Shown here: positions 1 to 64,000 of the stretch, piece by piece
Layout: every line of letters starts with the position of its first letter
Position numbering within the stretch: the first letter of the stretch is position 1
Origin: Bdellovibrio sp.
GTDB taxonomy: Bacteria; Bdellovibrionota; Bdellovibrionia; Bdellovibrionales; Bdellovibrionaceae
Assembly: GCA_036676395.1 (NCBI GenBank)
Contig: JAKFCY010000003.1
Coordinates: forward strand, 160,001 to 224,000
Length of the DNA stretch: 64,000 nucleotides
Direction of reading: 5' to 3'
Notes under the pieces: model-generated
Seen by the model: the letters and a program-made list of their open reading frames with translations, nothing else
Told to the model about the DNA's origin: nothing
The model's database searches: none
Translations under genes and position numbers: made by a program

Positions 1-528
1 TTCAACCTGTGAAAGTGTAATATCAGATTTACTTTTCATATCTAAAACTTGGCCACCGATCATTCCTAAAGCACCGGCTTTAGTTGATAGTAACTGAATT
101 AATTGAACAGCTAACTTTGGGTTATTGGCATATTCGAAAGCTAATAAAGATAAAGCTTGGGTCTGAAAAGCATCCCCAGCTAAAAGCGCGATGTCTTCGC
201 CGAACACTTTATGATTCGTAGGTTTTCCACGTCGGGTATCATCGTTATCCATACACGGTAAATCGTCGTGAATCAGTGAATAGGTGTGAATCATTTCAGT
301 CGCCATCGCGAAAGCTAAATAATTCTGTGGTTTATTATAAGCCTGTACGACTAAAGAAGTCAGAAACGGGCGAAATCTTTTGCCACCCGATTCGAATGAA
401 TATTTAAGGCTTTCCCATAACACATTAACTTCAGGCAGCTTTTGTGAAAGCTGAGCTAACGAATTTGCAGCGTACTGATCAAATTCAGCAATAAAGTGGG
501 TTTGTAACTGCAAAAGCGCTGGGGTCAT
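1..528 (-). CDS. ispA: Polyprenyl synthetase / geranyltranstransferase (3' end runs off window)
   Basis: Manual translation from ATG 528: MTPALLQ...GGKRFRP...EMIHTYSLIHDDLPCMDNDDTRRGKPTNHKVFGE...LLAGDA (first Asp-rich motif); follows xseB as in the conserved xseB-ispA order. Confidence 0.93.
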   Translation of the reverse strand, partial: MTPALLQLQTHFIAEFDQYAANSLAQLSQKLPEVNVLWESLKYSFESGGKRFRPFLTSLVVQAYNKPQNYLAFAMATEMIHTYSLIHDDLPCMDNDDTRRGKPTNHKVFGEDIALLAGDAFQTQALSLLAFEYANNPKLAVQLIQLLSTKAGALGMIGGQVLDMKSKSDITLSQVE

Positions 529-536
529 ACTAAATA

Positions 537-761
537 CTAATTTTCTTCAGAAAATTTTTCAGTAACAGCGTTACCTTTATCATCAACAGAAACTAATTTT
601 TTAACCTGGGCTTCAGCTGTTGTTAGTTGACCGTGGCAATCACGAGAAAGCTTAACGCCTTCTTCAAATAACTTTAAAGAATCATCTAACGATAATTCTC
701 CTTTTTCCATTTTTTGTACGATCTCTTCTAAGCGATTTAATTTTTTTTCAAAATCCATCAC
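537..761 (-). CDS. xseB: Exodeoxyribonuclease VII small subunit
   Basis: FEKKLNRLEEIVQKMEKGELSLDDSLKLFEEG signature; adjacent to xseA. Confidence 0.95.
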   Translation of the reverse strand: MMDFEKKLNRLEEIVQKMEKGELSLDDSLKLFEEGVKLSRDCHGQLTTAEAQVKKLVSVDDKGNAVTEKFSEEN

Positions 762-767
762 ATACTC

Positions 768-2117
768 CTATTTAATATTTTTAACTTCTGTTTCGATGGT
801 TCCGTCTGCAACTTTGATGGCAAGCAGGTCGCCGACTTTCACTTGTTTCACTGATTTCACAACGTCTTTACCTTTAGTCGTAATGCTATAACCGCGATCT
901 ACAACCTTAAGCGGGCTTAATGAATCTAATAACGCCATTGCACTTTCAACACGAAACTTAAATTGCGTTAGATTTTTTGCAAGACTATTGCTTAATTTTT
1001 GCTGGCGCTGCTGCAATGAAACTTTTTTAATTTCGATAACTTGCTTTGGTGAAACTAAACGTGAACGCAATAACTGGATATCACGGCGGGCATGCGCTAA
1101 ATAATTTGTCATCGCCAGGTCCATACGCGAATACAAATCATCATTGCGGATAAATAAATCCTGTAATTTCTTTTTCGGATCTACCAAGCGTTTAGCCTGC
1201 AATAACAATGATTGTTGTTTGTGTTGTAAGCGGCGCTGAATCGCTAAGCGTAATAATCTTTCAAGCTGTTCTAATTTATTAATAATTTCAACTGAACTTT
1301 TCGCCACTAATTCAGCTGCTGCTGATGGTGTTGGTGCACGAAGGTCAGCTACGAAATCACAAATTGTAAAATCAATTTCATGGCCTACTGCTGAAATCAC
1401 AGGAATTTTACTCTCAGCAATAGTGCGCGCTAATCTTTCATCATTAAAGCACCACATGTCTTCGATTGATCCACCACCACGGCCGATGATGATCACATCT
1501 GGCTTTAGCAATTCAGCTTTTTTAAAAGCTTCAACTAAAGATGGTGCCGCTGCTGCACCTTGTACGATCGCAGGAACTACGATCACCTGAACGCCGCGGG
1601 CACGACGATTCATGATATTTAAAATATCCTGAATCGCAGCTCCTGTTGGTGAAGTTACGATGGCTACAGTTTTTGGGTACGTAGGAATAGGTTGTTTTCT
1701 TGCGGAATCAAACAAACCTTCGGCTTTTAATTTATCACGTAATTGTTCAAATTGTTTTTGTAAAGCTCCGGCGCCCACAGGCTCCATCATTTCACAAGCG
1801 ATTGAATATGTGCCGCGAGGTTCATAAACCGTGATTTTTCCACGCACAATAACTTCTAAACCGTCATGAGGTTTAAATTTTAATTTCGAATTATGCCCAC
1901 GAAACATCATGGCGCTGATTTGCGCTTTTGAATCTTTTAAAGAAAAATAAAAATGCCCTGAAGAGTGAGGTTTGAAATTCGAAATTTCACCTTTGATCCA
2001 AATAGTCCCAACATTGGTTTCGATCAGACCACGCAAAATATTATTAACCTGCTCAACAGAAAAGATTTGTGGTGCTGCGGTGCTAGGAGCGTTTGTGGAA
2101 TTTACCTCTTGCGACAT
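768..2117 (-). CDS. xseA: Exodeoxyribonuclease VII large subunit
   Basis: N-terminal OB fold (GEISNF, SGHFYFSLKD), RGGGSIED, SAVGHEIDFT, RAPTPSAAAE motifs. Confidence 0.97.
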   Translation of the reverse strand: MSQEVNSTNAPSTAAPQIFSVEQVNNILRGLIETNVGTIWIKGEISNFKPHSSGHFYFSLKDSKAQISAMMFRGHNSKLKFKPHDGLEVIVRGKITVYEPRGTYSIACEMMEPVGAGALQKQFEQLRDKLKAEGLFDSARKQPIPTYPKTVAIVTSPTGAAIQDILNIMNRRARGVQVIVVPAIVQGAAAAPSLVEAFKKAELLKPDVIIIGRGGGSIEDMWCFNDERLARTIAESKIPVISAVGHEIDFTICDFVADLRAPTPSAAAELVAKSSVEIINKLEQLERLLRLAIQRRLQHKQQSLLLQAKRLVDPKKKLQDLFIRNDDLYSRMDLAMTNYLAHARRDIQLLRSRLVSPKQVIEIKKVSLQQRQQKLSNSLAKNLTQFKFRVESAMALLDSLSPLKVVDRGYSITTKGKDVVKSVKQVKVGDLLAIKVADGTIETEVKNIK

Positions 2118-2129
2118 CCACGAAATGTA

Positions 2130-2339
2130 TCAAGAAAACCAGAGATTTTGCAATGACCAAAGACCGCCAACATAGAGCGATATTACAGCCAAATGACGGT
2201 GCTTTTCAAACTGGGCGTGATAGACAGGCATTTCTTTCTGGGCCAATTTTACTAAATATGGGATTTCAAGCACAAAAGTGAGCACCAGACCATAAAAGAA
2301 AACTAAAAATGGGAAATAAAAATCAATTTGCGAAATCAT
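2130..2339 (-). CDS. Small hypothetical membrane protein (69 aa)
   Basis: ATG ORF with two hydrophobic segments, co-oriented 12 bp upstream of xseA. Confidence 0.65.
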   Translation of the reverse strand: MISQIDFYFPFLVFFYGLVLTFVLEIPYLVKLAQKEMPVYHAQFEKHRHLAVISLYVGGLWSLQNLWFS

Positions 2340-2418
2340 GCCAACCCTTCGGGCTTTTTTTTCACTTTCTGAAGTCCTGATGCATGGACTTTTTTAGGAT
2401 CTTTGATATTATGAAGTT

Positions 2419-2590
2419 GGGGGTTCGCTGACGTAAAACTCATCGAAAATAAACCTTACAAGCTTATATACGGGATCTGTCCCTGACAATGGTGTGCAAG
2501 CTCACCTCGTAGTGAGAAGCCTAAAGTTGTTATATGGAAACCCACCTAGCGAAAAGAGGTTTATGTTTCAGAGTTGTCTTCGAGCCTTTT
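2419..2590 (+). ncRNA. ssrS: 6S RNA
   Basis: ~170-nt rod: GGTTCG/CGAGCC, AACTC/GAGTT and ATAAACCT/AGGTTTAT end pairings; GAGAAGCCTAAA...CACCT...AAGAGGTT resembles the 3' strand of known 6S RNAs; TATTAT -10 upstream, T-run downstream. Confidence 0.8.
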
Positions 2591-2631
2591 TTTATTCTCT
2601 TTTAGAGTCAATACGTTGGCCTAAAAGTCCT

Positions 2632-2646
2632 GTTTCACTTTGAGAA
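2632..2646. promoter_or_regulatory. Palindromic motif copy GTTTCA-CTT-TGAGAA
   Basis: Matches the recurrent GTCTCA-N3-TGAGAC palindrome. Confidence 0.5.
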
Positions 2647-2684
2647 ACTGGACCATTTTTCTCTCTTAAAATACCTTAAATTCA

Positions 2685-2712
2685 TCAATCTTTACCTTAC
2701 TTTGACCGATAA
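2685..2712 (+). promoter_or_regulatory. Putative sigma28 (FliA)-type promoter
   Basis: TCAAT...ACCGATAA, close to TAAA-N15-GCCGATAA; 6 nt before the GTG at 2719. Confidence 0.45.
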
Positions 2713-2718
2713 ATACTT

Positions 2719-4854
2719 GTGGTTTTCACGAGCAGATTTTTGATTTTATTCAACTTATTTTTATTAACAGCTTTTACACAAAGCTGCGGACCCCGTTTAA
2801 GCTCTGAAGCCCAAGAATTTTTATCCGAATCACAAGAAGTTCCTGCATGTACGACACAATACAATTATGCAAGCTCGGTAAATGTATCTGCACAGGCTAT
2901 ATTTTTTAAACGCGGTACCGAGCCAGTTATCGTTAACAATAAAATTACAAATTTAATTTTAAGTGATCCACTCGTTGATGGGCTACCGATTCCCTATGCT
3001 GAAGTAGCAGTTTACACGAGTGACAAACAATTAGTGCAATGTGGAGTGACCGACGTTGCTGGCAATCTTATCGGCTTATCAGGCGGAGCCTTAGAAATTC
3101 CAGATACACCGCAATCTTATATAATTCGTGTTTATGCGCGCGCTAACAAAGTAATGCCAACCAAAGGCTTCACAGCAAACGCCGCAGTTAAAGAAGATCC
3201 TTACACAAATAAAGTTCATTACATCGAAACAACGTTTGATTCTGATGGCGTTAATACCACGCCAATTTCATTAATCGCCTATGCCCGTCAGACTGATGAT
3301 GTAAATATCAAAGGTGGCGCATTTAATATTTATAATAATTTTATTCAGACTTATACTTACCTGGATGATAACTTATCGGTTCCAAACTCTGAGCTAACTT
3401 GCCTGTCAAAACCATTCAGTATGTATTGGAAGCCCGGGTTTAATCCATTTCAATACGAGTACCCAAATGCTGATCCAAATACATTGGTGAATTCATCGTA
3501 TTACAAACATGAATCAGATAGTTTATTCATCAGCGGTGGCCAAGTTGGTGATATCAGCTTAGCAAACACTGATCACTTCGATGATTTTGCTTCAATTCAT
3601 GAGATAGGTCATTTTATTGAAGACCAGTGCGGACGCTTTGATACTCCGGGCGGAGGTCATGCGATTATCGTACGTATCGATCCACGCTTAGCATGGCATG
3701 AAGCCTGGGCAAATTATTTTGCCGGTGTTGTCACTAATGAACGCCAAGATTTTTTAAATCCAGAAATGAGCACTCTCTTGGCCGCAAGCCCAACAGGTGA
3801 TTTAAGTTGGAGCTTTCTATTTAACTCATTTGGTTTTTCTGATTCTGTACAAAACGTCGGTAATGGCACTGGTTTCATGATGGATCTTAAAAGGCCAGGA
3901 ACCTCTCCGGGCGAATGGCAAATTGCACCGTATTTTGGTTCACCGTTTGATCAGGTTAATCCTACACTGTACCCCGGTGAAGGGCATTTTCGCGAAGGTG
4001 CTATCACACGCGCTTTGTTTAAAATGACTGTAGCGCCAGCTACACTTTGTTCGTCATGCGGAAGCTCAGTGTTTGCATCTAGCCCGGTGCCATTCAATGT
4101 GATGTGGCAGGCTTTTGATGCTAACGGCGGCATGGGTGATTCTACAAATCACTTCTCAAGCTCAAATCAATTTTTAGAAAAAGTTAAAACTCTACTTACT
4201 GCACCAACTTGGGCTTCATTTGTTCAAGGAGCTGCTGACGCTGAAGCATTGCATTTATTTTCTGATCATAACACGGCCGGAAAAGCATATGTCACTAATA
4301 TTACTGGCACCGATTATTTAAATTGGCTTCCATTAGGGCATAAGTTGCAGCAATCAGTTTGCACCAAGCCAACGATCATGCAAGAGCGCAGTGATGACCC
4401 GGCATTTACCGGAATCAACTCTGATCAGCGTTATTCAAATCACTTCTACATGCTCGATCCGAGCGTGCTATCAGGGCTTAACACCTTATCGATTACATTT
4501 ACTAAAGTAACCGGCACAGACACAGACCACGATATCATTATTTTTGATGAAGCTTATCGCTTTAACGGTGATTATGCCTGTAAACAACCCGAAACCGATG
4601 ATGGCAATTGCCCCGGCAATGAATACGAAGCTTCGCGATCGACCAATGCTTTTGTGGTCGCCTCTAATCGCGCGACTTCTTCAAACTTAGGCACTAATTA
4701 TACAAAATCAATTTCAAGTCTTTTAACAAAACTTGATCCAACAAAAAAATACTTACTTAATATTCGCGCTTACACCGCTAATAAAAGTTTAAGCAATGCA
4801 ACGTCATATATATATACTATGACGAGTAACTTGGGGACGCTATGCCCAGAATAA
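2719..4854 (+). CDS. Secreted lipoprotein, gluzincin-type Zn metalloprotease with PPC-like C-terminal domain (copy 1)
   Basis: Lipoprotein-like signal (TQSC); HEIGH zinc motif; downstream WHEAWANY third-ligand Glu; C-terminal DHDIII/YLLNIRAY. Confidence 0.75.
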   Translation: MVFTSRFLILFNLFLLTAFTQSCGPRLSSEAQEFLSESQEVPACTTQYNYASSVNVSAQAIFFKRGTEPVIVNNKITNLILSDPLVDGLPIPYAEVAVYTSDKQLVQCGVTDVAGNLIGLSGGALEIPDTPQSYIIRVYARANKVMPTKGFTANAAVKEDPYTNKVHYIETTFDSDGVNTTPISLIAYARQTDDVNIKGGAFNIYNNFIQTYTYLDDNLSVPNSELTCLSKPFSMYWKPGFNPFQYEYPNADPNTLVNSSYYKHESDSLFISGGQVGDISLANTDHFDDFASIHEIGHFIEDQCGRFDTPGGGHAIIVRIDPRLAWHEAWANYFAGVVTNERQDFLNPEMSTLLAASPTGDLSWSFLFNSFGFSDSVQNVGNGTGFMMDLKRPGTSPGEWQIAPYFGSPFDQVNPTLYPGEGHFREGAITRALFKMTVAPATLCSSCGSSVFASSPVPFNVMWQAFDANGGMGDSTNHFSSSNQFLEKVKTLLTAPTWASFVQGAADAEALHLFSDHNTAGKAYVTNITGTDYLNWLPLGHKLQQSVCTKPTIMQERSDDPAFTGINSDQRYSNHFYMLDPSVLSGLNTLSITFTKVTGTDTDHDIIIFDEAYRFNGDYACKQPETDDGNCPGNEYEASRSTNAFVVASNRATSSNLGTNYTKSISSLLTKLDPTKKYLLNIRAYTANKSLSNATSYIYTMTSNLGTLCPE

Positions 4855-5336
4855 TTCTGATTTCAATCTTAGCTTCATTATTTTTGCTTCTTACAGGTTG
4901 TTACGATGAACAAGCTGGCAGTAAACATGGTTTATCAAAAGTGCCGCTGACTCAATTTAGTTACCGCGGAGTCGTTGACCGTACCATTAAATTAAATTTT
5001 AAAATTGAAAAAGGCGCAGTCAGTAAACTGATTGCCCACATCGAAACTGATTATGATTATAATTTTCCATTAACTTACGAATGGAAATTAGGTGAAGGTG
5101 TACAAGTTAGTTCAGGATCTCTTAAGGGCCAGATTTCAAGTCTGCAAAAAAATTCTCCCTTAGAAATCGAACTTGAAGTTACAGGATTCAGTGGCGACAT
5201 CGCCCGCTTTGCCCGCTTTGAAGTTATCGGGTCTAATCCGCAAAAACGCGCTTTCGCCGATGGTATTTTAAGTTCGCAAGATAAATCGTTTGAAAAAATC
5301 GTTCAAGAAATCGAAGAATACAAAAAAAGTAATTAA
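4842..5336 (+). CDS. Small lipoprotein, partner of protease copy 1
   Basis: LTGC lipobox; beta-rich; LTYEWKLG and SS.DKSFE motifs shared with 7362..7967. Confidence 0.75.
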   Translation: MPRIILISILASLFLLLTGCYDEQAGSKHGLSKVPLTQFSYRGVVDRTIKLNFKIEKGAVSKLIAHIETDYDYNFPLTYEWKLGEGVQVSSGSLKGQISSLQKNSPLEIELEVTGFSGDIARFARFEVIGSNPQKRAFADGILSSQDKSFEKIVQEIEEYKKSN

Positions 5337-5349
5337 TAGGATTTTAATA

Positions 5350-7383
5350 ATGAACCATTTGACCGCTAGATTTTTTATTTTATCTTTTCTGTTAGCAACT
5401 TTAGCAAGTTGCGGGGCAAGTTTAACTGCTGGCATCGAGGATGATGGCGCGGCTACGCCCGTTACGGCTAACGAAATTGCATTTTGTTCAACTTCGACTA
5501 GTTATAGCCCAGGAGTCTTCGTATCTGGCACAGCTAAATATCGTCGTCGCGACACTAATATACAAATCAATAGTGGCGTCGTCACGAGCGCTACGACTGG
5601 TGCTGTTATTACGCCTACACTTCCCATTAAATATGCTGAAATTCGGGTGCTGAATGCTGCGGGGACAATCATTCAATGTGGAACTACAAATAGTATTGGC
5701 GAATTACGTGCTCTTGATGGCACATCGGCTTTATTTTTACCTAACGATGCCGGAAATTTCACAATCGAAGTTCTTTCGCGCGCAAATTTCACGTTTCCTT
5801 CTGTTGGCAAACCAATTAGTGCGACCCTTTCTGCAGCAGTAAAAGAAGATCCCACTTCAAATACTATTTATAAAATTTCTGGCACTTTGGCTTCAAGCGG
5901 CTTTGGCGGCAGTGCCAACTCGCCACTTAATTTGATCGCCGAAGCCAGCGAGTTTGCATCTAGTAAAATAGAAGGTGGCGCATTTAATATTTACAACGAC
6001 TGGGTAACTACTTTTGAATATTTAACCAGTACTAGTAACACCGGCAGTTTAGACGTAAGTTGTTTGAATCCCCGTTTAGATATGTTCTGGAAAGCTGGAT
6101 TTAACCCCGGCGCTTATCTTGGATATGACCCGAACAGTACAATTTCTTTTTACGCGCGTGACAATAACGAACTTTATATTTGCGGCGGCGTCTCGGGCAA
6201 TGTGTCTACTGCGGATACCGATCATTGGGATGACACGGTCATTTTACATGAAATAGGTCATCATATTGAAAATGTTTGCGGCACGATGGATTCACCGGGC
6301 GGACAACATTCCGCGCAGTACCGAATTGATCCGCGCTTAGCTTGGTCTGAAGGCTGGGGAAATTTCATCGGTGGCCATATCGTAAAAAACAATACGGCTA
6401 AAATTAATCCTAACTTAGTCAGCGCCCTACCTAATGGTGAATGGCTTCATTATAGCGATACAGTCGGTTATGTTGAAGGTAGTCCAACATTTAACGGTTC
6501 GGCTATTTTGATTCGTTTAAATAAAAATGGTAATGGCTCGGGCACTGGCGCCACCCATGATGCTGTGGATGCCGCAAACAATCCTGGCGAAAGTCACACG
6601 CGCGAGGCTTCGATTGCCCGTGGCTTATTTAAAGGTGTTAACACTTGCACCAATTGCGGTGGCGGCGTGGGCTTTGATAAATATTGGACAGCTCTTGGCC
6701 GCACTAGCGGTGGCATGGGGTTTTCAACATCGCCATTCAGTAGCTCTGCAAAATTCTTTGCGAAAGCCTTTACCGCAAACAGTAATTCTTTTTCTGCAAC
6801 AATGACAAATATGATGACCAACGATGAAGCTCTGCACATGGTGGGATCTGCTTCTTTTACTACCACAGCAACTTCAACATCTTCGGGAAGTATTGCAACA
6901 AATACTTGGCCTGGTTATGGAATAAAACTTACGACTAACACCAGTTGTAATCAAAATTTATTACAAGCGCGTAACTTAGATGAAACTTTCGGACTTGAAA
7001 GTGATCAGCGTTACACCAATCATTTCTTTGCTTTTAGAACATCGGATTTAAGTGGCGTCACTTCAATCCGCCTAGTGCCGGATAGCACATGCCCTGTAGA
7101 TTTAGATCTTGTTGTTTTTAATTTAGGTTACGATTACGTCGAAGATTGCGCTAATAGCTCATGTAGCAAAAAAGGCGTTGATGGAACCAACATCGTTGCC
7201 GTATCACGTAATCCCACCAATACCACTGAGTCAGTGAGCATTTCAGGATTAAGCAGCAGTTATTACTTATTAAATGTTCGCGGCTATTCGACAAATCCAT
7301 ACACAATTCCAGCCAATAGCGCCTGCGTTTACAAATTGACCAATCAAAATGGGAGTACTTTATGTCCAAGCACGTCGTATTAA
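5350..7383 (+). CDS. Secreted lipoprotein, gluzincin-type Zn metalloprotease with PPC-like domain (copy 2)
   Basis: ATG 5350 preferred over TTG 5290 (AGGA upstream, LASC lipobox); HEIGH, WSEGWGNF, SDQRYTNHF, DLDLVV, YLLNVRGY; paralog of 2719..4854. Confidence 0.75.
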   Translation: MNHLTARFFILSFLLATLASCGASLTAGIEDDGAATPVTANEIAFCSTSTSYSPGVFVSGTAKYRRRDTNIQINSGVVTSATTGAVITPTLPIKYAEIRVLNAAGTIIQCGTTNSIGELRALDGTSALFLPNDAGNFTIEVLSRANFTFPSVGKPISATLSAAVKEDPTSNTIYKISGTLASSGFGGSANSPLNLIAEASEFASSKIEGGAFNIYNDWVTTFEYLTSTSNTGSLDVSCLNPRLDMFWKAGFNPGAYLGYDPNSTISFYARDNNELYICGGVSGNVSTADTDHWDDTVILHEIGHHIENVCGTMDSPGGQHSAQYRIDPRLAWSEGWGNFIGGHIVKNNTAKINPNLVSALPNGEWLHYSDTVGYVEGSPTFNGSAILIRLNKNGNGSGTGATHDAVDAANNPGESHTREASIARGLFKGVNTCTNCGGGVGFDKYWTALGRTSGGMGFSTSPFSSSAKFFAKAFTANSNSFSATMTNMMTNDEALHMVGSASFTTTATSTSSGSIATNTWPGYGIKLTTNTSCNQNLLQARNLDETFGLESDQRYTNHFFAFRTSDLSGVTSIRLVPDSTCPVDLDLVVFNLGYDYVEDCANSSCSKKGVDGTNIVAVSRNPTNTTESVSISGLSSSYYLLNVRGYSTNPYTIPANSACVYKLTNQNGSTLCPSTSY

Positions 7384-7967
7384 AAACAATTTGTGTTTCA
7401 TTACTGGGAATTAGCTTTGGCTATGGCGTAACTCAATTAATGCATAATGAATATGAAATCGCGAGTCGCAATACGGCATCTGTTCCATTAGGTAAATTGG
7501 GATTTGATCAGGCTTCATATGATTACATTGATATTAAAATTGAAAATATTTCTATAGCCGAAAAAAAAGAAGACACTTCCATTGTGCAAGTTCGTGTCAC
7601 CGCTTTAAAAGATATTCCGGCTTCTTTAAATTACAAATGGATCTTGGGTAAAGATGTTGTTAGCTCTGAAAATTTAGACGGAGTACTTGAACCACTGACC
7701 CAAGGTCAAAGCAAAATTTATGAAATTCGGGTGCAGAATTATTCGAAAGAATGGCAATCACATGTAAGTCTATCTTTATCAGGTGATATGTCAGGCCATT
7801 CGGTTCGACGTGACGTCATTGTGTCGTCACGCCCTGAAGATTCTTTTGAATATGTAGTTCAACAAGCACAACTTGCAGAAAAGCAGGCGGCCCCTGGTAA
7901 AGTGCAAAAACTAGGTAACAAACGTTCAATGAGCGATCGCTTTCGCCCAGGCAATATCGTTCGTTAA
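7362..7967 (+). CDS. Membrane-anchored/exported partner of protease copy 2
   Basis: N-terminal hydrophobic segment; LNYKWILG and SSRPEDSFE motifs paralogous to 4842..5336. Confidence 0.75.
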   Translation: MSKHVVLKTICVSLLGISFGYGVTQLMHNEYEIASRNTASVPLGKLGFDQASYDYIDIKIENISIAEKKEDTSIVQVRVTALKDIPASLNYKWILGKDVVSSENLDGVLEPLTQGQSKIYEIRVQNYSKEWQSHVSLSLSGDMSGHSVRRDVIVSSRPEDSFEYVVQQAQLAEKQAAPGKVQKLGNKRSMSDRFRPGNIVR

Positions 7968-8530
7968 ACCGGAATCACTTCGACATTAGGATCAAATTCA
8001 TCTTTAAGAATGCCTTCAATGGCCATTAATGTACCTGTGGTTGAACTTGGGCATGTGCCACATGCCCCTTGGTAAGTGACATAAACTTTATTATCTTCAA
8101 ATTTAATCACTTCGATATCACCGCCATCGCCTTGTAAACCAGGGCGAATCGTACGATCTAAAATCTCTTCGATTTTTTGTTGTTCAGGCGATAAATTTTG
8201 ACGAGCAATTTTTTTCTCATCAACGATAGTTTGATTTGGGTTATGCACCGGCATACGTGTTTGAATAACGGCACAAACTTGTTGAATGATTTCTTCTGAT
8301 TCCACATCGAATTGGTGGGTCACCGTGATCACGTTTTGAAAGTAATGCACTTGTTTGACACCCGGAATTTGAAATAGTGAACGCGCTAAATTATTGTGTT
8401 CAGCTTCCTGAATATTTGAATAGGTTGCCTTACCTTCGGTTAATACCGGACGGTCTAAGACAAACTTCCAAGCACTAGGGTTTGGTGTTTCTTGCACACG
8501 AATTAAAACTTCATTTTGTGTCGGGGTCAT
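7964..8530 (-). CDS. NifU/Nfu-type Fe-S carrier (Nfu N-terminal + CXXC NifU domain)
   Basis: ETPNP N-terminal motif; IRPGLQGDGGDIE and GACGTCPSS. Confidence 0.92.
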   Translation of the reverse strand: MTPTQNEVLIRVQETPNPSAWKFVLDRPVLTEGKATYSNIQEAEHNNLARSLFQIPGVKQVHYFQNVITVTHQFDVESEEIIQQVCAVIQTRMPVHNPNQTIVDEKKIARQNLSPEQQKIEEILDRTIRPGLQGDGGDIEVIKFEDNKVYVTYQGACGTCPSSTTGTLMAIEGILKDEFDPNVEVIPV

Positions 8531-9744
8531 AATAACATCCTTTTTGCCTTTTCTACAGCAAGGACTAATCGTTCAACGTCTTCTTTATTGTTATAAATCG
8601 AAAATGAGGCGCGCACAGTTCCGGTTAACCCGAACTTGCGCAACAATGGCTGGGTGCAATGGTGGCCAATACGTACGGCAATACCCATTTTATCTAAAAT
8701 TTGGCCAACGTCAGCATGATGCACGCCTTTTAAATTAAAACTTAAAATAGCCGCTTTCTCTTTAGCTTCACCAAAAAATTGGATCTCTGGAATTTCTTTT
8801 AATTTTGAAACAGTTAAATTTAATAACTCTTGCTCGTGCGCAAAAACTTCTTTGATATCGTATTGAGTAAAGAAGTTAATAGCTTCTGCTAAGGCTAGAG
8901 CTCCTTCAATATGTGGAGTACCTGCTTCAAATTTGAATGGCAGATCATTGTAAGTGGTTTTTTCAAAACGCACTTCGCTGATCATGCTGCCGCCGAATTG
9001 ATATGGTGGCATTTTTAATAATAATTCTTTTTTACCGTACAAAATACCGAAACCGTACGGACCAAATAGCTTGTGGGCCGAGAAAACCAAGAAATCCACA
9101 CCTAAATCCACAACGTTAACAGCTTTTTGCGTCACTAACTGAGCAGCGTCTAATAAAGTGAGTGCGCCTACGGATTTAGCCTTAGCGATAATTTTTTTAT
9201 ACGGAGTGATTGTGCCTAAAATATTTGAACAACCTGAAAAAGCCACAAGTTTGGTTTTTGTGGTGATTGTTGTATCGATTGAAGCTTCGTCAATAGAACC
9301 ATCTGCATTTACGGCAATAAATTTTAAAATGGCCTTGCGCTGTAAAGCTACATTTTGCCAAGGCACTAAATTGGCGTGATGTTCTAGTTCAGTGATAACA
9401 ATTTCGTCGCCTTCATTGATAAAATTCATTCCATAACTTTGGGCAACTAAGTTAATACTTTCAGTCGTGCCTTTAGTAAAAATAACTTCTTCAGTACTAG
9501 CGGCACCAATAAATTTTTGAATGGTTTGTCTGGCATTTTCAAAATGTTTTGTCGCCTGATCACTTAAAAAATGTGATCCACGGTGAACATTCGCTGCTTC
9601 TTCAGCATAAAATTTTTCGATACGCGAAACTACGCGGTCTGGCTTCAGGGTTGTATTTACGCTGTCTAAATAAACCAATGGGTAACCGTTCACCATTTGG
9701 CGTAAAGATTTAAACTGGCTGCGGATGGCATTTACATCATACAT
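8527..9744 (-). CDS. sufS: Cysteine desulfurase, SufS family
   Basis: ANVHRG, FSAHK PLP lysine, RIGHHC catalytic loop; in suf operon. Confidence 0.95.
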   Translation of the reverse strand: MYDVNAIRSQFKSLRQMVNGYPLVYLDSVNTTLKPDRVVSRIEKFYAEEAANVHRGSHFLSDQATKHFENARQTIQKFIGAASTEEVIFTKGTTESINLVAQSYGMNFINEGDEIVITELEHHANLVPWQNVALQRKAILKFIAVNADGSIDEASIDTTITTKTKLVAFSGCSNILGTITPYKKIIAKAKSVGALTLLDAAQLVTQKAVNVVDLGVDFLVFSAHKLFGPYGFGILYGKKELLLKMPPYQFGGSMISEVRFEKTTYNDLPFKFEAGTPHIEGALALAEAINFFTQYDIKEVFAHEQELLNLTVSKLKEIPEIQFFGEAKEKAAILSFNLKGVHHADVGQILDKMGIAVRIGHHCTQPLLRKFGLTGTVRASFSIYNNKEDVERLVLAVEKAKRMLL

Positions 9745-11010
9745 TTAAAATATCTCGTTTAATTTGTTCTCTAGAGTTTGGAAGATAAAGCCTTCCATCA
9801 CTTCGTTTTCTAATTTATAAACTAATTCTTTGGCAAAACCGTGCGCTATCATCTGCACAGCTTGTTTTTCACTGATACCACGGCTTAAGAAATAAAAAAT
9901 TTCATCTTTATTTAATTGGCCTACAGTTGATCCATGCCCGGCTTTAACGTCATCAGCATAAATTTCTAACTGCGGAATACTTGTCGCTTGCGCGGCTTTT
10001 GAAATCAGTAAGTTATTATTTAATTGCTCAGAGTTCGCTTTTTGCGCGTCTTGTTCGATACGCACGCGACCACGAAATACTGACTGAGATTTATCAGTTA
10101 AGATTGATTTGTAGTGCTGAGATGAATTGTTATGACCGATTTTATGGTGAATATATGTGTAATGGTCACAATGTTGTTGATCAGCTAATAATGTTAAACC
10201 AAATACACCGGCATAAGCATTTTCAGAATTAAATTCAGTCGCCAAATAATGACGCGAAGTTTTTGCGCCTATGGCTAAATCTAAACTAGTTAATTGGCTA
10301 TCTTGTGCTAATGAAAACTGAATACGGCCAAAAACAAAATCATTGTTATTCGCATTTTGTAAATTCGCAAACTTGACCTTTGCTGCACGACCCAGATTAA
10401 CTTGTAAATCATTGTTAAAGGCATGGGTTTGATTCACCTGCGATGTTAGGCCCAAAGTTTGCTGAATTAATTTTAACTCGCACTGCTCAGCAATGTTTAC
10501 TTCAATCATTGGCTGAACCAATGTGGCTTGTTTTGCAGAAACCACATGAACGATTTGTAAGGGTTTATCTAATTGTGATTTTTTATCAATCGTGATGACC
10601 ACTTTTTGAAAGCCAAAACCACGCGATAAATTAACTAGTTTTAATTCAGGCATATCGTTAGCGACTGTAAAATCTTTTTCTTCAAGATCTATAAGACTAA
10701 TTGGCACATCTGAATCAGATAATGTTTTATTTAAAAAACCATTCACAAAAACTAAATTGTAAAAATCAGAAGATAACTGTTTAGAAACATAAACCATTTC
10801 ATCATGGCTTAACATTGATTCTTCTAAAGCGATGTTCCAATCAATAGCTTTAGCATCTGATAAAGAAGTGAATTTCCAAGCTTCTTCTTTTTTGGTCGGA
10901 AAACCTTGGCTTGCAAATGCTTCGAATGACTTTTCGCGAAGCCCGGCAGCCTTTAGACTTTCTAAAGGGTATCTTAATTTAAATTGGTTATAGGTATTTT
11001 GATCTAACAT
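9745..11010 (-). CDS. sufD: Fe-S assembly protein SufD
   Basis: EAWKFT, PQLEIYADDVKAGHGSTVG, FYFLSRGI. Confidence 0.95.
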   Translation of the reverse strand: MLDQNTYNQFKLRYPLESLKAAGLREKSFEAFASQGFPTKKEEAWKFTSLSDAKAIDWNIALEESMLSHDEMVYVSKQLSSDFYNLVFVNGFLNKTLSDSDVPISLIDLEEKDFTVANDMPELKLVNLSRGFGFQKVVITIDKKSQLDKPLQIVHVVSAKQATLVQPMIEVNIAEQCELKLIQQTLGLTSQVNQTHAFNNDLQVNLGRAAKVKFANLQNANNNDFVFGRIQFSLAQDSQLTSLDLAIGAKTSRHYLATEFNSENAYAGVFGLTLLADQQHCDHYTYIHHKIGHNNSSQHYKSILTDKSQSVFRGRVRIEQDAQKANSEQLNNNLLISKAAQATSIPQLEIYADDVKAGHGSTVGQLNKDEIFYFLSRGISEKQAVQMIAHGFAKELVYKLENEVMEGFIFQTLENKLNEIF

Positions 11011-11759
11011 TATACCAACCAGTCGTAGCCTTTTTTCTCTAGTTCATGGGCTAAAGTAGCATCACCTGTTTGGATGATTTTACCGTCAGCAAGTACATGA
11101 ACAAAGTCAGGCTTAATGTAATCTAATAGTCTTTGGTAATGCGTAACTAAAATGATCGCTTTATCTTTTGAACGAAGTTTATTAACACCTTCAGCAACGA
11201 TTCTTAAAGCATCGATATCAAGACCAGAATCAGTTTCATCAAGAACAGCTAAACGTGGTGATAACACTGCCATTTGCAGAATTTCATTACGCTTTTTCTC
11301 GCCACCAGAAAAACCAACGTTTACAGGACGCTCTAAGTATTCAGGCTTCATGCTTACTAATTTCATTTTTTGATATAAAAATTCTCTGAAATCACCTTCA
11401 GTCATCGCGTCAGAGCCTTGGTGTTCTAATACAGAATTAAAAGCCGTGTGCAAGAAAGTAAAATTACTTACTCCTGGCACTTCAACCGGATATTGAAAAC
11501 CTAAAAAGATGCCTTCTTTAGCGCGCACATCCGGAGTTAGCTCTAGAAGGTTTTGCATCTTAAAATTAATATCATATTTAATTTCACCAGAAGTGATTTC
11601 ATACGCAGGGTGTCCGGCTAAGATTTTTGCTAATGTCGATTTACCGGCGCCGTTTGGCCCCATGATCGCATGCACTTCACCTGGTTTAACTGTTAGGTTT
11701 AAACCTTTTAGAATCTCTTTATCATCAATTTTAGCTTTTAAATTTTTAATTTCTAACAT
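11010..11759 (-). CDS. sufC: Fe-S assembly ATPase SufC
   Basis: GPNGAGKST, FQYPVEVPGV, GFSGGEKKRNE, LDETDSGLDID. Confidence 0.97.
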   Translation of the reverse strand: MLEIKNLKAKIDDKEILKGLNLTVKPGEVHAIMGPNGAGKSTLAKILAGHPAYEITSGEIKYDINFKMQNLLELTPDVRAKEGIFLGFQYPVEVPGVSNFTFLHTAFNSVLEHQGSDAMTEGDFREFLYQKMKLVSMKPEYLERPVNVGFSGGEKKRNEILQMAVLSPRLAVLDETDSGLDIDALRIVAEGVNKLRSKDKAIILVTHYQRLLDYIKPDFVHVLADGKIIQTGDATLAHELEKKGYDWLV

Positions 11760-11764
11760 CTTTA

Positions 11765-13201
11765 CTACCCTACGCTATTTTCTAATTTCATTTCGATTAA
11801 CTTAACGGCTTCGACCGAGAACTCTAGAGGTAATTCTTTGAAAACCTCTTTACAGAAACCATTCACCAGCATGGAAATAGATTTTTCTGTATTTAACCCA
11901 CGTGATTGTAAATAGAAGAGCTGATCTTCTGAAATACGTGAAGTCGTCGCCTCATGCTCAAGAACTGCGGTATTATTTTTTACTTCAATATACGGAAACG
12001 TATGCGCACTAGATCTATCACCCACAAGCATAGAATCACATTGTGAATAATTACGCGCATTTTCTGCTGACGGCATGATTTTCACAAGTCCGCGGTAAGC
12101 ATTTGATGACTGCCCTGCTGAAATCCCTTTAGAGATAATCGTGCTTTTTGTATTTTTACCGATATGGATCATTTTAGTTCCGGTATCAGCCTGCATATAA
12201 TCATGAGTTAAAGCGACACTGTAAAATGCGCCCTCAGAGTTATCTCCTTTTAAAATTACCGAAGGATACTTCCAGGTAATGGCTGAACCGGATTCAACCT
12301 GTGTCCAAGAAATTTTAGAATTCTTACCTTGGCAGATACCACGCTTAGTTACGAAATTATAAATTCCGCCTTTGCCTTCTTTATCGCCGGTGTACCAGTT
12401 TTGCACAGTTGAATATTTGATTTCAGCATTATCCAATGCAACAAGCTCAACAATTGCCGAGTGCAGCTGGTTTTCATCACGCTGAGGCGCTGTACAGCCT
12501 TCAAGATAATTTACGAAACTGCCCTCGTCAGCCACGATCAATGTTCTTTCGAACTGACCGGTTTCTTTAGCATTGATACGAAAGTACGTCGATAAATCGA
12601 CCGGACAACGAACACCTTTTGGAATGTACACGAAACTGCCGTCAGAAAATACAGCTGCATTTAATGCTGCATAGTAATTATCTGTAAACGGAACTACTGA
12701 TCCAAAATATTTTTCTACCAGTTCAGGATATTTTTTAATAGCTTCAGAAATTGAACAAAAAATAACTCCAACTTTTTCTAAGTCTTCGTTATGAGTCGTT
12801 GCGATACTGACAGAGTCAAAGACCACATCCATCGCCACACCCGAGATACGTTTTTGTTCTTGTAGCGGAATCCCTAAACGTTCAAACGTTTTAAGTAATT
12901 CTGGATCAATTTCATCCATCGATTTTTTAGCATCAATTTTTTTCTTTGGGGCTGCGTAATAAGTTAAATCCTGAAAATCAATCGGCGGATATTTAACTTG
13001 TGCCCATTTATTTTCACTCTGTGCAGGTTCGGTCAAAGTTAACCAATGACGGTAGGCCTTTAAGCGGTAATTTAATACCCACTCAGGCTCTTCTTTTTTG
13101 GCAGAGATTAAACGTAAGATATCTTCAGAAAGACCTTTAGGAACAGTCTCCATTTCGATATCGGTGGTAAAGCCATATTTATATTCATAAGAATCAGACA
13201 T
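11765..13201 (-). CDS. sufB: Fe-S assembly protein SufB
   Basis: [33 protein letters not shown] 13201 with GAGG RBS. Confidence 0.97.
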
Positions 13202-13592
13202 GGAAGACCTCTTCAATAGAAATAGATTTATAAAAATCTTGAACTTTTTTATTCAAATTTTCGACAGGTGTTACGATCGTACATTTTTTTAAAAGATCAC
13301 ACTCTTTATCAGATAGGCATTTTGCAAGACCAGTCGAACCATCAACGATATTCACTAATTCATAAACAGAAACTTTTGATAAATCTTTAATTAGGCGATA
13401 GCCACCATGTAAACCATATTCGGCTTTTAAAATTCCATGCGAGCTTAACGTTTGTAAAACACGTGCTGTGACTTCAGCCGGTGCGTGTGTTGCCTCTGCG
13501 ATATCTTTGGCGGATACAGTTGTATCATCACCTTCAGAAAAATGTTTTAACGCCATCAAAGCGTATTCAACTTTTTTGTTTAGTTTGCTCAT
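13194..13592 (-). CDS. Rrf2-family (IscR-like) transcriptional regulator
   Basis: Winged HTH (YAL, GGYRL), three Cys [13 protein letters not shown]; first gene of suf operon. Confidence 0.9.
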
Positions 13593-13620
13593 CTATTATT
13601 TACCCACATTTGCCTAAAGG

Positions 13621-13635
13621 CGACAAATTTAGTCG
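13621..13635. promoter_or_regulatory. Putative Rrf2 operator 1 (CGAC-N7-GTCG)
   Basis: Palindrome CGACAAATTTAGTCG upstream of the Rrf2/suf operon; resembles IscR type-1 site core. Confidence 0.5.
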
Positions 13636-13688
13636 TATATATTTAAGGCCATTTATACGCCGTTTTAGATGAAAGGCAATTGAAAATC

Positions 13689-13703
13689 CGATCTTTTTTG
13701 TCG
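13689..13703. promoter_or_regulatory. Putative Rrf2 operator 2
   Basis: CGATCTTTTTTGTCG, second degenerate copy, also followed by TA. Confidence 0.4.
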
Positions 13704-13822
13704 TACATTCAAGGGCTCAAATTCAATTAAACAGCCCTAGAGTTACATTGTAGCATAAATACCGCAGTTTGCTGGGGTTTTTGTCACTAGAAGCCGTCTA
13801 AATCGCGTGCTAGGTTATTCGC

Positions 13823-15055
13823 ATGGTAAGGCTCTGTTTATATCTAATTACCTGTTTGTTTTTCGCAAGCTGCGCCAATAAAACTCTTATTCGCGACAGT
13901 GAATACCAACCTGTTTATTCAACTTTAGAAAAAAATTATCCTGATGAAGCGCTGTTAGTATTTCCGCAAAAAGAAGAAAATGGATTTATCACAACTTTTG
14001 AAAAAGCATGGATCAAATTTTGGGGCGGAGAAAAGTTTTCTGAAACTGATATTAAAAAAGTGCAGGCCCTTTCTGATCAAATCGAAAAAAGAAAATTTGT
14101 CAGCATTAGTTATGAAGCTTCAGTGTTTTTAGTTGGCGAAAGTGAGGATGGCTACATTCCATCTGAACATGAAATTATCTCACTTCATCTATTTCTAGCG
14201 ATGTTATATTTAGACCAAAATAAAACCGATTCGGCACATGTTGAACTTAAACGTGCCGTCGAGTACCTGGCTAATAATCCTGAGGGTAAAGAAACAACTT
14301 TTGACGATGCTGCAGTTAGAGTTTGGCTTGCAAGCTTATGGGAAGCCATTGGCGATCGCAATGCATCTGATGTAGATTTGCGCAAGGCAATGGAACTTTC
14401 AGGAAATAAATCTATCGAAAAATTAATTAAACCACACAAGCGTAAGATTCGACTTTTGATGAGTGGATTAGGACCTCGAACAAACTGGTCAAGCAGCGGA
14501 CAAACCTTTTACTTTGAATATAAATTAAAACCTGAATCGACTTCAGAAAATGATTTTATTTTTTCAACCCGCAATTGGTACGAATGGCATCAAAGCCGTA
14601 ATACAAAAATTCGTGAACGCTTATTATCAAGCCACTACATGGCAAATTCTTTAGGCCATAAGACATCGCGAGTAACACAAAAAACTGCGGGCTTAGCCTT
14701 TACTGGAGCAATGTACACAGCAGCCGTGGGTGTTTTTTTGGGAGGCCTTTATCTGGCCGCCCAATACGGCGGAGTTGATCCTGAGAGTATTGTCTATTTA
14801 GCAGCGGGCTTGGCAACTGCGATTGTTGGTTTAGCTGAAGATCTGCGTATAAGTGTCGATAAAAAAATTGAAGCCTCGAAATCAAATGAAGCTGAAAATC
14901 TTAAAGTTTACCGCAGGATTCGCTTCTTACCGAGCCAAATTCAGTACATTGATGAAAACTTAGCCACAGCTTCTAAAAACAAAACCTATAAAGGTTTTCG
15001 TAAATTGTTAGGCACAGGTCATAATCAGGTTGAGTTTATCTGGAACCCTGAATAG
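13823..15055 (+). CDS. Hypothetical lipoprotein (TPR-like helical N-half, C-terminal hydrophobic hairpin)
   Basis: FASC lipobox; Y.P..HE...L..FLA..YL...A.VEL.R pattern reminiscent of COG3014-type lipoproteins. Confidence 0.7.
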   Translation: MVRLCLYLITCLFFASCANKTLIRDSEYQPVYSTLEKNYPDEALLVFPQKEENGFITTFEKAWIKFWGGEKFSETDIKKVQALSDQIEKRKFVSISYEASVFLVGESEDGYIPSEHEIISLHLFLAMLYLDQNKTDSAHVELKRAVEYLANNPEGKETTFDDAAVRVWLASLWEAIGDRNASDVDLRKAMELSGNKSIEKLIKPHKRKIRLLMSGLGPRTNWSSSGQTFYFEYKLKPESTSENDFIFSTRNWYEWHQSRNTKIRERLLSSHYMANSLGHKTSRVTQKTAGLAFTGAMYTAAVGVFLGGLYLAAQYGGVDPESIVYLAAGLATAIVGLAEDLRISVDKKIEASKSNEAENLKVYRRIRFLPSQIQYIDENLATASKNKTYKGFRKLLGTGHNQVEFIWNPE

Positions 15056-15066
15056 ATTGAGTTCAA

Positions 15067-15831
15067 ATGAGAGTTATTCAAGCTATCTTAATATCGTTAT
15101 TCGTCAGCGCCATCGTATTTTTCACAATTAAATTTTGGGGCTTAGGCGTACCTTACGCGGATTATAAACATCCGTTTACTGAAACAACTGAAATTTTAAT
15201 TTTCAAAAAACCAACGTTTGCAAATGTTGATCAAGCAATTCTTACGACAACTGACAATTTGTATTTAGATGTGGCGAACACCCGAGATCAAAAGCTGGTG
15301 ATCATTGCGACAAATAACGATCAATCTATGGATCACACTAAAGACATCCGTAATAAACAGTATGTTGAAGTTGAAAAAGATGTTTTGTTATTAGAAAAAT
15401 ATAAAGACCATTTAAAAAACAGAAGAATTATTTTTAACATCAATGAAAATGCCATCGGTGGGCATCTGATTTTTACAGATCATGTTAAATCGTTAGGTTT
15501 AGAAAAAGGCGATAACATTTTAATTACGACCCCGTATGAAACATTATCAAAAACAATCAAAGAAATCTTACCCACTTTTATTTACGGAACAACGGCTCCT
15601 GAAATTCTAAAACTAAAAGCTATGGAATCTTTAAATCTAATCGAAGCTGCCACTATGCGTGCAGATGTTTTGATTTATCCTTTAACCTATTACAAACAGC
15701 CCTTTTACACTGACAAATTACAGGCTGAACTTAAACGTCGGTTTAAAAGAATTATCATTGGGCCAATCCCAGCCAGTGATGTTGAAGAAGCAAAAAAATT
15801 AAATCCACTGGGCATTGTTATCCAAGAATAA
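15067..15831 (+). CDS. Membrane-anchored hypothetical protein, possibly degenerate glycerophosphodiester phosphodiesterase fold
   Basis: N-terminal TM; LDVANTRDQKLVI resembles the GDPD ExDV.tkDg.lvv segment but catalytic His residues are not evident. Confidence 0.5.
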   Translation: MRVIQAILISLFVSAIVFFTIKFWGLGVPYADYKHPFTETTEILIFKKPTFANVDQAILTTTDNLYLDVANTRDQKLVIIATNNDQSMDHTKDIRNKQYVEVEKDVLLLEKYKDHLKNRRIIFNINENAIGGHLIFTDHVKSLGLEKGDNILITTPYETLSKTIKEILPTFIYGTTAPEILKLKAMESLNLIEAATMRADVLIYPLTYYKQPFYTDKLQAELKRRFKRIIIGPIPASDVEEAKKLNPLGIVIQE

Positions 15832-15832
15832 T

Positions 15833-16969
15833 TTAGTCGACGCAACGATTTTGCGTATGACGGCGAACCAAGTCGCGGGCTTCGGCCATATTAGCCATAT
15901 ACGGTTGATTTTGAATAATCGCGTATTCCATAAAACTTAATTTTTTAATTTTACTTTTCTTTAATTGTTCGCGCATAGCTGGCTCTCGGCGCATTGATGA
16001 ACGAATCTCACTTAAATTTTGATAGGTGACAAAGTCTGATGATTTAACTATTTGGCCTGCCAATTTGCGATTCTTATAATAACCATCAATCAAACGTAAC
16101 GTGCCTGTTACACCGCGGTTATAAGCGAAATACACAAACTGTTCGATCATTTGCGGAGTTAAGATAGGTTCAATTTCTGGTCGCTGCTTTACAAGCTGCT
16201 GTTTAAAAAACATTTGATCACGTAGCGCATGCAAATAATGTAATAAAAATCCACGATATGGATTTTGTGGCAACGACATCATCGAACAGCGTTTGTTAAC
16301 CTGAAACGCATCTACATCCAACTTACCAATAGTGCTTGCAATGCGCTGGCAGCTAGAGCTGTTGCTTTCTAAAAGCACGCGACGTGTTCTTTCAACAAGA
16401 TCACGTTCAGTTACGCGCAACATGCCATTTTTTGTAAACTGGGCGACACCCGCATCGAAGCCTGTGCGATTGATCGCGTTCACATGAAAACCACTTTCGA
16501 TCATGATTTGCAGAAATGAACTTTTCGGATCTAAATTAAAACAATCTTTTACATCATGATAGGCGTTGTAAACTAAACGCGTGTAATTTTCACTTAAACA
16601 AGGGCGAGGCGCACCGACTTTTGGTTTTTCATCTTCGTTACTACAGTAAGCAAAACTGCCGTTGAAGTTTTTCTGCGCAAATTGAATACACTGAATTGGA
16701 AGTTTTTTATCCCATTCATCACTATGGTCTTCGTAATATTCAGTGGGCATTCGTAAAATTTGATCTTCTAGGTAAAGTTTACTGCGCGAGTGACAAATTT
16801 CGAACTCGGGTTGTTTTGCTGAAGGTTGTGTAACTTTAGTAGCTTTTGGCAATGGAACTGAGCTCGGCAAACGATCTACAGTTTTCTGAACACACTGAAT
16901 CAAAAAAAATGAACTCAATAACAGAAAAATTAATATCTGATTCGAGTTGCGTGTGCCTTTAAACTTCAC
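15833..16969 (-). CDS. Exported SLT-domain lytic transglycosylase
   Basis: MIESGF (catalytic Glu), GVAQFT, FAYNRG motifs; signal/lipoprotein-like N-terminus; start uncertain. Confidence 0.75.
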   Translation of the reverse strand: MKFKGTRNSNQILIFLLLSSFFLIQCVQKTVDRLPSSVPLPKATKVTQPSAKQPEFEICHSRSKLYLEDQILRMPTEYYEDHSDEWDKKLPIQCIQFAQKNFNGSFAYCSNEDEKPKVGAPRPCLSENYTRLVYNAYHDVKDCFNLDPKSSFLQIMIESGFHVNAINRTGFDAGVAQFTKNGMLRVTERDLVERTRRVLLESNSSSCQRIASTIGKLDVDAFQVNKRCSMMSLPQNPYRGFLLHYLHALRDQMFFKQQLVKQRPEIEPILTPQMIEQFVYFAYNRGVTGTLRLIDGYYKNRKLAGQIVKSSDFVTYQNLSEIRSSMRREPAMREQLKKSKIKKLSFMEYAIIQNQPYMANMAEARDLVRRHTQNRCVD

Positions 16970-16975
16970 TAAAAT
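16947..16975 (+). promoter_or_regulatory. sigma70 promoter of tolQ (probably leaderless)
   Basis: TTGCGT-17 nt-TAAAAT, 6 nt before ATG 16982. Confidence 0.6.
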
Positions 16976-16981
16976 ATCCTC

Positions 16982-17773
16982 ATGAAAAAAATCAATTCTT
17001 TACTCTTCATCAGTGTATCACTTTTTTTATGTCTTGAAACGGCTATGGCACAAACTCAGGCCTCGACAAACGTCGCGGTTAAGATGGGTGCACTTGAATC
17101 CATCATGCACGCTAGCCTTATCGTACAAGCGGTGATCATGATTTTAATTTCACTTTCAATTATGTGCTGGGGAATTGCCTGGAACAAATATCAAGACCTT
17201 AAGCAAGTACAAACAGCTAATAAAGCGTTTGATAACTTATTCTGGAAAACAAGTTCATTGGATGAACTGCACGAAAAAATAGAAGCTTTCAAAGATTCAT
17301 CGCATGCGCGTGTATTTAAGGCGGCTTACGCTGAAATGAAAAAAATTGCTGAATCCCCAATGTTAAACAAAAACATTAATAGCGAAACTGAACCACCATT
17401 ATTAGCAGGTTTAGATAATTTAGATCGCGCGATGAGAAAAGCGATTGAAAATGAAGTTTCAGCTTTAGAGTCACGTTTAATAGTATTGGCGTCGACTGGT
17501 TCAACTGGCCCGTTCATCGGATTATTCGGAACCGTTTGGGGGATTATGAATTCATTTCAAATGATTGGCCAAACCGGCAATGCAAGTCTTGCGGCTGTAG
17601 CCCCGGGCATTTCAGAAGCCTTAATCACAACGGCGATCGGCCTGGCCGCGGCGATTCCGGCAGTAATGATGTATAATCACTTTATTACCGAAATCAAACG
17701 TGAAGAATCACAATTAAATAATTTCAGTTCAGATTTTTTAAACATCGTAAAACGCAATTTCTTTAGAGGTTAA
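16982..17773 (+). CDS. tolQ: TolQ (MotA/TolQ/ExbB proton channel)
   Basis: STGPFIGLFGTVWGIM, VAPGISEALITTAIGL. Confidence 0.93.
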   Translation: MKKINSLLFISVSLFLCLETAMAQTQASTNVAVKMGALESIMHASLIVQAVIMILISLSIMCWGIAWNKYQDLKQVQTANKAFDNLFWKTSSLDELHEKIEAFKDSSHARVFKAAYAEMKKIAESPMLNKNINSETEPPLLAGLDNLDRAMRKAIENEVSALESRLIVLASTGSTGPFIGLFGTVWGIMNSFQMIGQTGNASLAAVAPGISEALITTAIGLAAAIPAVMMYNHFITEIKREESQLNNFSSDFLNIVKRNFFRG

Positions 17774-17778
17774 TCACT

Positions 17779-18195
17779 ATGGGAATGAGTAGCGGCGGAA
17801 ATAAAAATTCAAAAATGGCGATGAGTGAAATCAACGTCACGCCATTTGTGGACGTGATGTTGGTGTTACTAGTGATCTTTATGGTTACGGCACCCATGAT
17901 GCAACAAGGAATTGATGTGAATCTGCCAAAGACATCATCTGCTGGTGTTGAATTAAACGAAGATCCTTTTGTATTAGTGATTGATGTGGCTGGCAAAATT
18001 AAAATTGCCGGCACGACAGTAGGTATGGATACTTTAAAAACAAAATTAAAAGCTATTTTTGAAAATAAAAAAAATAAACAGATCTACATTCAAGCCGATA
18101 AAAAAGTTGATTACGGTATTGTCGCTGAGGTGATGGGCGAAGCTCGCGCTGCAGGAATTTACAATCTTAGTCTAATCACGATCCCTAAGGAGTAG
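17779..18195 (+). CDS. tolR: TolR (ExbD/TolR)
   Basis: EINVTPFVDVMLVLLVIFMVTAP; IQADKKVDYG. Confidence 0.93.
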   Translation: MGMSSGGNKNSKMAMSEINVTPFVDVMLVLLVIFMVTAPMMQQGIDVNLPKTSSAGVELNEDPFVLVIDVAGKIKIAGTTVGMDTLKTKLKAIFENKKNKQIYIQADKKVDYGIVAEVMGEARAAGIYNLSLITIPKE

Positions 18196-18199
18196 TTTT

Positions 18200-18988
18200 T
18201 TGGTTTTAAGTCGCGGAACTACCTTTTCATTAATCGCACACGGCACGTTGTTCTTGGCAATAGTCATCAATGTATCGTTTTTTAACAAGCCCAGGTTAGA
18301 CCTGTCTGAAGCGATTCGCGTTGATATGGTAGGCTTACCTGAAAAATATAATCCCGCACAAAAATCGACTGACCTGCCAGAAAAAATCGAAAAACCAGTC
18401 GAGCCCGTCGTTGAAGAAAAAAAACCAGAACCTAAAGTTGAACCCAAAGTAGAGGCCAAGCCTGAAGCGAAACCCGAGCCTAAAGCAGAAACGAAGCTTG
18501 ATCCAAAAGCCAAACCAGAGCCCGATGCGGTTAAATTGGATAAAGCTAAACAAAAACAAAAAGCCGCTTTAGAAAAATTAAAAAAACTTTCAGCAATAGA
18601 TAAAATCCGCCAGCAAGTTCAAAACGAAAAAACGGCTGCTGCGACGGCCAAAATTTTAAAAGGCCGCGTAATCACAAGAGGCACTGCTTTAACAGGTCTT
18701 GATCGCATTCAGTCTGATAATTATACCGGGCAATTAGATGCTTTAATTAAATCACACTGGGCCTTGCCACAATGGCTGATTGGCAAACAGCTAAAAACAA
18801 AAGTCTTAGTTAAGATCGAACCCGATGGTCGTGTTAGCGACAAAAAAGTCGTGCAATCATCTGGAAACCCTACTTATGATGATTACTGCTTACAAGCTGT
18901 AACGAAAGCCTCACCGTTTCCGAAAGTACCGGATAAATTTACCGAAATTTACGCAGAAGATGGTGTGATCTTTGGATTTCCAGAATAA
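18200..18988 (+). CDS. tolA: TolA/TonB-type energy transducer
   Basis: TM with S..AH motif, Pro/Glu/Lys-rich linker, TonB-C-like domain (SSGNPTYD); between tolR and tolB. Confidence 0.85.
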   Translation: MVLSRGTTFSLIAHGTLFLAIVINVSFFNKPRLDLSEAIRVDMVGLPEKYNPAQKSTDLPEKIEKPVEPVVEEKKPEPKVEPKVEAKPEAKPEPKAETKLDPKAKPEPDAVKLDKAKQKQKAALEKLKKLSAIDKIRQQVQNEKTAAATAKILKGRVITRGTALTGLDRIQSDNYTGQLDALIKSHWALPQWLIGKQLKTKVLVKIEPDGRVSDKKVVQSSGNPTYDDYCLQAVTKASPFPKVPDKFTEIYAEDGVIFGFPE

Positions 18989-19000
18989 AAAAGGATAACT

Positions 19001-20362
19001 ATGAAAAATTTAGCTTTATTATTTTCAATATTAACTTTCAGTTCAATCAGTTTTGCACAAACTTACATTAAAGTCGGCGATGCCCAGGCTAAAAAAAGTA
19101 ATTTAGCTTTTCCGGTAATGAATCAGCTGAATGCAACTAAAACTGGTAATCACGTAAAACTTGCAGCGCAAGTTCACAGCACAGCATCGAAAGACTTAGA
19201 ACTTTCAACGTATTTCAACATCATGAAGGCTGGGGCCTTTTTAGAAGACACAACGACGACTTCGATTAAATCAAAAACACTTGATGCTAACGGTTTCAAA
19301 TTCGATTCTTGGAAAACAATTGGTGCAGAGTTTTTAATTCGTTCATCATTTGCCTTAGTAGGCGATGAAGTTTCTGTTGAAATGTATTTGTATCACATCG
19401 GCGAAGCTCGCGCGGTAGTAGGAAAAAAATATTCTGCTAAATCCAGCAAAACAGTCGAGCTAGGTCACAGCTTGGCTAACGATGTTCTTGAAGCCTTAAC
19501 CGGCCGTCGTGGCGTATTTTTATCTAAGATTGTAGCTACAACTGATCGCACTGGTTATAAAGAAGTTATCACTATGGATTGGGATGGAAATGATTTTAAG
19601 ACAGTCACTAAAGATCGCAGTGTTGCGATTGCCCCCAATTGGTCACCTGATGGTAAAAAATTATTGTATTCAATCTACACTCGTCGTGTAGGTTCTGCCC
19701 AAATGAATCTAACTTTGTTTCAACATGATTTAAATTCAGGAAAACGTTCAATCATTTCTAATCGTAATGGATTAAATCAAGGTGCAAGTTATTCTCCGGA
19801 TGGAAAAAATATTTATTTAACGATCTCACAAGGTGGATCACCTGATTTATACAAATTAAATCTTAAAGGTGACATCGTAACTCGTTTAACAAAAGGCCCC
19901 GCAGGCGCTATGAACGTCGAAGCTGCAGTTTCTGATGATGGAGCTAAAATTGCTTTCTCATCTGATCGTGGTGGCAACCCTTCAATTTATGTTATGAGTT
20001 CTGATGGCGGCAACGTGAAACGTTTAACGTTTCAGGGTAAATACAATTCAACACCGACTTGGTCTCCTGATGGTAAAAAAATTGCCTTCGCCAGTCAGAT
20101 TGAAAACTATTTTGATATTTTTATAATGGATAGCGATGGCACAAATTTACGCCGTATTACAACAGCCACAAAACCCAACGGTAAGCGCGCCAGCAATGAA
20201 GATCCAAGCTTTTCTCCGGACGGTCGATTTGTAGTTTTTACGAGCAATCGCACTGGCACATTTCAAATTTTTGTAAGCAGCGTTGACGGAAATGAAGAAC
20301 GCCGTGTCACTCACGATTCTTATAACTATTATAAGCCTAAATGGTCGAATAACTTGGAGTAA
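19001..20362 (+). CDS. tolB: TolB beta-propeller protein
   Basis: Signal peptide; repeated PxWSPDG (PD40) motifs. Confidence 0.93.
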   Translation: MKNLALLFSILTFSSISFAQTYIKVGDAQAKKSNLAFPVMNQLNATKTGNHVKLAAQVHSTASKDLELSTYFNIMKAGAFLEDTTTTSIKSKTLDANGFKFDSWKTIGAEFLIRSSFALVGDEVSVEMYLYHIGEARAVVGKKYSAKSSKTVELGHSLANDVLEALTGRRGVFLSKIVATTDRTGYKEVITMDWDGNDFKTVTKDRSVAIAPNWSPDGKKLLYSIYTRRVGSAQMNLTLFQHDLNSGKRSIISNRNGLNQGASYSPDGKNIYLTISQGGSPDLYKLNLKGDIVTRLTKGPAGAMNVEAAVSDDGAKIAFSSDRGGNPSIYVMSSDGGNVKRLTFQGKYNSTPTWSPDGKKIAFASQIENYFDIFIMDSDGTNLRRITTATKPNGKRASNEDPSFSPDGRFVVFTSNRTGTFQIFVSSVDGNEERRVTHDSYNYYKPKWSNNLE

Positions 20363-20423
20363 AAATAAGCACGCTTAATGGGATCTTGACGATCCCTAAG
20401 CCTCGTCAGGTATAAAAACACCT

Positions 20424-21068
20424 ATGAAAACACAAGTGTTAAAAGTAAAGAATTCGCAAGTTAATGTTATTGTTTGGATCTACTTACTAGCTTTCGTTTT
20501 AATGACTTGGTCATTTAAAACTCACGCTAAAGACGCAAGCACCGATGCTAAAAAAGCTGCTGCTCCAGCGGTCGCGCAAACAGTTACAATCGACACATCT
20601 CTTGGCAAAATCAAAGTTAAATTAAACTCTGAAAAAGCACCCATCAGCACTGAAAATTTCTTAAAATACGTCGAAAAAAAATTCTACGATAAAACGATTT
20701 TTCACCGCGTAATCAAAGACTTTATGATTCAAGGTGGCGGCCACACAGCTGACATGAAAGAAAAAGCACCACTTTTTCCGCCAATCACTAACGAAGCAAA
20801 AAATGGTTTATCAAATATGCGTGGAACACTGGCGATGGCTCGTACTAACGACATCAACTCTGCCACTGCACAATTTTTTATTAACGTAGTTGATAACCAG
20901 CGTTTAGATCACAAATCTGAAGATCGTTATGGTTATGCTGTATTTGGCGAAGTGATCGAAGGCATGGATGTAGTTGATAAAATCCGTGATTCGAAAACGA
21001 CAACTAAAGGCGAATACGCTGACGTTCCTGAAAAAGTAATCACAATTAAATCAATTCGTAAAAACTAG
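20424..21068 (+). CDS. Periplasmic cyclophilin-type peptidyl-prolyl isomerase
   Basis: [25 protein letters not shown]; signal peptide. Confidence 0.95.
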   Translation: MKTQVLKVKNSQVNVIVWIYLLAFVLMTWSFKTHAKDASTDAKKAAAPAVAQTVTIDTSLGKIKVKLNSEKAPISTENFLKYVEKKFYDKTIFHRVIKDFMIQGGGHTADMKEKAPLFPPITNEAKNGLSNMRGTLAMARTNDINSATAQFFINVVDNQRLDHKSEDRYGYAVFGEVIEGMDVVDKIRDSKTTTKGEYADVPEKVITIKSIRKN

Positions 21069-21077
21069 GATAAAAAT

Positions 21078-21581
21078 ATGATAGCTACATTCGATACAAA
21101 CCGCGGAACATTTAAAGTTAAACTTTTTGCAGATAAAGCGCCTAAGACAGTTGAAAACTTCGTAGGCCTTGCGACTGGCACTAAAGAATTCACTGATCCT
21201 AAAACGGGCGACAAAGTAAAACGTCCTTATTTCGACGGTTTAGTTTTTCACCGTGTAATTAAAGATTTTATGATTCAAGGTGGTTGTCCGCTTGGGACAG
21301 GCACTGGCGGCCCAGGTTATAAATTCGGTGACGAATTTCACCCTGAATTAAAACACAATAAACCAGGTCTTCTTTCAATGGCTAACGCTGGTCCTGGCAC
21401 GAATGGTTCACAATTTTTTATCACGACTGTGCCAACACCATGGCTTGATAACAAACACACAATTTTCGGTGAAGTGACTGAAGGTTATGATGTTGTTGAT
21501 GCTATCGGTAAAACTAAAACTGGCCCGATGGATCGCCCTGCTGAACCAATTGTTATTAATAAATTAACGATTGCACAGTAA
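21078..21581 (+). CDS. Cytoplasmic cyclophilin-type peptidyl-prolyl isomerase
   Basis: [41 protein letters not shown]. Confidence 0.96.
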
Positions 21582-21604
21582 TCGCTAAAATTACATCTTT
21601 AAAG

Positions 21605-21633
21605 AAAAAGGGAGTCTCAAGCTCCCTTTTTTT
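21605..21633. terminator. Bidirectional intrinsic terminator
   Basis: AAAAAGGGAG-loop-CTCCCTTTTT between convergent genes. Confidence 0.85.
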
Positions 21634-23224
21634 ATTTATCTAAAGTTAATTCAACAAAAGTGGTATATGTCGGCCGCAATGGAATTATAACCTGGCGTTT
21701 TTTCAAACCAGGAATATCAATATCAACCTTTAATGGAAATGTTTTTTCATTCCAGCCAACAGGATTAATTGAGGTTGGTTTCCAGTTTACATCTGCAGGT
21801 TTTACGTTTCCGGTAAATTGCACATTCAATTGATTGGTTTCTTTAAAATGCTTTGCCACACGCGAACCCCATTCGCGGTAACGTCCCAATTGAATGCGAT
21901 AGTCTTGCGTTGGCGTTTCACGACTAATCAGGGCATCATCAAAGACTGCGACATCTTTATTAGCAGATTTTTTACGCCCATATTGGTAATCGACTTTTAA
22001 ATATTTCGAAATGCCTTCGCTTTTTAAAAAATCTTTAGGTGGAACAAAATCTTTCGGCAACTGAATATTTACGCTTAATTGAAAAGTGCGCATTTGATTC
22101 ATTAAAGCATCGCTGGCTAATTTTCCGAACGATTCATCGCCTGCATAAAGCTTTCCACGCAAAAATTCATAGTTACTTTGATTACAGCTATTTTCTTTTT
22201 CTTCGCAACGTGAAAGATGCGTAAACACCGGAGCATATGTTGGCTGATCACAGCTAGAAGTATCAATACATTTACTCGGAACCATGGCCATACCATAAGA
22301 TTTTTTACCGATCTTAGTGTGAATGGTTTCAATTAATTTTAACTTTGGGTCATGACTGAAATACTGAGAATAATGAAAATCATTCATTGAAACATTATCT
22401 GGAATTGATTCACGAATAGCCTTGATGATTGAGTCACTGTAAAAATAAAAACCTAAACGAGCACTCGGAACATTAACCACCTGATCAGATTCTAACCGAT
22501 GCCCCATATTCATTCTTTGCGATTGCAACGAGTTGACAGAATTAACGCCGGCGATATTTAACATATACGGTGTATGTAAACGTTCAACGTTCGCTGTGGA
22601 TTTTTCACGAAAGAAAGTAAAAATTTTATTTGAAGCCGTTGACATGTCACGCACCTCAAGTTTGCCAACTGCCATAATTTTATAGACTAAGTTTTGCATC
22701 CACTCGAATGGCAATTTGTCATTAATGATGTGAGCCATGTTTGAGCCCCAAAATGGCGTACCTTGGGTCACAATTGTTTTAACTTTGTCTGCAATTTCAT
22801 TTTGGCGGGCATCAGTTCCGGCAATAGTTTTTGCATACCAAAGGGTTGTCACTAAGCCACCCTGCGAGTGACAGACAATTGAAATTTTATCGTCTTTATC
22901 TAAACGATTGATTGCAAAAAACTGATCCAGAAAATTTTCAAAACCTTCAATAAACTGCGGCACATCAGCATCCATTCTGCCGGTTCCATATAAAAATGGC
23001 TGTGTAACAACTTCGTATTTTGGATCAGCATACTCAAGATGATTTTTTAAGTTCGGTAGCAGGCTGCCAAAAGTCGTTTCGTTACCAGCTAAACCGTGCA
23101 CCGTAAAAATATAATGTTTCGCCGTCCGGGCTGTATCTGAAGACGGTTCACGCGCGAACCATTTCGATAAGCTTTGACAAGATAAACTGCAAATCAAGAT
23201 GACAAATAACAATAGGTTTTTCAT
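21632..23224 (-). CDS. Lipoprotein alpha/beta hydrolase (lipase/esterase-like) with C-terminal extension
   Basis: LSC lipobox after ATG 23224; VHGLAG oxyanion motif, CHSQGG nucleophile elbow, GTPFWGS. Confidence 0.8.
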   Translation of the reverse strand: MKNLLLFVILICSLSCQSLSKWFAREPSSDTARTAKHYIFTVHGLAGNETTFGSLLPNLKNHLEYADPKYEVVTQPFLYGTGRMDADVPQFIEGFENFLDQFFAINRLDKDDKISIVCHSQGGLVTTLWYAKTIAGTDARQNEIADKVKTIVTQGTPFWGSNMAHIINDKLPFEWMQNLVYKIMAVGKLEVRDMSTASNKIFTFFREKSTANVERLHTPYMLNIAGVNSVNSLQSQRMNMGHRLESDQVVNVPSARLGFYFYSDSIIKAIRESIPDNVSMNDFHYSQYFSHDPKLKLIETIHTKIGKKSYGMAMVPSKCIDTSSCDQPTYAPVFTHLSRCEEKENSCNQSNYEFLRGKLYAGDESFGKLASDALMNQMRTFQLSVNIQLPKDFVPPKDFLKSEGISKYLKVDYQYGRKKSANKDVAVFDDALISRETPTQDYRIQLGRYREWGSRVAKHFKETNQLNVQFTGNVKPADVNWKPTSINPVGWNEKTFPLKVDIDIPGLKKRQVIIPLRPTYTTFVELTLDK

Positions 23225-23305
23225 AGCCAACTTATCGTAATTCTTATAGACAAATTCGAGTCTAGTACACCATTACCTGCTCCACTGTTGACCCCTAATT
23301 GTCAC

Positions 23306-23320
23306 TTCTCAGTCTGAGAC
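23306..23320. promoter_or_regulatory. Palindromic motif copy TTCTCA-GTC-TGAGAC
   Basis: Recurrent palindrome; imperfect sigma54-like element (AG-N10-GC, 23350-23363) 30 bp downstream. Confidence 0.6.
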
Positions 23321-23396
23321 GCATTCTCTGCAATCTATTGAATTTGGCAAGCAAGCCGTTTGCTTTATTTAAGAGTAACCAAGGAGCCTTATCATT

Positions 23397-26300
23397 ATGA
23401 GACATTTACAAACTATTGCGACATTCGTAGTTTTAATGACCTCATTGGCTGCTTTCGCTAATCCAACGATACTATCAACAACGACTCAATTCGGTGACCA
23501 AGTGAACTTGGACATCGGCAATAATGAACCTAAGCCTGACCCAAGTTTCTTACGTCGTTTACGCCAGGAATTAAATAAAATCGAGATGGAAGAGGCTAAA
23601 AAAAATCAGGGTGAGGGTACAAGACATGTGCTTCGCCATGTAAAAGCCCATTTTGTACCAGACAGTATTACATTCGCTATTGCCGGTGGTTTAGTTTATT
23701 TTACGCAATTGCAAATTGCCACTAAGTCAGATCCAGAATTAATGGTTAAACACATTGAAGCATTAAAAGATCCTATTGCTCACATTTCATTTGCAGCCTT
23801 TATGGTCGCGAACGGGATCTACATCGACATGAAAACGCGTGGCTTAGATCCGATGACAAAACAATTAGCGATGAAAACACTGACCTACAAAGGTTTAGCG
23901 GTTGGTTCATTTGCTTCAAGCTTAACCGCAGATTTACTAGTCACAATGAAAGAGTGTACTAAAGGTTGGATCACTAACAAAAATGATCCCGCTTCTCAGG
24001 CCGCTTGTGATTATTCTTACAAACAATGGACGAATAGAAGTAAATATGTTCAATACACTACGCAAATTTTAGCACTAATTGTTGCGCAAAAGGCGACTGA
24101 AGTCGTTGAAGCAGGTGCCCGCGGGGTTGGTAGAACAGTTATTAAACCCGGAGCAAAAGCTCTTGAATCAACTTTTGTTAAACTTTTAAAAGTAAGTGCT
24201 GCAAATGTTGATCTGGCTTTTTCTGGTGGCACTTGGTGGATCAAAGCCATTCGCTGGGGCGGAAAATTAACTAAATTCAGTATGTTCTTAGCTGTTGATC
24301 ACTATGTAGCTCCTCATGTTAACCGTGCAGGCAATAACCTACTGCAACCGGCATTCTTTGATTTCGATGCTATGGCTCTTGGAAAATCACTGGCACATGG
24401 AAGCAAACATAATTGGAATGTAACTGCGGCTGATAAAGCTAATGAATCTTTTCAGAACTTTCCAAAACAGATCGAAAATTTCACAGAGCGTATGGCTCAG
24501 TGGCGCATGCATTTAAATGCCAAAGCAGAGGCAAACCTTGCTGGCTGGTTAGATGTATCGTCAAAATTGCTTCACCAAGTAGATTACTCTAAAAACTTTT
24601 ACTTAAAATATGTTGAAAACTTATTTGATACTTTGAATCGCCAGCATTTAATTAATCAAGGCGAATTCAAAGATGCACCAAGCCGCGCTTGGGCTTTAGA
24701 AAGAAAGTATCCATTAAGACTTTTACCATTATACGGTGTTAAGAGCGGTAAAGATTTTGGTGATCAACCAGAAAATGATGTTTATATATCACATCCATTC
24801 CAGCTTGAACCCGCGCAAAATGAAATGGTTCAAAAAGTGGCCGCAGCTTTTTATCCTAAACTTCAAACTTTCGAAATGTCCGCTGAACATTTGGGTGAAG
24901 TTCAAAGATTAATTTCGCCGTTAACACAGAAGCTATCTCCGATCAGACAAGGTATTCAATTAGACAAAATCAATAGACGTTTAAAAATGCTTCCATTCAT
25001 TAAAAAGAATGATGATCCAAATAAAGGAATTCGCACTGCTTTAACACAATTCAAATCAACTTTAGGCGATCCAAAGCCACAACTTAAAGAAGGCGCCGGA
25101 TTTAACATGGCCTTTGATACGAACATTGGAAACTACCAATCAGCTCAGACGGCTGGCTTCGACTTAAGAGCCAAAAACTTTGCTTTTGCTAAAACTTCAG
25201 ATTTGATGCTGTTAAAAATGATTTGCGGTGATAAACAAGCTAAAATCAAAGAAGGTACTTTTGCGGGCGTAACTTTCTACCCGCCACGTATCGTTAATTA
25301 CAATGGTGAATTAGATATTTGTAAAAATACTTTCTACGGGAAAAACACAACAAGTGATACTTTACACGATTGGAAAATCGAAACAGACGGTAAAACTTTT
25401 GAGAGTCCAACTCGCTTTATTATGGCGCGCATTTACCCACAAGTATTAGGTAACTGGCGCAGCGAAACTAAAGACGATAAGGGCGTTGCCTTTGACCAGT
25501 GGTGGGTAACAAGCATTCTACCTGGCTTACAAGCACAGCTTAAAAAAATGGATGCACGCTATGGCCAAGTCGTTGCCGAAGCTGATCAGCAGCTGAATAA
25601 CCACAGATCTTGGTATGACAAAGCCATTGATAATGTTTTTACTGGCGAAGCTTACATGAAAGATAAAATGATTTTAGATAATAATTTGGGCGACAACTTA
25701 CGCTTCGAATTTGAATTCTATTTATCAGCTCTTAAAACAGTTCTTTTAAAAGAAAAAGTTGCCGCACAAAAAACAAACCACGAATATATTCTTGAAATTT
25801 CAAAACGCGCCAGAACGAATGGTTATACGATTCCGAATGTTTCTTCAGAAAACGAAGCTAAACGTTTAAAAACTAAATATAAGAATTTGTTCATTTTAGT
25901 AAAAGATGTGGCTGCTGAAGATATTACGACTGTAGATGACCTATCAGAGAAAATTGTAATACCAGCTCGTGAATTAGTTGAAAAAGCAAAGAAAAATCCT
26001 AAAGATTTTTCTTCGATTGCCCAATACGAAAGAGCATTAAATACGTTAACTTCTGAATTAAATGTATTTCGCGTGAATGAATTAGAAATGAATTACAAAA
26101 ACTTCATGGCTTTATTACGTCTTAAATCATTGAAGTTTGAAGATATGATCGCCGCTAAAGAAAAACTTTATAAAGCGAACACGATCATTTTCAGTGGCTT
26201 TAAACAAATAGCTGAACTAGCTGGAGCAGAAGCTGAAACATTACCTGCTGATTTTAAATCCATCCTGGCCATAGCAAATGGTTTAGAAGCGCTTGAAATT

Positions 26301-26447
26301 GAAGTGAATCGTTATTTGTTAATGAAAGTAAAACTAGCTGATCGCTTAGAGATCGATATGTCACAGCTTAATACTTTCTTAAAACACAGATCTTTGGCTC
26401 CTCAGCAAAGACAAGGCTCTAGAGCACACCAAACCGGTGGACAGTAA
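23397..26447 (+). CDS. Large secreted hypothetical protein (1016 aa, helical, with hydrophobic segments)
   Basis: AAGGAG RBS, signal peptide (AFA), no recognisable catalytic motif. Confidence 0.85.
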   Translation: MRHLQTIATFVVLMTSLAAFANPTILSTTTQFGDQVNLDIGNNEPKPDPSFLRRLRQELNKIEMEEAKKNQGEGTRHVLRHVKAHFVPDSITFAIAGGLVYFTQLQIATKSDPELMVKHIEALKDPIAHISFAAFMVANGIYIDMKTRGLDPMTKQLAMKTLTYKGLAVGSFASSLTADLLVTMKECTKGWITNKNDPASQAACDYSYKQWTNRSKYVQYTTQILALIVAQKATEVVEAGARGVGRTVIKPGAKALESTFVKLLKVSAANVDLAFSGGTWWIKAIRWGGKLTKFSMFLAVDHYVAPHVNRAGNNLLQPAFFDFDAMALGKSLAHGSKHNWNVTAADKANESFQNFPKQIENFTERMAQWRMHLNAKAEANLAGWLDVSSKLLHQVDYSKNFYLKYVENLFDTLNRQHLINQGEFKDAPSRAWALERKYPLRLLPLYGVKSGKDFGDQPENDVYISHPFQLEPAQNEMVQKVAAAFYPKLQTFEMSAEHLGEVQRLISPLTQKLSPIRQGIQLDKINRRLKMLPFIKKNDDPNKGIRTALTQFKSTLGDPKPQLKEGAGFNMAFDTNIGNYQSAQTAGFDLRAKNFAFAKTSDLMLLKMICGDKQAKIKEGTFAGVTFYPPRIVNYNGELDICKNTFYGKNTTSDTLHDWKIETDGKTFESPTRFIMARIYPQVLGNWRSETKDDKGVAFDQWWVTSILPGLQAQLKKMDARYGQVVAEADQQLNNHRSWYDKAIDNVFTGEAYMKDKMILDNNLGDNLRFEFEFYLSALKTVLLKEKVAAQKTNHEYILEISKRARTNGYTIPNVSSENEAKRLKTKYKNLFILVKDVAAEDITTVDDLSEKIVIPARELVEKAKKNPKDFSSIAQYERALNTLTSELNVFRVNELEMNYKNFMALLRLKSLKFEDMIAAKEKLYKANTIIFSGFKQIAELAGAEAETLPADFKSILAIANGLEALEIEVNRYLLMKVKLADRLEIDMSQLNTFLKHRSLAPQQRQGSRAHQTGGQ

Positions 26448-26490
26448 TGTCTAAGCATTTAACACTGACGACGCGATTGGCGTCTTTGGT

Positions 26491-26505
26491 GTTTCAAAAT
26501 GAGAT
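26491..26505. promoter_or_regulatory. Palindromic motif copy GTTTCA-AAA-TGAGAT
   Basis: Recurrent palindrome; sigma54-like AGGCATTAAAATTGA at 26542-26556. Confidence 0.55.
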
Positions 26506-26597
26506 AATACGCTCTGGAAGTGCATTTAAAACGATTTAAGTAGGCATTAAAATTGAAATTAACTTTAAACGAAGAATTAAAAAACGGAGATTTGAAC

Positions 26598-27170
26598 ATG
26601 AAAAAATTAATAATCTTAGCCATCCTGGTAGCTTCAAACATCGCTTTAGCGCAAGTTAGAGAAGTGAATAAGCCTTTGTCTCGCGAGCAAGCACGCCGTG
26701 CAAACGTTGAGCGCAAAGAGACTAAAGATTATTTAGAAGCCGTTAAAAAAGGTAAAGTTACTCAGCCAATCAAAGCAGCTCTAGTTAAGCTTTTAAGTGA
26801 TGCTACATCTAAAATCGGTGGTGTCGATTCTACTAATTTAGAATCTTTAATTTCTACCCGTCCAGAAACTTTAGACAAAGTAACTCAATTAATCAGTCTT
26901 CACAGAGATGGTACTGTTGAGCAAAAATCAAAAGCGGCCACTGACTTAAAAATCTTAAGCGAAGGTTCTAAATATGAATTAACGAAAGAAAGTGCTGAGA
27001 TTTTAGAAAAAATCACTGAAATGGCCGAATACAACGAAGCGGCAAAACAATTTAAAGCTGAATTAATCAAGACCTTAAGACTTGGTAAGGCTAAATCGAT
27101 CGAAGAAGCTATTAAAATCGCCTCGAACGGTAAAATCACTTTAGAAAAAATTAAGGAATGCATCATTTAA
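26598..27170 (+). CDS. Secreted hypothetical helical protein (190 aa)
   Basis: ATG 26598 with GGAG RBS; MKKLIILAILVASNIALA signal peptide. Confidence 0.8.
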   Translation: MKKLIILAILVASNIALAQVREVNKPLSREQARRANVERKETKDYLEAVKKGKVTQPIKAALVKLLSDATSKIGGVDSTNLESLISTRPETLDKVTQLISLHRDGTVEQKSKAATDLKILSEGSKYELTKESAEILEKITEMAEYNEAAKQFKAELIKTLRLGKAKSIEEAIKIASNGKITLEKIKECII

Positions 27171-27192
27171 TAAAATTGTGTAACCTTGTTGC

Positions 27193-27774
27193 ATGATTGA
27201 ATGGCTATCAAACTTAGAAAAATCGATTTTACTTTGGATTCACCAAACAAACTCGAACTCTATCTTTGATGGCCTTTTTCCGTTTTATACCGACATTCAT
27301 AAAATTAACTGGTTCATTATACCTGCTGTTTTAATTCTGCTTTATTTTTTCATTCATAGATACAAACGCGCAGGCTTAACTTATTTCTTATTCTTGGCTT
27401 TAAGTATGGGTATCAGCGACTTTGCCGGAAAACACGTAAAAAATAATTATCCTCGTATGCGCCCCTATACAGTTAAAGAACTGCAAATCACCGAAAAAAG
27501 CCCTGCAGGGCCTACAAGTAGTTTTTATTCTAATCACACATCGAACATGTTTACCTTTGCCACTTACACGAGTCATTTTTTTCCGGCGGCTAAACTGCTG
27601 TTCTTTGCCTTAGCTTTTTTAACTGGATATTCGCGCATGTATAACGGCGTTCATTATCCGTCTGATGTTTTAGCGGGCGCGCTCATGGGCTTACTTATCG
27701 GCTGGCTACTTGCTCGCCTAGCTAAAAAAATAGTTTATAAAATTCATTATTCGCATTTGGAGAAAAATCCATGA
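27193..27774 (+). CDS. PAP2-family membrane phosphatase
   Basis: K......R.RP, SFYSNH (PSGH-like), SRMYNGVHYPSDVLAG. Confidence 0.92.
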   Translation: MIEWLSNLEKSILLWIHQTNSNSIFDGLFPFYTDIHKINWFIIPAVLILLYFFIHRYKRAGLTYFLFLALSMGISDFAGKHVKNNYPRMRPYTVKELQITEKSPAGPTSSFYSNHTSNMFTFATYTSHFFPAAKLLFFALAFLTGYSRMYNGVHYPSDVLAGALMGLLIGWLLARLAKKIVYKIHYSHLEKNP

Positions 27775-28739
27775 AAACAATAGTTACCGGCGCTAATGGT
27801 TTTTTAGGTTCTTGGTTATGCAAGCGTCTCTTAGATGAAGGACATGAAGTTACAGCCCTGGTTCGTAAAACCAGCGACTTAAGCGAAATTGAACATCTAA
27901 AATTAAATTATGAATACGGCGATGTGACCAACAAAGCATCTCTACAAACCGCTTTTAAAAATAAAGATTATGTTTTTCACTTAGCTGGTTTAATCGCTTA
28001 TAAAAAAGCTGATCGCCCGATGATGGATAAAGTAAATATCGGTGGCACGCAAAACGTGGTCGATGTTTTAACTGAACAAAAACAAGCTAAGCTTTTAAAT
28101 CTATCTTCAGTGGTTGCTGTAGGTGCCAGTTTTACTCCCAAAGAATTAACTGAAGAATCACCATACACGATTCACAAATTAAACTTAGGTTATTTTGAAA
28201 CTAAGCACACCGCTGAAAAAATTGTATGTGCGGCTGCTAAAGAAAATAAAATACATGCGATCAATGTTAATCCAAGCACAATCTATGGTTTTGGCGACGC
28301 TAAAAAAGGCAGCCGTAAAACCCAAGTTAAAGTCGCGCGCGGAAAGTTTCCGTTCTATACCGGCGGTGGCGTGAACGTGGTCGCAGCCGAAGACGTTACT
28401 GATGGTATTATGAAGGCGATTACCAAAGGCCGTAGTGGTGAACGTTATTTGTTAACCTCAGAGAACATGACGATCAAAGAATTATTCACAAAAATTTCTG
28501 GCTTTGCCGGAGTAAAAGCACCTAAGATTTTAATGCCATTTCCGGTGTTAAAATTAATTGGCCAAATCGGCGATTTAACGGGTTCTGGCTTGTCTGTAGA
28601 AAATGCTTATACCGCATCTATGTATCACTGGTTTAACTGCGATAAGGCAAAAAAAGAACTTGGCTTTAGTCCGAGACCCTCTGATATTGCTATCGAAAAC
28701 AGTGTACGCTGGATGAAAGATCACGGTTATTTGGACTAA
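27771..28739 (+). CDS. NAD-dependent epimerase/dehydratase (extended SDR)
   Basis: VTGANGFLG, YFETK catalytic motif, NPSTIYG. Confidence 0.92.
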   Translation: MKTIVTGANGFLGSWLCKRLLDEGHEVTALVRKTSDLSEIEHLKLNYEYGDVTNKASLQTAFKNKDYVFHLAGLIAYKKADRPMMDKVNIGGTQNVVDVLTEQKQAKLLNLSSVVAVGASFTPKELTEESPYTIHKLNLGYFETKHTAEKIVCAAAKENKIHAINVNPSTIYGFGDAKKGSRKTQVKVARGKFPFYTGGGVNVVAAEDVTDGIMKAITKGRSGERYLLTSENMTIKELFTKISGFAGVKAPKILMPFPVLKLIGQIGDLTGSGLSVENAYTASMYHWFNCDKAKKELGFSPRPSDIAIENSVRWMKDHGYLD

Positions 28740-28744
28740 ATTAA

Positions 28745-29605
28745 ATGAAAATATTCTTCCTAATCATACTTTTATCAGTGGCATCGGCTGCAGGATTTGT
28801 CTTCTGGCAAATTCCATCGCAAGAGACGATCAAGGGGTGTTTCAAAACATCAATGTACGGTATTGACCTATGCCCCACAGAAAAAACTTATGTTAAACTG
28901 AAAAATATTTCTTCTAAATTACAGCGCGCCATTTTGTTAACCGAAGATTCAGCTTTTTACACACATAAAGGGTTTGATGAAGAAGGTTTAACCCGTTGTT
29001 ACGAAAAACTAAAAGAAACTGGTAAAATCACTTGTGGTGGTTCGACGATCACCCAACAGCTGGCAAAAAATTTATTTCTCTACAAAGATAAAACGTTCGT
29101 CCGCAAAGGCTTAGAAGCTTTAATCACGATCAAGTTAGAAAAAACTCTGACAAAAAAAGAAATCTTAGAGCGCTATTTGAACGTCGTGCAATTTGGTAAA
29201 AATATTTACGGCGTAAAACAAGCGGCACTGTTTTATTTTAAAAAACACCCGTCTGAATTAGATGTGGTTGAATCGGCCTTTTTAGCTATGGTATTACCGA
29301 ATCCTGAAAAGTATTCACAAAGTTATTATCGTAAAGATCTGACGCGTTTCGCGAGAAAAAGGTTATCAGGCATTATTAAAGATATGCATCGCTATAAATC
29401 GCTAAGTGACGATGACTATTTTATGGCGATGGGAAAACTTGAATACTTTCTGACTGCAGGGCAAGCCACTATTAACACGGCCCCTGAAGAATTATCTTCT
29501 GAAGATTTAAATGAAATGTTAGACGGCGTTGAAGAAACCACGACTCCGGATGCAACGGCAACAGCTGAACCACCTACCGAAGCTGTCGAGCCGAGCAGTA
29601 ACTAG
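28745..29605 (+). CDS. mtgA: Monofunctional peptidoglycan glycosyltransferase (GT51)
   Basis: EDSAFYTHKG, GSTITQQLAKNLF, RKGLE, KKEILERYLN; no transpeptidase domain. Confidence 0.88.
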   Translation: MKIFFLIILLSVASAAGFVFWQIPSQETIKGCFKTSMYGIDLCPTEKTYVKLKNISSKLQRAILLTEDSAFYTHKGFDEEGLTRCYEKLKETGKITCGGSTITQQLAKNLFLYKDKTFVRKGLEALITIKLEKTLTKKEILERYLNVVQFGKNIYGVKQAALFYFKKHPSELDVVESAFLAMVLPNPEKYSQSYYRKDLTRFARKRLSGIIKDMHRYKSLSDDDYFMAMGKLEYFLTAGQATINTAPEELSSEDLNEMLDGVEETTTPDATATAEPPTEAVEPSSN

Positions 29606-30342
29606 TTTACTAATTTTTTTCTGAATAAGCGTAAGCCGATAAAGCTAAAGATCATTAAATATACGACGAGTACGGCAATATGACCCAGATCAATCCAGCC
29701 GATTTCTTTATACAATACGTTACGCACTAAACGTACAGCATGCGCTAAAGGAAAAATATAAGCCGCTGTTTTTAAATAGTACGGAATTTCATCAAGTGAA
29801 AAATAAGTTCCACTGATCATCGATAGCGGAACAATTACTCCTGATGTAGAGAAAACAAAACTATCGTAGTTTTTCGCAATCGAAATCATAATCATACCAA
29901 ATGATGCGAACACTAAACTTAATAAAAACAGAATCGGTGCAACGACGAAAAAGTTCGAATTAAATAAGCCAAATAACGAAGAAATTAAGAACACCCCTAA
30001 TACACCTAAAAATCCCTTAGTGGCTGCCCATAACATTTCACCGAAAAATATTTGTTGAGTTGAAACCGGAGTTAACAACATCGCAGCATAAGTTTTTTGA
30101 TGAGTCATTTTCGTGTAATTAGGATAAGTCGATTCAAAGTAGGCGACCATCATCGCCGTCGTACAAAGTAGTCCCGCAAAATAAAACTGCAAAAACGACA
30201 TGCCTTCGATTGAAGAAATGTAATGACCAAAGCCAAAACCAAATGCTCCTAAAAACATGAGAGGTTCAAGTGTTGTCCAAAATAAAGAGACGACAAATGT
30301 TTTACGAAAGAATAAAAAATTACGTAGCCAAACATTATACAT
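29602..30342 (-). CDS. ABC-2 exporter permease (NodJ-like)
   Basis: Multiple TMs, LEPL, SGTYFS, PLAH; paired with ATPase. Confidence 0.88.
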   Translation of the reverse strand: MYNVWLRNFLFFRKTFVVSLFWTTLEPLMFLGAFGFGFGHYISSIEGMSFLQFYFAGLLCTTAMMVAYFESTYPNYTKMTHQKTYAAMLLTPVSTQQIFFGEMLWAATKGFLGVLGVFLISSLFGLFNSNFFVVAPILFLLSLVFASFGMIMISIAKNYDSFVFSTSGVIVPLSMISGTYFSLDEIPYYLKTAAYIFPLAHAVRLVRNVLYKEIGWIDLGHIAVLVVYLMIFSFIGLRLFRKKLVN

Positions 30343-30344
30343 GC

Positions 30345-31265
30345 TTAGCTCTTTTCACGGATTTGATATCCGGCCAATTTTAAAAACACGTCATTTAAAT
30401 TCGCAGCCCGCACATAATAATGTGTGTTCTGAATATGACTTATAAAACTTTGTTTTGATTCGGTAGTTTCAAAAAAGATAAATATGTTGTCTTCATACTC
30501 TTGAAATTTAAGCCCTGCTTGTTCAACTTTACTTAACCAGTAGCCTTTTTCACTGCCGACATGAAGTTCGATCACTTCAGTACCTATATGCTTCAAGATA
30601 AGTTCTTTAGCTGTGCCCTGGTCTAAAATCACCCCATGATCGATCATAATAATGCGATCACAAAGGCGTTCAGCTTCTTCCATATAATGAGTCGTTAACA
30701 CCAGAGTTGTGTTATTCGCTTTTAAACGTTCAAAATAATTCCAAATCCATAAACGCGCTTGTGGATCAAGGCCCGTTGTTGGTTCATCCATTAGAATGAA
30801 TTGTGGTTTATGAATCAGTGCACGGGCGATGGCTAAACGACGTTTCATGCCGCCACTTAACGCTTCAACTTGTTTGTGCTTAAATTCAGATAATTTCATC
30901 TCAGCTAACAAATGTTCAGCTTGAGCATGCGCGAGATCGCTATCCATATTGTGATAGCGTGCGAACAATAATAAATTTTCAAGTGCGCTGAAGTCTGTAT
31001 CTAAGCAGTCGTCTTGTGGCACGACGCCGATGCGTGAACGAATTTGCGTAATATCATTTTTAGTATTTAAACCTAGAACTAATAATTCGCCAGCTGTCGG
31101 AATCACTTGGCCGTAGATCATTTTAATTGTGGTAGTTTTACCGGCGCCGTTAGGTCCAAGAATCCCGACGCATTCACCAGGCTTAATATCAAAAGAGATT
31201 CCGTTAACTACTGGAATACCGTCGTAATTTTTTTTAAGCCCAATGGCATTCAATGCTAAAGACAT
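30345..31265 (-). CDS. ABC exporter ATP-binding protein (NodI-like)
   Basis: GPNGAGKTT, VVPQDD.LD, LSGGMKRRL, DEPTTGLDPQAR, TTHYMEEAE. Confidence 0.92.
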   Translation of the reverse strand: MSLALNAIGLKKNYDGIPVVNGISFDIKPGECVGILGPNGAGKTTTIKMIYGQVIPTAGELLVLGLNTKNDITQIRSRIGVVPQDDCLDTDFSALENLLLFARYHNMDSDLAHAQAEHLLAEMKLSEFKHKQVEALSGGMKRRLAIARALIHKPQFILMDEPTTGLDPQARLWIWNYFERLKANNTTLVLTTHYMEEAERLCDRIIMIDHGVILDQGTAKELILKHIGTEVIELHVGSEKGYWLSKVEQAGLKFQEYEDNIFIFFETTESKQSFISHIQNTHYYVRAANLNDVFLKLAGYQIREKS

Positions 31266-31282
31266 GACATAAGACTAACAGT

Positions 31283-31566
31283 GGATAAACCTAACAGCAA
31301 TTCCATGTTCGCCAATAACTTCCGGGGATTTTAAGTCCCTACCTTGGTCTTGATTACAAATCAAAATCTAGGAGTAAACGTGCAGAATCTAGATGGCTAA
31401 ATACTTTTAATAACTATGACAATCATTAAGATCATCATAATTAATCGCAAAATTTCTTTAGAAATACTTAAAAGGCGACGATAACGTAAATACTTTGGTT
31501 TACGCATGTCGAACCTCCTTCCGCAAATCGGAAGTTTGGCATAACTAAAAAGCTGTTAGGCTATCC
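31283..31566. repeat. Imperfect long inverted repeat flanking a small ORF (arms 31283-31324 and 31529-31566)
   Basis: GGATAAACCTAACAGC...GCCAATAACTTCCG versus reverse complement of right arm GGATAGCCTAACAGC...GCCAAACTTCCG. Confidence 0.8.
31397..31507 (-). CDS. Unannotated 36-aa basic/hydrophobic peptide, candidate type I toxin
   Basis: MRKPKYLRYRRLLSISKEILRLIMMILMIVIVIKSI*; AAGGAGG SD 6 nt before ATG. Confidence 0.75.
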   Translation of the reverse strand: MRKPKYLRYRRLLSISKEILRLIMMILMIVIVIKSI

Positions 31567-31588
31567 GTCTAGCAGCTTTTGCATTTTT
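31503..31588 (+). ncRNA. Candidate cis-antisense antitoxin RNA (~80 nt)
   Basis: Possible TTAAAA-17-TACTTT promoter inside the peptide ORF; covers start codon and SD; ends in a + strand terminator hairpin. Confidence 0.5.
31548..31588 (+). terminator. Intrinsic terminator of candidate antisense RNA
   Basis: AAAAGCTGTTAG-9 nt-CTAGCAGCTTTT with a U-G pair valid only on the + strand, followed by GCATTTTT; no + strand gene nearby. Confidence 0.6.
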
Positions 31589-31597
31589 AAGGCCTTA

Positions 31598-31634
31598 AAA
31601 TAAAAAACCCGGTTATTACACCGGGTTTTTATTT
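31598..31634 (-). terminator. Intrinsic terminator of typA (potentially bidirectional)
   Basis: AAAAACCCGG-loop-CCGGGTTTTT. Confidence 0.85.
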
Positions 31635-31659
31635 AACTGGGATTATAAATCGACACTAA

Positions 31660-33483
31660 TTAGTCTTTGTTAGATTTTGCTTGTTTAGGGCGTTTGTGTG
31701 GATCTAATTCTTTTAAACGTAGACGAATCGATTTTGGAGTCACTTCGATAAGTTCTGTTTCTTTGATCCATTCCATACCAAATTCTAAAGTCATTGGTTT
31801 AACTGGAGTAACACGAATTGCTTCGTCTGAACCAGACGCACGAACGTTCGACATTCTTTTTGCTTCTTGAATGTTAACGATCATATCGTTGTCTTTAGCA
31901 TTTTCGCCTACGATCATACCTTCGTAAACAAGGTCGCCGTCATTCACGAACATTCTGCCACGTTCTTGCTTATTCCAGATCGAGTAAGCATTTGCTTCAC
32001 CTTGACGATCTGAAACCATCGCACCATTGATACGAGAATTGATGTCACCACGGTACTCATCGTAACCGTCGAAGTTTGTATTTAATAAACCAGTACCACG
32101 AGTATCTGTTAAGAACTCAGAACGGTAACCGATTAAACCACGTGAAGGAATACGGAATTCTAAACGAGTACGGCCTGTACCTTTTTGAACCATGTTCGTC
32201 ATAACACCTTTACGCATACCTAACTTCTCAGTTACGGCACCTACGTAAGGATCTTCGATATCGATAACTGCGTGTTCAAACGGCTCTAACTTTTTACCGT
32301 TTTCTTCTTTGAATACAACCTGCGGTTTAGAAACTAATAATTCGAAACCTTCACGACGCATTTGTTCAATCAATACGCCAAGTTGTAATTCGCCACGGCC
32401 AATAACTTTGAAAGCATCAGTTGCAGATGTTTTTTCTACGCGGATTGAAACGTTATAAAGTAATTCTTTTTCAAGACGTTCTAAAATTTTACGAGACGTT
32501 ACTTGTTTACCTTCTTGACCCGCGAACGGACCATTATTAACCGAGAAGATCATACCAACCGTTGGCTCATCTACTTTGATACGTGGAAGTGGACGTGGAT
32601 CAACCGCTGAAGTAATCGTATCACCGATCGTGAAATCTTCGATACCCGCGATAATCGCCATGTCGCCCGCGCCAATTTCTTGAACCGGAACCTGAGAATT
32701 TACTACGTATTGAAAAAGCGCAGATACTTTCACTTTTTTCTGAGCGTTTTCTTGAATACACATAATGTCGTCGCCAACTTTAACAGTACCTGCACGCATA
32801 CGGCCCATTGCTAAACGACCAACGTAGTCATTGTAACCAATGTTAGAAACCATTAATTGCAATGGTTCATTTTCTTTAATTGTTGGAGGAGGTACCATAT
32901 TAACGATTGCATCATAAAGTACTTTTAAGTTTCCAGTGTTAACTGCTGGATCAAGTGTCGCCATACCATCACGCGCGATCGCGTAGATTGTCGGAAAATC
33001 ACATTGTTCTTCGTTAGCTTCAACGTCGATAAATAGATCGAATAATTCGTTGTGCACTTCTTGGATACGAGCATCTGAACGATCGATTTTGTTGATAACA
33101 ACGATAATTTTAATGTTTTGTTCTAAAGCTTTTTTCAAAACGAAACGAGTTTGCGGAAGTGGACCTTCTGAAGCATCGCAAAGTAAGATCGCGCCATCAA
33201 CCATGTTAAGTACGCGTTCAACTTCTCCACCGAAGTCACTATGTCCCGGTGTATCGACAATATTAATTTTATAATCGTTGTAAGTGAAAGATGCATTCTT
33301 CGCTGCGATCGTGATTCCGCGTTCTTTTTCAAGATCCATTGAATCCATCAAACGTTCTTGAACGGCTTGGTTTTCACGGAATGTTCCGGCTTGTTTGATT
33401 AAGTGATCAACTAAAGTTGTTTTACCGTGATCGACGTGCGCAATGATTGCGATATTTCTAATTTTCTTTGGATCTTGAATCAT
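31660..33483 (-). CDS. typA: Translational GTPase TypA/BipA
   Basis: IRNIAIIAHVDHGKTT, DTPGHSDFGGEVER, GRGELQL, IEVTPKSIRLR. Confidence 0.98.
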   Translation of the reverse strand: MIQDPKKIRNIAIIAHVDHGKTTLVDHLIKQAGTFRENQAVQERLMDSMDLEKERGITIAAKNASFTYNDYKINIVDTPGHSDFGGEVERVLNMVDGAILLCDASEGPLPQTRFVLKKALEQNIKIIVVINKIDRSDARIQEVHNELFDLFIDVEANEEQCDFPTIYAIARDGMATLDPAVNTGNLKVLYDAIVNMVPPPTIKENEPLQLMVSNIGYNDYVGRLAMGRMRAGTVKVGDDIMCIQENAQKKVKVSALFQYVVNSQVPVQEIGAGDMAIIAGIEDFTIGDTITSAVDPRPLPRIKVDEPTVGMIFSVNNGPFAGQEGKQVTSRKILERLEKELLYNVSIRVEKTSATDAFKVIGRGELQLGVLIEQMRREGFELLVSKPQVVFKEENGKKLEPFEHAVIDIEDPYVGAVTEKLGMRKGVMTNMVQKGTGRTRLEFRIPSRGLIGYRSEFLTDTRGTGLLNTNFDGYDEYRGDINSRINGAMVSDRQGEANAYSIWNKQERGRMFVNDGDLVYEGMIVGENAKDNDMIVNIQEAKRMSNVRASGSDEAIRVTPVKPMTLEFGMEWIKETELIEVTPKSIRLRLKELDPHKRPKQAKSNKD

Positions 33484-33542
33484 TTTCTTCTCTTTCGTTG
33501 TTGTAAAATAAAATTTAAATCGAGCTATTACTTAACTCTTAA

Positions 33543-34589
33543 TTAACCATGCCCACCCATAAGGAAAGCCTCATGAGATGTGTCTTCTTGCTCGAAGTCT
33601 GAAATTGACTGAAAAAAGCCTAATGCGCAAGTCAGAACTTCGTCATTGCTCTTCAACTGGAAAATGTCTTTTCTAAATTGAGCTGCGCCTGGATACCCAG
33701 TAGAGAACCAAGAAGCGAACTTTTTGAGCTGGATATTTATGATATGCTCTGAACAGTGTGCTTGTAAAGTCACATGCAGGTCCTGAAAAATTCCATGATA
33801 ATTTCGTTTAAGGTCTGAACGCATGGGTTCATTCTTCCATAAGCTTAAGGCATCAGCAAAAATGAGTGGATTTTTTAAAGCGCCACGGCCAATAAGTACG
33901 CCGTCGCAACCTGTTTCTTTTAAACGTTGTACCGCCGCTTGCGGAGTTAAAATATCGCCATTACCCAATAAAGGAATTTTTGTTTTCGCTTTTAGATCAG
34001 CAATAAAATCCCAATCCGCTAAACCCGAATAACCTTGGGCCCGCGTGCGCCCATGAATGGCAACCCAAGTGATGCCTTCATCGTAAGCTAAATTACAAAC
34101 ATCTAAAGCATTACGTTGAGACTGCTCCCAACCAGTACGAATTTTAATAGTGACCGGAATTTTTACGGCCTTAACACATGAACTTAAAACCTTTTGCATA
34201 ACGACAAGGTCTTTCATCATGGCGCTGCCTGCACCTTTTTTTACTACTTTTGGTACCGGACAACCAAAGTTAAGATCAACAAAATCAGCTCCTAAAGATT
34301 CAGCAACTTGTGCCCCTTTAGCGATAGTTTCAGCGTCTTCGCCAAACAGCTGAATTCCAATAGGGCGTTGGCTTTCATCGTAACTCATCAGCTGCATAGT
34401 TCTTTCTGATTTATATTCGATGCCGGTTGCTGAAACCAGTTCAGTAACAACGACGCTTGCGTCTAGTTTTTTCATAAAACTGCGGAAGGCATGGTCAGTA
34501 ATTCCCGCCATTGGAGCCAACACAAATGGGTTTTGCTTTAGAGCGTCTAAAGGACTGATTCTATTAGGATTATTGAAAGATGCTGACAT
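33543..34589 (-). CDS. dusB: tRNA-dihydrouridine synthase (DusB/NifR3 type)
   Basis: LAPMAG, QLFG, DLNFGCPV, IHGRT, NGDI, IGRG. Confidence 0.9.
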   Translation of the reverse strand: MSASFNNPNRISPLDALKQNPFVLAPMAGITDHAFRSFMKKLDASVVVTELVSATGIEYKSERTMQLMSYDESQRPIGIQLFGEDAETIAKGAQVAESLGADFVDLNFGCPVPKVVKKGAGSAMMKDLVVMQKVLSSCVKAVKIPVTIKIRTGWEQSQRNALDVCNLAYDEGITWVAIHGRTRAQGYSGLADWDFIADLKAKTKIPLLGNGDILTPQAAVQRLKETGCDGVLIGRGALKNPLIFADALSLWKNEPMRSDLKRNYHGIFQDLHVTLQAHCSEHIINIQLKKFASWFSTGYPGAAQFRKDIFQLKSNDEVLTCALGFFQSISDFEQEDTSHEAFLMGGHG

Positions 34590-34672
34590 GCGGTTTGTTT
34601 ATGTCAAAGTTCAGATTTTCCGTCAACAAATTGCTAATATTCAGAATCCTTGGTAATATTTCCAATTCGCCG

Positions 34673-37600
34673 ATGGAAAACCTCGGGAACTGGAGTTTCG
34701 TGAATAACGACGTAAACAACGATATAACGGCTATAAAAAAACCTTACTATCACTGGTTAGAGCGAGCTCAATTGGGCCAGCTTGATTTTGCGGTTATCCA
34801 ATTGCCGCAATTTTTAAACGAACAATACTTAACTACAATTGCTGATCAAGTTTCAGCTTTGGGCTTAGATTTATACCCGCTTCCCAAAGTACGCACTTAC
34901 GAATCTTTTGATACTCGCAGCTACAGTATGATTTCAGATTTATTGCGCGGTAAAAACTTTAGTTTTAATCGCAATACGTACCAAGAATTAACCGATGTGG
35001 TTTCTTTTTATTTAAAAAATGAAACTAAATTATCTTTAGAACAAATTGGCAATTATGATTTAGGCACAGCACTTCCACGTGAATTAAATCCTATTTTAAT
35101 TGAAAAACAATTTGCTTTTCAAACCGCTAAAGAACGTTTACGCCTTAGAAATTTTATGAAATTTTTGGGTCGTTTTGAAACGCAGCAAAATGAATATATG
35201 ATCGGTTATGTTCTTTTAGAAATGATCGATAATTTATTTGTCTTACGGCAAAAATTTCCTGAATTTAAAGTTTATTTAGCTTTAGATGTGGCTGGCATTA
35301 AATACGGTTTAGAAATTTCTGAACTGCATGTGCAAAAACCCATGTTTGGCGAATATTTTATTAAACCTATTGAAGAAAAAAATATTCCTTATTTAGGAGG
35401 CGCGGCTTTAACACAAGATCGCACAGCTTCTGGCGAAAAATATGAATTACATCTTCATCCGACGACCGTAAATGTAAAAACGGGTTTGATGTCGGCTGTA
35501 CCCCTTGAAAAAGCTGGGCGCAGTAATGATGTTGCGTTTAGCCATCTTGGGCCGGACTATGAAAAAGTTGGCGCCGATCGCATTTATAAAAATCACTCTA
35601 GCATCGCGGCTATTAAGGGTTTTTTAAACCAGCATAAAATTCATTTTGCATTTTCACAAAATCCGCTGGTTATTAAACCAGAAAAATACGGCATTAATTT
35701 GCAACATTTTATGGAGCCGGGTTTTGAAAGCGTTTTTTATTCAATGTGGACTGAATTTACTTTTCAAGACGATATTTACCGCGTGCATAACTATCAGTTA
35801 ACGACTGAATTATTATTGCAAACGGCTCTTAATGGCATTGCCTGGTTATCTGAATCTGAACGCAAAGATTTAGCTTCACAGCGAAAAGGTTTAAAACGCG
35901 ACAATGATTTACGCGTTTTAAAACATCAGGGTGTCGCTTGTTTAATGATTATTGAAACTTGCCGTCATGTTTTAAATCGCCCGTTAACAACAGGGCAATT
36001 CAATTTAAATGATGAAAAGTTTTTAGAAATTTTAGAAAATAATATTTTTGATCTATTCAAACGTTCAATTCTTGTGGATAAGTTTGGGGAAATGAACCCA
36101 TACGATCGTAATCTGGGCGCATTTTTATCAGATAAAGTTTATGCTTTCTTTAGATTCGCCTTAAATGAAATTTTAAAAATTGTACGAGTGAAATCACGCT
36201 ATATCGTTTTAAAAAATCAAATTCTTGAACTAACAGATTATGATAAATTCACTGCTGAATCGTTATTAGTTGCCCTTGAGCCATTGATGTTAGAATCAAA
36301 AGGCGAAATCTTTACTAAATCGACAACTAAATATTTAGAACTTATCGGCGAGTCTTTAAAAACCAGCGAAGCGTTTGAACCTGTTTACACGGGCTTTAAT
36401 TTACAAAGTGAATTAGCTAACCAGTATATTCGTAAAATAAAAATTTCTGATGAAACCCTGCCGCTAGTGTACAATAAAATGTCTGATCTAGCCGGCCAAG
36501 GCTGGGAAGTTTATATCAATTCTAAATCTTTAGAAAAATTAGGTGAAGATGATTTTAGGTCTGAAATCACTGTTAATAATTCTAAAACGGATTGGTTTGA
36601 ATTAAGCCCGCGCTTATTTTTCAAAGGTGTCGAAGTCAGCCTTGAAGATGTGAACTTTTCTGGCAAAGGCACACAAACCTTAAGCGGCATCATGTTTTAC
36701 AAAGGCCGACCGTTTTTAATTGATCCGAATTCTATTCCAAAATTTGCAGCTCTAGAAAAATTTTGGGAAAGAATTAAAAACGACGAAGTCAATAAAGGTG
36801 CACGTGGCGAAAAAGAATTCGTCAGAGTTCCGAAATCGCAAATTTTAGAACTTTTAGCTTTAGCTGAGTCAGGTACTAACATTGTATCAGATCATCCATA
36901 TTGGAATGAAATTCATACGTTCTATAAAAACCTAGGCAAAGCCGAAACTAAATTAAATCTATCAGAACATTTACAGGGTATTCTTAAAGAACATCAGCTT
37001 GTTGGAACACAATGGATTCACGACCTTTATAAATTAAATTTAGGCGGAATTTTAGCCGATGACATGGGTCTTGGTAAAACATTACAGGTGCTGGCATTCT
37101 TAGATGAACATCGCAAAACTAATAAGACATGGTCTTTAGTTGTTGTGCCGACATCATTGTGTTTTAACTGGGAATCAGAAACGAAAAAATTTACGCCTGA
37201 CTTACAAGTCGAAATTTTTAGCGGCTCTAAAAAACAAGACTTATTAAAACAAGCCAATAACGAACACAAAGTGATTATTGCCACGTATGGTTTATTAACT
37301 GAACATGAAGACTTTTTCTCGCAAGTTTTATGGGATGTCGTTATTTTTGATGAGGCACAAAATTTAAAAAATCTTTCATCTAAAAGAACTTCATCATCTC
37401 GCTTATTAAAGGCTAAATTTAAACTAGCCTTATCAGGTACTCCACTTGAGAATAACTTTTTAGATTTCTTTTCATTATCGGATCTGGTTTTACCTGGCTC
37501 TATGGGAAGCTATAAATCTTTTCAAGAAAGTTTTGGCCCCGGAAAGACCATTGATGCGCAGGATGTGCAATTTCTAAAATTAAAAATGCGACCAATAGTA

Positions 37601-38386
37601 TTGCGTCGTACAAAAGATTCAGTGAATTTAAATCTTCCGAAAAAATTAGAAGAATCTATTCGTTTTGATTTCAGCGAAAGACAAATTGAAATTTATAAAA
37701 AATTGGCGATTTCGCACAACGATCAGGTTAGCCAGCTGATTCAGGAAAAAGGGCAAACTTCGTCACAACTGGCGATGTTAACGGCATTACTGCGTTTGCG
37801 TCAGGCCTGCTCTGATCCAAGTGGTATTCCGCAGGTGAAATTTACCGAAAGCCCGCCCAAGATTGCGCACATTTTAGAATGTGTAAAAGAACATCTTGAA
37901 GAAGGTAAAAGCGTCTTAATTTTTACCCAGTTCTTGGCGACCTTAGATAAAATTTCTGGATTGTTTACGGCTGATAAAATTCCTTTTTATACGCTACATG
38001 GAAGTGTCGCTAATAAAGCTCGTCGTGAAATTCTAGAATCATTTCAAAATTCAGAAACACCACAGGTTTTACTCATGACTTTAAAAACTGGCGGTGTGGG
38101 TTTAAATTTAACGAAAGCTTCAGTAGTTTATCATATTGAACCTTGGTGGAATCCTGCAGTTGAAAATCAAGCCACAGATCGTTCACATCGCTTAGGTCAA
38201 AAAAATGATGTCCAGGTTTATAGGCTTTTAATGAAAGATTCTGTTGAAGAAAAAATTGAACTGTTGAAATTGAAGAAAAAATCTTACTTTGACGCTTTGT
38301 TTTCAGACTCAGAATCATTAGATAAAGTCTTAAACGGCAGCGGCCAATTAAGTGCAGAAGACTTTAAATTCTTATTGGGGATGTAG
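34673..38386 (+). CDS. SNF2-family DEAD/DEAH helicase with long N-terminal region
   Basis: LADDMGLGKT, DEAQNLKN, LSGTPLEN, GGVGLNLT, PWWNPAVENQATDRSHRLGQ; ATG 34673 chosen to avoid overlap with dusB. Confidence 0.93.
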   Translation: MENLGNWSFVNNDVNNDITAIKKPYYHWLERAQLGQLDFAVIQLPQFLNEQYLTTIADQVSALGLDLYPLPKVRTYESFDTRSYSMISDLLRGKNFSFNRNTYQELTDVVSFYLKNETKLSLEQIGNYDLGTALPRELNPILIEKQFAFQTAKERLRLRNFMKFLGRFETQQNEYMIGYVLLEMIDNLFVLRQKFPEFKVYLALDVAGIKYGLEISELHVQKPMFGEYFIKPIEEKNIPYLGGAALTQDRTASGEKYELHLHPTTVNVKTGLMSAVPLEKAGRSNDVAFSHLGPDYEKVGADRIYKNHSSIAAIKGFLNQHKIHFAFSQNPLVIKPEKYGINLQHFMEPGFESVFYSMWTEFTFQDDIYRVHNYQLTTELLLQTALNGIAWLSESERKDLASQRKGLKRDNDLRVLKHQGVACLMIIETCRHVLNRPLTTGQFNLNDEKFLEILENNIFDLFKRSILVDKFGEMNPYDRNLGAFLSDKVYAFFRFALNEILKIVRVKSRYIVLKNQILELTDYDKFTAESLLVALEPLMLESKGEIFTKSTTKYLELIGESLKTSEAFEPVYTGFNLQSELANQYIRKIKISDETLPLVYNKMSDLAGQGWEVYINSKSLEKLGEDDFRSEITVNNSKTDWFELSPRLFFKGVEVSLEDVNFSGKGTQTLSGIMFYKGRPFLIDPNSIPKFAALEKFWERIKNDEVNKGARGEKEFVRVPKSQILELLALAESGTNIVSDHPYWNEIHTFYKNLGKAETKLNLSEHLQGILKEHQLVGTQWIHDLYKLNLGGILADDMGLGKTLQVLAFLDEHRKTNKTWSLVVVPTSLCFNWESETKKFTPDLQVEIFSGSKKQDLLKQANNEHKVIIATYGLLTEHEDFFSQVLWDVVIFDEAQNLKNLSSKRTSSSRLLKAKFKLALSGTPLENNFLDFFSLSDLVLPGSMGSYKSFQESFGPGKTIDAQDVQFLKLKMRPIVLRRTKDSVNLNLPKKLEESIRFDFSERQIEIYKKLAISHNDQVSQLIQEKGQTSSQLAMLTALLRLRQACSDPSGIPQVKFTESPPKIAHILECVKEHLEEGKSVLIFTQFLATLDKISGLFTADKIPFYTLHGSVANKARREILESFQNSETPQVLLMTLKTGGVGLNLTKASVVYHIEPWWNPAVENQATDRSHRLGQKNDVQVYRLLMKDSVEEKIELLKLKKKSYFDALFSDSESLDKVLNGSGQLSAEDFKFLLGM

Positions 38387-38481
38387 CGCTAGCCGATAGT
38401 CTGGTGACCCTAGGATTTCGTTGGATATAAATAAAATTTCATCGATTATAGATGAAACAATTTTATTCAACGGGGGTTTCT

Positions 38482-38943
38482 ATGTTGAAAGCATTTCTTA
38501 CTGTATTTTTCTTGGGTTCGGTTTCTATGGCTGCTGGCGACGCAGGTTGCGGTCTTGGTAGCATGATCATCACTAAAAATTCTAAACTTATGCAATTATT
38601 CGCAGCTACTACGAATGGTTCTTTTGGTTCGCAAACTTTTGGTATTACTTTTGGTACTTCTAACTGTTCTGCTAGTGGTATCGTACAAAATGACAAACAA
38701 ATTCAGTATTTCGTAGAAGTTAACCAAGCTGAATTAACTCGTGAGATGGCTCAAGGTCATGGCGAAAAATTATCAACTTTAGCTGCCTTAAACGGTTGCG
38801 CTTCTGATTCACAAATCAATTCTTTCAGCGCAAAAGCACAATCTAGCTTCAGCTCTATCGTGCCTTCTGCTAAAACGTCTGCAGTTGACTTTGTTAACAA
38901 CATGAAGTCTGCTTCTGTAGCAGATGCATGCCACGGTTCTTAA
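38482..38943 (+). CDS. DUF3015-type secreted protein
   Basis: Signal peptide, AGCGLG, ATTN, QTFGITFGTSNC, MAQGHGE.L.TLA.L.GC. Confidence 0.85.
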   Translation: MLKAFLTVFFLGSVSMAAGDAGCGLGSMIITKNSKLMQLFAATTNGSFGSQTFGITFGTSNCSASGIVQNDKQIQYFVEVNQAELTREMAQGHGEKLSTLAALNGCASDSQINSFSAKAQSSFSSIVPSAKTSAVDFVNNMKSASVADACHGS

Positions 38944-40804
38944 TTTAGTTATATTTTTATTTCTAATAGTGAAAGCCCCACTTGTTTGGGGCTTTTCTAT
39001 TTCTGATAAGGCTTTACGCCTGCAAAGTTATCTAAATACGGCCCGCCAAGAAAAATTATGGAATGATCCTCAGTGGTTAGCTTTAGGCCATTACGAAAAA
39101 AAATACTTTTCTTATAGCTCGCCCTTTACTCAAGGCTTTTTTCTTGATGCCGATGGCGCAAATTCACCAGAAAAAGAATTACTTAAAACTATTGAGCTAC
39201 TTTATGGCGACAATGATCAACGCCTGCAATGCCGTTATTTAGCGCGGGCCCAATGGTTAAATGCGATCTTAAAAACTGATGCCCAAGATAGATTACCCTG
39301 CGAAGAGCGCCAACTCTGGAAAAAACAACTTAACGTCAAAGGTGTTTCTTTAATTTTTGCCGCCAGTGACATGGGTAATGCTTCATCAAGTTTTGGCCAT
39401 ACTTTTTTAAAAATCGTAAACCCCGAAAATGCACAGAATAAAGATTTAATTGATTACGGCATTAACTATGCCGCCAACGCCGATGCCAGCGAAGGTGTAT
39501 TTTATGCGCTTAAAGGTTTATTTGGCATGTACGATGGCCAATTTACTATGCTTCCGTATCATCAAAAAATTCGCGAATACATTAATTTAGAAGGCCGAGA
39601 TATCTGGGAATATTATTTTAACTTCACGCCTGAAGAAACTGATTTTTTAGTGAATCACCTGATCGAAATGGAAACTGCGCGCGCTCCGTATTATTTTTTT
39701 AGTGATAACTGCTCATATCAAATTTTAAAAACATTAGAAGTAGTACGCCCTGATTTAAAACTTTCACAAGAGTTTCGCTATTTTACTATCCCAATCGATA
39801 CGGTCAAAAAATTAACTGGTTTACCTACTCCGGTTTTTGTTGCACGTAAGTATAAAAAATCACTTAAAACGGATTACCTTGAATCATTTGCAAAACTTGG
39901 CATATTACAAAAAAAAGCACTTGATATCGCTGTCATTGATTTAAATATACCCGATGATTATGAACTTTTAAAATTAGAAAAGGCGCAAGTCTATGAAACC
40001 GCGATGAAATATTATTCGTTGCGCGCATTTACGTCGGACAAAGATTACGACAATGAAAAATACCAATTGTTTTTAAAAAGAGCTTCAATGGGTATTGTAG
40101 CTGGCGCTGATTATGTTTCTAACCCAGAGCCTCCTGAAGATAGCCATGATTCATCAGCTCTGTATTTTGGTATGGGGCAAAGTGATTTTGAAAATGAAAT
40201 GTTAACCTATACCAGTTTAAAATTCAGACATGCCTTACATGATTTAGAACAGCAAGATTTCGGAACAGTGACCTTTAGTCAGAATGAAATGGCCTCTATC
40301 GAAGCTCGTTACCTAAATACTAACGAAGAAGCTAAGAATTTTCATATTTATAAGTTTACAGCTTTAAATTTAGTGAACTTAAACCCCGTTACTCAGCTAG
40401 ATAAAAATTTTTCGTGGAAATTCCGTGCGGAACTTGTGAATAACATGGAAACATTCACGGATGATGTCTTTACCAGTGATATTGAAGCCTCGGGCGGATA
40501 TAGCTATGATTTAGCGTTGTTTGAACGCACGCGTATAGCTTATTTAATGACCGCGCGACACTGGGATAATTCAATTAATAGCATCGGACCAGAAATTCTA
40601 TTGGTTAGCCGTCTATTGCCCAACTTAGGATTTTCTTTAGATTTAACTTATTTTGGGCAAAATAAAAGATCTGATTTTTTGCGCTATAAAAGTAAAGTGA
40701 ATTACACATTTAGAAAAAACTTTGATATCCAGTTCGCAACTGAAAATGGCATCAACAAAGAAATCCATCAGCAATTGCAATTGGTGTGGAATTTTATTTT
40801 ATAA
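38924..40804 (+). CDS. DUF4105/Lnb N-terminal-like domain protein with probable C-terminal beta-barrel
   Basis: SSSFGHTFL, EGRDIWEY, YYFFSDNCS; alternating beta-strand C-terminus. Confidence 0.82.
   Translation: MHATVLNLVIFLFLIVKAPLVWGFSISDKALRLQSYLNTARQEKLWNDPQWLALGHYEKKYFSYSSPFTQGFFLDADGANSPEKELLKTIELLYGDNDQRLQCRYLARAQWLNAILKTDAQDRLPCEERQLWKKQLNVKGVSLIFAASDMGNASSSFGHTFLKIVNPENAQNKDLIDYGINYAANADASEGVFYALKGLFGMYDGQFTMLPYHQKIREYINLEGRDIWEYYFNFTPEETDFLVNHLIEMETARAPYYFFSDNCSYQILKTLEVVRPDLKLSQEFRYFTIPIDTVKKLTGLPTPVFVARKYKKSLKTDYLESFAKLGILQKKALDIAVIDLNIPDDYELLKLEKAQVYETAMKYYSLRAFTSDKDYDNEKYQLFLKRASMGIVAGADYVSNPEPPEDSHDSSALYFGMGQSDFENEMLTYTSLKFRHALHDLEQQDFGTVTFSQNEMASIEARYLNTNEEAKNFHIYKFTALNLVNLNPVTQLDKNFSWKFRAELVNNMETFTDDVFTSDIEASGGYSYDLALFERTRIAYLMTARHWDNSINSIGPEILLVSRLLPNLGFSLDLTYFGQNKRSDFLRYKSKVNYTFRKNFDIQFATENGINKEIHQQLQLVWNFIL
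38972..39002 (+). terminator. Intrinsic terminator after the DUF3015 gene, inside the 5' end of the DUF4105 CDS
   Basis: AAAGCCCCA-CTTGTT-TGGGGCTTT then TCTATTT. Confidence 0.7.
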
Positions 40805-40833
40805 TTATTCTAACTATGTAAGACGGTTTTCAG
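40805..40833. repeat. Direct repeat copy 1 (duplicate of nitroreductase 3' end)
   Basis: TTATTCTAACTATGTAAGACGGTTTTCAG, 28/29 identical to 41875-41903. Confidence 0.9.
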
Positions 40834-40919
40834 CAATTTGAGACCTTTGTCTGCATAAATAAAATTTTCTTGAGTTACTTTGTTCCATCATAGAATATTA
40901 CTTTTACATTGGGGAACTT

Positions 40920-41858
40920 TTGAAACTAACTGCATTTACAAACTTCGTATTGGTTACAATTTTCACGCTATCAGCAAACGCTGGATTGATGAAGGTAGGC
41001 AGCATTTCTGCAATACTAGGTGGCCAAGAAACCGCAGAAATTCAAATTGATCAAGGAGTTGATGTTCAACCTTCGACAACTCTGTTTATTGGAGATAAGC
41101 AAACTAACTGCGAAGTTAAAGTAAAAAAGCAAACTACTAAGATTTTTTTAGTAGATCTTTCTTCATGTAATAACAGTACAGTCTATTCAGTAAATTCAGA
41201 TGCATTCGTTTATTCTGAAGACTACTCAGATCAAGAGCCAACGTCTCCGACGCAAGTGGCACCTGTGCAGCCCACAGAACTTGTAAAGCTGGAGAAAGTT
41301 CAGTTTACAAACTTTGGTGGTGGACTACGCACAAACCAATCTCTTATCTTCGATGATTTAAGAATTTCAGATGGAACAACTTCAGAAGTGAGTGACCTTA
41401 AATATGAATCGGACACTCCATCATTCTTTCTAGATTTCAATCACATAAATGCTAAACAAAACTCGTGGGGTTGGATGGTTGGTCTTTCGTATTGGACAGT
41501 AGAGTGGGATGAAGCTAGTGGTTTTGGCGAAACTCTAAATCTGAATAACACCGAATCTTCTATATTAAATTTTTACGGAAGCGGAGTTTACAGATTTAAT
41601 TCTGGATTTGTTCAATTTGGTTTGAATGCATCTAGTATTAGTTCAAAAAACTCTCCTTTCTTGGAAGCAAGCAAAGGTTCTTTAGGCGCGCAATTAGGCG
41701 GTGGTTTTTTTGTAAGCGAAAATGTAATGTTGGCTATTGAATCTCGAGCCATTTCATACGGCACAATTACATATACTCAAGGATCTACATCTCTAGTCGC
41801 AGACAACGCCGGATTTTATTCTGGATTGAATCTAGCACTTTACTTTACTTTACTTTAA
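40920..41858 (+). CDS. Exported protein with C-terminal outer-membrane beta-barrel
   Basis: TTG start with GGGGA RBS, ANA signal peptide, Pro/Thr linker, LGAQLGGGF and YSGLNLALYF strands. Confidence 0.75.
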   Translation: MKLTAFTNFVLVTIFTLSANAGLMKVGSISAILGGQETAEIQIDQGVDVQPSTTLFIGDKQTNCEVKVKKQTTKIFLVDLSSCNNSTVYSVNSDAFVYSEDYSDQEPTSPTQVAPVQPTELVKLEKVQFTNFGGGLRTNQSLIFDDLRISDGTTSEVSDLKYESDTPSFFLDFNHINAKQNSWGWMVGLSYWTVEWDEASGFGETLNLNNTESSILNFYGSGVYRFNSGFVQFGLNASSISSKNSPFLEASKGSLGAQLGGGFFVSENVMLAIESRAISYGTITYTQGSTSLVADNAGFYSGLNLALYFTLL

Positions 41859-41874
41859 ATTAGCGATTTATAAT

Positions 41875-41903
41875 TTATTCTAACCATGTAAGACGGTTTT
41901 CAG
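41875..41903. repeat. Direct repeat copy 2 (nitroreductase 3' end)
   Basis: TTATTCTAACCATGTAAGACGGTTTTCAG. Confidence 0.9.
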
Positions 41904-42477
41904 TCTGGCGTGGCGGCTTAGGTGGCGTGTGATCTGGGTATCCAATCACAATGCCGCAAAGAAGTTCTAATTCACCCGCCTGATATTCGGGTAACTCTGT
42001 TACTCCTAAAAATTTATCGACTTCGTGCTTGATCTCAAGTGGAGCACCCATCGTGCAACAACCTAAGCCTTCAATCTGGCAGGCAAGATTAATATTTTGT
42101 ACGGCCATGTAGACACTACCGATGCTAGTGTAATGACGTTCTTCTGGCGAATTATTTGAATAACAAAATACCAAGACTGGTGCGTTACCTAAGGTGAAAA
42201 AAAATCTTTCAGTAAAATCGTATAAAGAAGGTTTTAATTTTTTTTGTAAAATATCTTTAATGCCTAGCCAAGATTTCTGCGAATATTTTAAATATTCATC
42301 ACGCTTTTTTCCCTGCACGATAAAAAACCTCCAGTTTTGGCGGTTCTTGCCTGAAGGGGCGTGAAAAGCTGCTTCATTAAATATTCTTTCTAAGACCTGT
42401 TTAGGCACGGGATCACTTTTATATTGGCGAATAGATTTACGACTTTGGACGAGTTCGTAGAATTCTTGTGACGTCAT
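41875..42477 (-). CDS. Nitroreductase family protein
   Basis: RKSIRQY, APSGKNRQNWRF, AVQNINLA...GLG, IGYP. Confidence 0.93.
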   Translation of the reverse strand: MTSQEFYELVQSRKSIRQYKSDPVPKQVLERIFNEAAFHAPSGKNRQNWRFFIVQGKKRDEYLKYSQKSWLGIKDILQKKLKPSLYDFTERFFFTLGNAPVLVFCYSNNSPEERHYTSIGSVYMAVQNINLACQIEGLGCCTMGAPLEIKHEVDKFLGVTELPEYQAGELELLCGIVIGYPDHTPPKPPRQTENRLTWLE

Positions 42478-42513
42478 TTGACCCCCTTAGGCTTATAGAA
42501 CAAAATAATAGCT

Positions 42514-42987
42514 ATGAATCAGTCCGTTGAAAATGAAAAATCTATCTCAATCCCCCTATTAATTGGGGCTTTGGTTATTTCGCTTATTTTTGCTGTCGGT
42601 TCGTCTATGACATCGGTCAGAAGAATCTTTGATTCTAATACCGAAGAGCGTAAAATTTTGGCCAAAGTGTTTACCGAATACAACGGCAAAGCTTTTGTGG
42701 TCTTTAAAATTAAGACAAATGCCGGCATTGAGATCGAAATTTACGAAAAAGACTTAGCTAACAATAACCAGCAGTTTAAACAGCGCTTTCCGTTAAGTGA
42801 TGATGTTGAAGCCTATTTGATGGTGAATAACAATTCGATGAATTTAGGCTTAGTCGATGTTAATAATGACGGCCAAATGGATGTGATTGCTCCAACCGTA
42901 GACAAAAATGGCAATTCGCGACTAAATGTTTTTCAATTCAATTCAGATTTAAATTCTTTTGTGCCTTATGTTGAAGGCGCACCTTAA
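42514..42987 (+). CDS. Membrane-anchored hypothetical protein with a DxNxDG (FG-GAP/VCBS-like) Ca-binding motif
   Basis: N-terminal TM; DVNNDGQMDV. Confidence 0.75.
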   Translation: MNQSVENEKSISIPLLIGALVISLIFAVGSSMTSVRRIFDSNTEERKILAKVFTEYNGKAFVVFKIKTNAGIEIEIYEKDLANNNQQFKQRFPLSDDVEAYLMVNNNSMNLGLVDVNNDGQMDVIAPTVDKNGNSRLNVFQFNSDLNSFVPYVEGAP

Positions 42988-43746
42988 TTATTTATTTTTA
43001 AGAATAAATTTATAAGCGCGGTATGAAACTTTTCTGCGTTCGTAATAAGTTCCTGCGACCATGCCATTATCTAATTTGTAGAGTTGAAAATTGTTTCTTT
43101 CGTTCGTGTCGCTGATCACCAAGCCATCGCGTCCAACAAGTTGCATACCGAAGTCGCCATTAAAATCAGCCTTTACAATACCATCTTTGCCTTTATTAAT
43201 TTCAAAACTTCCGGAAATAGTCGGCATTGCAGGATCTGGATTCTGCTTAATCACCAGTTTTAAAGTGTAGACAGATTCTTGCCTGCGGTTAACGACCGGG
43301 CCTTCATAAGTTCCAAAAAAACGGGCATAATTCTGGGTATTGGCTACCGTTGAAATTTCGCTTAACTTTTTCATTCGAATTCTTAGTTTTTGCAACAATT
43401 CAAAAACTTCAGGGCCGGTTTTAGCTGCGGCTAGTTTTTTTTCATTCGCAATCACAGTTTGATCAACATTATCTTTGGGTTCATCTCTTTCGGTGATTAA
43501 TTCGATGTCGTTATCGAGCTGGGCGGTTTCGGTAATGGCTGATACAGGTGTTACTGTGTTGCTTACGGCAGCGCCAATCGGAATTCTTGCAGTAATGACC
43601 GTCTGTTGGGTCGCAGCTTGTTCGGCGATCACTGCTTGGATTACTGCAGATTCTTCAATTTTAACTTCTTTAGGAGGCTCTGTGCGTTTAAGAAATGCGA
43701 AATACCCCAGAGCCAAAATTAATACAGCGACAAAAAACTTAGTCAT
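42988..43746 (-). CDS. Membrane-anchored hypothetical protein
   Basis: N-terminal TM, low-complexity linker, beta-rich C-domain; start overlaps the mltG stop. Confidence 0.75.
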   Translation of the reverse strand: MTKFFVAVLILALGYFAFLKRTEPPKEVKIEESAVIQAVIAEQAATQQTVITARIPIGAAVSNTVTPVSAITETAQLDNDIELITERDEPKDNVDQTVIANEKKLAAAKTGPEVFELLQKLRIRMKKLSEISTVANTQNYARFFGTYEGPVVNRRQESVYTLKLVIKQNPDPAMPTISGSFEINKGKDGIVKADFNGDFGMQLVGRDGLVISDTNERNNFQLYKLDNGMVAGTYYERRKVSYRAYKFILKNK

Positions 43747-44843
43747 TAGTTTTTCGTCGTTGTTTTTTTCTTAAGATCACGCCAAGACTTTCCTGAGCGT
43801 GCTTTCGGGTCAACCTGAAAAGTTTTAACTGCCGCATTGTGAGCATCTAAACTTTCAGAAAACTGATGCGTGCCATCGTTATGACTTACGAAAAATAAAT
43901 ATTTAGACGGTAACGGTTTTAAAGCCGCTAACAAGGCTTCTTTACCTGGATTAGATATCGGCGTTGGCGGTAAGCCGTAAATCGTATACGTATTATGTTT
44001 TGTCGGTGTTAATAAATCAGTGCGGGTAATGTTTTTTGGCATTTGTCCGCGAGCTAAAGCTACCCCATACAATACCGTTGGATCAGTTTGCAGACGCATA
44101 TTTTTATCTAAACGGTTATGAAACACTGATGAAACCAACGGGCGCTCTTCTTTAGCGCCGGTTTCTTTTTCAACGATACTGGCAAAAGTAACTAATTGGT
44201 TACGATTCCATTTTCGCTGTGGAAAAGTTTGGTTAAAAGTCATTATTTCAGGCTGAATTTCTGAATACACTGCTAAAAACCGGCGCACCATTTGCGTGAT
44301 GATATCTTTTTGTGAATCAAATTTTGTAACTTTATAAGTTTCAGGAAATAAATAACCTTCTAATGAATCAAGCTTTTCACCTAACAACGATTGAATAAAT
44401 TCACGATCACGAAACAAGGTAAATGCTTCTTGTTTGGTGCCGTAATTATTTCTTTCTAACAGTTCTGCGATATCCCACATATTCAGGCCTTCAGCCACTG
44501 TGAAATTTCTGGCAACACTTTTGCCAGAAGTGATCACCGCTAAAATCTCATCCGGAGTCATCGCTGCATTTAGTGCGTATTCACCCCGTTTAAGTTTAGG
44601 ATTCATGCCGCGGTAGCGCGAATACCATTGAAATAACTTTGCACTTTTAACTAGTTTTGCAGTCTCTAGATTTTGCGCAACTGTAGGCATCGACTGCCCG
44701 GGGTTTACATCAAATAATATTTCAGTGTTATCGCTGGTTACACCTGTGCGTAAAAACTGATAGCTGAAATAGGCTAAAGAAATAGATAGAGCAACAACAA
44801 ATACTGTTGTTGCAGAAAGTATCGTCTTCATTTTTTTATTCAA
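43746..44843 (-). CDS. mltG: Endolytic transglycosylase MltG (YceG)
   Basis: LEGYLFPETY, ASIVEKET, VFHNRL, LQTDPT, GLPPTPISNPG. Confidence 0.96.
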   Translation of the reverse strand: MNKKMKTILSATTVFVVALSISLAYFSYQFLRTGVTSDNTEILFDVNPGQSMPTVAQNLETAKLVKSAKLFQWYSRYRGMNPKLKRGEYALNAAMTPDEILAVITSGKSVARNFTVAEGLNMWDIAELLERNNYGTKQEAFTLFRDREFIQSLLGEKLDSLEGYLFPETYKVTKFDSQKDIITQMVRRFLAVYSEIQPEIMTFNQTFPQRKWNRNQLVTFASIVEKETGAKEERPLVSSVFHNRLDKNMRLQTDPTVLYGVALARGQMPKNITRTDLLTPTKHNTYTIYGLPPTPISNPGKEALLAALKPLPSKYLFFVSHNDGTHQFSESLDAHNAAVKTFQVDPKARSGKSWRDLKKKTTTKN

Positions 44844-46341
44844 GAGTTACTCCAGGAAGTAGCTTGGTTTTATCTAAAGTTGTTGGGTCTTCTAAACTTG
44901 CCATTGGCACTGTTGTGTATTGAACTGCAAAATGTGCAGATGGGCGGTCATTACCAGATTTACCCATGCCACCGAATGGTAAGCGTGAACTTGCTCCATT
45001 CGTTGTTCGGTTCCAGTTTAATAAACCGACACGCGCTTTTAAAATAGCTTCATTATAAAGCTCTTTATTTTTGGTAAATAAAGCCATCGCCAAGCCGTAG
45101 CCTGTAGAATTCACCATCTCCATCGCGTTGTCAAAATCGCTTGAACGATAGATAGCAACATTTGGTCCGAAGATTTCAGTTTTTTGATAAACTGAATTTT
45201 TATCAAAACTTTTCACCAAATGAATACTTGGAGTCACGTAGTGACCTTTATTTTCAAGATCTAAAGCTTTACCCCGCATTAAGTTTTCACAATTTTCACG
45301 ATTTGCCATCTCTTGAAAACGAATATATTTTTCTACGGCTGCGCCATTAATCAACGGACCCATAAATGGATTTTTTGCCCAGTGACCAATTGTTAATTTT
45401 TTTGCAGTTTTATAAAAACGATCTGTAAATTCATCGGCAATTTTATCGTGTAAAATTACGCGTGAAGTTCCCGAACAACGCTGACCCGTTGACATGTAAG
45501 CACCCACGATTGTTTCATAGATGGCTTTATCCATATCAGTGTCATCCCAAACCACAGTTGTATTTTTACCGCCCATTTCAAGCGCTAAAATTTTCCAGTA
45601 GTGATTTAAGGTTTCTTGTTTAATCTTAAGGCCTACTTCATAAGAGCCGGTAAATAAAATTCCATCAATGGCTTCGTGAACAACAAGCCTACGACCTGTT
45701 TCTGCTTCACCGTGAATCATATTGAAAACGCCTGCAGGAAATTGCGCTTTTTCAAAAATTTGCGCGTACAACTGACCGACATAAGGAGTTTGCTCAGAGG
45801 GTTTATACACAATCGTGTTACCAGTCACTAAAGCTGGAATAATATGACCATTCGGTAAATGTGCCGGAAAATTAAATGGTCCAATCACCGCCATCACGCC
45901 ACGTGATTTAAAGCGGATAACACCTTCTACTTGCGGCAAAGCATTGGGAATGTGTTCTTCTTGAACTAATTTTAATGATTCATTAATTGTTACATCAATT
46001 TTTGCAGATAAAGCTTTAGCTTCAGAAGTTGCATCCCATAGGGCTTTACCAGTATCACGAGCAATGGCTTCTGCCATTTCTGCTTCATGAGCTATAAATA
46101 ATTCTTTTAAACGAAAACAATACTTTTTACGTTCGTCTAAAGAAAGTTTAGCCCAGGGCATGTACGCTTTTTTAGCGGCTGCAATCGCCTGTTCAACATG
46201 ATCCAAACTATAGCTTACAGTCATAATTTCGTCATTTAAATCTGCCGGAGAAATATCTTTAAATTGTCCGTCTGGTTTTTGGCCTTTAACGAATTGACCG
46301 TTTAAAAAATCACCTAAAAATGGAGTGGTTTTGTACGCCAT
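44836..46341 (-). CDS. astD: Succinylglutamate-semialdehyde dehydrogenase
   Basis: GPFNFPAHLPNGH, KPSEQTP, LEMGG, GQRC, PFGG.GKSGN.RPSA; next to astA. Confidence 0.88.
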   Translation of the reverse strand: MAYKTTPFLGDFLNGQFVKGQKPDGQFKDISPADLNDEIMTVSYSLDHVEQAIAAAKKAYMPWAKLSLDERKKYCFRLKELFIAHEAEMAEAIARDTGKALWDATSEAKALSAKIDVTINESLKLVQEEHIPNALPQVEGVIRFKSRGVMAVIGPFNFPAHLPNGHIIPALVTGNTIVYKPSEQTPYVGQLYAQIFEKAQFPAGVFNMIHGEAETGRRLVVHEAIDGILFTGSYEVGLKIKQETLNHYWKILALEMGGKNTTVVWDDTDMDKAIYETIVGAYMSTGQRCSGTSRVILHDKIADEFTDRFYKTAKKLTIGHWAKNPFMGPLINGAAVEKYIRFQEMANRENCENLMRGKALDLENKGHYVTPSIHLVKSFDKNSVYQKTEIFGPNVAIYRSSDFDNAMEMVNSTGYGLAMALFTKNKELYNEAILKARVGLLNWNRTTNGASSRLPFGGMGKSGNDRPSAHFAVQYTTVPMASLEDPTTLDKTKLLPGVTLE

Positions 46342-46344
46342 ATC

Positions 46345-47373
46345 TTACGCCTTCTTCCCAAATTCAAAAGGTGTTACAAACACCTCTTGATCTAAATCTA
46401 ATTTTAAACGGTCACGAGTTTTTGATGGCACAGCAACGTAGCCATCTTGGATATCGTAACCAGTTAACATACATTTGAAATCATCACTGCCGTAGCCGAT
46501 TAAACCCATTTGTTTATAGGCGGCTTCTTTGCCTTCGGTAACGCGAAGTTTTTTTCCGGCTTTGATCGGCAGAATCTTTTCCGTTTCACAGCCGTAATGT
46601 GGACCACCATCAAACGGGTCAACTTCATCTAAATATTGAAAACCAATATTTTCTAACAGATGTTGCGCAGGTTTTGTCGCTTCACCTACACGGCCAAGCA
46701 CCAAGCGCGCTTTTGAATCCAATAAACTTAAATAAATATCTTCTTCAGGAAATAACGACTCAATAAATTCTTTATTGGTCTGCGATAAAGCGTCAGCTTC
46801 CTGGTACGGTAAGCCTGTAAAACGACGTCCCAAGGCCTCCCAGAATTCGCTGCGGCCTTCGTCAGTTAATGGCGGTGTTAATTCACATAACACGCGCTTT
46901 TCAAAACGCTCTGGATTTAGTGCCATGTACACAAAACGGCTTAAAGAAATTTGTTTTCCTAAACGTTCTGGGCGACGACGATAAGCTTTATCAACTAATA
47001 AGCCACCAATTTCAGTTGGCCCGTCAGTGTCTAACTGAAAACGTAACACTTGGTGAATAAAACCGATTCCTAAATCTTGCGAAAAGTGATCACGTTTTAA
47101 AATTTTAAAATAACAATGGGGCACAGCTTCTGAACCATGCTTGGCAATAATTAATGAACTACCAACAACCATTTGTTCTTCAATGTCTTCAACCACAAAA
47201 ATATATTCTGATTTATCTTTTGGAAGATTTCCTGCAAAAGAGGCTTCACTACGCGCAATTTTTTCGGTCAGGATCTTACGATCACCCGGAAGATTTAATA
47301 AATTAAATTGCTTCGCTAAATCTGTTAATTGCGTAATATCGTCTTTGCTAACCGCTCTTACAATAAAGCTCAT
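46345..47373 (-). CDS. astA: Arginine/ornithine N-succinyltransferase
   Basis: TEIGGL, G.SEFWEALGRRF, VDPFDGGP; ATG 47373 overlaps the upstream stop. Confidence 0.9.
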   Translation of the reverse strand: MSFIVRAVSKDDITQLTDLAKQFNLLNLPGDRKILTEKIARSEASFAGNLPKDKSEYIFVVEDIEEQMVVGSSLIIAKHGSEAVPHCYFKILKRDHFSQDLGIGFIHQVLRFQLDTDGPTEIGGLLVDKAYRRRPERLGKQISLSRFVYMALNPERFEKRVLCELTPPLTDEGRSEFWEALGRRFTGLPYQEADALSQTNKEFIESLFPEEDIYLSLLDSKARLVLGRVGEATKPAQHLLENIGFQYLDEVDPFDGGPHYGCETEKILPIKAGKKLRVTEGKEAAYKQMGLIGYGSDDFKCMLTGYDIQDGYVAVPSKTRDRLKLDLDQEVFVTPFEFGKKA

Positions 47374-48752
47374 AAACAAAACCTTTCGATCATTCTGGTG
47401 TAGAATGATGTCATTAATTCTAAATGTTTAATTTCAACATGTTCATTCGGCGTATGAACATTGTTTTCTCGTTTGCCTGCGCCGACACAAATACATTCAA
47501 TGCCGATTCGTGAAAACAGGCTCGCTTCGTTGGTCGAAGCTAAACTTGTGCACTGGCTGGTTTGTCCAAGTTTTTCTAATTCGGCCAATGCGCCTTTAAT
47601 TAAAACTGATTTTTCATCAGTCCGAAATGGACGTTTGTAATCTTGCAAATTAAATTTTGCGCCTACTTTTTCGCAAGCGCTTGAAATCTTTAGCATCCAC
47701 TTTTCATAATCTTCTTGTCTTACGTTAGGAAGAATACGGCATGAGCCGCCGATTAAAATATGATCGTCAAAGGTTCTGATGATGCCGACACTGATCGTTG
47801 AATGTTCGGGTATAAATGCTTTATCAACCACCGATTTCATCTCGTTTTGCACATCAACCATCACGTTATATAAAAAATTAATTTTACGAATCGCCGGATC
47901 TTTAAAAGAAGCAGCGACATCTAATTCAACCATCGCTTGATTAGGAATCATGTTTTGCCTGGTTCCAGCATCCATATCGACGATCACGACATTATCTGGC
48001 ATCTTAGATAAGTAATCGAAAAGTTTAAGGGCGGCACTTTCACCTAAATGTGGTGTTGATGAATGCGCACTTTTGCCAGAAAAGATTTTTGACTGAGTTG
48101 AAATTGATTCAGACGCTGCGATGTTATGTTTGTATTCAACTTCTTCTTGCGAAAATGGAATACGCATTTCAACCGTGGCATAACCTTTGGCTGCGTTAAT
48201 GATATTTAAATCTGATGGGTCACCGATCAGTGCGTATTTTGCATTAATTTTATTTTTACGAATTAATTTAAGCGCGCCCTGCATTCCGGTTTCTTCACCG
48301 AAGGTACCCACCAACACTGGTTGCAAAGTGTTAAGTTTTATTCCTTTAAATTGCGTCATCGCTAAAAGTTTACATAAAAAATCTAACTTTACTTCGGCTG
48401 ATCCTAATCCATAAATGCGGCCATCTTCGATGACGGCATCGAACGGATTAAAATTATTTTTTTTCCATAAAGCAAAATTTCCGGGATCAACAGTATCAAG
48501 GTGGGCTTGTAATAAAAATTCATTTTGCCCAGTTTGAAATGGCTGTAAGCGCACAATGATATTGGCTTGGGTGATGCCGTTCTGCACTTCTTGCTGAACT
48601 TCGACATCAAAGCCTAGCTCGTAAGCTATTAAAGATAAATAATCTACAACCTCAACAGTCGAAGTTTGCGGTGAGCTGTCAAAAGCAATCAGCTTTCGAC
48701 AGGCGCCGACAAAATCAAATCCTTCAACTGAAGTGGTTTGGGGAGTAACCAA
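47370..48752 (-). CDS. M20 (ArgE/DapE-like) deacylase, probable succinylglutamate desuccinylase
   Basis: AHLDTV, GRIYGLG, GEETG, HTPNE metal-binding motifs; ast cluster context. Confidence 0.8.
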   Translation of the reverse strand: MVTPQTTSVEGFDFVGACRKLIAFDSSPQTSTVEVVDYLSLIAYELGFDVEVQQEVQNGITQANIIVRLQPFQTGQNEFLLQAHLDTVDPGNFALWKKNNFNPFDAVIEDGRIYGLGSAEVKLDFLCKLLAMTQFKGIKLNTLQPVLVGTFGEETGMQGALKLIRKNKINAKYALIGDPSDLNIINAAKGYATVEMRIPFSQEEVEYKHNIAASESISTQSKIFSGKSAHSSTPHLGESAALKLFDYLSKMPDNVVIVDMDAGTRQNMIPNQAMVELDVAASFKDPAIRKINFLYNVMVDVQNEMKSVVDKAFIPEHSTISVGIIRTFDDHILIGGSCRILPNVRQEDYEKWMLKISSACEKVGAKFNLQDYKRPFRTDEKSVLIKGALAELEKLGQTSQCTSLASTNEASLFSRIGIECICVGAGKRENNVHTPNEHVEIKHLELMTSFYTRMIERFCL

Positions 48753-48754
48753 TC

Positions 48755-50176
48755 TTATAATCCTTCGTGCACCGTTTTTTCGATCACTTCTAAGGCTAAA
48801 GCAATATCAGCTTCCTGAATAATTGCCGGCACTAAAAAGCGAATACGAATTGGGTCTTTACCGCAAGTAAATGCAATAATTCCATTTTTAAATAATTTTT
48901 TAACAAAAGTTTCTGCTTGTTCTTTTTTGCCTTCAAACGGAGTGAACGCAATCATTAAACCCATACCACCTGCATCTGATAATAATCCTTTGCAAGTTGT
49001 TTCATTTAAACGATTGATGCCTTGAACGAAGTGATTATGAATTTGATTAATGCGGCCGTTTGGTCCGATGTAACCTTCTTCAAGCATTTCTAAAATTTCA
49101 AGACCCGCAGTCATTGCACTTGATCCGCCTGAAAAAGTTCCGGCGATCAAGCCTGGTTTTGGATTGTACTCTTCAGTGTAAAGAGTTGCGCCTAACTGAA
49201 CTGTTTTTGCGATAGTTACGATATCAACGTATTCGCCAAGGTTCATTGTTTCAAAAGCAAAAAATTCGCCAGTGCGTGCGAAAGTTTGAACTTCATCAGC
49301 CCACACAGCGATATGCTGTTGTTTACAAAATGCTAACATTGGTTCATAGAATTCACGCGGTGTTGGAACAAAGCCGCCTTCACCTAACATTGGCTCAAAA
49401 GAAAATGCAGCGATTTGTTTATCAAATTTAGCAGCATGTTCTTTTAAAGTGCGAAGCGCAGTCTCAGAAGATTTTGGATCTTTTTTATCAAAGTTCGGAA
49501 TACGTAATACTTCGTTGTATTCTGGCAAACCTTGTTTGTACGCAGGGTTATCAGTCACTTCAGCCATCATTGTTGAACGACCGGCAAAAGCATTTTTCAT
49601 CGCTACGATCATCTTCGCCGGAGAATTTTTCTGGCGCGCCATTTTTACAGCGTTTTCGTTAGCCATTGTTCCGCATGTTGAAAACCAGGCGTGTTTAAGA
49701 CGAGAGTTACGGCCAGCAATCTGAACTAATTTTTCAGTAAGTCTGATGTATTCATTATTCGGTTGAATATTACCTTGCATCACTACATCTGATAAAGCAC
49801 CGCGAACAGCGGCTTTCATAACACGTGGATGCGAATGCCCCATTAAATGAATTCCGATACCATTGATCAAATCCATTTTCACGCTGCCATCTTCTAGTTC
49901 AACATAAACACCTTGGCCCGCACCAGTGCCGACATACTGGTGATAAAGTGGACGACCACGAAGTACACCAATGTGCTCAATTTTATTTTTTGAACGCTCA
50001 ACTAAAGTTGGTTGAGGTGGTTGAATAGTTTGAATGGCACTGTTGATCACCATAACTTCATCCACTAAATCGTTTACCAGACCTTCAACAACAGGATCGT
50101 GGTCAAGTTTTCTACCGGTTAATAATTCATCTGTACTTTGCACTTTGGCGATCGCGCCTTTGATTGCTGATAACAT
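48755..50176 (-). CDS. Class III PLP aminotransferase (AstC/ArgD-like)
   Basis: GHSHP, GTMANENAVK, EPMLGEGG, DEVQT, TIAK. Confidence 0.88.
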   Translation of the reverse strand: MLSAIKGAIAKVQSTDELLTGRKLDHDPVVEGLVNDLVDEVMVINSAIQTIQPPQPTLVERSKNKIEHIGVLRGRPLYHQYVGTGAGQGVYVELEDGSVKMDLINGIGIHLMGHSHPRVMKAAVRGALSDVVMQGNIQPNNEYIRLTEKLVQIAGRNSRLKHAWFSTCGTMANENAVKMARQKNSPAKMIVAMKNAFAGRSTMMAEVTDNPAYKQGLPEYNEVLRIPNFDKKDPKSSETALRTLKEHAAKFDKQIAAFSFEPMLGEGGFVPTPREFYEPMLAFCKQQHIAVWADEVQTFARTGEFFAFETMNLGEYVDIVTIAKTVQLGATLYTEEYNPKPGLIAGTFSGGSSAMTAGLEILEMLEEGYIGPNGRINQIHNHFVQGINRLNETTCKGLLSDAGGMGLMIAFTPFEGKKEQAETFVKKLFKNGIIAFTCGKDPIRIRFLVPAIIQEADIALALEVIEKTVHEGL

Positions 50177-50278
50177 CGTTTTTTCCTCGTAGTTCTAGAG
50201 AGTGTTTTTAGGTAGATAGAATACCTTGTTGCGACGAGCTATGACAAGGAAAGCACTTCATCGTTAGACTTTGGCTAT

Positions 50279-51052
50279 ATGCAGCCAACAGCCGAATTTC
50301 AGCAACAGTTTCAAAAGGCGTTATCTCTTCAACAAGAGAAAAAATATGACGAGGCTTTAACGGCTTATAAGTCACTTTTAGAGCAAAACCCCGACCTTAG
50401 CCGAGATCAAATCGCTGATATTAGCTATAATGCGGCCTTAACCAGCTTTAATAAACAAAGTTTTTTAGAAAGTTATGTTTATAACCAAAAAGCTATTTTA
50501 CTAAACCCCCGGCATGATCAAGCTCTAGAGCTGGCAACCAAGATTAAAACGCAATTTCAGGTTAAAGCTACCCCCCATGATATTTCGCTTATCGAAAATT
50601 TAAACAAAGCCGGTCTGCAAGTCGTTCCTGTTGAAGCTTTATGGGTTTTAGCCACTCTATTTTTAGTGATTTTTTTGCGCAGTGTTTTTGGCTATTTCTT
50701 AAATCGAAAAAAAGAAATTTTAGAGAACTTAAAGTTCAGCCGTTTTTCTTTTAAGAACTATTTTTGGTTAGTTTTATTTCTGATTTTTTCGTATTTTTCA
50801 GGGCTAAAAATCTGGGAAGAGCAAATTCCAAAAGCTCTTATTCGCACCGAACAGGCGTCATTAAAAACCGCAGCTGGCGAAAATCAGGCGACCCTGGCGG
50901 ATCTGCCTGGCGGCAGCCTTGTGCACATTTTGCGGGTCGCCAAAATTGATGAAATTCTTTATTTTCAAATTAAATATCCCGGCGGAATTTCAGGCTGGAC
51001 GAAGAAAGACGATTTGGAGCTTATTTCTGCACCAAATTTGCCCAAGGACTAA
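50279..51052 (+). CDS. TPR-TM-SH3-like protein (BatE-like)
   Basis: N-terminal TPR, two TMs, C-terminal SH3b-like ..GWT.. Confidence 0.7.
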   Translation: MQPTAEFQQQFQKALSLQQEKKYDEALTAYKSLLEQNPDLSRDQIADISYNAALTSFNKQSFLESYVYNQKAILLNPRHDQALELATKIKTQFQVKATPHDISLIENLNKAGLQVVPVEALWVLATLFLVIFLRSVFGYFLNRKKEILENLKFSRFSFKNYFWLVLFLIFSYFSGLKIWEEQIPKALIRTEQASLKTAAGENQATLADLPGGSLVHILRVAKIDEILYFQIKYPGGISGWTKKDDLELISAPNLPKD

Positions 51053-51137
51053 CCAAAATCAGACGCGTTAGTGTCTAATTTTTTTGACTTCAATGCCCCC
51101 TTGGGTTGATATATTTTCGAGGTCAACTGTGAATTCT

Positions 51138-51884
51138 ATGGCAAGTGTTAAATCATTGAAATTATTTGTAGTTTCTTTAATGGCGTGGGGCTTTCTTTTC
51201 TCGTGCGCCACTCAAGAAAAAGATTTAAATACGGCAGAAGGTCTTTTTGCATACGCTAAAGAATTTCAAGATGCTGAGCGCTTTGAAGTAGCTTTAGCAA
51301 AATACGCTGACGTTAGAAACAAATTTCCATACAATAACTTAGCGACTGAAGCAGAACTTGCTATTGCTGATGTTCATTATATGCGTGAGTCGTACACTGA
51401 ATCAGAAGTGGCTTACCAAAATTTTCGCGATCTTCATCCAAAACATCCAAAATCAGATTACGTTTTATACCGAATTGCCATGAGTTATTACATGCAATTA
51501 CCTGAAACGATCGATCGTGATCTAACAGTTGGAAAAGATGCGATTTATCATTTCAGCGAATTAGTAAAATTGTATCCCAAGTCTGAATACGTTGCCGACA
51601 GTAAAACTAAACGTGACGAAATCTATTCGCGCTTGGCGCAAAAAGAAATTTACATTGCTGATTTTTATTTTAAACAAGAAAAGTATTCTGCAGCACTCCG
51701 CAGATATGAATCGACTTTATATAAGTTTCCGGGGCTTGGTTTTGAACCAAGAGCACTTTTCGGCGCAGCTAAATCTGCAAAATTTATCTCTGACAAGAAA
51801 AAACAAGACCAGCACGCCAACACGTTAACTACAAAATATCCAAATTCTGATGAAGCACGATTGTTAAAAAGCGAGGGGCTATAA
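51138..51884 (+). CDS. bamD: Outer membrane protein assembly lipoprotein BamD
   Basis: FSC lipobox; FRDLHPKHP, DRD, YP.SEY, LAQKEIYIADFY. Confidence 0.9.
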   Translation: MASVKSLKLFVVSLMAWGFLFSCATQEKDLNTAEGLFAYAKEFQDAERFEVALAKYADVRNKFPYNNLATEAELAIADVHYMRESYTESEVAYQNFRDLHPKHPKSDYVLYRIAMSYYMQLPETIDRDLTVGKDAIYHFSELVKLYPKSEYVADSKTKRDEIYSRLAQKEIYIADFYFKQEKYSAALRRYESTLYKFPGLGFEPRALFGAAKSAKFISDKKKQDQHANTLTTKYPNSDEARLLKSEGL

Positions 51885-51886
51885 AC

Positions 51887-52612
51887 ATGAGATCTTTTTC
51901 TGGACAACTTCTTGATGAAGCTCGTGAAGCCTTTATTGATGGTAAATACCAACAGGCTGAACCGCTGTTAATGCAGCCGACGTTAATCAATTCGAACAAT
52001 CCTGAAATTTACCAAATGTTAGCAACGATCTATTACAATCGCGGCCAATTTAATAAGGCGATTAAAACATTTAAAAAAGCTTTAGAAATTGATCCTTCAT
52101 ACAGCGACGCGGCAGTGGGCTTATCAATTATTTTAAATGACCTTGGCAAATACGACGAAGCCAAAAAAGTTTTCGAACAGGCGCAAACGATTGTTGATAA
52201 GAAAAAATCTTTTCAACTAAGTTCAAACTTAGAAGAAAAAATCGCTTCTAAACATATTGAAACTGCTGACTTGTACTTACAAATTCGCCGTTTCGATGAA
52301 GCTCTAGAGCAATACATGAAGGCTTATCACTTATCTTCGAAAAAAGGCGATATCGCTTTATTAATTTCTGAATGTTACGTGCAAGCCGGACACAAAGAAA
52401 AAGCGATCAAAGAATTAAAAGCTGTTATCCAGTACGACAGTAAATTAATTAAACCTCGTCTTAAGCTTGGATTAATCCTATACAACTCGCATATGGTTGC
52501 GGAAGCTGTTGAACAGTGGGAAAATATTATTCGCTTAGACCCAAAAAACACTGAAGCCTTACGTTACTTAAAAATGGCTCAGACTACTGGTATTACTAAT
52601 TTAGAATATTAA
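51887..52612 (+). CDS. TPR-repeat protein
   Basis: Multiple TPR repeats (KKALEIDP..A). Confidence 0.88.
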   Translation: MRSFSGQLLDEAREAFIDGKYQQAEPLLMQPTLINSNNPEIYQMLATIYYNRGQFNKAIKTFKKALEIDPSYSDAAVGLSIILNDLGKYDEAKKVFEQAQTIVDKKKSFQLSSNLEEKIASKHIETADLYLQIRRFDEALEQYMKAYHLSSKKGDIALLISECYVQAGHKEKAIKELKAVIQYDSKLIKPRLKLGLILYNSHMVAEAVEQWENIIRLDPKNTEALRYLKMAQTTGITNLEY

Positions 52613-52636
52613 TTTATTCAGTTAAAAGGATTTATT

Positions 52637-53155
52637 ATGAAACAAATTCGCGACGAAATGGCTGCATTTTTAAAACAAGAAGATATCCAAAAATTAGTGG
52701 GTAAATTAGCTGCTCAAATTGAAAATGATTATGAAGGCCGCGAAATTATCTTTATCTGCCCTTTACGCGGTTCAATTCACTTAACGGCAGATCTTATGCG
52801 CCGTATTTCATTACCTCAGCAAGTTGATTTCGTTTTTGTTCGCTCGACTGAAAAAGGCGGTGCAATCAGCATGACTAAAGATATTTCTATAAATATCACA
52901 GGCAAAGATGTGATCATCGTTGAAGAGATCATCGATACAGGCCGTACATTAAGTTTTTTAAAAGACCGTTTATTGGCCGCAAAACCAGCGTCTTTAAAGA
53001 TCGTAACGTTATTAGATAAGCCAGCACGCCGCGAATTACCAATTCGCGCTGATTACATCGGTAAAACGATTGAAGATCGTTACGTGGTTGGTTACGGCAT
53101 GGATAGCGATGAAAAAGGCCGTAACTACTCTGAAATTTACGTTCTTAAGAACTAA
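52637..53155 (+). CDS. hpt: Hypoxanthine phosphoribosyltransferase
   Basis: VIIVEEIIDTGRTL PRPP-binding loop, LLDKP.RR, VVGYGMD. Confidence 0.9.
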   Translation: MKQIRDEMAAFLKQEDIQKLVGKLAAQIENDYEGREIIFICPLRGSIHLTADLMRRISLPQQVDFVFVRSTEKGGAISMTKDISINITGKDVIIVEEIIDTGRTLSFLKDRLLAAKPASLKIVTLLDKPARRELPIRADYIGKTIEDRYVVGYGMDSDEKGRNYSEIYVLKN

Positions 53156-53233
53156 CTACGTAAATACTGCATTCACTACAAATAAAGTTAATACGCACAC
53201 GACGTACAATAGTACGAAATTTTTTGGAATCAT
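53156..53233 (-). CDS. Unannotated 25-aa hydrophobic peptide
   Basis: MIPKNFVLLYVVCVLTLFVVNAVFT*; GGAGG SD 7 nt before ATG; stop abuts the hpt stop. Confidence 0.6.
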   Translation of the reverse strand: MIPKNFVLLYVVCVLTLFVVNAVFT

Positions 53234-53288
53234 CCTTGATCCTCCGCTGTTGTGCTAAAAATAATTTTTAGCGGGTCTTCCCTTATTT

Positions 53289-53317
53289 AGACTAACGTTA
53301 TGTATGGTTTTAGGCAA
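53289..53317 (-). promoter_or_regulatory. sigma70 promoter for the 25-aa peptide
   Basis: TTGCCT-17 nt-TAGTCT on the minus strand. Confidence 0.55.
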
Positions 53318-53394
53318 GATAGCCAGTCGATGGTCTAGCCATATAGAGCTCTGATCTAGACACCAGTCCTAATATATAAAGTTTAGTGTTCACA

Positions 53395-53409
53395 GTCTCA
53401 TAATGAGAC
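53395..53409. promoter_or_regulatory. Perfect palindrome GTCTCA-TAA-TGAGAC
   Basis: Best copy of the recurrent motif. Confidence 0.65.
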
Positions 53410-53437
53410 GTCAAACTATTAGATAGAGTAACAATAT

Positions 53438-53453
53438 TGGTCTCTACATTGCT
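53438..53453 (+). promoter_or_regulatory. Putative sigma54 -24/-12 promoter
   Basis: TGGTCTCTACATTGCT = GG-N10-GC. Confidence 0.55.
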
Positions 53454-53481
53454 GACTAATACTCTAAAGGGGAGAAATCAA

Positions 53482-55134
53482 ATGAATACAATTAAGGTAT
53501 CAAATCTTTTTACAGCTGTAGGTATTTTTGTAGTCAGTGGGTTTATTGCCGTAAGTACAGCCTTCGCAGCTGATCAATATCCAAATAAAGAAACTTGTGC
53601 CCGCGCTGAACGCAGTAAATGTGAAGCTACTGCAGGTTGTGACAGTCTAAAAGGTGATGAGTATACTACATGTACGGCTAAGTGTGGTCGCAGTACTGAA
53701 ACAAAATGTGAATCTTACACTTCAAGAGATGATGCTAAAGAAAATGATTCAGAGTGTGTAGCTGCATATAAAGCATATCAAGATAGTTTAGCTGATACGA
53801 ACAGTGCGTGCGAAAGCGTCGCTGCCCCTGCTAGCTCATCATCATCTCGTTATTCAGGCACAACAGACACTCGTAAAAAATGTTCTGAAAAAATTCAAGA
53901 ATGTGCTCAGTTCGCCAGCCAAACTTCTGCACAAACAGCACAAGAAGATAACGGTATATCGAGCACACTAAATATCTTTCGCGCAGTTATCGGCGGCGAA
54001 GAATCATTAGGACTTTCTGGCGCCAGCAGTTGCTTAGTTGATATCGATAGCAAAGAAGCGCGCGATGCAGAAAAAGAATTTCGTGATCGTCGTAAAGAAT
54101 TAGAAAAAGAGAAAAAAGATATCGAAAACGATGCGATCAAAGATAAAGAAGATAACGATAAAGAAATCACTCGTATCACAAAAGAAGTTCAGGAATTACA
54201 ACGTGAAAACAAAGAAGTATTAGCTAAAGCTGACGTGAGAATGCGTGAACAATTAAACGCGTCACAAAAAGACATGGTTGATTCAGCAGCCCGTTTACGT
54301 AACTTAACGACACAAATTTCTAAAAAGAACGATTCAGTCAGAGCTTTAAACTTTGCTTATGCTGATCGTATGCTTGATACCTCAACGCAAAAACAAAACT
54401 TACGTTGTAAATCAGCTTTAGACCAAGCTAAAACTTGTATGATCAAATCTGCTAAAGGAATCAAAGACGAAGCTTGTAAGGACTTTCCTTTCACAATTAA
54501 ATCTAAAGGTCCGAAGGCAACGGCTGAATTAAAAGCACAGTTACAAGTTGTTAATGATGCTTGTTATGAAAAAGAAGAGCGCGAAAAAAAGAGATTAAAT
54601 TTTGACCAGCAAGAGCAAATGAAAAAAGTAATGGATGAAATGACTGAACTTCAAGCGCAAGCAAAAGAAGAAGGTCAACGTCAGCAAATCCAATCTGAGA
54701 ATTCAACTAAGATTTCACAAGAAGCTGAGCGCGAAAAACAAGAAGCCGAAGCAAACATGGCGCAACAAATTGCTACCTTACAAGGAGAGATGGCGCAATT
54801 TGCACAAAAACTTGAAGCTAAAAACTTTCGCTCACAGGAGCGTTTAAAAAAATTGGCTGAAGACTTACAAAAATTAGAACTTGAAGAAAAAACAGGAAAA
54901 CGTTCAAAAACAAGCTTAGCTTCAGCAGCTGTTCGCAAAACAAAAGTTGATGTTGAAAACGTAATTGCGCAATGTGGTTGTAACGAAGACATCGCAAATG
55001 CTAAAGCCGGAGACGAAGCCGCTAAAGGCAGTTCAACTAAAGCATTAAACACGTGTAAGGCATTAAAACGTTCTTTACCAGCTGGCGGAGAAGAGAAAAA
55101 GACTCGAACAGGTAAATCGAAGAGTGCTTTTTAA
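53482..55134 (+). CDS. Secreted Cys-rich long coiled-coil protein
   Basis: ATG 53482 with GGGGAG RBS; AFA signal peptide; about 18 Cys; extended E/K/Q heptads. Confidence 0.85.
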   Translation: MNTIKVSNLFTAVGIFVVSGFIAVSTAFAADQYPNKETCARAERSKCEATAGCDSLKGDEYTTCTAKCGRSTETKCESYTSRDDAKENDSECVAAYKAYQDSLADTNSACESVAAPASSSSSRYSGTTDTRKKCSEKIQECAQFASQTSAQTAQEDNGISSTLNIFRAVIGGEESLGLSGASSCLVDIDSKEARDAEKEFRDRRKELEKEKKDIENDAIKDKEDNDKEITRITKEVQELQRENKEVLAKADVRMREQLNASQKDMVDSAARLRNLTTQISKKNDSVRALNFAYADRMLDTSTQKQNLRCKSALDQAKTCMIKSAKGIKDEACKDFPFTIKSKGPKATAELKAQLQVVNDACYEKEEREKKRLNFDQQEQMKKVMDEMTELQAQAKEEGQRQQIQSENSTKISQEAEREKQEAEANMAQQIATLQGEMAQFAQKLEAKNFRSQERLKKLAEDLQKLELEEKTGKRSKTSLASAAVRKTKVDVENVIAQCGCNEDIANAKAGDEAAKGSSTKALNTCKALKRSLPAGGEEKKTRTGKSKSAF

Positions 55135-55194
55135 TAAGACCAAGATCTAGTTACGATTACCCAGAAGGATATTTTTTTGATAGGCTAAGTACCT

Positions 55195-57834
55195 ATGTTG
55201 AAAAAAATACTTCTGGGTCTTTTTGCTTTTATTTTTCTTTCTTTAACTGGCGCATATTTTCTTTATAGTTCAGTTAAAGCTTCACTTCCTGAAGTCATCA
55301 AACTTGAAGATTACAAACCACTTTTAGTTTCACAAGTGTTCGATCGTAACGGAAAAAAAATCGGCGAATTCTCGCGCCAACGCCGTGTACTGATTCCCTA
55401 CAAAGATATTCCTGAATTAGTGATCAAATCTTTTATCGCTGCCGAAGACGATACTTTTTTTGAACATAAAGGCATTAACCTTCAAGCTTTACTGCGTGCT
55501 TTTATTGCCAATATGCGTGCCGGAAGAAACGTTCAGGGCGGATCTACGATTACTCAGCAAGTTGCTAAGACATTGATATTACAAACGAATGAAAAAACAT
55601 ATGCTCGTAAATTAAGAGATATGCTATTAGCCATTCAAATGGAAGAAAATCTATCTAAGGGTGATATTTTATACCTTTATTTAAACCAAATTTACTTCGG
55701 GCAAAGCGCGTATGGCATCGAAATGGCGTCGCAAACTTACTTTAGAAAACCCGCTAAAAATTTAACGATTCCAGAAGCGGCGATGTTAGCAGGGCTACCA
55801 AAAGCTCCTTCAGATTATTCACCGGTCAAAAATCCGATTCGCGCTAAAGAACGACAGGTTTACGTGATTCATCGTTTGCATGAAATTGGTTACATCACCA
55901 AAGAACAACGAGACACGTTCGTAAAAACGCCGATAAAAGTTTATTTAAAAGAAGAGTACGAAATCATCGCCCCGTTTTATTTAGAAACTCTTCGTCAGTT
56001 ATTGGTGCAACAACTTGGTGAAGATGTAATTTTAAATCAAGGTGTACGCATTACGACAGGTTTAGATTTAAACAAGCAAATCGCGGCTAATGAAGCTGTA
56101 ATTAAAGGTCTAAAAGAACTTGATAAGCGCCAGGGCTTTCGCGGCCCACTTAAAGTATTAGAAACCGAAGCTGAATATGCCGAATTTTTAGATAAACAAA
56201 AAAAATCAATTATCACCGAATCAAATCCAGAACGTACGATCTTAGAAGATGGAACATTTGCTGAAGTTGATATTATTAAAAAAGGTCGCATCATCACTAA
56301 AAAAGTTAACGAAAAATTAGCGGCGACTAATTTACCGAGCTATTTAGAAGTCGATAAAAACTACGAAGCTATGGTTACGAATGTAAACGACGCCGAAGCC
56401 TATGTTGAAGTTCAATTACCCGAAGCAAAAGGTTTAATCGAACTTGAAAGTATGACTTGGGCCCGTAAAGTTAATTTTGATGTAAAATCTGAAGGCAACG
56501 AAATTAAAAAACCGTCATCAGCTCTGAAAAAAGGCGATGTGGTTTTAGTCAAAATTTTAGATGAAAAATTCACGTGGCGCAAAACACGCGGAAAAATTCT
56601 TCCGAAATTAGATATTTCAAAACACTTAGCTGTCGAACTTGATCAAGAACCCTTAGTTGAAGGCTCGTTGCTTTCAATTGATCAGCAATCACAAGATGTT
56701 CTGGCCATGGTGGGCGGTTATAGTTTCGCGCGCAACGAGTATAACCGCGCCCTTCAAGCGGCTCGCCAAACAGGTTCTTCTTTTAAAGCTCTGGTTTACG
56801 CTGCTGCTTTAGAAAAAGGTTATAACGCCTCGACAAAAATCATTGATGCCCCACTTGTATACAAACAAAACAGCGGTGAAGAAGGCCAGGGCGATGAAAA
56901 AATCTGGAAACCTTCAAATCACGGTAAAGAATTTAGCGGTGAAATCACCATGCGTAATGCGCTTGTTAAATCTTTAAATATTCCGAGTGTTAAAATCGTA
57001 GAAGACATCGGTGTAGATTTTGCGACTGATTTTTCACAACGTTTAGGAATTTTTTCGAAATTGAATCCAGATTACACTTTGGTATTAGGTTCAAGCTCTG
57101 TGACTTTGTATGAAATGACAAAAGCCTTTTCTCAGTTTGGTCGTTTAGGTAAACGCACGCGCCCAATGATTGTAAAAAAAGTGATTGATACGACAGGCAA
57201 AGTGATTTTAGAAAACCTATCTTTAGATGCCCGCTTTACTAATGAGATGGCACCGATCGAAGAAAAGTTTGCGCAGAAAAGAAAAGAATTCGAAAGCCAA
57301 GATAGCAATGCAGAAAATGCACCGTCATCTCCGTTTTTCTTTGATGATCCAGAACAATTGATTCGCCCAGAAGTTGCAGCAACAATTACACACATGTTGC
57401 GGGGAACTGTTGAAGACGCTTACGGCACTGGCGGACGCGCCGCTCAATTAGGACGCGAAGTAGCAGGAAAAACTGGAACAACAAATGGTTACGTCGATGC
57501 TTGGTTTATCGCCTATTCTCCCCAAATTGCTACAGGCGTGTGGGTTGGATTTGATAAAGAAGCTACAATTGGCCGCGGCGAAGTGGGTGGAAAATCAGCT
57601 CTTCCGATCTGGCTCGATTATATGAAAGCTGCGCACAACGGATTACCCCCTATGTCATTTCCGATCCCCGATGGAGTTAAAATCGTGAAAGTCGACGCTG
57701 AAAGTGGTAAGTTAGCAAACTCGGCTAGCAGCAGAACAATCATGCAAGCGTATCTCGAAGGCACTGAACCAACGGCAGCTGAAAGTCGCAGCGAAGAAAC
57801 AACCGACTACTTGAAGCGGGATATCGAAGAATAA
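55195..57834 (+). CDS. mrcA: Class A penicillin-binding protein PBP1A
   Basis: GT51 motifs (EDDTFFEH, GGSTITQQ), SSFK, SLN and KTGT transpeptidase motifs, OB-like insertion. Confidence 0.93.
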   Translation: MLKKILLGLFAFIFLSLTGAYFLYSSVKASLPEVIKLEDYKPLLVSQVFDRNGKKIGEFSRQRRVLIPYKDIPELVIKSFIAAEDDTFFEHKGINLQALLRAFIANMRAGRNVQGGSTITQQVAKTLILQTNEKTYARKLRDMLLAIQMEENLSKGDILYLYLNQIYFGQSAYGIEMASQTYFRKPAKNLTIPEAAMLAGLPKAPSDYSPVKNPIRAKERQVYVIHRLHEIGYITKEQRDTFVKTPIKVYLKEEYEIIAPFYLETLRQLLVQQLGEDVILNQGVRITTGLDLNKQIAANEAVIKGLKELDKRQGFRGPLKVLETEAEYAEFLDKQKKSIITESNPERTILEDGTFAEVDIIKKGRIITKKVNEKLAATNLPSYLEVDKNYEAMVTNVNDAEAYVEVQLPEAKGLIELESMTWARKVNFDVKSEGNEIKKPSSALKKGDVVLVKILDEKFTWRKTRGKILPKLDISKHLAVELDQEPLVEGSLLSIDQQSQDVLAMVGGYSFARNEYNRALQAARQTGSSFKALVYAAALEKGYNASTKIIDAPLVYKQNSGEEGQGDEKIWKPSNHGKEFSGEITMRNALVKSLNIPSVKIVEDIGVDFATDFSQRLGIFSKLNPDYTLVLGSSSVTLYEMTKAFSQFGRLGKRTRPMIVKKVIDTTGKVILENLSLDARFTNEMAPIEEKFAQKRKEFESQDSNAENAPSSPFFFDDPEQLIRPEVAATITHMLRGTVEDAYGTGGRAAQLGREVAGKTGTTNGYVDAWFIAYSPQIATGVWVGFDKEATIGRGEVGGKSALPIWLDYMKAAHNGLPPMSFPIPDGVKIVKVDAESGKLANSASSRTIMQAYLEGTEPTAAESRSEETTDYLKRDIEE

Positions 57835-57846
57835 GGACCAGGATCA

Positions 57847-60687
57847 ATGAAGAGCATCCACATTTGGGGTATCAAACAAAATAATTTAAAAAATATTGAA
57901 GTTGAAATCCCATTAGGTCAAATGACTGTGATTTGCGGTCCTTCAGGTTCTGGAAAAAGTTCTTTAGCTTTTGAAACTTTATTCGCTGAAGGTCAGCGTC
58001 GTTTTATCGAAAGCATGTCAAACTATGCTCGTCAGTTTTTAAATAAAGCACCAAAGCCTGATATCGAAGGCATTAATAATATTCCTCCGGCAATTTCAAT
58101 CGAGCAAAAAAATACTGTTAAATCTTCGCGTTCGACTGTTGGTACAACAACAGAGCTAATTGATTATTTGCGTTTATTTTTTGAAAAAATCGGAACACCT
58201 TACTGCCCGACTCATCACATACCAGCGACTAAAATCTCAACGACCGAAGCTTCAGATTTAGTTTTAGAAAAATTTCAAGATAAACGTGGCTATATCTTAG
58301 TTGAAATTTCTGCTGGCCAACGTGTGCTTGAAGGCAAAAAACTGCATTCATTACTTTTACAAGATGGTTATTTACGTATCACGACGTTAAAAGAAAAAAA
58401 GGGTAAGAAAAAAACTGACCCCGTTGTTTTTGAAATGGGCGAAGTGATCGATATTGGCGAAAAAGCTAATATTAAAAAAGGAATTCCGGCAGAAACGTTT
58501 TATTTAGTGATTGATCGCATGGCTTTTAGCGCTGATGAAAAAGGCCGCCTAACCGATTCACTAACACAAGCTTATGATGTCAGCCTTAAATATTTAACAG
58601 GTTCATTAATTCGCAGAGCACTAGTTGTTACAACTGAAGGCGAATACTTAAAACTTTCAGAAGAGCCATCATGTGCAATCTGTGGTTATACACCACCACC
58701 GATGTCGTCAAAATTATTTTCGTTTAATTCGCCGATGGGCGCCTGCCCAACGTGTAAAGGTTTTGGCAATGTTCTTGAGCTTGATGAAGCCAAGGTTATC
58801 CCCAATCCTGAATTATCAATTTCCGAAGGCGCACTAAACCCATTTACCATGCCTTCAGCAGAACAAGATAAAAAATCTCTTTTTGCGTTCTGTAAAAAAA
58901 ATAAAATCGACCTGAAAACACCCTGGAAAGATTTGCCAAAGGCTGAGCGCGATTTAATTTGGGCTGGTAATAAAGATTTTTTTGGCGTTGTTGGTTTATT
59001 TGAATATCTGGATCAAATTAAATACAAAATGCATGTGCGCGTATTTATTTCGCGCTACCGTTCTGGCCGTCAGTGCCCGGATTGCCATGGTTCGCGCTTA
59101 CGTAAAGAAGTGCACCATATTTTAGTGCAAGAAAAATCGATCACAGAATTAAGCGCTTTAACGATCGAAGAATTAGATAAGTATTTTGAAACTATTAAAT
59201 TAACTAAGTATCAGCAAGAAGTTGCCGGCGAAGTGTTAAAACAAATTCGCTCACGCTTAAATTATTTAATGCGCGTGGGAGTAAATTATTTAACGATCGA
59301 CCGTGAAACCAGAACTTTATCAGGTGGTGAATACCAACGTTTAATTCTGGCCAATCAGTTAGGATCAGGCTTATCACAAACACTTTATGTTTTAGATGAA
59401 CCCACCGTAGGTTTACATCCGCGCGATAATGACCGTTTAATTTCTATTTTAAAAGATTTACGCGATTTAGGTAATACCTTAGTTATCGTTGAACATGATC
59501 ACGACGTAATTAAGAATGCCGAAAACATTATCGAAATGGGTCCAGGCTCTGGTTATCTTGGCGGACAAGTGGTTTATTCAGGTAATACCGAGAACTTTTA
59601 CCAAGCACCGCAATCAAATACTGCCAGCTACTTAAAACCCAGCAAAGAAAAAGTTTTACGCACAGTTCGGCCGGTAGAGCTTACGAATTATAAATATAAA
59701 TTAGATTTACAAGGTTGCAGCGGTCACAATTTAAAAAATGTAGATGTCAGTATCCCGTTAAATCGACTTGTAGCTATTACCGGAGTGAGCGGTTCTGGCA
59801 AATCGACCTTAATTTCAAAAACACTTTACCCAGCCCTAGCCCGTAAACTTGAATTAGAATTTTTACCGGCGCAGCCTTATGAAAAAATCTCGGGCTTTGA
59901 AACCATTAAAAATGTTTTATTAGTCGATCAATCTCCGATCGGAAAATCTGCACGCAGTTCGCCGATCACATATTTAAAAGCTTTTGATTCAATTCGCAAT
60001 GTGCTTGCAGCTACACCCGAAGCGGTCTCGCGCGGTTATACACCCGGAACATTTAGTTTAAATGTCGACGGTGGACGCTGCCCTGCGTGCCGCGGAACTG
60101 GTTATGAAGAAATCGACATGCAGTTTATGGATAATGTGATTATCCCGTGCGATGTTTGTGACAGTAAAAAATACCGTCCTGAAATTTTAGAAATAACTTT
60201 TCAGGGTAAAAATGTTCACGAAATCCTGTCTTTGACCGTTCAAGAAGCTATGAACTTTTTTGTCGCTCATCCACATATTCGTAAACCACTATCAGTTTTA
60301 AAAGAAGTGGGTCTTGATTATTTAACCCTGGGTCAGCCAGCAAATTCATTAAGCGGTGGTGAATCACAGCGTTTAAAAATCGCTAAAGAGCTTTCGCAGG
60401 TTTCGCAAAAATCGACTTTATACATTTTAGATGAACCAACGACCGGCTTACACTTTAAAGAGATCGAACTTTTAATGAAGGTCTTGCATAAATTGATTGA
60501 AGCTGGTGGTTCAGTTATCGTGGTTGAGCATAACCTGGATGTGATTAAGAATTCAGATTACATCATTGATATGGGCCCTGATGCCGGCAAAATGGGTGGT
60601 CAAGTCGTTGTCGCTGGAACTCCAGAAGATGTTATGGCCAGCAAGAAAAGTTTAACTGGCCAATACCTTAAATCTTATTTACGCTAA
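57847..60687 (+). CDS. uvrA: Excinuclease ABC subunit A
   Basis: Two ABC modules (GSGKSS, LSGGE, DEPT) with CXXC zinc fingers; AEGQRRF. Confidence 0.93.
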   Translation: MKSIHIWGIKQNNLKNIEVEIPLGQMTVICGPSGSGKSSLAFETLFAEGQRRFIESMSNYARQFLNKAPKPDIEGINNIPPAISIEQKNTVKSSRSTVGTTTELIDYLRLFFEKIGTPYCPTHHIPATKISTTEASDLVLEKFQDKRGYILVEISAGQRVLEGKKLHSLLLQDGYLRITTLKEKKGKKKTDPVVFEMGEVIDIGEKANIKKGIPAETFYLVIDRMAFSADEKGRLTDSLTQAYDVSLKYLTGSLIRRALVVTTEGEYLKLSEEPSCAICGYTPPPMSSKLFSFNSPMGACPTCKGFGNVLELDEAKVIPNPELSISEGALNPFTMPSAEQDKKSLFAFCKKNKIDLKTPWKDLPKAERDLIWAGNKDFFGVVGLFEYLDQIKYKMHVRVFISRYRSGRQCPDCHGSRLRKEVHHILVQEKSITELSALTIEELDKYFETIKLTKYQQEVAGEVLKQIRSRLNYLMRVGVNYLTIDRETRTLSGGEYQRLILANQLGSGLSQTLYVLDEPTVGLHPRDNDRLISILKDLRDLGNTLVIVEHDHDVIKNAENIIEMGPGSGYLGGQVVYSGNTENFYQAPQSNTASYLKPSKEKVLRTVRPVELTNYKYKLDLQGCSGHNLKNVDVSIPLNRLVAITGVSGSGKSTLISKTLYPALARKLELEFLPAQPYEKISGFETIKNVLLVDQSPIGKSARSSPITYLKAFDSIRNVLAATPEAVSRGYTPGTFSLNVDGGRCPACRGTGYEEIDMQFMDNVIIPCDVCDSKKYRPEILEITFQGKNVHEILSLTVQEAMNFFVAHPHIRKPLSVLKEVGLDYLTLGQPANSLSGGESQRLKIAKELSQVSQKSTLYILDEPTTGLHFKEIELLMKVLHKLIEAGGSVIVVEHNLDVIKNSDYIIDMGPDAGKMGGQVVVAGTPEDVMASKKSLTGQYLKSYLR

Positions 60688-60695
60688 GGGCATAA

Positions 60696-62411
60696 ATGCA
60701 GTCAGATATTCGTTATGTTTGGTCAAAGCTATTAAAGTATAAATCTACCCTGATCGTCGTTGGTCTTACGGGAATGATTTATGCTGCCTCAAAAGCCTTT
60801 ATTGCTCACTATGTGAAAAACTTAATGGATTCAGCAGCCATGCCGCAGAATCTTGAATCTTTAATTGGCATCGGTATTGGCTTAGCCTTTGTTATTTCTA
60901 TTTCTCGTTATTTTCATATTTATTTAATGAATGTGGTCAGCGAAAAAGTAACTCAGGATATTCGCCAGCAGTTACAACAAAAGTTTTTACGTTTAAATTT
61001 AAAATTTCATAATACGTACGCTTCAGGTTCTGGAGGCTTACTAAGCCGCACCTTTAATGATGTTAAAATTGTACAAGACGGTCTACGTTTATTTGCCGAT
61101 ATTTTTACAGCGCCCTTGATGTTCGTAGCTGTTGTATTCAATTTATTTTATTTTGATACAACTTTAGCTTTTTCAATTCTGGTTATCACTCCGGTGATTT
61201 TAATTGCTCTACGCCAGCTCTCTAAAACTATTAAAAAGTATTCGGTATTCGGCGTTGAACAGTTAGAACGTATCACATCAACCATTAAAGAATCATTAGA
61301 TGGCGTAAGAACGATTCAAGCGTTCAATTTAGAAAACTTTTTTAAAAATAGATTAATTGGCCAAGGCGATCGCTTTATTGAAATGCGCCGCAAAGTGCAT
61401 GGTCGCGTAGAATTAATTGGCCCAATTAATGAATTCGTAGCTACTTTAATTCTTGTCGCTATCGTGTATTACTTCTCATCACGCATCGCTTCAGGTAAAT
61501 CTTCGTTTGGTATCTTAATGGCGTACTTAACGACGATTATGCAAGCTAACGAACCGATTAAAAAGTTTCAAGAGGCGATCGTACGTCTGCAAGAAAGCCG
61601 CGTTTGTGCTGATCGTATTGAAAAAATGTTAAATGAAGACAGCGAAGTTCCTGAATCTGGCAAAAACTTACCTTTTCCAAAAACTTGGGACATCATTGAA
61701 TATAAAAACATTCAGTTTTCATATGATAAAACTCCATTAATTCAAAATTTTAATCTACAGATTAGAAAAGGCCAAACAGTAGCCTTCGTTGGTGAAAGCG
61801 GAAGTGGTAAAACAACACTCGCAAATTTGCTGGCGCGCTTTTACGATGCACAGAGCGGTGAAATTAGTGTAGGTGGCATCAACACTAAAGATATTCTTCT
61901 GCATGATCTAAGAAAAAATATTGGTTTAGTTTCTCAGGATGTCTTTTTATTTTCTGACACTATTACAACGAATATTACTGCCGGTGTAAATTCTACTGCT
62001 AGCGATAAAGTTGTGGCAGCTGCTAAAGCTGCCCACGCTTTGGATTTTATTAATAAAAATCCAGATAAGTTTGATACTTTAGTTGGTGAGCGTGGCGGTA
62101 ATTTTTCGGGTGGCGAAAAACAGCGTTTAGCTATTGCGCGTGCTTTATATAAAGATGCACCAATTTTAATTCTCGACGAAGCGACAAGCGCACTTGATTC
62201 AGTCAGTGAAGAGCAAGTTCAGCGCGGCTTAGATGAATTAATGCAAGGTCGTACGACTTTAGTGATTGCTCACCGTCTATCTACTATACAAAGTGCTGAC
62301 TTAATTTTAGTCATGAAGCATGGCCAGTGTGTTGAAAAAGGTGTACACAAAGAGCTGTTAGAAAAAAATGGCGAGTACGCGCGCCTGTACTACACACAAA
62401 ATAAAGTGTAA
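60696..62411 (+). CDS. MsbA-like ABC transporter (TMD+NBD)
   Basis: TM domain plus GESGSGKT, FSGGEKQR, LDEATSALD, IAHRLST. Confidence 0.9.
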   Translation: MQSDIRYVWSKLLKYKSTLIVVGLTGMIYAASKAFIAHYVKNLMDSAAMPQNLESLIGIGIGLAFVISISRYFHIYLMNVVSEKVTQDIRQQLQQKFLRLNLKFHNTYASGSGGLLSRTFNDVKIVQDGLRLFADIFTAPLMFVAVVFNLFYFDTTLAFSILVITPVILIALRQLSKTIKKYSVFGVEQLERITSTIKESLDGVRTIQAFNLENFFKNRLIGQGDRFIEMRRKVHGRVELIGPINEFVATLILVAIVYYFSSRIASGKSSFGILMAYLTTIMQANEPIKKFQEAIVRLQESRVCADRIEKMLNEDSEVPESGKNLPFPKTWDIIEYKNIQFSYDKTPLIQNFNLQIRKGQTVAFVGESGSGKTTLANLLARFYDAQSGEISVGGINTKDILLHDLRKNIGLVSQDVFLFSDTITTNITAGVNSTASDKVVAAAKAAHALDFINKNPDKFDTLVGERGGNFSGGEKQRLAIARALYKDAPILILDEATSALDSVSEEQVQRGLDELMQGRTTLVIAHRLSTIQSADLILVMKHGQCVEKGVHKELLEKNGEYARLYYTQNKV

Positions 62412-62477
62412 CCAAATCAAAATGCTAGACGTAAGTCTAAGTTCGTCAAAAGTTTAAACAAAATTAAAATTGCGGTC

Positions 62478-62505
62478 TCAAGTCTGTCAACAAAGTTGAC
62501 GATAA
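62478..62505 (+). promoter_or_regulatory. Putative sigma28-type promoter
   Basis: TCAAG-N15-GACGATAA upstream of the sigma54 activator gene. Confidence 0.45.
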
Positions 62506-62540
62506 ATAATTATACAAAAAAGACAACAAAGAGGTGTCGT

Positions 62541-64000
62541 ATGATTAATTGGAACGAATTCGAACATATTCACGTAATTAAAAAGTTAAAACACGTTCTC
62601 CAAGCATGGTGGAATGTAGACACAGTTTTTACTGATGAGCGCGGACAAATCAAAGGCTTAGATGAAAAACTAACTTTTGCTAATCCGGCAGTGAATTATT
62701 TAATTCACAAAGAGCTAACTCAAAATAGCCTGGCTGATTTAGTATCAGCATCTATTAATGACTTACGCCAATCAAACAACCCTTTTGTTTTCAAAAAATG
62801 GGATGCAGCAGGCTTTGATGTTTGTGTATTTCCAATCGTCATCGAAAATGATTTCGTGGGAACAGTTGTTGCTATGGGTTTCTTCAAAGAAGAAAACACA
62901 GCTCACAGAATTTCTGAAATTCGTGAACGTTTAGCAACTTACGGTTGCACCAACGAATTAATCGAAAAATCGTTATCGAAATTTCAATACCTTGACGAAG
63001 CTAACCGCACTCACTTTACTGAGTTAGTTGAATTAGTCGCGCAAGAGATCGTTACATTACATGTAGAGATCGCCAGCCGCGAATCTAAGATCAGCCAGTT
63101 AAACTCTGAGTTAGGTAATCGTTTTAAATACGACAACATGATCGGTAAATCTAAACCGATGCAGTCGTTATATGCTTTACTTGATAAAATTAAATTTGCT
63201 GACTCAACAGTTATGATCCAAGGGGATAACGGTACTGGTAAAGAATTGATTGCAAAATCAATCCATTACAATTCTCACCGTAAAGGTAACAACTTTGTTA
63301 TTCAGAACTGCTCGGCGTTCAATGATAACTTATTAGAATCAGAATTATTCGGTCACGTTAAAGGATCGTTCACAGGGGCTTTAAAAGACAAAAAAGGTCT
63401 TTTTGAAATCGCTGATAAAGGAACTTTCTTCTTGGATGAGATCGGTGATACTTCACCACAAATGCAAGTAAAGCTTCTTCGTGTATTACAAGAAGGAACT
63501 TTTACACCGGTAGGTTCTACTGAAATGAGAAAAGTCGACGTACGTATCGTTGCTGCTACGAACAAAAACTTACGTGAAATGGTTGAACAAGGCACATTCC
63601 GTGAAGATTTATACTACCGTTTAAATGTAATCAATATTCGTGTTCCGCCATTACGTGAGCGTAAAGAAGATATTCCTGTATTAGTGGATTTTTTCTTAGC
63701 TAAAGTTGCAGAGCAATCTGGCAAACCTAAAAAGCAATTAATGGGTCGTGCTGTTGAAAAACTATATGACTATGCTTGGCCTGGTAACGTGCGTGAATTG
63801 CAAAATGAAATCGAAAGATTATGCGTTTTAGCAGGCGACGAAGTTAAAGTAGGTCACGAGATTTTATCTCCGAAAATCTTAGAAATTGGTGAAAAAGCCA
63901 AAGTTCAGGGTTCTCGTTTACAAGGTAAACTAAAAGATGCTTTAGAAGATTTAGAACGCGAAATGATCAAAGAAGGCTTACGCCGCACAGGCTGGAATAA
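62541..64000 (+). CDS. sigma54-dependent enhancer-binding protein with N-terminal sensory (PocR-like) domain; runs off window
   Basis: Manual translation from ATG 62541 (GAGG RBS): GDNGTGKE, ESELFGH, GSFTGA, FLDEIGD, FREDLYYRL, WPGNVREL. Confidence 0.92.
   Translation, partial: MINWNEFEHIHVIKKLKHVLQAWWNVDTVFTDERGQIKGLDEKLTFANPAVNYLIHKELTQNSLADLVSASINDLRQSNNPFVFKKWDAAGFDVCVFPIVIENDFVGTVVAMGFFKEENTAHRISEIRERLATYGCTNELIEKSLSKFQYLDEANRTHFTELVELVAQEIVTLHVEIASRESKISQLNSELGNRFKYDNMIGKSKPMQSLYALLDKIKFADSTVMIQGDNGTGKELIAKSIHYNSHRKGNNFVIQNCSAFNDNLLESELFGHVKGSFTGALKDKKGLFEIADKGTFFLDEIGDTSPQMQVKLLRVLQEGTFTPVGSTEMRKVDVRIVAATNKNLREMVEQGTFREDLYYRLNVINIRVPPLRERKEDIPVLVDFFLAKVAEQSGKPKKQLMGRAVEKLYDYAWPGNVRELQNEIERLCVLAGDEVKVGHEILSPKILEIGEKAKVQGSRLQGKLKDALEDLEREMIKEGLRRTGWN

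Follow-up and report, generated by a model that had tools for sequence, protein, structure and literature searches.

The window analysed here is the whole 64,000-nucleotide stretch of the Bdellovibrio sp. contig JAKFCY010000003.1 (positions 160,001 to 224,000), and all coordinates refer to it. On its minus strand, typA (33483..31660), which has its own terminator at 31630-31603, lies upstream of a discrete, stand-alone unit of about 305 nt, here called the module. On the far side of the module from typA, a gene for an ABC-transporter ATPase (31265..30345, minus strand) begins; its start codon is located 16 nt past the module on the same strand and is not preceded by a recognisable Shine-Dalgarno (SD) sequence. 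The limits of the module were taken from a second copy in the same genome (G000:C2:214557-214861), which is 86% identical across positions 31281-31588. These homology limits nearly coincide with the span 31283-31590, for which a reading of the DNA letters without database searches (the sequence-only reading) had proposed a toxin-antitoxin locus of type I. The second copy is found downstream of a 162-aa ORF and is convergent with a 409-aa ORF, which, judged by eye, we take to be isocitrate-dehydrogenase-like. Using a nucleotide profile of 21 copies, a third, divergent copy encoding a 40-aa peptide was detected (C3:85496-85691). Paralogous copies, which the sequence-only reading had suggested looking for, are therefore present twice more in its own genome, in unrelated contexts. 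The features of the module are listed in Table 1.

Table 1. Features of the module and of its opposite strand, ordered from the 5′ to the 3′ end of the putative mRNA.
Feature	Coordinates	Strand	Basis or remark
Whole module (peptide mRNA unit)	31281..31588	-	Extent of homology to copy G000:C2:214557-214861 of this genome
Conserved 5′ box, mRNA sense AAGGCCTTAAAAATGCA	31580..31596	-	Most conserved nucleotide block across all subfamilies
Hairpin H1	31548..31580		Terminator-like call; 5′ hairpin on the mRNA, terminator-like hairpin on the plus strand
5′ arm of the long-range helix (H1 loop, H1 3′ arm and 5′ UTR to CUUCCG)	31529..31578	-	MFE folds, duplexes in 23 copies, covariation
SD AAGGAGG (31514-31520) and overlapping upstream CUUCCG/CGGAAG hairpin	31514..31534	-	Sequence, fold predictions
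36-aa ORF MRKPKYLRYRRLLSISKEILRLIMMILMIVIVIKSI and stop codon	31397..31507	-	ORF list, 22-peptide alignment, pN/pS, predicted helix
Anti-SD within the ORF, GCCUU in codons 11-12, partner of GAGGU in the SD	31472..31476	-	RNAalifold
Hairpin within the ORF, AUUAUGAUGAUC/GAUUGUCAUAGU	31413..31441	-	RNAalifold: 12 pairs, compensatory changes, many G-U
3′ UTR stem-loop with conserved loop CUGCACGUU	31366..31394	-	Loop: 22-copy alignment; stem: MFE fold
Conserved 3′ UTR hairpin UUGAUUUGUAAUCAA	31350..31364	-	8 pairs, near invariant (RNAalifold)
Conserved 3′ UTR hairpin GGGACUUAAAAUCCC, 7-nt loop	31325..31339	-	RNAalifold, near invariant
3′ arm of the long-range helix (tail GCUGUUAGGUUUAUCC and CGGAAGUUAUUGGC)	31283..31324	-	MFE folds, duplexes in 23 copies, covariation
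Candidate antisense RNA	31493..31590	+	Would cover start codon, SD and 5′ UTR; would end at H1 and U-rich tail

The coding capacity of the module was assessed using the 36-aa ORF, which is present on the minus strand with exactly the residues given in the sequence-only reading. The peptide combines a cationic N-terminus with a hydrophobic helix, and AlphaFold2, applied to an alignment of 22 sequences, predicts one helix covering residues 4-35 (mean pLDDT 86.2). The consensus of the 22 peptides is MRKxxYLRYRRLLxISKExLRLIxMILxIIIxIxSI. When the 19 copies of 36 codons were compared pairwise, pN was smaller than pS in 171 of 171 pairs (mean pN 0.239, mean pS 0.547), although the copies are mutually related and the pairs, consequently, do not represent 171 independent tests. 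The SD and the AUG are conserved across the 22-copy alignment as well. Judged from these substitution patterns, the predicted 36-aa peptide is under purifying selection.

Protein databases were searched for relatives of the peptide. Neither Pfam nor NCBIfam contained a family at E ≤ 10 (0 in each), in agreement with the earlier statement that the peptide cannot be assigned to a known toxin family, and the ESM Atlas returned unnamed clusters only, with a score of 0.83, which is below the meaningful level. When the peptide profile was compared with 1.84 billion protein representatives, 47 cluster representatives were detected at E ≤ 0.001, mostly 33-40 aa in length; none of the 18 inspected members of the matched clusters carries a name. 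Many type I toxins differ from the present peptide, whose charge sits N-terminally. The predicted ORF would encode a small hydrophobic peptide of fewer than 60 aa, as is expected of a type I toxin.

The sequence-only reading had further noted complementarity between the 5′ and the 3′ end of the putative mRNA, and exact patches are indeed found at 31552-31560/31290-31298 and at 31529-31536/31317-31324. Folding of the minus-strand transcript 31283-31590, recommended as a check at the time, joined both ends in a structure with an MFE of −92.1 kcal/mol, compared to a mean of −63.3 kcal/mol for shuffled sequences (z = −5.70; 0 of 100 shuffles as good), and z ranged from −5.7 to −6.0 across the module folds. 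The last ~45 nt of the mRNA form the 3′ partner of this helix. On the 5′ side of the helix, hairpin H1 contributes its loop and 3′ arm, and many copies add the remaining 5′ UTR. Duplexes between the 5′ region and the 3′ UTR tail had energies of −25 to −48 kcal/mol in 23 copies, with that of L039 located elsewhere and doubtful.

Covariation supports this helix. In the 22-copy alignment, 78.9% of the cells are paired compared to 69.3% in shuffles (0 of 500 reaching the observed value), even though three distant copies are partly misaligned, which counts against the helix in this test; slid partners, used as a control, were paired in 28-43%. Both sides have changed in 11 of the 15 pairs. The stem sequence is wholly different in L030, L021, L022 and the third copy of G000, and the tail changes in step. 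Cognate 5′/3′ pairs reach a mean of −30.8 kcal/mol versus −22.7 kcal/mol after swapping partners between copies, RNAalifold finds the long-range helix again on 10 copies, and members of genus g24 form a 15-bp version with one G-U pair. The two strands behave differently: read as mRNA, the helix contains 44 internal G-U pairs and no A·C mismatch, in contrast to 10 G-U and 11 A·C on the opposite strand. Of the 23 copies, 18 form the more stable duplex with the mRNA strand and four with the opposite strand, and in one the two lie within 0.1 kcal/mol of each other. Based on these comparisons across copies, we conclude that the 5′/3′ complementarity is a real, covarying RNA helix of the peptide mRNA. 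A phylogenetically supported 5′-3′ long-distance interaction, which belongs to the hok/aapA architecture, is thus present in the module. The combination of the long-range helix with a U-run, a possible terminator of the mRNA, was seen in only 7 of 22 copies by a rough measure.

On the mRNA, the loop and 3′ arm of H1 have the 3′ tail as an alternative pairing partner. The stem sequence of H1 has been completely replaced in L030, L021 and C3b with pairing kept. With 11 G-U pairs versus 11 A·C mismatches, H1 as such shows no strand bias. However, in W, L025 and other copies, the A·C mismatches on the mRNA strand correspond to G-U pairs on the plus strand, a pattern by which the local mRNA hairpin would be weakened against the long-range helix and the plus-strand hairpin left intact. 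Directly adjacent is the conserved 5′ box, whose letters are given as TAAAAATGCA and AAAAATGCA as well. The box may serve as a −10-like element of the mRNA (TAAAAAT), as a sigma54-like GG-N10-GC element, or as the U-rich tail of H1 on the plus strand. GG is found in 17 of 23 copies and GC in 16 of 23; as both occur together in only 11 of 23, the case for sigma54 is weak. The genome contains rpoN and about 12 activator genes.

Three hairpins were placed in the 3′ UTR, and the 30 nt around the one closest to the 3′ end are 100% identical in G045, a genome of another family. A 13-nt stretch at this hairpin equals the anticodon arm of the organism’s own tRNA-Leu(UAA). With ARAGORN, neither the window nor the four loci which carry the 3′ UTR motif only yielded a tRNA.

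The SD ends 6 nt upstream of the AUG (31505-31507). It had been suggested that a local CUUCCG/CGGAAG hairpin (31518-31534) partly occludes the AAGGAGG motif and that an ACUCCU in the 3′ UTR (31370-31375) acts as an anti-SD. All of these elements exist, but ACUCCU is not conserved in the paralogs and, therefore, does not qualify as a conserved anti-SD. RNAalifold points to codons 11-12 instead, with the pairs between GAGGU and GCCUU kept in 10 of 10 sequences with alternation of G-C and G-U; in the same 10 copies, the start region is predicted to pair with codons 6-8. In every mRNA form which includes codons 11-12, the unpaired probability of GGAGG is 0.03-0.06. The only form with a markedly higher value is a nascent chain of 83 nt (0.34). 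Copies of genus g24 use a different upstream anti-SD (CUCCUGU...ACAGGAGG) and otherwise follow the same plan. In silico truncation of the 3′ end by 20-110 nt left the SD paired, as did truncation of the 5′ end. Since the SD remains at 0.03-0.06 unpaired after truncation, these models do not assign to the long-range helix the gating of translation that it performs in hok and aapA; it may rather contribute to stability or correct folding. In summary, the fold predictions describe a primary transcript with a sequestered SD, which would be translationally inert.

The plus strand had been proposed to encode an RNA antisense to the SD and start codon, with a promoter inside the ORF (31468-31496) and a terminator having no gene of its own to terminate. 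The terminator-like hairpin (31548-31580) followed by GCATTTTTAA was recovered. H1 is followed by at least six T within 10 nt on the plus strand in 19 of 22 copies, compared to 2 of 22 on the mRNA strand, and the plus strand of 31500-31595 folds into two hairpins (z = −4.31). The promoter, on the other hand, is unsupported, as its hexamers are only 13-14 nt apart and a scan of 31000-31900 on both strands called 0 sigma70-like sites. Hexamers resembling a −10 element occur on both strands of the AT-rich ORF, with no conserved −35 and no conserved plus-strand promoter singled out. The AT-rich hydrophobic codons yield such hexamers on either strand, which leaves a hexamer-based search undecided. 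A TTTAGA-17-GATAAC pair across the most conserved codons, read by eye, is a weak candidate for a plus-strand promoter. When the 5′ UTR hairpins of 23 copies were compared, 14 copies fared better on the mRNA strand and 9 on the opposite one. A stem specific to the plus strand, AUGUCGAAC/GUUUGGCAU, occurs in W, L002 and L014 with compensatory changes and two G-U pairs, but the comparison of 14 versus 9 shows that it is not a general feature.

Public RNA data touch the locus lightly. Five metatranscriptome runs contained small shares of the stretch, and the four which were mapped gave cover of typA. In run X2 alone, two low-depth contigs were obtained (31324-31467 and 31528-31807); these are unstranded, carry no end information and may originate from a relative or from DNA, and missing cover in the remaining runs carries no weight either way. 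Further, no module was found in G102 at the coordinates of five of the eight attack-phase sRNAs of B. bacteriovorus HD100, as given in the accessible part of Karunker (2013), but the coordinates of HD100 and G102 may not correspond, so this comparison neither links the family to these sRNAs nor separates it from them.

To describe the distribution, several genome sets were searched. Of 61 related genomes, 12 gave DNA matches, the richest of them 7. Across the order, the profile of 22 peptides identified the family in 93 genomes out of 384, distributed over eight families, with 33 of 51 genomes positive in genus g1 and 23 of 44 in genus g24; the copies in the order number roughly 200. In an even draw across the phylum, 27 of 401 genomes were positive, all of them in f1, f6, f10 and f11, which are families of this order; other families in this draw gave no hit (e.g., f22 0/100, f25 0/57, f18 0/34). 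No match was found in the plasmid and phage collections. One copy has a fixed place in five complete genomes of g24, about 12.6 kb from the chromosome start. Tandem arrays also occur, e.g., three copies with a period of ~355 nt in G139.

Comparison of the typA-ABC junction shows the module in several states. It is intact at the orthologous site in G016 and lacks the 5′ UTR, the SD, the start codon and the first codons in G036. In G018, whose typA is 98% identical, 16 nt remain, including 11 nt identical to the 3′ UTR of the module; as these 11 nt come from the module interior, the site is a deletion scar rather than a clean excision, and no target-site duplication was recognised when the filled site was compared with G018. 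In the more distant relatives G027 and G026, the junction exists without the module. Other decayed copies (L029, L031, L035, L040, L101) mostly retain the first 120-150 nt, and deletions have repeatedly taken away either the start codon or the hydrophobic part of the peptide, which is at most an indirect hint of toxicity. The commonest decay products retain exactly the stretch which an antisense gene overlapping the 5′ end would fill. By analogy, an occurrence that is patchy, multi-copy, sometimes tandem and often decayed is typical of type I loci.

Taken together, the locus is probably one chromosomal member of a type I-toxin-like module family that has not been described before and that, among the genomes searched, is limited to a single order of Bdellovibrio-like predatory bacteria. 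The core of the earlier type I toxin-antitoxin proposal is retained by this reading, i.e., an autonomous conserved module, a hydrophobic peptide under selection, a covarying 5′-3′ helix, a competing 5′ hairpin and a predicted sequestration of the SD; the ACUCCU anti-SD is not conserved, and the antisense promoter is not supported. A ~300-nt minus-strand mRNA would encode the 36-aa peptide. In the nascent chain, the SD is predicted to pair first with the upstream CU-rich arm and subsequently with codons 11-12. Following the analogy with hok and aapA, the full-length mRNA would constitute a stable, translationally inert store, from which a processed or unfolded form could be translated. For the peptide, insertion into the inner membrane and harmful effects on overproduction would be expected, and silencing might be accomplished by an opposite-strand small RNA that terminates at the 5′ hairpin with its U-rich tail, or by another factor.

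An ordinary gene for a small, non-toxic inner-membrane protein, regulatory or stress-induced, is the foremost competing explanation. In this case, the mRNA would be structured for stability and translation control, and no dedicated antitoxin would exist. We regard such a gene as rather unlikely but worth serious consideration, because the coding and mRNA-structure evidence suits it equally well. The scan of 31000-31900 without an antisense promoter, the SD paired in all predicted forms and the housekeeping-like fixed site in the five complete g24 genomes agree with it, too. However, the family is patchy even in the two best-sampled genera, its matches vary from 0 to 7 per genome, and both the tandem arrays and the deletions of start codon or hydrophobic half are typical of selfish or toxin loci. 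In addition, 19 of 22 copies have the T-rich tail of the hairpin on the opposite strand.

A further possibility, which we judge improbable, is a lineage-specific toxin system of these predators without a cis-antisense antitoxin. Transcription would start from a sigma54-type −24/−12 element at the GG-N10-GC box and be switched by an activator. Silencing would depend on the 5′-3′ lock together with a conserved host factor binding the near-invariant hairpins of the 3′ UTR, which include a copy of the tRNA-Leu(UAA) anticodon arm. In this scenario, the peptide would act as a regulated effector in the predator’s life cycle or in stress-induced dormancy rather than as part of a classical addiction module.

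The idea of a MITE-like, non-autonomous mobile element, in which terminal inverted repeats mimic the 5′/3′ RNA pairing and the ORF is fortuitous, is largely refuted and has very little probability left. A multi-copy, patchily distributed unit of ~305 nt with sharp homology limits and inverted arms near both ends does resemble such an element, and so does the finding that one genome has the site occupied whereas a close relative has it nearly empty. However, inverted repeats in DNA predict no strand bias; G-U pairs in the presence of zero A·C mismatches on the mRNA strand alone, therefore, exclude a DNA-level inverted repeat as the explanation. The sequence-only reading had itself worried that the arms might be the ends of a MITE, and it is this strand-specific evidence that removes the concern. 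Moreover, the 5′ arm starts about 10-20 nt inside the unit, the remnant in G018 without a target-site duplication indicates deletion, the ORF is under purifying selection in every pair compared, and the copy number is low, with no more than 7 matches per genome. Equally unlikely, to the point of being hardly credible, is a leader or attenuator (upstream ORF) regulating the ABC-transporter ATPase gene: the nearby start codon on the same strand without a recognisable SD, an arrangement repeated in G016 and G036, would suit it, but other copies adjoin unrelated genes (the 162-aa ORF and the convergent 409-aa ORF) or form tandem arrays, and the typA-ABC junction persists without the module in G027, G026 and G018.

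Predatory Bdellovibrio-like bacteria are under development as ‘living antibiotics’. Should the peptide prove toxic, the module family would offer a handle on growth arrest or on plasmid-free gene stabilisation in these predators. The family also marks a gap in annotation, i.e., small genes which are overlooked. Finally, it would represent an independent further case of the design with a 5′-3′ long-distance interaction described for hok and aapA in the accessible text of PMC6733600, and as the covariation support is unusually clean, its folding pathway is directly testable.

The module was compared with the known type I systems. T1TAdb and Rfam cover 24 toxin families, with 13 antitoxin RNA families in Rfam, according to the accessible text of the T1TAdb paper (PMC8594479), in whose main text, to the same extent, ‘Bdellovibrio’ is mentioned 0 times. 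In Rfam, 29 matches at E ≤ 10 were obtained, none of which reached its gathering score; the best ones are driven by the terminator (rimP leader, 31.8 bits with a cut-off of 47; AgrB, 30.4 bits with a cut-off of 40). In the searchable supplements of Fozo et al. (2010), B. bacteriovorus HD100 is entered with 0 type I loci belonging to known families; supplementary file 7 of that study names Bd3114/Bd3115, a possible member of the present family. A full-text literature search for ‘type I toxin-antitoxin’ together with ‘Bdellovibrio’ returned papers whose titles and abstracts concern other organisms. As far as this literature goes, the family is previously undescribed in these bacteria. Nevertheless, its general plan, a peptide of 20-60 aa on an mRNA of 150-400 nt, is that of the T1TAdb families (PMC8594479, accessible text).

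In the accessible text of PMC6733600, the hallmarks of hok and aapA mRNAs are a non-translatable primary transcript, a 5′-3′ long-distance interaction and metastable 5′ hairpins, which form transiently during transcription, and the SD is held by anti-SD elements. Set against hok/Sok, the module shows no sequence similarity (Hok/Gef is unmatched, with 0 Pfam families at E ≤ 10), its peptide is shorter with 36 aa, and its host belongs to a different phylum. A mok-like frame of conserved length is not seen, as upstream ATG frames, read by eye, vary from 2 to 30 codons. A Sok-like RNA is a candidate only, and truncation of the 3′ end is not predicted to free the SD. On the other hand, both systems, as described in the same text (PMC6733600), share a small membrane peptide, predicted in our case, on a highly folded mRNA, a 5′ hairpin in competition with the 5′-3′ long-distance pairing and a downstream anti-SD holding the SD, also predicted here. 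Coupled covariations back the fold, and chromosomal copies are frequently inactivated.

The differences from aapA/IsoA concern the last pairing steps and the antisense side. The final partner of the SD lies in the 3′ end of aapA, in contrast to codons 11-12 as predicted here, where the 3′ end has the 5′ UTR as its partner, and an IsoA-like promoter was not found in the sigma70-like scan of 31000-31900. The IsoA antisense RNA overlaps the 5′ UTR and the start of the ORF, which is the layout the sequence-only reading had proposed for the present locus. The likenesses, within the accessible text of PMC6733600 and PMC8594479, extend to a chromosomal, multi-copy occurrence with a peptide of ~30 aa, to a full-length mRNA locked by a 5′-3′ long-distance interaction, and to CU-rich anti-SDs both upstream of the SD and within the ORF, which sequester the SD in successive hairpins.

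In a very close relative of the window's genome (G018; typA 98% identical), the site orthologous to window 31282-31597 (L051, on contig C11, at locus positions approx. 1484-1501) consists of 16 nt where the module would stand. Since 11 nt within this stretch are identical to an arm of the module's 3' UTR hairpin, the 16-nt remnant marks the scar of a module deletion at a formerly occupied site rather than a site which was never occupied. In the locus L092 (G139:C2:71700-73200), the module is present three times, head-to-tail with a period of approx. 355 nt, and the peptides of the two fully read copies differ by one residue.

Conserved features of the module and the adjoining typA terminator
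Feature	Window position	Strand	Description	Other loci
typA terminator	31603-31630		symmetrical hairpin, A-run before, T-run after
5' box	31580-31596	-	mRNA sense ..GG-N3-TAAAAATGCA..	same box in all related loci
3' UTR hairpin	31320-31349	-	GGGACUUAAAAUCCC + flank	L021, L022, L023, L037

The 3' UTR hairpin together with its flank recurs as 30 nt at 100% identity in G045, a genome of another family. Its loop varies between paralogs (CUUUAAA, CUCUAAA, CUUCAAA). This region has 13 nt in common with the anticodon arm of the window genome's own tRNA-Leu(UAA); no tRNA was predicted at window 31320-31349, L021, L022, L023 or L037. A short form was observed in L023 (G052:C2, locus positions approx. 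1465-1545; another family), in which the 5' box (AAAAATGCAAAAGC) is joined almost directly to the conserved hairpin and the ORF is absent. This form may have arisen by deletion, or it may be an independent small RNA.

Downstream, the module ends 16 nt before the start of the ABC-transporter ATPase gene on the same strand, and no recognisable Shine-Dalgarno sequence precedes this gene (window 31250-31281). In module-less relatives, the ATPase gene starts approx. 20-45 nt from the stop codon or terminator of typA. The ATPase gene, therefore, seems to rely on transcription derived from upstream. The typA terminator itself, owing to the runs on either side of its symmetrical hairpin, is terminator-like in both directions, and all weak Rfam matches of this region were driven by it.

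Across the family, no block is more strongly conserved than the 5' box. A conserved ATG inside it opens an upstream reading frame whose length varies widely, from 2 to approx. 30 codons; in the L038 subfamily, this frame has the same phase as the peptide ORF. Promoters of the sigma54 (-24/-12) type have a consensus with a GG-to-GC spacing of 10 nt, and in the 5' box GC likewise lies 10 nt downstream of GG. GG is found in 17 of the 23 copies, GC in 16 and both together in 11; the window's genome carries rpoN as well as approx. 12 activator genes.
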